Positions 1-35,929 of a stretch of 35,929 bases of DNA are shown piece after piece. The position numbers and the translations under genes are program-made. The notes under the pieces are model-generated. The model was not told the origin of the DNA and made no database searches. It saw only the letters and a program-made list of their open reading frames with translations. How positions within the stretch are numbered: the first letter of the stretch is position 1; each line of letters starts with the position of its first letter. The stretch spans positions 1-35,929 of IMG/VR virus record IMGVR_UViG_3300044878_000191; one strand, given 5' to 3'. Source of the DNA: a virus (taxonomy: Duplodnaviria; Caudoviricetes).

Positions 1-200
1 ACCGTTCCGTTTGTTTCTTTTACTAAATCCCAGTTTCTGCCACCTCCTAATGGTGTTATTGTTTGTTCTCCACAACCGCATAGACAAAGGTGAATTGCAC
101 ATAAATATTCTTCTGATATGTAAAGCTTTTTTTCTTCCAAAACATTTGGAACAAACTCAACAAATACAGGTTCTATTTTTACTTTTTTAAGTGTTTTCAT
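1..200 (-). CDS. Partial hypothetical protein, DUF6527-like (runs off the left edge)
   Basis: Own translation from ATG at 200: MKTLKKVKIEPVFVEFVPNVLEEKKLYISEEYLCAIHLCLCGCGEQTITPLGGGRNWDL. The HLCxCGCG motif is recalled from DUF6527. Not in the ORF track. Confidence 0.7.
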   Translation of the reverse strand, partial: MKTLKKVKIEPVFVEFVPNVLEEKKLYISEEYLCAIHLCLCGCGEQTITPLGGGRNWDLVKETNGT

Positions 201-301
201 AATTTTTTATATTTAAGTAGTTTTAAATCTATCTATTTTACCTTTTTATGGGTAAATAAGGGTTTTTATAAGTTATTTTAGCTTTAATTACCCGCCACAG
301 C

Positions 302-436
302 CTACAACAGCAGTTACAAGACAAACGGGCATAGTTATTAATTTTTTAATTGTTTTGTGTTTGGTTACATTCGGCAACTCGGAAGGCAATCAGGCTTGTT
401 TAATCCCGTTCGTCTTGTAGCCGCGAAACGTTATGC
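302..436. repeat. attC-like imperfect inverted repeat 1
   Basis: CTACAAC (302-308) ... GTTATGC (430-436). Arms 310-329 and 405-424 are complementary at 17/20. Confidence 0.75.
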
Positions 437-437
437 G

Positions 438-761
438 TCAGCTTACAAGAGCATCCCAATAACTAACGTGTTTATTAATGACTGAACCACCACCGCAACA
501 ATTGACATTATGAACTTGACAACCATTAGGTTTTAATTGTTCATCACAAACAGTTTTAACAACGAAAACTTTATCATCATCAAACCAAACTTTTTGACAA
601 ATATTGTGAGTTCCTCCTGAAAAATCCCCTTCAAGTTCAACTTGATTTTCTCTAATTCCTACAACCTTAAAAGGTTCGTGTCCGTGATAAATACCTTCGA
701 CATAAACAGGGTACATATTCAAAATTTTGTATCCTTTAATTGGTAATTTTTTATATTTCAT
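438..761 (-). CDS. Hypothetical protein (cassette-borne, Cys-rich C-terminus)
   Basis: 107-aa ORF filling the space between attC-like elements 2 and 1. Its stop lies 1 nt from GCATAAC. Confidence 0.75.
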   Translation of the reverse strand: MKYKKLPIKGYKILNMYPVYVEGIYHGHEPFKVVGIRENQVELEGDFSGGTHNICQKVWFDDDKVFVVKTVCDEQLKPNGCQVHNVNCCGGGSVINKHVSYWDALVS

Positions 762-794
762 ATTTTTTGTTTTTAAGTGATTAAAAAGCCGAAG

Positions 795-926
795 GCATAA
801 CAGCTACTACTAGCCACCCTTGCACTAGGCTTTGGTTATTAATTTGTTTTTTTGTTGTCAATTGTGCTACTCGGAAGTCAATGCGCTTTCTTGCACAGGG
901 CAGCGAGTAGTAGCGGAGCGTTAGGC
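795..926. repeat. attC-like imperfect inverted repeat 2
   Basis: GCATAAC (795-801) ... GTTAGGC (920-926). Arms GCTACTACTAGCCACCCTTGCA / TGCACAGGGCAGCGAGTAGTAGC. Confidence 0.8.
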
Positions 927-1103
927 ACAATTTATACCCAACTCTATGAAATCACTTTGTTTGGCTTTTTCCCACCTTGTAAATTCAGGACTTGTACTAA
1001 AATCAAAATCACAAGTAGTCGTTTGTATGGTTTCAACCATTACATCAAAGCCAAAGAATTTCTTTTTCAAATACCATTTACCAGTTAATCTTCTATTATC
1101 CAT
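921..1103 (-). CDS. Hypothetical protein (cassette-borne)
   Basis: Start moved to ATG 1103 (MDNRRLTGKW) because the longer start lies inside the hairpin. The TAA stop is part of GCCTAAC. Confidence 0.7.
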   Translation of the reverse strand: MDNRRLTGKWYLKKKFFGFDVMVETIQTTTCDFDFSTSPEFTRWEKAKQSDFIELGINCA

Positions 1104-1114
1104 AATAAAACTGT

Positions 1115-1238
1115 GCCTAACAAAGTGTATAAGCAATAGCCGTTAGGCGTTTTAAACTATTGCAGTTGTTAATATTTATGTTTCTACTTCTAATTAAGTT
1201 CTGTGTTCGGCTACTGCTCATACACTCAAACGTTATGC
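1115..1238. repeat. attC-like imperfect inverted repeat 3
   Basis: GCCTAAC (1115-1121) ... GTTATGC (1232-1238). Arms 1124-1142 and 1208-1226 are complementary at 17/19. Confidence 0.8.
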
Positions 1239-1244
1239 CTAATG

Positions 1245-1469
1245 CTACGAACCGCACTCGAAAAACTGAATTTCTCCTACAACCATCTTGTCTCCTATAA
1301 AAACTAAGTTAGGTTGGTTTTTATTTAAGGATTTTATGTTATCACCAATAATAATTATACCATCCCCTTCTACTATCTCTGAACCTGAATTTAATCCAAT
1401 AATAATTGAGTTAGTGAGTTTTGTTAAATCACTTTTGTTTTCTACAATATCTTTACTGTTTGTTTTCAT
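1245..1469 (-). CDS. Hypothetical protein with short IIIG repeats
   Basis: 74-aa ORF with IIIG/IIIIG/VFIG repeats. Ends just before element 3. Confidence 0.6.
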   Translation of the reverse strand: MKTNSKDIVENKSDLTKLTNSIIIGLNSGSEIVEGDGIIIIGDNIKSLNKNQPNLVFIGDKMVVGEIQFFECGS

Positions 1470-1497
1470 ATTATTTAAATGTTTACTGTAATCTATT

Positions 1498-2148
1498 TTA
1501 TTTTGAAGCGTTAGTTAAAAACTCTGACCATTGCTCTGCTATTGCTTTTGCAATTCCAGGAAAAGTTTTGGATCTTAGTTTTGATCTCTCTTCTTTTGGT
1601 AATTTCCATGCTTCTGCATACCAAGAAGGCATAGATTTTCCACTTGCAAACTCTGTTCTTTTTGGAGGAGTGACAATATCCGTAGGTTTTAATAAAGGTA
1701 ACCCTTTTAACCACAGGCAAGTCTTCTTTTCAAATGGATCTCCAAATTGGTACGGATTTATTATTTGATTAGGTTTTCTCCACTCACTGCTCATTATCCC
1801 CACTGGATTTTCTATGGCGACATGCTCACAATCAGCCTCTGCAAACATCTTAAAAAATTGTATAGCTTCTTCTCTATCTTTATGTCTTTGAATTGCTTTT
1901 TGTCCATACTTTTCTACATTGAACCATCTGTTTCCTGTCACGGTTAAGAAAGTACAAGGAGGAAAAGATATTATTAAATCCCATTTTTGTTGTAATAATG
2001 GAACTACATCTTGCTGCAGGTGCCATTCCGGATGACCTCCTGAACAAGGTAAAATATCACAACTAAAAGCTTCATGCCCTAATCTTCTAAACTCTTTAGT
2101 TACTGCTTGAGATTCTTCACAAGCCAATAGTATTTTTAATTTTTTCAA
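1498..2148 (-). CDS. Phage DNA cytosine-C5 methyltransferase-like protein
   Basis: N-terminal LLACEESQ SAM-binding-type motif, catalytic-type FPPC and IENPV motifs, C-terminal RSKTFPGIAKAIAEQW typical of this compact phage family. Confidence 0.8.
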   Translation of the reverse strand: MKKLKILLACEESQAVTKEFRRLGHEAFSCDILPCSGGHPEWHLQQDVVPLLQQKWDLIISFPPCTFLTVTGNRWFNVEKYGQKAIQRHKDREEAIQFFKMFAEADCEHVAIENPVGIMSSEWRKPNQIINPYQFGDPFEKKTCLWLKGLPLLKPTDIVTPPKRTEFASGKSMPSWYAEAWKLPKEERSKLRSKTFPGIAKAIAEQWSEFLTNASK

Positions 2149-2179
2149 AATAGTCTTATATTTTTGTGTTTATCTTTTA

Positions 2180-2302
2180 TTAAAACTTAAACTCTTTATT
2201 GTAGATCACTTCTATGTTATCTGTTTGGTGCTTATCCATTAAAAGAATTTGTGTTGAAGGATATAAGCTGTCCCACCATTTTTTTATTGTTTCTTTACTC
2301 AT
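2180..2302 (-). CDS. Small hypothetical protein (40 aa)
   Basis: Own translation MSKETIKKWWDSLYPSTQILLMDKHQTDNIEVIYNKEFKF. Fills the gap between neighbours. Confidence 0.55.
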   Translation of the reverse strand: MSKETIKKWWDSLYPSTQILLMDKHQTDNIEVIYNKEFKF

Positions 2303-2303
2303 A

Positions 2304-2630
2304 CTAAAAATAAACTATTGTTTTATATTTTGGTTCACACTCATCTAAACAGTGAGTTTCATGATTTATTTTAAAATATTTATCCTCAAGTTTTATAACA
2401 AAAATATCTTCTTCATTATCAACTATAAACTCATCAATATAGTCTTTCCCGTCTTTTGTACCCCAACTCATAACTTCTGTTAAGATCCAACAGGCGGTGC
2501 AGTAATCTTCCTTTATTTCTTTTAAAATTTGCTCTTTAGAAGTTATACTCCCTACTGCTTCTAAATTAATATTATCAAAATTATCTTCTACAAATTTTAA
2601 AGCTAGTTTAGTCGTCTCTTTTAAAAGCAT
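2304..2630 (-). CDS. Hypothetical acidic protein
   Basis: ORF track; tightly packed co-oriented gene. Confidence 0.75.
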   Translation of the reverse strand: MLLKETTKLALKFVEDNFDNINLEAVGSITSKEQILKEIKEDYCTACWILTEVMSWGTKDGKDYIDEFIVDNEEDIFVIKLEDKYFKINHETHCLDECEPKYKTIVYF

Positions 2631-2845
2631 AACAGATAAGGTTTTAAAAATTCTTCTATTGTTTCTTCAAAATCTAGTTCTGACCCTTCCCAGTTATAAT
2701 CTTCGGGATACTTTTCAACAAACTTTTCAGCTAATTCAATAGCTAAATCAATTTTAGAATTAAAGCTATCGTTTACTCCTATTGCGTCCTCTAGCAAATC
2801 ATTGTACATTATGTACCCTGTTACTACTGCTACTTCTCTATCCAT
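2621..2845 (-). CDS. Hypothetical acidic protein
   Basis: ORF track; packed. Confidence 0.7.
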   Translation of the reverse strand: MDREVAVVTGYIMYNDLLEDAIGVNDSFNSKIDLAIELAEKFVEKYPEDYNWEGSELDFEETIEEFLKPYLLCF

Positions 2846-2854
2846 GATTTAAAT

Positions 2855-3205
2855 TTATAAAATTTTGTTTATATTATCTAATAAGTTTGTCTCTTTACTG
2901 TATATCTCAGATATATATTTATCTGTTTCTTCATTCACCTTCTCTATTATCATATCCTTTAAATGAGAAAGGAACTTATCTCTTAATCTGTATCTTGTAC
3001 TGTAGGTAGTATTTTGTATTGCAATCCCAACGCTATCTACTAGAACTGTAAAATGTTTTTCGTCATTCTTTAATAGACAAATTGTATCTGTTGAAAGCAC
3101 TTTTAAATTTTTTGTGGTGGCCGAAGCATTTAAAAGTTTAATTACAATACCTTCTAACTTTTCCTCTTGCTCTGTTAACTTTAATTCTAAATTAAATAAT
3201 TTCAT
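2855..3205 (-). CDS. Hypothetical protein
   Basis: ORF track; ATGA overlap with the upstream gene. Confidence 0.75.
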   Translation of the reverse strand: MKLFNLELKLTEQEEKLEGIVIKLLNASATTKNLKVLSTDTICLLKNDEKHFTVLVDSVGIAIQNTTYSTRYRLRDKFLSHLKDMIIEKVNEETDKYISEIYSKETNLLDNINKIL

Positions 3206-3741
3206 ATCCTTTTAAATTTGTGTTTTAATTCTGCGTTAATTGTGTAATGATTTTTACCTTGGTCCGGAACTAAATGTAGTTCCACATCTTCTTCTCTAGT
3301 ACCATACAAACTTCTGTTTAGAAAAAAGTGTACGGTGTTAAGGTGTTTATAGACTTCTCCTTCGTAAAACAAACCTTCAACAGTCTCTAGACATAAATAG
3401 TTATTATACCTTAAGTCTAATCTAAAATTCTTATCTAAACAAGTTTCTAAAAACAATCTCTTGACATTAGTTTTAAGTATGTCAATATACTCTTTATCCC
3501 TTTCTCCGTTTAAAAACTTTTTGTAATAAACAGAAGAAGTATACATAATTCTACTGTCATTCACAAATCTGTGAAGTGAATTCATGTAGCATTGTTGGAG
3601 AAGTTCTATATTATCTTCTACATCTTGTTTAGTAATACTCTTATTCTTAACTCTGATTTCTTCGAACCATTCTCTTACAACTTCTCTTATTGAAGATTTA
3701 TTAAAAAATTCTTTGGTGTTTGAGTTGACTATTTTTATCAT
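3202..3741 (-). CDS. Hypothetical protein
   Basis: 179-aa ORF; ATGA overlaps at both ends. Confidence 0.8.
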   Translation of the reverse strand: MIKIVNSNTKEFFNKSSIREVVREWFEEIRVKNKSITKQDVEDNIELLQQCYMNSLHRFVNDSRIMYTSSVYYKKFLNGERDKEYIDILKTNVKRLFLETCLDKNFRLDLRYNNYLCLETVEGLFYEGEVYKHLNTVHFFLNRSLYGTREEDVELHLVPDQGKNHYTINAELKHKFKRI

Positions 3742-4130
3742 TTTAAATTTAATGAGGTTTTAATATTTTTATAGCACTCTCTCAAGTGGAGATTGTTGTC
3801 GTATACTCCTAGAAAAGTGCCTGTGATTTCTGAGGTGGTAAATAAGGCTTTTGTTACATAATTACCATTGAAAAACCTAGACTGACAGGCTTCTAATATT
3901 TCAGGACAATTTTCTTCTGACGTGAACAATCCACAAATCCAACCATCTTTGCCTTTTTTTAATAGAATGTAAGGGTGCTTAAAAACAGCGTGCATGAAAA
4001 CATCTCCTACTTTGTGAACAGAAGGTTTTCTAAAATTAGGACTCCCTGGAAGGGCAGTTACCCAACCTAATAACTGTTCGTGTGAGTACTTCTTCTCTTT
4101 TATTTTTTTAATTAATTGTTGCTTGTTCAT
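3738..4130 (-). CDS. Hypothetical protein
   Basis: ORF track; packed. Confidence 0.8.
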   Translation of the reverse strand: MNKQQLIKKIKEKKYSHEQLLGWVTALPGSPNFRKPSVHKVGDVFMHAVFKHPYILLKKGKDGWICGLFTSEENCPEILEACQSRFFNGNYVTKALFTTSEITGTFLGVYDNNLHLRECYKNIKTSLNLK

Positions 4131-4133
4131 TAA

Positions 4134-4505
4134 CTATTTTAAAAATTTAAATTTTACTTCTTGAAGTACATAATTAATACCCTTATTACCAATAATATCT
4201 TTTCCGTCAAATATTGGAATATTGATACTACTAACATTTGCGTTGAAAGATTCATTGTCATATAGCTCATCGATATAACTATCTATAATACTTTCTTTAA
4301 TGTGAATTGGCACTTGTTCTTCTTTAAATACTTGAATATTTATGTCTTCAAAAACATCTTTATTTTTATATATTCCAGCGTGCTTTACCCAGTGATACAT
4401 AGATACTTTTGGTAGTTTTCCATACCATAAGATTCCTAAAAGAGATAATAAAGATATGTGCCACCAAGCTAATAAGTTTGCTAATAATTGCAATAAGTTT
4501 TTCAT
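4134..4505 (-). CDS. Hypothetical protein with N-terminal membrane segment
   Basis: Hydrophobic N-terminus LLQLLANLLAWWHISLLSLLGILW. Confidence 0.7.
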   Translation of the reverse strand: MKNLLQLLANLLAWWHISLLSLLGILWYGKLPKVSMYHWVKHAGIYKNKDVFEDINIQVFKEEQVPIHIKESIIDSYIDELYDNESFNANVSSINIPIFDGKDIIGNKGINYVLQEVKFKFLK

Positions 4506-4510
4506 AGTTT

Positions 4511-4768
4511 TTAATTTACTTTTTTATTTAATAGTTTTAAAAAATTATCTGCTTCTACATTTATACTGTCAATATTCTTTTCAGTAATCTGTTCTCCTTT
4601 GAGAGTATAGATTTTTATCGCGCCGTTATTAAAAAATGTAAACTTTTCAAAAATTCTTAGAGAGTAATAAGTGTCTCCTTGAATATACTTACCTACAATT
4701 ACATCTTTTCTATATTTATCACAAGATATAAATAAAAACACACATAAAATGATTAATACTTTTTTCAT
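4511..4768 (-). CDS. Putative lipoprotein
   Basis: MKKVLIILCVFLFISC signal peptide with a Bacteroidota-type lipobox Cys. Confidence 0.65.
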   Translation of the reverse strand: MKKVLIILCVFLFISCDKYRKDVIVGKYIQGDTYYSLRIFEKFTFFNNGAIKIYTLKGEQITEKNIDSINVEADNFLKLLNKKVN

Positions 4769-4770
4769 AA

Positions 4771-5208
4771 TTAACTATTTAAAATTTCAATTAGTTCTTC
4801 TGCTGTTTTTTGTTCGCCGTAATATTTTAAATCTTTTGTTTTCATTCCTAACAGACGTTCTGTAATGCGTTCTGAAACAATTTCTTTTACTTTTGGTATA
4901 TTGTCATCCCAATCATTATAAAGATGCTTAGGAAGGTCTTTAAATGCGTCTGAGTAATCCGTTACATTAAATCCTCTTTTGATACATTCATCTGTTAGTT
5001 CATTATATCTGTGGTGGATGTACTTTAACTTATTTTTGAAATATACTTCGTGACCGCTAGAAAGTTTGAATTCTAAAGGGGGGATAGTTTTAGGACTGTA
5101 TTTATTTTGCTTAACCTTATTTGGAACTCTTAGTATTTCAATACGTTCTTTTCTAAGGTGTATATCTGAAAGTTGTTTAGCTTTTATGCCCGCCGAAATT
5201 CTAGTCAT
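4771..5208 (-). CDS. denV: Pyrimidine-dimer DNA glycosylase (T4 endonuclease V family)
   Basis: MTRI N-terminus. LSDIHLRKERIEILRV aligns to T4 DenV LADQHLMAEYRELPRV. Also FKLSSGHEVYFKNKL and ECIKRGF motifs. Confidence 0.85.
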   Translation of the reverse strand: MTRISAGIKAKQLSDIHLRKERIEILRVPNKVKQNKYSPKTIPPLEFKLSSGHEVYFKNKLKYIHHRYNELTDECIKRGFNVTDYSDAFKDLPKHLYNDWDDNIPKVKEIVSERITERLLGMKTKDLKYYGEQKTAEELIEILNS

Positions 5209-5354
5209 AATCTATTCTTTTAAAAATAATAATGCAGTTTTATAAGTCTCTACTCTGTGTTCTTTAGCGAGTTTTACTGTAGAGTGAGTTTCTTTCTGTA
5301 AATCTTTTTTACATCTTTTTAGCTCTCTTTCTTGTAACCAAATTAGAATTGTTT

Positions 5355-5723
5355 TCATAGTTCAATTTTTACTTTTTCAACTACATTATTATCGTATAAT
5401 TGTGATTCTCCTTCTTTATATTCATAACCTTGAAAAATATAGCTTGCCCATTCTTCTTTTGTCGCAAACTCTTTACGTAATTCATAGTCATAGTGGAAGT
5501 CAATAATTCTACCATCAAATAATAAAACTGATTTCCATTCGTCTACGTCATCAAATGAGATAATATGTTTACAAAGTATCTTATTATTATCTTCATTATA
5601 ACTAAGTTCCCAATGGTCAAACTCCTTATTTCTTTCATTATGAGAAAGTCGTGCTAAATCTTTAGTCTTAATTTTATACTCTAATAATACAATTCTAAGT
5701 CCTATATTAACTGTTGCTTTCAT
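5355..5723 (-). CDS. Hypothetical protein
   Basis: Start adjusted to MKATVNIG to avoid overlap. Confidence 0.7.
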   Translation of the reverse strand: MKATVNIGLRIVLLEYKIKTKDLARLSHNERNKEFDHWELSYNEDNNKILCKHIISFDDVDEWKSVLLFDGRIIDFHYDYELRKEFATKEEWASYIFQGYEYKEGESQLYDNNVVEKVKIEL

Positions 5724-5736
5724 AAATATCTGTTTT

Positions 5737-5925
5737 TTAATTTTTATTCGCGCCAAAAAGAAGATGAAAAAGAAAACTGATTGCTGTTAAATTAGCTAAC
5801 CTCATCCATACCCATTTTAAATTCTCAGGTTGTGAGTCAAAAAGCCAAGCTATTCCTAAAATTAAGCTAGATAGAATCCATGCCGATACTATAAAGCGGA
5901 AAGTGTTTGTTATAAAATTTCTCAT
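5737..5925 (-). CDS. Small two-TM membrane protein
   Basis: Two hydrophobic segments. Confidence 0.65.
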   Translation of the reverse strand: MRNFITNTFRFIVSAWILSSLILGIAWLFDSQPENLKWVWMRLANLTAISFLFHLLFGANKN

Positions 5926-5936
5926 TAGTGCTGTTT

Positions 5937-6287
5937 TTAATTTCCGTGTACAAATGTGTTGTACTCTTCTAGAGTTTTGCGCAATTCTTTAACAAAATCA
6001 GACTCTAAGTCATAATACTGAAAGTTTCTTCTTGTTACTCTTTCACCACTATCAGCATCGATAAGAATAGGCTTATAGTATAAATCATTACAACCCCCTT
6101 CTTCTAAAACATTGATTAACTCAATAGCCTCTTCTTCTGTGTCTGTTACTTCTAATACACAATCTTCTTCTGCATCTAAAATATACAAATTTTGACTGTA
6201 TATTTGAAAAACAACTTCCGTGTTATCTGTTTTAGCCTTCATATTATAGGCATGTTTGACTAACTTTTTTAAGTCTGACTTTTTCAT
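5937..6287 (-). CDS. Hypothetical protein
   Basis: ORF track; A-rich upstream. Confidence 0.75.
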   Translation of the reverse strand: MKKSDLKKLVKHAYNMKAKTDNTEVVFQIYSQNLYILDAEEDCVLEVTDTEEEAIELINVLEEGGCNDLYYKPILIDADSGERVTRRNFQYYDLESDFVKELRKTLEEYNTFVHGN

Positions 6288-6298
6288 AAGATTGTTTT

Positions 6299-6532
6299 TT
6301 AATCTTCTGCAGTTTCTGTTAATCCTGCTTCTTCTGCATACATATCAATAGCGAACCAAATTTGTTCCATTGTAGCTTCGTTGTTTAATGCTCCATCTAA
6401 TATTTCATAAGCTTCCTCATCAGAACAAATAAAGCGGTATTGAACATCTTCTATACACCATAAGTTATCAGTATAATAACCGTGATTTTTTAATAATTCT
6501 TTTGCTTTTGCAATTTCTTCTCTTGTATTCAT
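6299..6532 (-). CDS. Hypothetical acidic protein
   Basis: ORF track; D/E-rich. Confidence 0.75.
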   Translation of the reverse strand: MNTREEIAKAKELLKNHGYYTDNLWCIEDVQYRFICSDEEAYEILDGALNNEATMEQIWFAIDMYAEEAGLTETAED

Positions 6533-6534
6533 TT

Positions 6535-6732
6535 TTAATTTAGTTTTTTGGTTACAAAATCATATACTTCTGAACTATCACACTCTAGTTGAAGGCTGTC
6601 CCATATAATAATTGTTAGTGCTTCTTCTAAAGTTGTAAAAGGATTTTCTCTATCATAATCAGGGAAATCCATAAAAGCGTTGGCGCACATTTTATTTGCT
6701 TGGTCTATTATTAATTGTTCTATATTTTCCAT
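6535..6732 (-). CDS. Hypothetical protein
   Basis: ORF track; packed. Confidence 0.7.
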   Translation of the reverse strand: MENIEQLIIDQANKMCANAFMDFPDYDRENPFTTLEEALTIIIWDSLQLECDSSEVYDFVTKKLN

Positions 6733-6736
6733 TTTT

Positions 6737-7237
6737 TTATTTGTTTTCGTTATACCATTTAATGCAATTTAAGCACGCATTATATAAACTGTTTATATTT
6801 ACTTCTAATAAAGCATCGTTTAGTTTAAATATTAAATCGTCTTTTATTTGTTCTTCCTTACTAAAAATCTTTTCAACTACCCGAATTAACCAATTCCAAT
6901 CTGTTTCGAATAGAAAATAGTTTGTACTTAAGAAGAATCCCGATTTATGTCTGAAATGGTAAGATTCTGCCCACTCTCTGTGGTCACTGTTAGCAAACAG
7001 GCCTGTTTCCATACTTACTTCAAACTCTCCCTTCTCTTGGTCATAGACCCAACCTAAAAATTCAGCAATTAATCTGTTGTCAGAAATACCTAAACTTTTT
7101 TTAGCGTTCTCTATTGAGATGAAATCACCACTTTCAAAAAATTCTCCGTTCTCAAATGTTCTTATAAAAAATAAGTCTCCTTTTTTTATAATTTGAATGT
7201 TGTCTATTTCAAATACTACTGTTTCTTCTGTTTCCAT
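6737..7237 (-). CDS. Hypothetical phage protein
   Basis: NRLIAEFLGW ... TDWNWLIRVVEKI ... CIKWYN motif set, common in Bacteroidota phage proteins. Confidence 0.8.
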   Translation of the reverse strand: METEETVVFEIDNIQIIKKGDLFFIRTFENGEFFESGDFISIENAKKSLGISDNRLIAEFLGWVYDQEKGEFEVSMETGLFANSDHREWAESYHFRHKSGFFLSTNYFLFETDWNWLIRVVEKIFSKEEQIKDDLIFKLNDALLEVNINSLYNACLNCIKWYNENK

Positions 7238-7254
7238 TGTAATTTGTTTTAAAG

Positions 7255-7653
7255 TTACTCTTCTTCACTTGGTTCTCTAAGTTCCCACGTATAGACGTCC
7301 TCTGTCCAACTGTCAAAACCTTCTTTTATAAACTCTTCACTACAAAACAGTTCCATTATTGCGCCTTTTTCATTACTGTAAATTGGCTCTCCTTCTGTTT
7401 CGTCTCCATTATCGGGGGAAGTGAATCCAAAAATTGAACTGTCAAGGTCATACCAGCCAGTGACGTCAACACCGTCTACTTCTTTTTCTAACCAAATTAT
7501 ATTGTTGCAATTATTCCAATTGTCTTTGGTCATATTTTGAGCGAACTCTTTTTTTGCTTCCTCGAAAGTTTCTGCATAAATGTAGCTTTCATAGTTAAAG
7601 CCTTGTCCATCTCTTTTTTTGAAGATTGGATATTCTTTGAAATTTGTTTCCAT
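7255..7653 (-). CDS. Hypothetical highly acidic protein
   Basis: ORF track; D/E-rich. Confidence 0.8.
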   Translation of the reverse strand: METNFKEYPIFKKRDGQGFNYESYIYAETFEEAKKEFAQNMTKDNWNNCNNIIWLEKEVDGVDVTGWYDLDSSIFGFTSPDNGDETEGEPIYSNEKGAIMELFCSEEFIKEGFDSWTEDVYTWELREPSEEE

Positions 7654-7880
7654 AATTATTTTACTAAAGGTTGTGTTATCATTGTGTTTTCACTTGGTAG
7701 TGGATGTGGTGTCATAGTATCTTCTTTTGGATACTCAAACGGCTCGTTTCTTACCTCTTGGCTTATATCTCCAAAAATATAAATCGCCGAAACAAAAGTA
7801 AGAATAAATAATAAAACTGTTGTTATAAGTATAAAAACTTTAACATCTTTCTTTTTAAATTTTATACCGCTTAAAAATTA

Positions 7881-7967
7881 AAAAACACAACGAGAATACC
7901 TCTTGAGTATAAGTTCGAAAAAGAGTTAACTAACAGAACTACCGTTAGTATACTTCATTGTGTTTTT
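7881..7967 (-). ncRNA. Intergenic structured element with pseudoknot potential
   Basis: Pairings 7881-7890/7958-7967, 7900-7904/7921-7925, 7906-7911/7949-7954 and 7930-7934/7944-7948. Confidence 0.45.
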
Positions 7968-7982
7968 GGCTATAGTTATTTT

Positions 7983-8216
7983 TTAGTTATTTAGTATTCT
8001 ATTAATTAGAAATAATCTGTAAGCTAAAGCTTCCGTTTCTGTGCTAAAATAAGCATTAATTCCATCTGTATCTACAACTGCATACCAACCTGTAACATTG
8101 TTTTCAGGTGCTTCGTCTGCTTCCATAATAGTGATTTCTTCAAACGCATCGTCTAAATTCAAATTATTATTTTTAAACCACTTTTGATTACTTTTTAATA
8201 CATTATATTTTTTCAT
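7983..8216 (-). CDS. Hypothetical protein
   Basis: Start adjusted to MKKYNVLK. Confidence 0.7.
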   Translation of the reverse strand: MKKYNVLKSNQKWFKNNNLNLDDAFEEITIMEADEAPENNVTGWYAVVDTDGINAYFSTETEALAYRLFLINRILNN

Positions 8217-8242
8217 ATTGCCTAATTTAAAACTATCTATTA

Positions 8243-8626
8243 TTAAAATTCGTTTTCTTCTAACCAATCTTTTAAAGCTTTCTCAAAATTTATAATAGTG
8301 TAAACATCTTCATTTTCATCAGGAATTTCAAGCCAAGCAATTTCTCCAATTAAAGTATCTTCAAAATCTCTTACTTCAATACTTGTAAATCCTTCCTTTG
8401 TATTGAAAGGGTGAAACACATAATCAAATAATTGATAATCATTGCCATCATTTACAAACCCTCCTTCAGGGGTAATATCTACTGTTGTAGGGTAGTTGAA
8501 TAACCAACTTATTTCATCCACAATACAATCTCCATACTCTTCTGAACCATAGTTAATTAAAATTCCTCTTAATTTTTCGTGAGTTGTCTCTATTTCTTCT
8601 TTTGTCAGAGTGTTTAACGTTTTCAT
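8243..8626 (-). CDS. Hypothetical acidic protein
   Basis: Start adjusted to MKTLNTLT. Confidence 0.75.
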   Translation of the reverse strand: MKTLNTLTKEEIETTHEKLRGILINYGSEEYGDCIVDEISWLFNYPTTVDITPEGGFVNDGNDYQLFDYVFHPFNTKEGFTSIEVRDFEDTLIGEIAWLEIPDENEDVYTIINFEKALKDWLEENEF

Positions 8627-8627
8627 A

Positions 8628-8855
8628 TTACACATTTTTATAGTTGTCAATACCCACATGAAGTTTTAAAAATTGATTTAAGTACTTCGCAGTTGTCTTA
8701 CTTTGTGGTTGATTTTCTGTTATTTTGATAATTGGCTCATTACCATTTTCGTAATTCTCAATAGTACATACTATTGTATCATAAGATTGAAATACTATCT
8801 TATTGTCTGAGAAAAAATAAAACTGATTTGGTGCTAATTGCCTGATTGTTTGCAT
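8628..8855 (-). CDS. Conserved small phage protein
   Basis: NQF...FQSYDTIV...SKTTAKYLNQF motif, recurrent in phage early regions. Confidence 0.75.
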   Translation of the reverse strand: MQTIRQLAPNQFYFFSDNKIVFQSYDTIVCTIENYENGNEPIIKITENQPQSKTTAKYLNQFLKLHVGIDNYKNV

Positions 8856-8865
8856 GATACTGTTT

Positions 8866-9078
8866 CTAATTAATGATATAAAAAATAAGGTCGCTTGTGG
8901 GAGACGTTTCTACTGTCACTCTGTCGGTTTCGTCTTGTCTTATTGCATCTAATAGACACTCCGCTTCTTTAGCAGTAATATCAACTCCTACTGAACATCC
9001 TCTGATGTGGAAATACATTTTCCAACTTAGATTGTTAATGTTAAAAGTTATCTGTGTAATCTGTGTTTGTGTTTTCAT
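8866..9078 (-). CDS. Hypothetical protein
   Basis: ORF track; packed. Confidence 0.65.
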   Translation of the reverse strand: MKTQTQITQITFNINNLSWKMYFHIRGCSVGVDITAKEAECLLDAIRQDETDRVTVETSPTSDLIFYIIN

Positions 9079-9086
9079 AATCTATG

Positions 9087-9359
9087 TTATTTATGATATT
9101 TAGATTTTGGACGTTCAAAAGGTTTTCCATTTTTATCTGTAAACTCGGTTATAGTAGGAAAATCAATAGGTTTAATTTTTAAAGATTCATTTGCAAAATA
9201 ATCCTCACTCATTTGGTTTTTAATGTCTTGAACACTAGCAACTATTTCTATATCATTTGTAGGTAAAGACATAAGTATAGCTTCATTTAATGTAGTTTGT
9301 CCAAAACTGCCACCGCCTAGTATAACTACTTTCGGTTTTTCTTTATTATTAAATTTCAT
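9087..9359 (-). CDS. Hypothetical protein
   Basis: ORF track; C-terminal PKSKYHK. Confidence 0.7.
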   Translation of the reverse strand: MKFNNKEKPKVVILGGGSFGQTTLNEAILMSLPTNDIEIVASVQDIKNQMSEDYFANESLKIKPIDFPTITEFTDKNGKPFERPKSKYHK

Positions 9360-9373
9360 AATGTAATGCTTAA

Positions 9374-9544
9374 TTATTCTAAAATTTCGTTGTACTCTTC
9401 TTCTGTGATATTTCCTTCGTGAAGGTTAATTTTAGCTTTAATGATTTTTACTAAACTGTTTACATCATTAATATCTAAACTCTCAAAAACTCCGTCTTTA
9501 TATTCTTCTATAATAGGCACTAATTGTTCAATCCAATTTTCCAT
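9374..9544 (-). CDS. Hypothetical protein
   Basis: Start adjusted to MENWIEQ to avoid a 74-nt overlap. Confidence 0.6.
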   Translation of the reverse strand: MENWIEQLVPIIEEYKDGVFESLDINDVNSLVKIIKAKINLHEGNITEEEYNEILE

Positions 9545-9554
9545 AACTAATTTT

Positions 9555-9767
9555 TTAAATTTTAGTGGCGTAAAAACATTTTGCAGTTTCTCTAAAACTG
9601 TGCTCGTCTCTGAAACTACAAGTTCCATGTTTACTTCTTAAGTCAGAGAATATAATATCTCTATAACCTTTTTCACTTAGAAAGTTTTCTAAGTCTACCT
9701 CGTTGTTGGCTACCAATATACGGTCTTCTGTAAAATTGGCTTCTAAATGGAATATTAATAAGTTCAT
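9555..9767 (-). CDS. Hypothetical protein
   Basis: ORF track. Confidence 0.65.
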   Translation of the reverse strand: MNLLIFHLEANFTEDRILVANNEVDLENFLSEKGYRDIIFSDLRSKHGTCSFRDEHSFRETAKCFYATKI

Positions 9768-9769
9768 AG

Positions 9770-10276
9770 TTACTTTTTTAAGTTGTTTTTGTACATTTTT
9801 TCAATAACATCACTATAAGTGTCAATCAAATTCTCACTTGTAGTAAACGGAGTCTCGCTTCTTTTAATCCAAAAATCTTCACTGTACATTACTAACTTAG
9901 GTTTATATATTAACTCTCCATTTTCAAAAGGACAATACATTCTGACAGTAACAGCATCTTTTCTTATTCCACAATGCTCTAAGTAGCCACCAATTCTCAT
10001 CTCTAAAATTTTACCAAAACGATTTACATCTAACAACTTAATGGTATTCCTATTTCTAAAATGAGAAGAAACGGTTAGACTTAATGGTTCTAGCAACTCT
10101 GTTAAATCTGCATGAATAACTTCTAAAACTTTTTGCATTTCAGCAATAATTATATTATTGTTTTGTTCTATTAATGCTTCTCTTCTTTTTTCTTCCCTTA
10201 CTTTTTCAAGTATGTTGTTAACAGTATTACTTACTGTAACTTCTTCAATCAATAAAGTGAATGTATATTTTTTCAT
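9770..10276 (-). CDS. Hypothetical protein
   Basis: 168-aa ORF. Confidence 0.75.
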   Translation of the reverse strand: MKKYTFTLLIEEVTVSNTVNNILEKVREEKRREALIEQNNNIIIAEMQKVLEVIHADLTELLEPLSLTVSSHFRNRNTIKLLDVNRFGKILEMRIGGYLEHCGIRKDAVTVRMYCPFENGELIYKPKLVMYSEDFWIKRSETPFTTSENLIDTYSDVIEKMYKNNLKK

Positions 10277-10334
10277 AATGTTTTTAATTAAATTGTTTTA
10301 AATTCCGCGCCTAAAAACTAAAAAGAAACTGTTT

Positions 10335-10577
10335 TTAATAACTCCACAAAGTAGAATGTTTCATTAAACAAATAACTTCCGCCTGATTAATAATAGATTC
10401 AATAATCAATTTATTATAGTTATCTAAATCAACCTTAATTTCTCCGTAAGCGTCATAGTATTTTAAATACCCCTTACATTCTTTATCAAATTTAAGTTTA
10501 CCCCAAATTGGACAACCTTTAAATAAAGCTATCTTAAAAACTTTCTTGTCTTTTATACTATTACTCATTGTCTTCAA
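10335..10577 (-). CDS. Hypothetical protein
   Basis: ORF track. Confidence 0.65.
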   Translation of the reverse strand: MKTMSNSIKDKKVFKIALFKGCPIWGKLKFDKECKGYLKYYDAYGEIKVDLDNYNKLIIESIINQAEVICLMKHSTLWSY

Positions 10578-10752
10578 GTATTTGTTTTATCGTTTGTAAA
10601 GCCTCCTTTTTTGAAAGAGGCTTCATACCTTCGGCTTTACAAGCTTTGTCTGTGTAAACACCGTTTCTGTCGTTCCAGGCTAACCAATCAATTATGGTTT
10701 CTCTTCTCCAAAGTTTTATCATTGGATAGTCTGCTAGTTTTAAGTCCTGCAT
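10561..10752 (-). CDS. Hypothetical protein
   Basis: IDWLAWNDRNGVYTD motif; packed. Confidence 0.7.
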   Translation of the reverse strand: MQDLKLADYPMIKLWRRETIIDWLAWNDRNGVYTDKACKAEGMKPLSKKEALQTIKQILEDNE

Positions 10753-11159
10753 AAGTATGATTCGTCTTTATAGGTTACTTCTGTATAATCCATTCTTAAA
10801 TCGTCTGCCACTCCTTCCCAATTAATGTTGTTTGCTATGTACCAAGGTAAATCTCTTGGTAAATCACCAGTATCCTCTGCCATTTCTTTACAGTAGTCTT
10901 CAAAATCATCGTAAGTAATAAGTGCTACACCGTACTCCCACTCAGAGCCAATTTCGTCTGCTAAAGATTCTATTTCAGCAATCTCGGCAATCTCATCTAA
11001 CCATAGCTCTTTCCAATCCTGAATCTCTTCCTCTTCAAAACAAATATCGTCGTACTCGCTTGTCATATCCTCATAGTGAGGAAACTCTTCTAAGAAGCTT
11101 TCTAATACTTGTGCTTCTAACTCTTCTCTTCTTTCAATAAGGTCTCTTGAATCTAACAT
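10740..11159 (-). CDS. Acidic antirestriction (ArdA C-terminal-like) DNA-mimic protein
   Basis: Very D/E-rich. FEDYCKEMAEDTGDLPRDLPWYIANNINWEGVADDLRMDY resembles the ArdA C-terminal signature. Confidence 0.65.
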   Translation of the reverse strand: MLDSRDLIERREELEAQVLESFLEEFPHYEDMTSEYDDICFEEEEIQDWKELWLDEIAEIAEIESLADEIGSEWEYGVALITYDDFEDYCKEMAEDTGDLPRDLPWYIANNINWEGVADDLRMDYTEVTYKDESYLCRT

Positions 11160-12274
11160 AACGCTTCTTTTATTTGATTAAAACTAAATCTGTGGCACCC
11201 TGCTTTTACTATGGCGTCCTTCTTTTTCTTTTTAATGTACTCTACTGTGTAATTACCTACTCTTTTATTTACCTCAAGTCTGTCGCCTTTACTCAACGCT
11301 TCAATCTTAGGTAATAACAGTTTAAAAGCTGTCTTAAACTCTTCTAAGTGTACAGAAACACCTAAAGAAGTTCTTACCTTGTCTCCGTCAATTCTAATAG
11401 TTACGTTAGTATCTTTCAAATCTGTGTGTACAAAATCCTGTACCTCTTCCCATAGTTGGTTAAGTAAGTTTTCTTTATAGTATTTTTTACTGTCTTCTAT
11501 CTCATCAATAATACTTTGAATGTTGCTTACAATTGCTTCAAAGTCTTTTTTATGACTCTTTAAGTTTCTGATAAGGTCATTCTTAGTTTCCCCTTTGTCT
11601 AGGTACATATTGATTGCCTCATTGAAATCCTTATTGTTATCTACACTTAACTCAGAGAAAAAACTGTATCCAAAATGATTTGATAAAATATCTGTTTCAA
11701 TAGAATCTTCTCGGCATATAGAAAACCACCCTCCGCTTCTACCAAACTGATAACATTGAAACTCAATGTCTTTTCGTTTGTAGAATTCTTCATAATCGTA
11801 AGGCATGCGTTTCTTAATAAAATTTTCGAACGCTTCAATAGAAGGGTGTTCAATTGCACTGTCCCAATAAGAGCATATATAGTAATTCAAGTCAGGATGT
11901 CTTTCTATAGCTTTCTCTTTTGAGTAATCGTAATTATGCACTAATCTGTGTACTTTTAATATAGAGTATATATCACTAATATCTACATTGTCTTCATACT
12001 TCTCTTTTAAGTGAAATACCTCCATTTCATTGACATGGTTTTGTATATCAGATAAGCGGTCATCGTCAAACTCTTTTAGTATTTTTTTAGTTACTTTTTC
12101 AGAGTAGTTATTCTTTTTACAAATTTCAAGAACATCATCTTGGTCAAGCCATTCGTAACACTTAATGTTAGCTACAATATGACCTTGTCTTGTTTCGAAA
12201 TCTAATGCGTTTTCTGATATAGCTTCTAGTTCTTTTACTAGGTCTACTATTTTTGTATTGATTTTATTAAGCAT
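11153..12274 (-). CDS. Hypothetical phage protein (373 aa)
   Basis: Long ORF with GRSGGW and C-terminal KAGCH motifs. Confidence 0.85.
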   Translation of the reverse strand: MLNKINTKIVDLVKELEAISENALDFETRQGHIVANIKCYEWLDQDDVLEICKKNNYSEKVTKKILKEFDDDRLSDIQNHVNEMEVFHLKEKYEDNVDISDIYSILKVHRLVHNYDYSKEKAIERHPDLNYYICSYWDSAIEHPSIEAFENFIKKRMPYDYEEFYKRKDIEFQCYQFGRSGGWFSICREDSIETDILSNHFGYSFFSELSVDNNKDFNEAINMYLDKGETKNDLIRNLKSHKKDFEAIVSNIQSIIDEIEDSKKYYKENLLNQLWEEVQDFVHTDLKDTNVTIRIDGDKVRTSLGVSVHLEEFKTAFKLLLPKIEALSKGDRLEVNKRVGNYTVEYIKKKKKDAIVKAGCHRFSFNQIKEALC

Positions 12275-12296
12275 GGCAATGAGTTTTATAGTTGAA

Positions 12297-12304
12297 CAAA
12301 TTTA
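12297..12304 (-). promoter_or_regulatory. Bacteroidota sigma-A -7 element
   Basis: TAAATTTG on the minus strand in an intergenic gap; -33 element unclear. Confidence 0.5.
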
Positions 12305-12315
12305 CAAAATACTTT

Positions 12316-12597
12316 TTAATAACCTATTATTTTTTCTAGTTTTTTTACCACTTTATCGGCGGTACTTCCAAACAAAGTAACTCGTTGCGATTTTAAGTTC
12401 TCTGAGCCAATACAATGTCTTAAATCTATGGTTACTTTATTCTCATTTGACTTAAACATATTACTACTAAAAGTATTGATACAAAATTTAATAGCCTCTT
12501 CATGAGTGGTATCTATTAAGTTAAGATACTTTGTTTCTTTTTCGTCTTTTATTGTAAGACGTATAAGTTCTAATTTTATAGGTGTGTATATCTTCAT
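12316..12597 (-). CDS. Hypothetical protein
   Basis: ORF track. Confidence 0.7.
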   Translation of the reverse strand: MKIYTPIKLELIRLTIKDEKETKYLNLIDTTHEEAIKFCINTFSSNMFKSNENKVTIDLRHCIGSENLKSQRVTLFGSTADKVVKKLEKIIGY

Positions 12598-12695
12598 AAT
12601 ACTAAAGATTCCAAATTATGTAGTAAACTATTGAGAAGATAAGCATGGTGCGTAAATACAACATACCTACACTTGCATTTCTTTTTTCCATAGGG

Positions 12696-13040
12696 TTAGA
12701 AATTAAATAAATGTTGGTAATCTCTTGGATTTTCTTTGATATGCTCGGCAATTACTTCGGGAAAGTCTGCCAAATCCTTAACTTCAAAGTAATCAAAGGA
12801 TTCTAAATTACCGTATCCATTGAACTTTACGTAGTTGTCATTTGGATTGTATTCCCCACAATGCGCCGTTCTTAGTAAATCTAACGGCTTAGTGTTGCTA
12901 AAGAATACTTCAAAGAACTCTTCATCATTGTGCCAAATCTCTCCGTCTATATTACTCTCTTGACAATAAGTGTTGTTCAAGTCGATTAATTCTGAACTTT
13001 CCATTTCATTAATAGCTGTAATAATATTTTTTAGTTTCAT
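12696..13040 (-). CDS. Conserved acidic phage protein
   Basis: YVKFNGYGNLES motif, recurrent in phage early proteins. Confidence 0.75.
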   Translation of the reverse strand: MKLKNIITAINEMESSELIDLNNTYCQESNIDGEIWHNDEEFFEVFFSNTKPLDLLRTAHCGEYNPNDNYVKFNGYGNLESFDYFEVKDLADFPEVIAEHIKENPRDYQHLFNF

Positions 13041-13222
13041 GACTGTAATTTGTTTTCGTTATACCATTTTAAACCTTTATACTTTTTGAACGTCTTCACT
13101 TTGATTCCACAATTCAGCAGGCATCATATCTTCATCATCTTGTAATGAAGTGATACACACATCTTCTTCGGTTACTCTAACCACTTCTAAAGTGGCGTAC
13201 TTATAAATTACTGTTTTCATAG

Positions 13223-13486
13223 TTAATAAGACTGATTTATAATTAATTTATAATGTTTTATAGCAATTTTCGACCCAATGTCGTACCCACTATCTGCCCC
13301 AAAACCTGTTTCAAACTTACCATTTGGCAATATAACATCACTCATGTTGTTTTGTAGGGATGTCACTTTTATTCCGAAAGGTTTTAACCCTTGAGCCACT
13401 TCTAACTGCAACTGTCTTAATTCATATTCGTTCAGTATATATCTACCTACTCTGAATTTTGGCGGTTTAATTCTAGTAATTAACAT
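13223..13486 (-). CDS. Hypothetical protein
   Basis: ORF track. Confidence 0.7.
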   Translation of the reverse strand: MLITRIKPPKFRVGRYILNEYELRQLQLEVAQGLKPFGIKVTSLQNNMSDVILPNGKFETGFGADSGYDIGSKIAIKHYKLIINQSY

Positions 13487-13674
13487 TTTAAAAGGTCTAC
13501 TGTTTGGTTATAAAATGCTATGTAAAAGTCTTTTGGTAGCTTTACATTATACTCGTCTGCTTGTCGCATCAAGTAGTTTTTAATAGAGTCAAAATCATCT
13601 TGACAATTATTTAACTCACAATACTTTTTTATATTTTCGTGAGCGGTATCTCTAAGAAGTTGTATTGTTTCCAT
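13480..13674 (-). CDS. Hypothetical protein
   Basis: ORF track. Confidence 0.65.
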   Translation of the reverse strand: METIQLLRDTAHENIKKYCELNNCQDDFDSIKNYLMRQADEYNVKLPKDFYIAFYNQTVDLLKC

Positions 13675-13839
13675 ATCTTTATAATTTAACTACAAAATAC
13701 TCTTGCCAATTGTCATCATTATCGTCGCCAGTTGCTTCATATAAACTGTTGTCTACATTTTGTTCTATGAACTCCCAACCTTCTTCAAAGGTATTAAAAA
13801 CTTTGTCTTGAAACAAGTGGTTACCCGCCCAATCTTTAA

Positions 13840-14604
13840 TTATAAACTTTTCCATAAGTCGCCTGATAAACTGTTTATACTTTTGTACACTTCTAAGGCT
13901 TTTGCTTTTACATCTGTAATATGCTCAAACTCGTAGTCAATAGCGAAGTTATCCAAGTCAATTATCATGTAGTTTTCTTGAATGTACTTTTCTATCACTT
14001 TTACCTCTTCATCATACGGCTCCCAATTACAAAACTCAGAAGAGTATATGTTTGATTGACATTGCTCATAAAAGTCTTCTTTTATGTCCTCTATTTCCCC
14101 ACCTATTGTAAAGATATAAGTTAATACCGCTCCAATAGCTTGGCTATTGTTGTCTTTAAAGTCTTCTAACCATTCGGGATAATTATTAGCTGTATGTGAA
14201 ATAAAGCCGTCATAGCTAGTATAATTATTTTTTAGAAATATCTCAAACCATTCTTGGTTATCCTTGGCAAACTTTAAGACGTGCCTTTTATTGAACTCTA
14301 CTGTTAAGTCGATTTGGTCTGTTGCAAAGTTATAGTATTTAGGACTGTAAATTTCGCCCGCTTTTATCTTAAACTTCATGCCTTCCACTTCATAGACTTC
14401 GCCTTTAAAAAAGACTTGTGCCTGGCGTTCTACTTCCTTGACATAATCTTGCATAGAGAAGTTGTCCCAAAAATACTCAGGGTCTACATACATATCTTCC
14501 ATATCGTACAGTACGTCACTAAACATACTGTCAGGATCTAAAACACTATTATACATTCCTACATCTATAATAGGAAATAAGTCGGTATTAATTTTTGCTT
14601 TCAT
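13840..14604 (-). CDS. Acidic hypothetical phage protein
   Basis: 254 aa; SPKYYNFATD and SYDGFIS motifs. Confidence 0.8.
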   Translation of the reverse strand: MKAKINTDLFPIIDVGMYNSVLDPDSMFSDVLYDMEDMYVDPEYFWDNFSMQDYVKEVERQAQVFFKGEVYEVEGMKFKIKAGEIYSPKYYNFATDQIDLTVEFNKRHVLKFAKDNQEWFEIFLKNNYTSYDGFISHTANNYPEWLEDFKDNNSQAIGAVLTYIFTIGGEIEDIKEDFYEQCQSNIYSSEFCNWEPYDEEVKVIEKYIQENYMIIDLDNFAIDYEFEHITDVKAKALEVYKSINSLSGDLWKSL

Positions 14605-14824
14605 AGCTTTGTGTTTTGTATAATTTTTTGGCGCGCTCGAATATAATACTATATGCAGTGCGCTCGGTTACACCTGTTTTTTGTTGCCTGTTTTGAATAG
14701 CCTTTACTAGATTCATATCATCTACATTAAACACTATTACTTTTCGTCTTACTAAGACCTCAGCTACATAACTTTTATTGTTGTATGTTAGCTTTACTTT
14801 ACTGATGTAGTCTTTTATATTCAT
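14588..14824 (-). CDS. Hypothetical protein
   Basis: ORF track. Confidence 0.65.
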   Translation of the reverse strand: MNIKDYISKVKLTYNNKSYVAEVLVRRKVIVFNVDDMNLVKAIQNRQQKTGVTERTAYSIIFERAKKLYKTQSYESKN

Positions 14825-14967
14825 AACTTATACGTCATACTCTCGTTTATAGTAGGCTTTTAATTCAGCCAAAGTAAAGCGTTTTCTGTATAGAGTGCAT
14901 TGCGTTCTATATACATCATCTGATACTTTTACCACGTTGTCGGACTTAAGCCAACTGTTGAATGTAG

Positions 14968-15312
14968 CTATATTTCCCATCGCTCAAAGAAAAAAGAATT
15001 AAAGTTAATCTCTTCATAGGAATACCACACCTCTTCATCATAACCCTCTTCGCCCTCTTCCATAATGTAGTCTACTTCTAAGTAGGCGCAAATTGCTTCA
15101 TAAAAATCGTGAGCATCTATGATTTTAACGTAAGATGTTGTATTGGTTACACTCACTACCATAAACATAGGGTCTTGATATAAGTTACCAAAGTAAGTCT
15201 TTAAACTTCTCTTATAAGGCTCTAACTTTTCAAACAAAATAGCTTTTGTAGGCTCTTCGTTTATTGTTATGATTTCGTGTAATTTCATAACTGCTATTTT
15301 ATATGTTTCCAC
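14968..15312 (-). CDS. Hypothetical protein
   Basis: ORF track; acidic C-terminus. Confidence 0.7.
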   Translation of the reverse strand: METYKIAVMKLHEIITINEEPTKAILFEKLEPYKRSLKTYFGNLYQDPMFMVVSVTNTTSYVKIIDAHDFYEAICAYLEVDYIMEEGEEGYDEEVWYSYEEINFNSFFFERWEI

Positions 15313-15758
15313 TTATCACCCTCACTCAACACGATTGTATTGAGTGCCTTGTGCAATTCATACCTTCTCACACTTCCGTGAGAATCTATGATTGCTACTA
15401 AATTCCAATCTAGCTTATCTTTAGGAATATATTCGCCTATGCTAGGTATAAACACATACTCTTTAATATTACCTAAATCTTGAATGGTCTCTTCGACACT
15501 AGAATCGTACTTACGTAGCTTAGAGAATACCTTAGCTAGTTTTTTGAAATGCTCAGGACTATCTGTTTCAGTGTTTAACCTTCTTGCATACCAACTGTCT
15601 GTGCCTATTGTTTGTTGAAAAGATATCCAACCAATAGCTCTAAAAGAAGGCACCTCATTTTTACCTCTTGTGCCTGCATACTCATCTATTAAGATATGTA
15701 TAGTTTTAAAGTTATAACTTGCACTGCTAGTATCTCTAATTTCTATATTTACTGCCAT
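15294..15758 (-). CDS. Hypothetical protein
   Basis: ORF track. Confidence 0.75.
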   Translation of the reverse strand: MAVNIEIRDTSSASYNFKTIHILIDEYAGTRGKNEVPSFRAIGWISFQQTIGTDSWYARRLNTETDSPEHFKKLAKVFSKLRKYDSSVEETIQDLGNIKEYVFIPSIGEYIPKDKLDWNLVAIIDSHGSVRRYELHKALNTIVLSEGDKWKHIK

Positions 15759-15772
15759 AACTCTACTTTTAT

Positions 15773-16441
15773 TTATTGAATTACACTTAATATTCTTAAC
15801 TCGTTGTCGTCAAACAATGCTTTCATATTTGCATACTCTTTACTTACTGCCTTGTAAATTTTCTTTGCTCGGCGTGAGTCTGTATCGTACCCAAACTCAC
15901 TACAAAAGTCTTCAAAGGTGCCTACTTCATACTTTTGTAAGCAAGTAAGTACATTATACAAACTAGGTTTTTTACCCGCCACAAGAGAATAAAGATAGAA
16001 ACTACCTTTACCAACATTACGCTCTAAATAAGCTTTATCTGTAGAGTAGCTATTACCTATACCTTTACCATTTAAAGTAAACATACGCTTAGAGGTATTA
16101 TCTAAGTAGTAAGTACTGTTAGCAATACTTTGCCCATACTTAAAACTGTATGAACGACTGCCACGTTTTAAAGTGATAGTATAAATATCTCTAGTGTACG
16201 TATCGTCTTGAAAATGGTAGTCGTTCTTTAAAAACGCCGCCTCAAAACTAAAAGTAAAGACTTTAGACATAACCTCAACAGCTAAATCATATAAACTACT
16301 ATCCATAAGAGATTCTAAATACTCTTCAAATAATAACAGTAAAGATTGATACTGTAAAGAGGAATGATAAGTATCTAAGATACATTCAACCATAGTAGGA
16401 TTAAAACTATTTAATACCTCAACTAGACATTCTTTTTTCAT
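15773..16441 (-). CDS. Conserved hypothetical phage protein
   Basis: PSLYNVLTCL...TFEDFCSEFGYDTDSR motif, recurrent in phage early regions. Confidence 0.8.
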   Translation of the reverse strand: MKKECLVEVLNSFNPTMVECILDTYHSSLQYQSLLLLFEEYLESLMDSSLYDLAVEVMSKVFTFSFEAAFLKNDYHFQDDTYTRDIYTITLKRGSRSYSFKYGQSIANSTYYLDNTSKRMFTLNGKGIGNSYSTDKAYLERNVGKGSFYLYSLVAGKKPSLYNVLTCLQKYEVGTFEDFCSEFGYDTDSRRAKKIYKAVSKEYANMKALFDDNELRILSVIQ

Positions 16442-16759
16442 ATTAGTTCATATTAGCACCTGATAAGTGCATTAAGATTAAAATGATTGCAACTGTTAGA
16501 AACATACAAACAATTTCTAACCTCTCTTTTCTTGATAACTTAAATGATGACTTCATAAAATGATGATTTAGTTTAACACTACATTATAAATATAAATACT
16601 TGCCTAAGAATTAGTAAAAAATTAGGAATTTTGCCTATTTTAAAGGTTTTGAGGTAAGTAAAAAACTGGTTTTAATAGTTGGTGGTAAATGTTGAGGGGG
16701 GGTGTCTACCCTTATAAAGCCCCGTAAACACTGGCTTTTTTAAACCCTTCTAACAATTA

Positions 16760-16775
16760 CGTTCCACGTGGAACA
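16760..16775. promoter_or_regulatory. parS: parS-like ParB/Spo0J binding palindrome
   Basis: CGTTCCACGTGGAACA, with a perfect 14-bp core palindrome GTTCCACGTGGAAC. Matches the chromosomal parS pattern (T/C)GTT(T/C)CACGTG(A/G)AACA. Confidence 0.75.
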
Positions 16776-16828
16776 ATCCCTACATTAAGCGTTCCACGCT
16801 ATTTGTTTCACAAACGTTTCACAAGTGA

Positions 16829-16925
16829 TTTATTACATTATTCTCATTAAAATGCCCTTTTCATTGCGAATGTTTTGTATTGGCTCTAGGGGAAAATAAA
16901 AGAAAACTGAGAATAATGTAATAAA
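16829..16925. repeat. Perfect 18-bp inverted repeat with 61-nt spacer
   Basis: TTTATTACATTATTCTCA (16829-16846) / TGAGAATAATGTAATAAA (16908-16925). Confidence 0.85.
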
Positions 16926-16933
16926 CTGGATTT

Positions 16934-17161
16934 TTACCCTTGAATTACTCTTTCGACTTGTATTGTCATATCAAAATATGATGTAAACAAGCTTTCCCAA
17001 GTAATATACTTGTGTCTTTGGCATATCTTGTTAAGGATATGCTCATAACACGTTTCCAATGGTTCGGGTGTTACGTATTTGAAGTGAGAAGATAACCCTT
17101 CTTCGTTGTTTTCGTCTACCCATTCGTATTCTATGTGATAGACTGTTATTGTTTTATTCAT
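16934..17161 (-). CDS. Hypothetical protein
   Basis: ORF track. Confidence 0.7.
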   Translation of the reverse strand: MNKTITVYHIEYEWVDENNEEGLSSHFKYVTPEPLETCYEHILNKICQRHKYITWESLFTSYFDMTIQVERVIQG

Positions 17162-17238
17162 AATCAGTTTCTTTTTTAGTTTTTATTACGGCGAATTACT
17201 CTTGCTTAAAGTCAAATTGACTTATTACATACACTTTT

Positions 17239-17287
17239 AAAGTCATTCTTTTTATTCCCTCTCGGGCAGAATAAAAGAATTGACTTT
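17239..17287. terminator. Long AT-rich intergenic hairpin (terminator or processing stem)
   Basis: AAAGTCATTCTTTTTATTC-loop-GAATAAAAGAATTGACTTT. Confidence 0.5.
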
Positions 17288-17297
17288 TTTAAAGCTT

Positions 17298-17519
17298 TTA
17301 GTCTTTATTACGGAGCTTAAGAAGGTTTGGCTCTCTATATTCCCCAATACAAGGACTATATACTGCTTGCCTATGTTGGTGTATGTTTTTAAAAGCTTCT
17401 GCTCTTATGTAAGCACATAACTCTCCGTAGTTGTCTAAAGCAAACTGCTTGGCTTGCTCTTCTGTTACTTTCTTTAATAGTATATTTGTAACAGTTCCTT
17501 TTAATGTTTTACTTTTCAT
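17298..17519 (-). CDS. Hypothetical protein
   Basis: ORF track. Confidence 0.7.
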   Translation of the reverse strand: MKSKTLKGTVTNILLKKVTEEQAKQFALDNYGELCAYIRAEAFKNIHQHRQAVYSPCIGEYREPNLLKLRNKD

Positions 17520-17669
17520 TTTTGTTACGGCGATTTAACACTACATACAAAGCGAATACTGTTAATATAAACAGTTCCCCCATACCAAACAAGATTATTT
17601 GCTTAACTACTATACCATAACACATAACTACATAGCCTACTATTAAGGCTATAATAAAGATACTGTTTC

Positions 17670-17828
17670 TCATTTTATATCGAATAAGGTTATTAAGCCA
17701 CTACATACTAATACAGTACAAATGATCCATAGGATTACTTTGTCTGTACTGTTAAACGTTTCTTTATCCTTTGTATAGTATGCATGACCTATTAAGGATA
17801 CTATGCTAGTTAAAAATATGTATTCCAT
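17670..17828 (-). CDS. Small two-TM membrane protein
   Basis: Start adjusted to MEYIFLT, which has an A-rich upstream region; two hydrophobic segments. Confidence 0.6.
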   Translation of the reverse strand: MEYIFLTSIVSLIGHAYYTKDKETFNSTDKVILWIICTVLVCSGLITLFDIK

Positions 17829-17854
17829 TTTAATTCTGTTTTTAATTTTTATTT

Positions 17855-18475
17855 GCGCCGTTTGTGTACTCGATACACAATGCAAGTCATTAGCTTTCTA
17901 ACGGCAAACCGACTGTTATTTAAGGGAGTTGCGCCCAAAGGTTAACAGACAAACTATATCCACATAGTTGTTTTATGTAAACACGTATTAAATGCGCCCG
18001 ATGTGGCGCAACTTAATTAGCAACTAACTTATAACAGTACACGTACTGAAAAGTTATAATAGTCCTATACATAGACACTGCAAGCCGTAACGCTTCACTG
18101 TTACTATTTTTTTGGCTTGGTTAAAATGCATCCTTAAATGTATAGTTTTACGTCATTGCGTACCTATCCACTAACTAAGATTATCATCCGTAATTTTATA
18201 GTATATCGTTTCTACGTTTATAGTTTTTTAACGGCGCAAAAAAGCGTCAAAACTGTAAACTTACAAGGGCAAAAGCTCGTCTTCCTACCTTACTATAAAA
18301 TACATTAATTCAAATAACGAGTTAATAACACTAACTTAAAATAAAGTTATAACGTACCATTAACCGAAGTACTAAAAATATAGTACTTTTTATTGTATTG
18401 CAAATTTAGTTAAAAGCCTTTGCACCTCTTCACGGTACTGCAACTTTGCAAAGGTACGCAAAGTAATCTTTGCGC
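17855..18475 (-). ncRNA. Candidate large structured non-coding RNA (~620 nt)
   Basis: No credible ORF; more than a dozen nested helices visible by eye; tRNA T-arm/acceptor-like 3' module. Strand inferred from flanking genes. Confidence 0.7.
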
Positions 18476-18489
18476 TATTTATAGAGGTA

Positions 18490-18918
18490 TTACAATTTAA
18501 TACCTCTGTTTTTTAACTGTTTGTTTACGGCTAGCCCTATAAACCATAAACTAAAACGTTTAGTTTCAATACATTTAGTATTGACATTTGCTAAAATGTT
18601 ATCGAATGTAAGACAGTTCTCAATTAATTCACTATTAACAAAGTCATTCATTAAGCCTGATTCTATTGCAAATTTTCTATAGTTTTTTATAGCACCCGAC
18701 AAAGAAAGATTGTTTTCTTTAAAGGCTTTGTTTGCAATCATCAATACTTTGTGAGTACTGTTTTTAAGTTCTACTTTAGAAACTACTTTTGTTAATGGTA
18801 GGTCTTTCTTACTTGCTACGGCTTTTGTACTTACTTTTGCTTTTGTTGCTACTTTTGTAGTTGTTGCAACTTTTACCGCTTCGCTTTTTACTACTGAATT
18901 TTTAACTTTTGTTTGCAT
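18490..18918 (-). CDS. Basic protein with K/A/T/V-rich low-complexity N-terminus
   Basis: KVATTTKVATKAKVSTKAVASKK tail followed by a globular-looking C-terminal domain. Confidence 0.8.
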   Translation of the reverse strand: MQTKVKNSVVKSEAVKVATTTKVATKAKVSTKAVASKKDLPLTKVVSKVELKNSTHKVLMIANKAFKENNLSLSGAIKNYRKFAIESGLMNDFVNSELIENCLTFDNILANVNTKCIETKRFSLWFIGLAVNKQLKNRGIKL

Positions 18919-19056
18919 GGTACAATATTTTAGAATTAGTTTACAATTTTTATTTTTTATTGGGCCAAAGTAAAGATTTTATTTTTTAATACACAAATAA
19001 AAAGTGTTAAATTTTTATACTCTTATTTTTTGTATTCCTTTACTCTTCCAACACTA

Positions 19057-19064
19057 CAAAGATA
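19057..19064 (-). promoter_or_regulatory. Bacteroidota sigma-A -7 element (candidate early promoter)
   Basis: TATCTTTG on the minus strand. Further candidates at 18965-18972 and 19421-19428. Confidence 0.55.
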
Positions 19065-19727
19065 GTATTAAGTTTTAAATAAAAAAGCATAAAATAATTT
19101 TTTTTCTATTGCATATTAAATATTTTTTTCGTATACGCGCGCCCGTGTTCCTATTACTAAAATAAAAAGCCTTAAAAATGCAAATAAAGTTATTTAAACA
19201 AAGATTTTTTATACAAGTGTATCGTAGCATTAAAAATTCGTTTTCGTGTCTTAAAAACAATATTTTGATTATACAAATTATTTATGTTAAAATTTAAAAA
19301 TCCTATTTAATTTATATTTAGAATGAATAAATATAATAAAGTAAGAAAAGAAAGACAAAATAATATAATGTAAGAATGTAAGAATAAATTTGTTAAAATA
19401 GGTGCAAACTGGACCACTCACAAAGGTAAGAATAAAACTACAAAAAGTTTTGAAAAATTAGAAAAGTGTTTTTGTAGGATTTTTTGGATTAATGAAATAG
19501 GGGGCTTGTGGGGGGATTCTCACAAAAGAGCCTGGTCTTTTCCCTATAGTCTACCCACAGAGTATACCGTGAGATGTAAAAAAGTATACCGTTTGATAAA
19601 AAAATATAACTCAAGATGTAAAAATGTATCTCGATATGTAAAAAAAAAAACAGGGTACCCTTATAAAAACAAAACCCCCTATAAAGGAGGTTCATTCTAT
19701 GGTATACAAGGTTTTGTATATTTATAA

Positions 19728-20069
19728 CTATTCTTCGTTTTTACCTTCGACTCTACGATTAATTCTATCTCTTGTTCTTGCGTGTTGCCAATGAATAGCC
19801 TCTTCAATTTTTGTAATAGTTAAAGCGTTTTCACGACAAGGGAAAGCTTCGTTTAAACTTTGAAATAAGCATTTTGTATATTCCAACATATCTAATGCCT
19901 GGACCCCGTTTACACCAACTTCTGAAATTGGGTCGCTTTGAATGGTAAATTTTACAACAGGGGCAACTCCTTTTACATCTTCTAAATTTTCAATTTCAAT
20001 AAATGTTGTTGGAACGTTTGGGTACTGTGAATCATTGTACTTGTTTAATGCTTTTTCTACGTGTCTCAT
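19728..20069 (-). CDS. tad1: Tad1-family anti-defence (nucleotide-signal sponge) protein
   Basis: FPCRENALTITKIEEAIHWQHARTRDRINRRVEG matches the Tad1 C-terminal pattern as recalled (F..RENA.A.T..EEAL.W...R..DR..R.V.G). GV...D.LE motif upstream. Confidence 0.7.
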   Translation of the reverse strand: MRHVEKALNKYNDSQYPNVPTTFIEIENLEDVKGVAPVVKFTIQSDPISEVGVNGVQALDMLEYTKCLFQSLNEAFPCRENALTITKIEEAIHWQHARTRDRINRRVEGKNEE

Positions 20070-20123
20070 TTTTGTGTGTTTATAGATATTCTTTTTATTT
20101 ATTTTTTTTTTTGGTGGCGAAAT

Positions 20124-20390
20124 TTATTTAAGATTATCAAAATATAACTTTATACTTTTTATTTGCCCCTCTAAAATTTTTAATAAAGCCTCCAAAGCTT
20201 CTACATCATGTTTTCTTTTTTTGTCTATTACTTCTAGAATGTTTTCTACTGTGTACTTTAGTGCTCCGAAATCTTCTATTTGTTTATCATAAGTTATTAA
20301 CTGTTCTGTTTCATCTACTAGATCAATTATTAGTTGACTGTAGTTTTCCATTTTGTAGAAGGTATTGTGTGATAGCTGTTCTAGTGTCAT
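20124..20390 (-). CDS. Hypothetical protein
   Basis: ORF track. Confidence 0.7.
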   Translation of the reverse strand: MTLEQLSHNTFYKMENYSQLIIDLVDETEQLITYDKQIEDFGALKYTVENILEVIDKKRKHDVEALEALLKILEGQIKSIKLYFDNLK

Positions 20391-20611
20391 TTCTTATGTA
20401 TTTGTTTTTATTTTTTTGGCAGCGCGATTTTTATTTATCCTCTAGTTACTTCTACTATTACCCCATCTTCTATTTTTAAATTTAGCCTTTCTGGATTATA
20501 GTCGCAAGTTATAATAAGAGGCTTATTGTCTATACTAAGTATTCTATATTTTTTGTCTTTTAGTTTTTGTTGAGCTTCATATAAAGACAGTCCTTCTAAT
20601 CGTTCCATTTT

Positions 20612-20824
20612 TTATTGTTTTATAAATTCTTTTTCCGCGACTCCTAAAATAGGATTTCCAAACTTGTCTAATTCTAAGTGCTCAACTACATTCCATCCAT
20701 AGTCATCGACACCAGAGCCTACATCATCTAGGAACCGCCAACCTCCTTGAGACTCCCACCCAGTTCTACTGTAGTCAGTTTCGTACCAGTCTTGTATGAT
20801 TACCCTTCTTTCTATTATTGTCAT
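20612..20824 (-). CDS. Hypothetical protein
   Basis: ORF track; ATGA overlap. Confidence 0.7.
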   Translation of the reverse strand: MTIIERRVIIQDWYETDYSRTGWESQGGWRFLDDVGSGVDDYGWNVVEHLELDKFGNPILGVAEKEFIKQ

Positions 20825-21054
20825 TTTATAAACTGTTTTAAGTCTACTGCGTTTAAAATACTGTCTTTATCAATCAGTCTTTCAGTATAGTCATAACCGT
20901 TAACCATACTTCTATTCTCTACTATTTTAGCCTTTTTCGCCACAATCTCAAGAAGCTCTTTACACTTCATTTCTGCAAAACCTATTAAGGCCACTTCGAT
21001 TTCTTTTAGGTCTGCCCCTTGCATATTTTCTAATGCGTAGTCTTCTGCTGTCAT
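20821..21054 (-). CDS. Hypothetical protein
   Basis: IDKDSILNA motif, common in Bacteroidota phages. Confidence 0.75.
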   Translation of the reverse strand: MTAEDYALENMQGADLKEIEVALIGFAEMKCKELLEIVAKKAKIVENRSMVNGYDYTERLIDKDSILNAVDLKQFIK

Positions 21055-21064
21055 GTTTTATAAT

Positions 21065-21265
21065 TTATAGTCTATAATCCGTTATTTTAAAAATATATTC
21101 AACGCTATTACCAGGAAAGGGTTCTGTAGGAAATACACATGTTTCTTCAAGAAGCTTCAACCAATCCTCATTGTTTAGTTTTGGAATAGCATCTATATTT
21201 ATAATAAAAAAGTCTGGTAGGAAGTTATATTGTAATCCTAATATTGGGTCGTAGTAGTAGTTCAT
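21065..21265 (-). CDS. Hypothetical protein
   Basis: ORF track. Confidence 0.65.
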   Translation of the reverse strand: MNYYYDPILGLQYNFLPDFFIINIDAIPKLNNEDWLKLLEETCVFPTEPFPGNSVEYIFKITDYRL

Positions 21266-21298
21266 TATTCTATTATTTTTAGTTTTTTGGCGCGCTTT

Positions 21299-21321
21299 AA
21301 AAGAGTTTGGATGCCTCTTTT
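21299..21321 (-). terminator. Possible terminator hairpin
   Basis: AAAAGAG-9nt-CTCTTTT between genes. Confidence 0.4.
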
Positions 21322-21342
21322 TTAATTTATTTCAAGTTTATA

Positions 21343-21624
21343 TTAATCTACCACTTTCAAAAAATTACCACCATTATCCCAAAGAGAAGTTATACCAAAA
21401 GTAACATCCATATCTTCAAAAAATCTTCCAAGGTTCCTTTGTGTTTTTTGGTAGCCTACTAGTTCATCCCCGAACATAATAGGCTCTTGTGTAAAGTAAA
21501 AGTTATCTAAGAACTGATGTTGGTCCTGCAGTAGGCCTCCTTTACTTTTATAGTACTCCCAAAGCCAATTGTTATTTAGCTTTTGAGTGTTCCTCATTTT
21601 TATATACTCTTGTCTTAAGTCCAT
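21343..21624 (-). CDS. Hypothetical protein
   Basis: ORF track. Confidence 0.75.
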   Translation of the reverse strand: MDLRQEYIKMRNTQKLNNNWLWEYYKSKGGLLQDQHQFLDNFYFTQEPIMFGDELVGYQKTQRNLGRFFEDMDVTFGITSLWDNGGNFLKVVD

Positions 21625-21629
21625 CTTTA

Positions 21630-22343
21630 TTATTTTATTTTTGTACCCAGGAAAACTCCTCCTACAACTGCAGCAGGTATTAAAATTTTATTTAAAACAT
21701 TCTTCATCTTCAAATTTTTATTCTGCTTTTCTAGATTAAGTATATTTTGATCCGCTAATTTCTGAAGCTCTTGATACTCCTTTATTTGCTCTTCTGATAA
21801 AAGTAAGGTATGAGCAAGCATCTTTTTTTGATTGTTTAGATTAACAACTGTTGTATCCAGATTTTTTAACTGTTTATCTTTCAAAGGCAGCACTTCGGCC
21901 AATCTGTCTCCCTCCTCTAATTCGCTAGATACGTCCATTGCTGTCTCCACCTCTAGGCCTACTTTATCTCCGACGGCTGTATTTTTTGAAGTAGAGTATC
22001 TTTGATTATAAAATGCAACTAGGCCTGCTAAATCTTTAGGTAACTTTTTTGGAGAATTTAATATCGAAGCTATTTTTTCCTCTAGATTTTTATTACTGTC
22101 CTTTAACGCTTTATTTTCAAAGTCTTTTTTATAAATCTCTTTTTTTATTGAGTCAACGATAAAAACATACTTTTTATTTGATACAATAACACCACCCTTT
22201 TTTTTAGAATACTCCTCCTTTAGAATATCATGTTGGCCCTCTAGCCTATCAAATCTTCTGGTAGTATTATTATATAAAAATACAAATATTAGCAGAGCTA
22301 AAGCTAAAAAAATTATATCTTTAAATTTTTTCAAATTTTCCAT
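21630..22343 (-). CDS. Membrane-anchored coiled-coil protein (spanin-like)
   Basis: N-terminal TM, long coiled coil, hydrophobic C-terminus ILIPAAVVGGVFLG. Confidence 0.55.
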   Translation of the reverse strand: MENLKKFKDIIFLALALLIFVFLYNNTTRRFDRLEGQHDILKEEYSKKKGGVIVSNKKYVFIVDSIKKEIYKKDFENKALKDSNKNLEEKIASILNSPKKLPKDLAGLVAFYNQRYSTSKNTAVGDKVGLEVETAMDVSSELEEGDRLAEVLPLKDKQLKNLDTTVVNLNNQKKMLAHTLLLSEEQIKEYQELQKLADQNILNLEKQNKNLKMKNVLNKILIPAAVVGGVFLGTKIK

Positions 22344-22482
22344 AACTTATAGTTTATAATCTTTAATTTATAATTATTCTGTTTCTACATTAACTACATC
22401 TGCCATCTTCTCCATTGCCTCCTGGAGCTGTGTAAATTTCAACTTATCTTCCTCCCATTCACCTTTAGCTCGTGGCAAAAAA

Positions 22483-22740
22483 TTACGAAGCTCCCCCGTC
22501 TGTTTCATCCAATCGTATAGATTCTTGAATCTCTCTGTTTTCTTCATTTCTATTTAAAAAAGAGTTTATTAAATTTGTATAACTTTCATGTCCAATATCT
22601 CCCCCTGAAAAAGGGACAGTAAACGACTTGCCCTCAACTGTAATCTTAAGGTACTTATCTTCTTTCTCTGTGACCCAACCTACAAAAGAAGCCCCTAAGA
22701 GCTTCTTAAGTGTGTTGAGATAATAATTATGATTTATCAT
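22483..22740 (-). CDS. Hypothetical protein
   Basis: ORF track. Confidence 0.65.
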   Translation of the reverse strand: MINHNYYLNTLKKLLGASFVGWVTEKEDKYLKITVEGKSFTVPFSGGDIGHESYTNLINSFLNRNEENREIQESIRLDETDGGAS

Positions 22741-23150
22741 AAGGTCTCTTCTACTTCTTTAGGAATAGCAACCGCTACGCCCTGTTCAATATTATTCTTA
22801 TGCCAGTGAGTAATTCCGTTTTCTAATTGTAAAGCCCTCATTTCCAAATCCGTAACTATGAAATAATCATCGGGTTTGTAGTTTAAGGCAGTGTTGAAAA
22901 ATGAATTTCCATTATGCAACTCCCAATCAATATCCACTCGCTCTAATTCGTCTGTTTCTTTGTTTCTAATTTCTCTGACGTCTTTAGGATAAGAGGATAA
23001 TACTCCCACTTTTGGTTGTGAAGCTTTTACGGCCCCACAAAAATTTAAAACTCCATAAATAAATTCTACTGGGACTAATAATTCTTGGCCCTCTTTATAC
23101 CCGTACTCTTTAAAGATATCAACGGGATTTAATTCTTCTTTGTTTTCCAT
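22737..23150 (-). CDS. Hypothetical protein
   Basis: ORF track; TAATG coupling. Confidence 0.75.
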   Translation of the reverse strand: MENKEELNPVDIFKEYGYKEGQELLVPVEFIYGVLNFCGAVKASQPKVGVLSSYPKDVREIRNKETDELERVDIDWELHNGNSFFNTALNYKPDDYFIVTDLEMRALQLENGITHWHKNNIEQGVAVAIPKEVEETL

Positions 23151-24025
23151 TATTGTGTTTTAATTTCTATTTCTATTTTTTTAATATACTCTTCATGCTT
23201 TTCTCTTGTGTCTAAATAAGTACCATCTTTTAAATAAAAAATCCTTCTTTCTAAGTCTAAAAATATAGAATTGTGTAGATTTTTATGGTCTTTAATATTT
23301 AAAATAAATACATCTTCTAAATAATCATCGTCGTAATTCCAATGGTGTAATTCAAACTCTCTTGATAGATTTTTGTACTTACGTTTTCTTAAACCCTTAT
23401 ACGTTGAAGTACTTTTCCAAGACTGCCCTTTATTCCATTCTTTTTGGAGCTCTTTATAATTTAACCTACGATATTTATCTCTGTGGCGTTCTCTTTCTTT
23501 TTCTAAGCCTTCTGGAGTTGATGTTTTTAAGTTATTTGTTTGTTTTGCATCACTAATCGTACAACTTTTACACTTTCCTAAATATCCATCTCCCATCTTT
23601 TTATGTCTATAATACTCAGTGACAGGTTTAACTTTTTCGCACTTGAAACACTCTTTTTCAAACTTTACAAATGTCTCAAATAAAACTTCAGAAATAAGCC
23701 CTTCGTTACTTGGATGAGGGTCATGATACAAACTACCGTTTTTATAAACACAAATATGTGTTGTTCCTCTGCTTGTACTACCGGTAACAGTGTAAAAAGA
23801 ATCGTCGTTTAAATGCCCATTTAATTTTTTACATGCCCAGCCTCTTGACTGTAACCAAATTTTTAACAACTCTTCCCAGTTCTTTTCTGAATATTTCTCC
23901 TGAATTTGAATGACATCTTCAGGAGAATCTAAGTCTAAAAAACAAGCTACGACAGTTGGGTAACAATTTCCTAAAACATTAGGTGGTGTATGTAATCTAG
24001 TTTGTTGTAACTTTCTCATATTCAA
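23150..24025 (-). CDS. Two-domain protein: Cys/His/Asp peptidase-like domain fused to Zn-ribbon plus HNH-type endonuclease
   Basis: GNCYPTVVAC...HICV...HDPHP in the N-half; CFKC...CKSC and ELHHWNY...HKNLH in the C-half. Confidence 0.6.
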   Translation of the reverse strand: MNMRKLQQTRLHTPPNVLGNCYPTVVACFLDLDSPEDVIQIQEKYSEKNWEELLKIWLQSRGWACKKLNGHLNDDSFYTVTGSTSRGTTHICVYKNGSLYHDPHPSNEGLISEVLFETFVKFEKECFKCEKVKPVTEYYRHKKMGDGYLGKCKSCTISDAKQTNNLKTSTPEGLEKERERHRDKYRRLNYKELQKEWNKGQSWKSTSTYKGLRKRKYKNLSREFELHHWNYDDDYLEDVFILNIKDHKNLHNSIFLDLERRIFYLKDGTYLDTREKHEEYIKKIEIEIKTQ

Positions 24026-24029
24026 TTAA

Positions 24030-24719
24030 TTAACCGAATGGTAAATCATCTGCCTCTTCTTCTACTTTTTGACTTGGAACAGCTTTTGGTTTTTCTTGTG
24101 GCTGAGGTGTTGCTACTTGTGTATTTGTAGAAGTATTTTTAAATCTTTCTAAAATCTCTGTCAATTTAGCATAGTAAAACTCAGTTTGTTCTGACCAATC
24201 CCAACTTGTATCTCCAGCTACTACTTTTGAAGTTGGTTTTGGGATATCTGCAAATGGAATAAACCCTGTAGACAACCCTTTATTTGCATCGTTTAATCTG
24301 TGTACATAATTGATGTAGATGTTTAACTGTTCTTTGTCCTCTCCTTTTTTATTCTTGTATGTAGATTTAGCAGTAGACAATGTAACCTCTTCTCCAAGGT
24401 CTAATCCATTTAAAGCGGAGATTAACAACTTCACTTCATCTGTATAACCTCCCTTGTTTTTTAAAGGTACAGAAACTTTGTTATTAATGTCACCATCTAC
24501 TAAAGTTAACTCTAAAAATTTAAGAGTTCTACCATCAAACTGAACTTCTTTACTTTCTAGATACTTCGGAGTACCTTTTATACTGCTAAAATACTTGTGG
24601 TAAGTTTTCTTACCTTCAGTTCCATAAGAAACTTCTTCATAACCTTCTGTTGGCTGTTTTTCTTTTAAGTAAAGCTTTCCTTTACCAGAGCTAATGCTAA
24701 AATTGTTGTATGTTGCCAT
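24030..24719 (-). CDS. Putative single-stranded DNA-binding protein
   Basis: Flexible Q/P-rich linker and acidic C-terminal tip EEEADDLPFG. Confidence 0.6.
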   Translation of the reverse strand: MATYNNFSISSGKGKLYLKEKQPTEGYEEVSYGTEGKKTYHKYFSSIKGTPKYLESKEVQFDGRTLKFLELTLVDGDINNKVSVPLKNKGGYTDEVKLLISALNGLDLGEEVTLSTAKSTYKNKKGEDKEQLNIYINYVHRLNDANKGLSTGFIPFADIPKPTSKVVAGDTSWDWSEQTEFYYAKLTEILERFKNTSTNTQVATPQPQEKPKAVPSQKVEEEADDLPFG

Positions 24720-24743
24720 ATCTTTTTTGTTTAATTGTTATTA

Positions 24744-25091
24744 TTAATAGTTTAGTTTGTTATAAATCCTTGTCCACTCCTTACTTTGACTTTCAGTTAA
24801 CTTTGAAAAAGTACCCATCTGAAATTTTTGACTCTCATCTAGCTCTTCCCATTTTACTGGCCATATCCTAAAATATACAAAGCCAAAAAATAAAGCTGTT
24901 AAATCTAAAATATAAAAGGTCCATAAAATTGGAGAAGGCTCTGGATAATCAGGTGTAAAGAAGATTAATGTAAACCCAGTAAGTAAGAACAAAGGAAATA
25001 TTACCCTTGAGGCTCTAGGTGCATTAAATTTTTTACCAAAAATTGTTATAAAATAATCTAATGCAAAATGTTTTACTATTAATTTTCTCAT
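24744..25091 (-). CDS. Membrane protein (2 TM)
   Basis: Two hydrophobic segments. Confidence 0.7.
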   Translation of the reverse strand: MRKLIVKHFALDYFITIFGKKFNAPRASRVIFPLFLLTGFTLIFFTPDYPEPSPILWTFYILDLTALFFGFVYFRIWPVKWEELDESQKFQMGTFSKLTESQSKEWTRIYNKLNY

Positions 25092-25396
25092 TACAATGAT
25101 AATTTTAGTTTTGCCTTAAAATAGTCTTCAATGTTTTTACGGAGCTCTACGTACTCAAACCATCTTTCTGCTTTTTTAATCTCCTCTTCCTTGTCCGCTT
25201 TAAATCTTTCTAATGGAGAAGGTGCTGATGTGGATCCAGAGCAGCAGGCAGAGCTGACATATCCCAAGGTTACTGACCCTGTTACAAACGAAGAGTTTTG
25301 GTATTCTTGGTAATTACTGAGCTCTTCTGGTTTTTCTGAGAACTCCTTACTGAGCTCCGCAAACCTTAAAATTTTTTGTTCAATGTTTGTTTCCAT
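25091..25396 (-). CDS. Hypothetical protein
   Basis: ORF track. Confidence 0.7.
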   Translation of the reverse strand: METNIEQKILRFAELSKEFSEKPEELSNYQEYQNSSFVTGSVTLGYVSSACCSGSTSAPSPLERFKADKEEEIKKAERWFEYVELRKNIEDYFKAKLKLSL

Positions 25397-25435
25397 TTTT
25401 AATTTTTGTTTTTTACTATTTTTGATTTCATTTTA

Positions 25436-25466
25436 CAAATATACGAATAAGTTTTTAATTACGCAA
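25436..25466 (-). promoter_or_regulatory. Bacteroidota sigma-A promoter
   Basis: TTG-N20-TATATTTG. Confidence 0.75.
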
Positions 25467-25488
25467 GTGTGAAACTATTTTTATTTAA

Positions 25489-25839
25489 TTACTTGTGATA
25501 TATTTGCCACATAATCTCGTCTATAGTTTCTTTTACTTGAAAGGTGTCTCCATTTTTTGTGTAAACCGTGGCACCAAAATCTCTATCATCAGAGGCCCAT
25601 GATATCTCTTCCTCTTTTACAATTAAAGGTAAAAACACGTCTTCTAAATCTTTTTTACTAATAAAAGCAAATCCTTCTTCATCTATTTTTAAAGATGTAT
25701 TTTTAGAAAAAGGGATTCCTAGTGATTCACACTGTTCTCTAGTTAATCCTTCTTCTTCTTCAGCAAAAGCTGCAGTATCAATTTTTTCTTGAGTTTCTTT
25801 ATTAGGTACTGTAATTCTTTGAGTTAATCTTAGTATCAT
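25489..25839 (-). CDS. Hypothetical protein
   Basis: ORF track. Confidence 0.75.
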   Translation of the reverse strand: MILRLTQRITVPNKETQEKIDTAAFAEEEEGLTREQCESLGIPFSKNTSLKIDEEGFAFISKKDLEDVFLPLIVKEEEISWASDDRDFGATVYTKNGDTFQVKETIDEIMWQIYHK

Positions 25840-25841
25840 AT

Positions 25842-26390
25842 CTATTTGTTTTTTAATTGGTAATTAATCATCATAACGTTATCCGCCAGGGACTCTAGGT
25901 GCCCAAACTCTCTGCCATCATCTTCATAGTTTCCTTGCAGTACTTCCAACAAGTGTCTTAGAGTGGCCTGCTTTAAGTGCTCTATACCTTCTGGAGTCAT
26001 TGGCTTTTTCCAATTGAATAGCTCGTACTTACCTTCTTTTTTATTAGCTGCCATTCTTTCGGCCATCTGCGTAATAAAGCCCCAATCTAATTCATAAAAA
26101 AGTTTTCCTTCTGTCTCCTTATAAGCCTCTTTAACAGGTTCTTTAGGATACCTTTTAATATTGTAGTCCTTCATCATTTCTTTCTCTCCTCGGTTTGTAT
26201 TTGGAATTACATCATCTTTTAATCCACAAGTACCGTCACAATAGCATTGAAATCCATTCAAAGGACAGTTTTTTAAGCTATTCATGCCTAAAGCAGTTCT
26301 TAGATGAGAATTCACAGTTTTAAACTTTTTACCTACTTCTTTTTCAAATTCTTCTTTGGTAACCTCTTTACCGTTTGAAACATACATCAT
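25842..26390 (-). CDS. dATP/dGTP diphosphohydrolase-domain protein (DUF5664-like)
   Basis: K..GKL.YEL...KY...NWKK...A.LRHL...GHL...A.N.M pattern. Confidence 0.7.
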   Translation of the reverse strand: MMYVSNGKEVTKEEFEKEVGKKFKTVNSHLRTALGMNSLKNCPLNGFQCYCDGTCGLKDDVIPNTNRGEKEMMKDYNIKRYPKEPVKEAYKETEGKLFYELDWGFITQMAERMAANKKEGKYELFNWKKPMTPEGIEHLKQATLRHLLEVLQGNYEDDGREFGHLESLADNVMMINYQLKNK

Positions 26391-26392
26391 AT

Positions 26393-26643
26393 TTATTTAA
26401 TTTTATTTCTATGAAAAAATTTACCACCGCAAGACCTACTGCAACATTGTTTATTTCCTAAAACAATAGCTTTGTAAGCATCTTTACTACTTCTGTAAAA
26501 TATATTTTCACACACAGGATACTCTAATTACAGTCATTCCTTACTAATAATAACGTTCTGCGTGACTCTTTGTTTATATTTAAATACCCTGCTTTAAAAT
26601 CTTCAGAATAAGGGTATTCTAGTTCTATCTTTGTATTTTTCAT
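26393..26643 (-). pseudogene. Internally deleted HNH homing-endonuclease remnant
   Basis: MKNTKIELEYPYSEDFKAGYLNINKESRRTLLLVR ends in a stop after 39 aa. A second frame gives YPVCENIF...CCSRSCGGKF. The nuclease core is absent. Confidence 0.5.
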
Positions 26644-26727
26644 ATACTTATTTAGTGGTCTCGGAGAATTACGATATCTCATACCTGACTTTTCTATATT
26701 TTTTAAATACCTTTTATTCTTTATTTA

Positions 26728-27195
26728 TTAAACCCTATTTTTATTAGTCATGTGGCATTTATTTTTACTTTCTAAATATACTACAGCCCTATTTAACAAT
26801 TTTACATCGTCTTTAAAACCACCTAAAGCTTTATTACATTGATGACACAATAATCCTCTAACATGTCCATTACTATGATTGTGGTCAACACAAGCTGTTG
26901 TATACCTACTATCACTTGTAAATTTTTTTTCACAGATTTCACAAGAGTTATTACAATATTCTAACATATTAAGAAAATCATCTTCATTTAAACCGTATTT
27001 ATACTTCCTTTGATGTTTTATATGGTTATATTCTTTATTTGAATTCTCACGCCTGTGTGTGTTATAACACATTTTTGAACAAAATTTTTCACCTCCTGCT
27101 CTAACCTTAATACTTAAAGTTTCAAATAACTCTTCACAATGATTACATTTTAAAACTTCTCTTTTACCTGATTTTCCTTTATATTTTATTTTCAT
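26728..27195 (-). CDS. Endonuclease VII-type HNH nuclease
   Basis: KYGL...CEIC...VDHNH..G.VRGLLC..CN..LG. Start moved to ATG 27195 because the longer ORF runs through the tRNA. Confidence 0.85.
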   Translation of the reverse strand: MKIKYKGKSGKREVLKCNHCEELFETLSIKVRAGGEKFCSKMCYNTHRRENSNKEYNHIKHQRKYKYGLNEDDFLNMLEYCNNSCEICEKKFTSDSRYTTACVDHNHSNGHVRGLLCHQCNKALGGFKDDVKLLNRAVVYLESKNKCHMTNKNRV

Positions 27196-27197
27196 AG

Positions 27198-27270
27198 TTT
27201 CCGCAACAGGACTCGAACCTGTGACCTTTTCGTTATGAGCGAACTTCTCTACCAACTGAGATATGCGAAA
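27198..27270 (-). tRNA. tRNA with CAT anticodon (elongator Met or lysidine-Ile2)
   Basis: Acceptor TTTCGCA/TGCGGAA, D-arm TCTC-AGTTGGTA-GAGA, anticodon loop CTCATAA, T-arm ACAGG-TTCGAGT-CCTGT. No encoded CCA. Confidence 0.9.
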
Positions 27271-27274
27271 GAAA

Positions 27275-27406
27275 TTGACAGGTTGCACGTTATCAGACTG
27301 TAAGCCATCAGTACTGTCCCTAGTATTGCGTTACTAGACTCTCCCTCCACGAGGTATCAGGTCTCCGAGGTCTTTACAGATGCTACCCTGAATAGTCACT
27401 GCAATG
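27275..27406 (-). ncRNA. GC-rich structured RNA candidate upstream of the tRNA
   Basis: Nested TTGCA/TGCAA, TCAG/CTGA and CTGTAA/TTACAG pairings, plus CCTC/GAGG and CTAGTA/TACTAG hairpins. Confidence 0.5.
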
Positions 27407-27589
27407 TTATTTTAAACTAGCTTTGTGTTTTAATTTAGCCACTTTTTTCTCATGCTTTGTAAAATAAGAATGAGCTTTTTCCATGTAATTTGTTGTGTCT
27501 TTGTTAAAGAAGAAGTTTCTAACTACTCTTGTTCCGTCTCTTCTTCTGTCGATTTCGTGTGTTACTAAGATTTCCATTTTTATATTTTT

Positions 27590-27796
27590 CTAGTTTATAA
27601 TCCAATTTTTAAAATTACTCTCGGTATCTAAATATCCTAATTGAGGGTCATTATTTTTTAAAGCTGTGATTTTTTCACCCTCGTCATCAATAATATAAAA
27701 AGACACATTTGTCTCTTCAATAATATCATAAGTTCTACCAGCAGTCAGATAACTAACTACCCCACACCCTTCTGGAATTGTTGCTGTTTTGTTCAT
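27590..27796 (-). CDS. Hypothetical protein
   Basis: YLTAGRTYDI...FYIIDDEG (small beta-barrel-like phage protein). Confidence 0.7.
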   Translation of the reverse strand: MNKTATIPEGCGVVSYLTAGRTYDIIEETNVSFYIIDDEGEKITALKNNDPQLGYLDTESNFKNWIIN

Positions 27797-27863
27797 TTTT
27801 TATTGTTTGTTATTGTTTGTTATTTATTTTTAAGTTTTATTTTCGGCGCAAAAAATTAAATAA

Positions 27864-27939
27864 AGAGAGGCGTATATCTCACGGTAGAACAAGCTTGCCT
27901 CTCTCAGCCAAAGAATACTATTCAGTGGGTTGATACCGT
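27864..27939 (-). ncRNA. Leader RNA with pseudoknot potential
   Basis: 27864-27871/27897-27904 stem. The loop segment 27881-27886 is complementary to 27934-27939. Begins just after a promoter. Confidence 0.5.
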
Positions 27940-27956
27940 TAAATTTTTTTGTTTTA

Positions 27957-27987
27957 CAAATGTACTACTTATTTTTTAATTGTGCAA
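27957..27987 (-). promoter_or_regulatory. Bacteroidota sigma-A promoter
   Basis: TTG-N20-TACATTTG. Confidence 0.75.
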
Positions 27988-27999
27988 GCTTTTATAAAT

Positions 28000-28650
28000 T
28001 TATTTTTTATAAATATAATCTAAAATCTTACCAACTAATCCGCTTCTATGATTTTCTTTTAACTTTATATGTTCAATTCCTTCAATACTTTTAGACAACT
28101 CTATAACAAAATCAAGTCCTGTGTAGTTTTCAGAGATATCTCGCTGAGCTGAATCTCCGTTAATTATGATTTTTCCAGTCTTACCTAACCTAGTAACAAT
28201 TGCCTCCATTTCTCTAGGGCTTAAGTTCTGAGCTTCCTCTACAAGTAAGACATCATCAATAGTTTTTCCTCTTATAAATTGAACAGGAAGCCCTTGTATT
28301 TTATCAAATTTTACAAAATCGTCTATCTTTATTTTTTCTGTGCATTTATATAAATTTTCAATTAGAGCTTCGATATACACATTAAATTTGGAGTCTAAAT
28401 CTCCAGGAAGATATCCCAAACTCCTACCAACCTCAATTGCGCTTCTTGTTACTAAAATTTTATCACACTGTTTTGTGTTTAAAAAATCTAAGGCGGTAAC
28501 TGCTCCAACTAAACTCTTTCCAGAACCTGCTCTACCAGTTATGATTACAATTTGATTTTCTAAGATTAGTCTTTTAGCCTCTTTTTGTTCTTCATTTAGT
28601 TGTACATTGTACTTAATTTCACTTTTTCTAATTCTATTAGGTTCTTTCAT
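28000..28650 (-). CDS. phoH: PhoH-family ATPase
   Basis: GRAGSGKS Walker A, LGYLPG, FIRGKT, EEAQN, TRLG, GDSAQRD. Confidence 0.93.
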   Translation of the reverse strand: MKEPNRIRKSEIKYNVQLNEEQKEAKRLILENQIVIITGRAGSGKSLVGAVTALDFLNTKQCDKILVTRSAIEVGRSLGYLPGDLDSKFNVYIEALIENLYKCTEKIKIDDFVKFDKIQGLPVQFIRGKTIDDVLLVEEAQNLSPREMEAIVTRLGKTGKIIINGDSAQRDISENYTGLDFVIELSKSIEGIEHIKLKENHRSGLVGKILDYIYKK

Positions 28651-28665
28651 ATTTTATATTTTTAC

Positions 28666-28696
28666 GCAATTTACAAAAACTTTTTTAGATGTGCAA
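28666..28696 (-). promoter_or_regulatory. Bacteroidota sigma-A promoter (variant -7)
   Basis: TTG-N20-TAAATTGC directly upstream of phoH. Confidence 0.6.
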
Positions 28697-28721
28697 ACAA
28701 TTTAGATTTTATTTTTAAAAA

Positions 28722-29159
28722 TTAACTGTTCTCTTTTAGGTGCTTAGAGAAGATAGTGGCTTTAACCCAATAGTTCATGCAGTTATGATTTGTTAAATGA
28801 TTACCACATAAAATTTCTTTTGTCTCCATATATGTAGTTTCAGCTTTTGAGTAGGTAAAATACAGTATCTCTTTTTTATATTTTATGCCCGATTTTATAA
28901 GAGCTTTTAATTCTAATGAACTTGAAATGTAGCTTTGCCATGGATATACTCCTTTATACTGTCCTTTTTTAGCTCCGCTTGTATATTTTGGTTTGTACAT
29001 ATACTTTTTACCAATGTAATATCTATCAGTTCCATCTAATAAGGTTATCATGTATATGAATGCAAAAGAATTTTCAGGAGTTTGTTCAACCTTATTTATT
29101 GTTTTACCTTGATATTGCCATTCTATTTTTTCCTCTGTTTTAGTTTTCTTTGGCGGCAT
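28722..29159 (-). CDS. GIY-YIG family endonuclease-like protein
   Basis: FIYMIT...YYIGKK, W..Y.SSS, KEIL...E motifs. Confidence 0.7.
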   Translation of the reverse strand: MPPKKTKTEEKIEWQYQGKTINKVEQTPENSFAFIYMITLLDGTDRYYIGKKYMYKPKYTSGAKKGQYKGVYPWQSYISSSLELKALIKSGIKYKKEILYFTYSKAETTYMETKEILCGNHLTNHNCMNYWVKATIFSKHLKENS

Positions 29160-29376
29160 ATATATCTTCTAACTGTTTAATAACTTCAATCCACTGACTC
29201 TCACTAAAGTGCATAGCCTCGTCTCTATGACCATCTTTTGCAAAATTTAAACAAAGATTAGCTAAATCTATTGATGCTTTAATATTTTCTTCTTTTGATA
29301 ATTTACCTGTGTAAGGGTTATTATTACATGATTTTAACATTAAGTTTACCATGTCTTGTGTGCTATTTACTTCCAT
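29140..29376 (-). CDS. Hypothetical protein
   Basis: ORF track. Confidence 0.7.
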   Translation of the reverse strand: MEVNSTQDMVNLMLKSCNNNPYTGKLSKEENIKASIDLANLCLNFAKDGHRDEAMHFSESQWIEVIKQLEDIYAAKEN

Positions 29377-29728
29377 ATCTTTTCTGTATTAATCTATTAT
29401 GTCTTTGAACCTGTTTATTATGGTTTTCTGCAAACTCATTTAACTCTTCTAACATTTCTTTGGGTGTTTTATTTTCATTGTTTTCTACCGCGTTTTTCCA
29501 ATAACTTGACAAGTAAAAATGACAAATAAACCGAATTTCGTTTTTAAGCCACTTAGTAGCATGAAGTTGAATTATTAAGTACGCTAAAATAAAAAATGCG
29601 CCAAAAAAGAATAGAAGAAGACATGCAAGTATCTTCTTAAGCCTACTATGGTCATTGAAATCATCAAACAAATAAAGACCTACAATAAAACTGTTTATTA
29701 TTAAATATATGTAAATTAAATGTACCAT
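29363..29728 (-). CDS. Membrane protein
   Basis: Two N-terminal hydrophobic segments. Confidence 0.7.
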   Translation of the reverse strand: MVHLIYIYLIINSFIVGLYLFDDFNDHSRLKKILACLLLFFFGAFFILAYLIIQLHATKWLKNEIRFICHFYLSSYWKNAVENNENKTPKEMLEELNEFAENHNKQVQRHNRLIQKRYGSK

Positions 29729-29732
29729 CCTA

Positions 29733-29918
29733 TTAAAAAATTTTAAATATTCGAATTACAAGATAAACAAAAACACCGATGTAAGTTATAAAAAGTAAGG
29801 AACACAAACCTAAAAGATAATTTATAAACCAATTTTCGTTGGCCAAAAACATACCAATAAAGTATGCAGCAGGTATGTGTAAAAATAACAGTAGTATTTT
29901 TTTATAATTTTTCCTCAT
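29733..29918 (-). CDS. Small two-TM membrane protein
   Basis: Hydrophobic 61-aa ORF. Confidence 0.6.
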   Translation of the reverse strand: MRKNYKKILLLFLHIPAAYFIGMFLANENWFINYLLGLCSLLFITYIGVFVYLVIRIFKIF

Positions 29919-30243
29919 TTTTATTTTTTCTTTGTTGTCTAAGTAATTCTCTTTCTTCGCTTTTTTTAAGAGGCTTAACTCTTTCTATGTAACTTTTATA
30001 TACATCCGACACCTCTTCATCTAGAGTGCCTTCTTTATACTTTACATGTATATCATATAATATATTAAGAAGGTTGTTTTTTATATTAAAAAAATGATTG
30101 TCTTCTAAATGAATATTAAATTCTGGTAGTATTACGGTCCAGTCTTTTTCTCTATTTAAAAATATAGGTGCTACTATTGTCTTACTTAATTGCACTCCTT
30201 TAAATCCTCTAATATACAAATCTCTTTTATGTATGTACTTCAT
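29902..30243 (-). CDS. Hypothetical protein
   Basis: ORF track. Confidence 0.7.
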   Translation of the reverse strand: MKYIHKRDLYIRGFKGVQLSKTIVAPIFLNREKDWTVILPEFNIHLEDNHFFNIKNNLLNILYDIHVKYKEGTLDEEVSDVYKSYIERVKPLKKSEERELLRQQRKNKNEEKL

Positions 30244-30409
30244 CCCTTGAAACTATTTTTTATCTTTATCTTCTAACTGTGTTAGTATTAAAACAGTTGA
30301 AGAGTATACACAAATAGCTAGGAAATAAACAGGACTTTTAAAAAACAAATTTAAAAGTACAGTAAAAGTTAGCAATATTAATGCTGTGGTTGAATTTTTC
30401 ATAGTTGTT

Positions 30410-30643
30410 TTATTTTTGATTATCCTTACTTAACAGGTATAAAAAGTTTTCTGCTGCTTTATTTGCAATTTCATGTAGTACTTCGCTGTCCATTAAATCT
30501 AGATCTTGTTGTGTTGTACAAGTCCTCCAAAACTCATCCTTAAAAGCCATAGCAATATTATCTTTCCAGGCTCTTCTATAATCTTCATCTGAGTTTAATG
30601 CTTTGCCAAGTTCTTGTACGGCCAATTTTAATTCGGTATTCAT
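30410..30643 (-). CDS. Conserved hypothetical phage protein
   Basis: DYRRAWKDNIAMAFKDE...IANKAA..FL motif. Confidence 0.75.
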   Translation of the reverse strand: MNTELKLAVQELGKALNSDEDYRRAWKDNIAMAFKDEFWRTCTTQQDLDLMDSEVLHEIANKAAENFLYLLSKDNQK

Positions 30644-30645
30644 AC

Positions 30646-31032
30646 CTATTCGTTTTTATTAGTTTTATTTTTAATGCACCAGTCAAATAAAGATAAATCG
30701 GTGTTTGTTTTTACCCATTCCTGAAACCATTTTTCTGCTAGAATATATGCAGAGTTCGGAACATCCATTTTTGAATTTGGATTTATAAAATAGTATAGTT
30801 TTTCTGCAACGTCCATATAGTCATCTGTTTTTGTATAACTTATTGGAGTGTTAATTAATTCATCTGGCAATAATGTCCATTCTTTGACTTCTCCTTCAAG
30901 TGTTGTTTTCCATACATCTAACCACACTCCGTTCACATAGTGACACATTTTAATGTAGCCATCCTTCATCTTACAAAGGTAAGATTTACCATCTATATGA
31001 GGTGGAGTTTGCATCCAAGGGTTTATATTCAT
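30646..31032 (-). CDS. Hypothetical protein (DUF551-like N-terminus)
   Basis: W...PP....YL...W.....VKEW..LP pattern. Confidence 0.65.
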   Translation of the reverse strand: MNINPWMQTPPHIDGKSYLCKMKDGYIKMCHYVNGVWLDVWKTTLEGEVKEWTLLPDELINTPISYTKTDDYMDVAEKLYYFINPNSKMDVPNSAYILAEKWFQEWVKTNTDLSLFDWCIKNKTNKNE

Positions 31033-31038
31033 TTTTAT

Positions 31039-31479
31039 TTATTTTAATCGGTCCTTTATAAGATTGACATAAGATGACATTTCGTCCCGCAAATCATTAA
31101 CATTAGCTAGAGATTCTTTATAAAAAGCTCTTTGTTCTAAAAACTCTTTATATTGTTTGGAGGCAGATGCAAACTTCTCCGCATTTCCTATAGCAGGAGG
31201 TTTGTCATACATAGGTTTTTCTCCTTCAGCCCAAACATATTCATCTCTTACCATGGCCACGGCAATCCGGAACTTTATTCCCGTACAAGCTTTTTCATCT
31301 CTTTTTGTTGCAGCGTGCATCATTTTAGTATGCCAGTATCTTAAATCAGCTTTTAAATCCACAAACCTGTGTTGATACTCAATTAAACTGTCTTTACTGT
31401 TTTCACTTACTTTAGTAAAGTTCCTAAAAGACTCTCTTAAACTCTCATATTCTTCTATAATTTCTTCTAAAGGTCTCAT
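31039..31479 (-). CDS. Helical hypothetical protein, possible recombination mediator
   Basis: Coiled-coil-like protein directly downstream of the RecA-like gene; function inferred from position only. Confidence 0.6.
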   Translation of the reverse strand: MRPLEEIIEEYESLRESFRNFTKVSENSKDSLIEYQHRFVDLKADLRYWHTKMMHAATKRDEKACTGIKFRIAVAMVRDEYVWAEGEKPMYDKPPAIGNAEKFASASKQYKEFLEQRAFYKESLANVNDLRDEMSSYVNLIKDRLK

Positions 31480-31480
31480 A

Positions 31481-32452
31481 CTATAATTGGTCTTTTAAAA
31501 ATTCAAACTCTTCTGGATTCTCTTTTAAATAATTAATAAAGTTATCCGTACCTTGTGTTTTTAAATCTCCTCCGTTTTTGGTTGGAAATGTAATCCATCC
31601 TGCTCCTCCCATTTTTACAATTTCTGTTTCTATAAACACTCTTGCATACTCATCAATCTTATTAAACCCTCCTTCATTATAAAAATTAACTTTATAAGCT
31701 TCAGAACCGTCATATGCACTGTTTTTGGATTTCTTAACTCTTACTTCAATAACGTGACCAATTACATTTTTATCTTTATCTTTTATTAAATCTTTCTTAG
31801 TCATATCTAATGTCGTGTTAGACATAGTTTTTTGCCATTCTCCTGCGGGAAGTACTCTTGGGTCTCCCATAGCTCCAGGATTTAATTTATAACTTGTTAG
31901 ACCTATAATACAAATATCTCTTGCTGAAGCGTATCCCTCAATGATTGGCATCCTCCCCGTATACCTCTTGGCGGCATTACCTATAGAATTTTCAATTGCG
32001 GATTTAGCTTCAATTGCAGCTGCTGTAAAAATTGGAATAGAGTCCATAATAATAATACCCACGTCTTCAGACTGAGCAAATAGTTCGGCTTCATCTAACA
32101 TGTTCTCTAAATTTCTACCAACTCTATGCACGAACTTATCTTTAGGTATTCCCATTCTTTCAAAATAACTGTCATTTAAGGTTCTCTCTCCATCAAAATA
32201 GACAGCGATTTTACCCCTTCTTTCAATTGTATCTTTACAAGCTAATAAAGAAATAGAACTTTTACCTACTCCACCTGAAGCAATAATTGTATTATAACCT
32301 CCATTCATAAAACCACCTCCTGTTAAATAATCAAGGTAAGGACTTCCTGTTGAAGTTGTAGTTCTTACAATTTTAGTGTCTCCTAAAATTGCTACTTTAT
32401 CTTCTTCTTTTTTATCTTTATTTAATTTTTTTAAAACGTCTTCTAATTTCAT
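31481..32452 (-). CDS. RecA/UvsX-like recombinase
   Basis: STGSPYLDYLTGGG, GGVGKS Walker A, YFDGERTL, IIMDSI Walker B, GAMGDP. Confidence 0.9.
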   Translation of the reverse strand: MKLEDVLKKLNKDKKEEDKVAILGDTKIVRTTTSTGSPYLDYLTGGGFMNGGYNTIIASGGVGKSSISLLACKDTIERRGKIAVYFDGERTLNDSYFERMGIPKDKFVHRVGRNLENMLDEAELFAQSEDVGIIIMDSIPIFTAAAIEAKSAIENSIGNAAKRYTGRMPIIEGYASARDICIIGLTSYKLNPGAMGDPRVLPAGEWQKTMSNTTLDMTKKDLIKDKDKNVIGHVIEVRVKKSKNSAYDGSEAYKVNFYNEGGFNKIDEYARVFIETEIVKMGGAGWITFPTKNGGDLKTQGTDNFINYLKENPEEFEFLKDQL

Positions 32453-32453
32453 A

Positions 32454-32831
32454 CTATGTGTATAAGTCGTAATGTTTATAATTTATTTTCTCTGTTATTT
32501 CTTGTTCTAATTGTTTAAATATTTTCTGAACTTTTGGATATATTTTCATCTCTTTAACTTTTTCTTGCGCCGAATTATCAAAATTTGAATGGCAGTTATT
32601 ATTACTATAAAGACCACAAAGGTATAAAATATTTAAGTCGGAACACATTACAGACTTAAAATATTGCTTTGGAAGTACGTGCGATATCTCTGTAATATTA
32701 CCTTTAAGCTTTGCTCCGCACTCTTCACAATGTTTTGTCTTTGCTATTTCAATATGCTTTTTAAAAAACTCTGGTAAACATTCTCTTTCAGCTTTTCGTT
32801 TTTCTAAACCTTTCTTTGAGTAATTTTTCAT
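32454..32831 (-). CDS. HNH-family nuclease
   Basis: CEECG...SHVLPK...NILYLC...CHSNFD. Confidence 0.7.
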   Translation of the reverse strand: MKNYSKKGLEKRKAERECLPEFFKKHIEIAKTKHCEECGAKLKGNITEISHVLPKQYFKSVMCSDLNILYLCGLYSNNNCHSNFDNSAQEKVKEMKIYPKVQKIFKQLEQEITEKINYKHYDLYT

Positions 32832-32835
32832 ATGT

Positions 32836-32866
32836 CAAATATATGACTTTATTTTTAATTGTGCAA
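32836..32866 (-). promoter_or_regulatory. Bacteroidota sigma-A promoter
   Basis: TTG-N20-TATATTTG. Confidence 0.75.
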
Positions 32867-32870
32867 GTTT

Positions 32871-33071
32871 TTACGATAAATCTTCCAAATCAGATAAAAA
32901 ACTTGTCCTTAAAGTTAGTTCGTTATCTAAGTCTCTTAAAGTTATTTCTAAAGAATCTCTATCATCTTTTTGAAGCTTTTGTTTCTGTATTTTTTGAAGA
33001 GTGTTTATCATGTCTATAACTTCATATGTTCTAGCTTTTTGCTCGGAAATTAGTTCTTCAATCTGTTTCAT
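32871..33071 (-). CDS. Small coiled-coil protein
   Basis: ORF track. Confidence 0.65.
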   Translation of the reverse strand: MKQIEELISEQKARTYEVIDMINTLQKIQKQKLQKDDRDSLEITLRDLDNELTLRTSFLSDLEDLS

Positions 33072-33117
33072 AGTTTTGATATTTTATATTGCGATTTGAG
33101 ATATTAAAAGGCGTTTA

Positions 33118-34509
33118 TTAAATTTTTTTATATATTAATTTTACTTGTCTTTCTAATTCTTTGTCTTTAAAATCAAAATCAGAATTAGCTAACCATTTTA
33201 TATAGTGCCTTTTTTTGTAATAAAGTTCTTTTACCTTTTTACCCTTGTTTGTGCCGAAAGTTATTACAGCATCTCCTGGATTATGTGCGCCAAATACATA
33301 CTCTACTTTTGGTTTTCCACCTTTTCTTAAAAAGTCTTTTGTGAATACTTTACCACTATCAGTAGTTACATCAGTTATCAGTATATCTTTTTTGAATAAC
33401 CCCCATCCATAACCTTCTATATGTTCATAATTTAAATCTCTTACGTCTCCATGTATTCTAACATTTCCTGCAAAATCTATAATCCTACCAAACTCTTTGT
33501 CTTTATGTATTCTCGTAATTCTACCTGTCTTTTGCATGTGCAACCTTATTGAATTAGTTGGTGTACAGTCTATTATATTTTTAAGACTTGGCTTGTCAAA
33601 CCCAACTGTTAATGCTAAAGGAGTTATAGCGACTCTGTACTTATCTTCTTTAAAACCATCAACAAACTCTTTTCTCTGTTTTTTAGTTATCTTAGAGTGT
33701 ATTGCAACAGAGCTTGGTATCATTTTTTGTAACTCTTCAGCTTCTTCTATACTTGGTACAAACACTAATGCGTCTTCCCCTTCAGGCAAACGACTTAAAA
33801 ATTTTGCAACTTTTTCTTTTAAATCAGAAGCTTCATAAAATGATTTTTTAGACTCTTCTGTGTAATCATTACCGCTAGTATTAATTTCTAATAAAGGTTG
33901 CTTAGAATAGTCAACAACATCAAAATAGCGAATGTCTGACCAGTAATTCTTACTAACTAATTCCTCTATCTGAGTTACAAAACAAATATCCTTAAAAAAT
34001 GCTCCTTTTACGTTGTGCATCATTCTTGTAACAGACCCATCCATTGTTTTTTCTAAATAAAAAGCACTAGCAGTTAACCCAAGACAAGATTTTATTTTTA
34101 ACTTCTTTAGTAACTTAACCATTTCTGAATCTGGTTTACTTGCAAAGTCGCACTCGTCTACTATTACATATTTTACGTTTAAATCTTTAAAGTCTTTGTA
34201 CGTTATTGATTTTGGAGTAGCGTAAATTAGATTATGCTCTGTTTCTTTTCTATTAGCCGAGGCAGAAAAAACAGAGTATTTTGCACCAATTGCCTCTAAC
34301 TTTTCAATACCTTGATTAAGTAAGTCAATATTAGGTTGTAATACTAAAACTCTGCCGTCTTTTAACTCTGTAGATATATGAGAAACAATAACGGCTTTTC
34401 CAGCGGCTGTGGGTAGTATAGCTACCTCTTTTTTTCCAACAGTGTCTCTTAAAACATTTAAGCATGTTTTTACACACTCTTCCTGGTAGTCTCTTAGTTT
34501 ATAGCTCAT
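33118..34509 (-). CDS. Superfamily 2 DNA helicase (RadD/UvsW-like)
   Basis: LRDYQ Q-motif, PTAAGK, VDECD, GLTAS, LTVGFD, QKTGRITR, IIDFAGN; small C-terminal FG..KGK domain. Confidence 0.9.
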   Translation of the reverse strand: MSYKLRDYQEECVKTCLNVLRDTVGKKEVAILPTAAGKAVIVSHISTELKDGRVLVLQPNIDLLNQGIEKLEAIGAKYSVFSASANRKETEHNLIYATPKSITYKDFKDLNVKYVIVDECDFASKPDSEMVKLLKKLKIKSCLGLTASAFYLEKTMDGSVTRMMHNVKGAFFKDICFVTQIEELVSKNYWSDIRYFDVVDYSKQPLLEINTSGNDYTEESKKSFYEASDLKEKVAKFLSRLPEGEDALVFVPSIEEAEELQKMIPSSVAIHSKITKKQRKEFVDGFKEDKYRVAITPLALTVGFDKPSLKNIIDCTPTNSIRLHMQKTGRITRIHKDKEFGRIIDFAGNVRIHGDVRDLNYEHIEGYGWGLFKKDILITDVTTDSGKVFTKDFLRKGGKPKVEYVFGAHNPGDAVITFGTNKGKKVKELYYKKRHYIKWLANSDFDFKDKELERQVKLIYKKI

Positions 34510-34662
34510 CTTATTTATTCTGTTTATTATAAAGTTTAAGGCTCTTCCTAAGTCTTTTATCCTCTTCTTTTATAGAAATCCAACAACTTTTAGCTTTAAA
34601 ATCTGCTAGTTTATCAGTAGGTGTTCCTAAGTATTGAAAATATTCTGTTAACCTTCCCATTT

Positions 34663-34842
34663 TTAATCTTTAAATTGTTTTTGTATTTCTTCTTCTATTT
34701 CGTACAATCTTTTAATATCTGCCCTTCTTAGAAAGCCCGCAATAAAAAGTCTTTGAATATTAACTAACTCTAATTTTAGAATTTCATCTTCACAAACATA
34801 TAAACAATACGACAATGTTTTATTTATGTTATTTACTTTCAT
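34663..34842 (-). CDS. Hypothetical protein
   Basis: Start adjusted to MKVNNINK, downstream of the promoter at 34860. Confidence 0.6.
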   Translation of the reverse strand: MKVNNINKTLSYCLYVCEDEILKLELVNIQRLFIAGFLRRADIKRLYEIEEEIQKQFKD

Positions 34843-34859
34843 AAAGTGTTTATTTTTTA

Positions 34860-34890
34860 CAAAAATACTAAAAATAAACGACTTACGCAA
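34860..34890 (-). promoter_or_regulatory. Bacteroidota sigma-A promoter
   Basis: TTG-N20-TATTTTTG. Confidence 0.6.
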
Positions 34891-35929
34891 ATTTTTCTAT
34901 CTTTATTTTAGGTGTAATGTTAAACATTTTTTCAAATTCTCCTATCATAACATCATAGACAAGATTCTCCTTGCCTTCTATTGTGCATATACTGTCGTGT
35001 ATGGTAAGAAGCTCTATGTTTTTATACCTATTTCTTAGTACGTCAATACAATGGAAGATAAATTTACTTTCTAGTTTCTGTAGATTTATTGGAATATCTG
35101 CATAATTTTCTTTTTTCATATCTCTCATACAATAAAAAATAATTGGGAACTCTTGCTTAAAAACCTGTTCATACTTAGACAGTTTTTTTCTATTCTTATC
35201 AAAAAGTACTCCTCCAAATATTTTCTTTTTAAACTCTGTTCTATTTTTAGCTGTCAGGTTTACCCCTAGTTTATCAGCAAAAAATTCATAGAATCCAATA
35301 TTACAAACAACGTCTAGGTACTTATCCAACTCTTCTTCTGGAATGAATGGATATTTGTTTAAATATACTCTAAACAATAAAGGCTGGCTGTTTTTTAAAT
35401 CACATTGCATTATAGGTTTTCCATTGTAATTTAATGTTTTTCTAAGTATGGTTGCTATATTAGTCAAATTGTTATGTAGTCTGTTTCCTGTTTTATCAAC
35501 CGTTGCAAATTTTTCATCAAATCTATCGAGCATAGTATACATACTTTCTTTTGCACTACTTAGAATTTTTTTACTTTTTAAAATTTTATCTGCTTTTTTT
35601 CTATCTAAGTTTAGGTTTTCCATACAAGAAGTGACATAGGAATATGCATCATTTCTTTGAATAACTTCATTTTTTATAAGTTTTAAGGCTTTTTCTATTT
35701 TAGAGGATAATGTTTTATTTTCCATTTCCTCCAAATAAAATTTCTGTTTTTTATATGGGTCAGATATTTTATAACCTCTAGACTTTAAACCGACTTCGTA
35801 TTTATTATCACAAACTAAGATGCCTTCTTTTACTAACAAATCTAAAAAGTACTTGGTCTTGTTATAAGTTATTAGACTTCTAAGATATTCTAGTTTAATA
35901 GGTACATAATCATCAGATGAAAATTCTCT
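34883..35929 (-). CDS. Partial protein with family-A polymerase/T7-like palm motifs (replication protein)
   Basis: GNRLH, CDLKNSQP (motif A-like), R...K (motif B-like), LQ..ES, LTIHDSI (motif C-like). Frame is open to the right edge. Confidence 0.65.
   Translation of the reverse strand, partial: REFSSDDYVPIKLEYLRSLITYNKTKYFLDLLVKEGILVCDNKYEVGLKSRGYKISDPYKKQKFYLEEMENKTLSSKIEKALKLIKNEVIQRNDAYSYVTSCMENLNLDRKKADKILKSKKILSSAKESMYTMLDRFDEKFATVDKTGNRLHNNLTNIATILRKTLNYNGKPIMQCDLKNSQPLLFRVYLNKYPFIPEEELDKYLDVVCNIGFYEFFADKLGVNLTAKNRTEFKKKIFGGVLFDKNRKKLSKYEQVFKQEFPIIFYCMRDMKKENYADIPINLQKLESKFIFHCIDVLRNRYKNIELLTIHDSICTIEGKENLVYDVMIGEFEKMFNITPKIKIEKFA

Follow-up and report, generated by a model that had tools for sequence, protein, structure and literature searches.

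The left end of this viral contig raises the question of whether a phage can carry gene cassettes of the integron kind and, if it does, which enzyme moves them. The window, i.e., the whole stretch of 35,929 nucleotides analyzed here, is an entire linear virus contig with an estimated completeness of 25% (CheckV). A preliminary description of the sequence had proposed an integron-like array with three attC-like sites near its left end, and that array proved real: three hairpin sites (S1 to S3) were found, relatives of the cassettes start at GTT, and the ends pair across cassettes. Based on the comparisons below, we consider it likely that the window holds the far end of an integron-like cassette array, moved by a compact tyrosine recombinase related to IntI that would act on predicted folded single-stranded hairpins.

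Cassettes and hairpin sites of the array

The array comprises two whole cassettes (A and B) and a third (Z) cut by the contig end. The third (the ORF at 3-200 plus S1), which runs off the contig, is an addition to the preliminary description. The features are as follows:

1..430, plus strand: cassette Z, ORF Z with its own site S1, cut by the contig end
3..200, minus strand: ORF Z, >66 aa, with a weak match to DUF6527 (23.0 bits versus a cut-off of 23.6)
305..433, plus strand: site S1, 129 nt (CAAC A...C GTTA), with a 20-bp stem, a bulge of 4 nt plus C, a T11:A pair and an A19·C mismatch
431..920, plus strand: cassette A, ORF A with S2, about 490 bp, ends GTTATGCGT and AGGCATAAC
438..761, minus strand: ORF A, 107 aa, conserved Cys/His, 129 homologues
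798..923, plus strand: site S2, 126 nt, from the hairpin scan and weight matrices
921..1232, plus strand: cassette B, ORF B with S3, 312 bp
921..1136, minus strand: ORF B, 71 aa if it starts at a TTG within S3, or 60 aa if it starts at the ATG at 1103
1118..1235, plus strand: site S3, 118 nt, with a bulge of 3 nt plus C
1232..1247, plus strand: distal array end GTTATGCCTAATG
1245..1469, minus strand: ORF C, a 74-aa orphan in the array flank
1498..2148, minus strand: DNA methyltransferase (PHROG 757), adjoining the array

All three sites have the form YAAC-A...C-GTTA. The length of about 125 to 135 bp proposed earlier holds for S1 and S2 but not for S3, and S1 starts with CAAC. Crossover is predicted after G430 in S1 and after G920 in S2. 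The three sites were the sole matches of a hairpin scan across the 35.9 kb (30 shuffles average 0.23), with a rule that was written after they had been seen. Weight matrices trained on 291 sites of other loci ranked their three right arms at the top (38.7, 30.8, and 18.1 bits, the next best being 10.4; the maxima in 6 shuffles reach 13.8). Of the left arms, S3 scored 35.1 and S1 22.0, and that of S2 (10.1) lies within the shuffle range. By folding energy alone, the bottom strand of S3 beats its shuffles (z -3.33), and S1 and S2 fold no better than theirs (z -0.93 to +0.38). A further candidate site at 17899-18056 had no support from the matrices and was rejected. Searches against Rfam gave no match at gathering score in 7 loci and only chance matches in window positions 1-3000; within 1-2400, no terminator-like sites and no excess of promoter-like sites were found. 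TAnnTTTG is a promoter motif of Bacteroidota, and as a sign of the cassettes' own promoters it is absent from 1-1575.

The pairing of cassette ends, as distinct from pairing within one hairpin, was verified as first described. In cassette B, GTTAGGCACA (920-929) and TGTGCCTAAC (1112-1121) match at 10/10 positions, and in cassette A the match between GTTATGCGTCAGCTT (430-444) and 786-801 is imperfect, with one mismatch more than in the ends of its relatives. At the distal end (1232-1247), the A at +7 is shared by 98% of 157 cassette starts. To the right of it a partner site was searched for and none was found. This end is the right-hand half of the original insertion site or else the beginning of a cassette whose hairpin was lost. 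The flank left of S2 (793-801) pairs 9/9 with the bases after S3 (1232-1240), better than with its own cassette start; the arms of S2 may have matched each other before cassette B entered, or the 9/9 pairing may be due to chance.

ORFs A, B, and Z are antisense relative to the classical cassette layout. ORF stops had been placed in or near the cores, and the stops at 438, 921, and 1245 do lie at sites; since the ORFs are on the minus strand, they lie at the GTTA crossover end of the neighboring site and not, as in classical cassettes, at the R'' box of their own. In ORF B, the stop codon is the TTA of the GTTA at 920-923, read on the minus strand. A sense reading of cassette B by the longest-ORF rule was rejected, given that the homologues (15 proteins among the matches listed, the window's own included) belong to the minus-strand ORF. 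The predicted structure of ORF A is confident (pLDDT 90), with a small β-strand N-terminal domain, for which Foldseek gave nothing at E<=0.001. A homologue of ORF Z with 79% identity occurs in L012 without a detected site. In L075 a homologue is found in the cassette that directly follows attI, and in L072 in the one after that. For the function of ORFs A, B, Z, and C, PHROG and PADLOC gave no match and Atlas scores were under 0.9; among 3 candidates, ORF C matched only itself and had no viral relatives.

A site family with its own geometry

A pattern scan of species genomes yielded 48 loci, mostly in Bacteroidota. From loci other than the window, the site family was defined as YAAC-A, a 20-bp stem with T11:A and A19·C, a 3-4-nt bulge, CGTTR, and A at +7. 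S1 to S3 agree with this definition, with T11:A, A19·C, and the bulge retained in all three, and S2 has G instead of C at -7. In 246/280 sites a single A lies opposite a 3- or 4-nt bulge plus a C beside the core, followed by the 20-bp stem; among those 246, T11 occurs in 97%, A19 in 96%, and A·C at 19 in 81%, and position 12 is A:T or T:A. Some members of the family have weak pairs at stem positions 6-7. At the cassette ends (n=157), C is found at -7 in 75%, and a C·A mismatch at -7/+7 in 74%. The bottom strand folds better in 138/165 sites, and on it both A·C mismatches become G·T. The stems in the window pair at 17, 17, and 18 of 18 positions ungapped and gain nothing from an added bulge, so that S1 to S3 have no extrahelical base. 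Across the family, a gap-free stem is not universal, since one bulge improves pairing by 3 or more in 92/352 sites. Duplicate loci (L065, L066, and L100) were left out of two of the locus comparisons. RNAalifold on a MAFFT alignment of 19 sites gave no structure because sites with a 3-nt bulge and those with a 4-nt bulge do not line up, and base pairs were counted by script instead. The folded site would form a dyad of TAA-6 nt-TWA with a wobble at matching distance on each arm.

Cassette boundaries and possible hairpin exchange in other genomes

If the cassettes are mobile, as first proposed, breakpoints should fall at G^TT, and homologues in other phages bear this out. Cassette B with its right-hand hairpin is common to L009, L010, and L011 (from 914/919 to 1235/1238, 90-95% identical), with different neighbors; the L010 copy, in another context, is 95% identical. 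At 12 of the 22 loci with ORF A homologues (3 viral and 19/20 metagenomic, L240 with 31% identity being left out), unrelated DNA gives way to the cassette at the same GTT end; the other 10, several of them near-identical to each other, have no such end. The right flank of cassette A is kept up to TAAC in eight other loci and is followed by at least four different hairpins. Cassette A also occurs without sites, with eroded copies in L228, L229, and L234, and its hairpin, along with 12 bases of flank, resembles the one in phage 6H. A contig from sequencing run X2 matches 820-923 and then continues with other sequence. The fixed gene order, without GTT breakpoints, recombinase, or circles, that had been named as counter-evidence was not found.

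Pairing of the four bases outside the core was counted in 110 cassettes (the first 60 loci plus the window): it is perfect across the cassette in 82/110 and across one hairpin in 5/110. Homologous cassette pairs usually share the right-hand hairpin, which places the crossover at GTT and the hairpin upstream of its gene. The S3 hairpin family was found in 37 viral loci, heading many unrelated ORFs. Viral cassettes are antisense in 94/103 cases, and cassettes in isolate genomes are sense in 11/12. Dense antisense arrays were also observed in L026 (5489-16900, 25 sites), L017, and L042, contigs binned to non-Bacteroidota MAGs; the arrays look phage-type and the bins may be wrong. In these three, many ORFs start inside a hairpin and share an LNISDV-like stretch.

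Excised circles were expected as well. Among the contigs of two runs (X2 and X1, the latter a possible source of the window), no circle or joint of the window's cassettes was found, but one cassette-only circular contig (L170) was. This record of 2203 bp has a 127-nt terminal repeat, and the circular unit of 2076 bp consists of four cassettes with matched ends (2/4 hairpins were found by script, the other two read by eye). One cassette has the hairpin and ends of cassette B with a different ORF; the others encode a methyltransferase 78% identical to that of the window, an HNH-like protein, and a zinc-finger-like protein. The terminal overlap begins mid-ORF and ends mid-hairpin, which, in this one assembly record, would fit an isolated circle better than a collapsed repeat. 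L170 is thus a candidate excised cassette multimer.

A compact recombinase and its attI-like site

The preliminary description had noted that no integrase is present, and this was borne out: neither a recombinase nor an attI motif was found in the window, the left end of which is cut, and a recombinase may lie just beyond it. The co-occurring tyrosine recombinase that had been suggested as a check does accompany such arrays in other phages, and a recombinase lies beside the sites in about ten of the 48 pattern-scan loci. The array-adjacent enzymes (~265 aa in phages) have the catalytic residues and Phage_int_SAM_4 (PF13495). On TIGR02249 they score 133-161 bits (4 phage enzymes) and 198-226 bits (7 chromosomal ones), the cut-off being 265, and they align to VchIntI4 in two pieces, with about 43-48 residues absent where the IntI insertion sits. 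The phage enzyme profile (A4) identified 80 viral recombinase loci. Of those with >=2 kb upstream, 49/50 have sites there; sites downstream occur in 8/78 loci, and an attI-like motif (about ATATAGTAG^TTA, a loose pattern without a null) precedes the enzyme gene in 72/80. These counts overstate independence, since the 15 enzymes used to build the profile were themselves array-adjacent, with some of their contigs again present in the set of 80, and the loci are not independent lineages. Nearly all sites (292/306) are upstream of the enzyme and in one polarity. For sites of the S3 family, the enzyme is on the left in 7/30 loci and on the right in 0/37; with two or more sites to the left, it is on the left in 6/10 (by eye). 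Genes in the arrays of other phages all read towards the enzyme, and the arrays start at the attI-like motif just upstream of it.

Given this polarity, the attI site and the enzyme gene of our array would lie to the left of base 1, if the phage has them. We slightly favor an enzyme encoded just there. Supply by the host or a co-infecting phage is nearly as probable, since complete or near-complete phages with sites and without the enzyme exist (6H, FPSV-D35, phi18:3, G135, and G137). The recombinase beside an S3-type site in phi18:3 was rejected as a cassette enzyme, being a different, 428-aa integrase. A cultured phage, Cellulophaga phage Ingeline_1 (L377:6200-7792), has an enzyme with 41% identity and eroded sites upstream; the accessible text of its description annotates it simply as an integrase (PMC8776804). 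This phage could serve as a source of the enzyme for laboratory work. Some chromosomal arrays (L058:7606-10127, L039, and L059) have the enzyme divergent from the array, in the style of classical integrons, and most others are co-oriented. A chromosomal array of these sites in L373 (G113:C1:1874000-1893999) is interrupted by several insertions, each consisting of a 300-aa tyrosine recombinase gene with a transposase-like ORF behind it.

Comparison with known systems

Integrons are generally considered rare in Bacteroidota and in phages, as the preliminary description also held; according to the accessible parts of the reports, standard tools identified one complete integron in Bacteroidetes (PMC9024848) and integrons in 21/10,705 phages (PMC9892861). 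Our results contradict this for arrays of the present kind, which are common in both: Bacteroidota and their phages alike have arrays filled with this site family, and the phage-encoded enzyme occurs in dozens of viral contigs.

The attC integron signature originally proposed stands with regard to the cores and mobility, but the geometry differs, the enzyme is not IntI, and the genes are antisense to the classical layout. As in classical integrons, so far as the sources cited here describe them, a tyrosine recombinase near an attI-like site accompanies, in other phages, cassettes of ORF plus hairpin with G^TT boundaries, the ends pair in the circle, the bottom strand folds better, and Phage_int_SAM_4 is common to the enzyme and IntI. 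In the window, the sites have AAC/GTT cores, and both ends of a single cassette contribute to the R box. Classical attC sites are described, in the accessible text, with 5-6 unpaired bases per arm and two or three extrahelical bases contacting the IntI insertion (PMC5027507, PMC3053210). In contrast, S1 to S3 have next to the R box a loop of 1 nt on one arm versus 4-5 nt on the other, no unpaired 5-6-nt spacer in either arm, no extrahelical bases near L'', and fixed A·C mismatches. The array enzymes are below the TIGR02249 cut-off and without the IntI insertion, no IntI with the integron-specific domain is encoded in the window, where the three sites stand without an integrase, no sense ORF ends at its own attC, and no Pc is evident.

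Parts of this system are known, namely phage CALINs with same-family sites in Polaribacter phage P12002L and the Bacteroidales rAID-1, and it is otherwise scarcely described. Qi et al. 2023 reported 17 phage CALINs (PMC9892861). P12002L is a Flavobacteriaceae phage whose orphan array includes cassettes for methyltransferases; its attC1 has the geometry of our family, and its cassette shares the end cores of cassette B (GTTAGGC / GCCTAAC). Unlike here, Qi et al. treat these sites as classical attC and ascribe divergent ones to mosaicism, and the accessible part of their account does not describe a cognate enzyme, attI, an antisense rule, or the family (PMC9892861). In rAID-1 (Ross et al. 2019), as far as its preprint could be consulted, 226/423 Bacteroidales genomes have a XerD-like recombinase gene with co-directional genes behind it, between which integron-like motifs occur (bioRxiv 10.1101/471110), the defining criterion being a 5' XerD-like recombinase >44% identical to BF9343_RS08045 with co-directional downstream genes. 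Its biogenesis and mechanism are stated as undefined in the accessible text of a 2025 preprint (PMC12247911). Bacteroidota chromosomes in our data show the rAID-1 layout with the site family defined here, and 60/121 sampled genomes of the order of G003 match profile A3 at E<=1e-70; rAID-1 is described as chromosomal, with sense immunity genes, whereas the array in the window is phage-borne, antisense, and without an enzyme, and phage arrays lie upstream of theirs. XerCD is reported, in the accessible text, to recombine folded single-stranded phage sites (PMC5027507). Our system shares with XerCD/dif a compact Xer-like enzyme and a 6-nt center between TAA and TWA in the folded site, and differs in having a dedicated enzyme and multi-cassette arrays instead of genome integration at dif. 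The dif site has an 11-6-11 layout. In the literature covered (subscription journals and bioRxiv supplements, e.g., Ross 2019 Fig. S4, being outside its scope), we found neither the enzyme encoded by phages nor the antisense rule or the geometry of the sites described.

Proposed mechanism and alternatives

Boundaries, geometry, orientation, and linkage to the enzyme were read from comparisons between genomes, from which we infer each catalytic step. The folding bias and the GTT breakpoints point to bottom-strand recombination. The bottom strand would fold to an 11-6-11, dif-like core of TAA-6 nt-TWA, with the 3-4-nt bulge and the two G·T wobbles marking the strand and so standing in for the extrahelical bases read by IntI. 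The compact recombinase would bind this folded strand and exchange it at G^TT with attI or another site, thereby excising cassettes as circles or inserting them. As in integrons, the resulting junction would be resolved by replication, and the entry point of new cassettes would be immediately upstream of the gene for the enzyme. Read-through of the backwards-facing cassette genes from phage promoters further upstream would explain both their reversed orientation and the absence of promoters from 1-1575. Occasional top-strand exchange at the TAAC end may swap hairpins between cassettes, such exchange being a minor route in integrons according to the accessible text of PMC5027507.

One alternative is a classical CALIN, in which ordinary attC sites are recombined by a true host IntI, as Qi et al. 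2023 proposed for phage CALINs. The core logic is the same (AAC/GTT, end pairing, bottom-strand bias), the R box of cassette B fits RYYYAAC/GTTRRRY, and, in the accessible part of the report, HattCI called the P12002L sites attC and attC2 recombined with IntI1 (PMC9892861). But the cloned attC2 represents, on our reading of the same source, the opposite strand of a site that is eroded, and attC1, the intact family member, is the sole one of six sites without a verified IntI1 junction (PMC9892861). Together with the gap-free stems and the loop of 1 versus 4-5 nt in the window's sites and the insertion-less, below-cut-off enzymes beside arrays, this makes a classical CALIN very unlikely. That the array is a fossil, which entered through this system in an ancestor and now moves only by homologous or illegitimate recombination at shared hairpins and flanks, would agree with the missing enzyme, the weak folding of S1 and S2, the mismatched ends and eroded copies of cassette A, and its resemblance to phage 6H in both hairpin and flanking bases. 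However, none of the three sites has lost T11:A, A19·C, or the bulge, cassette B retains fully matched ends and a close copy in another context, and hairpins are too unlike each other (background arm identity 0.56) to favor homologous exchange, with breakpoints on the cores; we regard a fossil array as very unlikely.

The hairpins could instead be RNA elements or MITE-like repeats serving as expression signals, with cores derived from host XerCD or from chance. The core does resemble the dif layout and some ORFs begin inside a hairpin, but neither Rfam nor the terminator and promoter searches gave support, a repeat does not predict pairing that runs across cassettes, and a dedicated enzyme sits in a fixed position, so that this explanation is highly improbable.

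An array moved by the compact recombinase thus remains the preferred reading. If the enzyme works as predicted, phages would shuffle accessory genes (e.g., methyltransferases) with a dedicated system, single-strand hairpin recombination would not need the IntI insertion, and pairs of gene and hairpin found both joined and apart would make the origin of cassettes testable. A more far-reaching and rather doubtful proposal is that phages of Bacteroidota operate integrons of their own, served by a minimal recombinase, and that hairpin transfer at the TAAC end turns ordinary phage genes into cassettes, for which we point to ORF A (site-less in 10/22 loci, a cassette in 12/22), S3 on many unrelated genes, and four-cassette circles in viromes. 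If true, it would provide a testable route for how integron cassettes arise, and an IntI-like enzyme predating the integron-specific insertion. The window itself is a small, truncated example, of value for cassettes A and B, both breakpoints of which can be seen in relatives.

Phage setting

The contig encodes phage genes for a UvsX-like recombinase, a helicase, PhoH, endonuclease VII, and the methyltransferase, with nearly all genes on the minus strand. The methyltransferase has no sites here; other phages carry it as a cassette. For the phage backbone, viral and metagenome loci yielded no close relative, and a search of a plasmid collection with the window sequence gave no match. The host is likely a member of the Bacteroidota, since phages of Flavobacterium or Cellulophaga make up 12/14 of the phage records with a match to 250-1300 and a promoter-like repeat is present in four copies. 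This 36-nt intergenic repeat (25431-25466, 27952-27987, 32831-32866, and 34855-34890) reads TTG...TATATTTG on the coding (minus) strand and resembles the Bacteroidota-type promoter consensus, TTG...TAnnTTTG; the four copies are probably early promoters of the phage. Weak Pfam matches, just below or under the cut-off, at 10740-11159, 19728-20069, and 25842-26390 (ArdA antirestriction, Acb2/Tad1 hairpin, and dATP/dGTP diphosphohydrolase) suggest possible counter-defence genes. Finally, two other phages (L301:1326-1646 and L313:893-1246) have homologues of the window genes at 2304-2630 and 2855-3205 immediately downstream of their compact recombinase.
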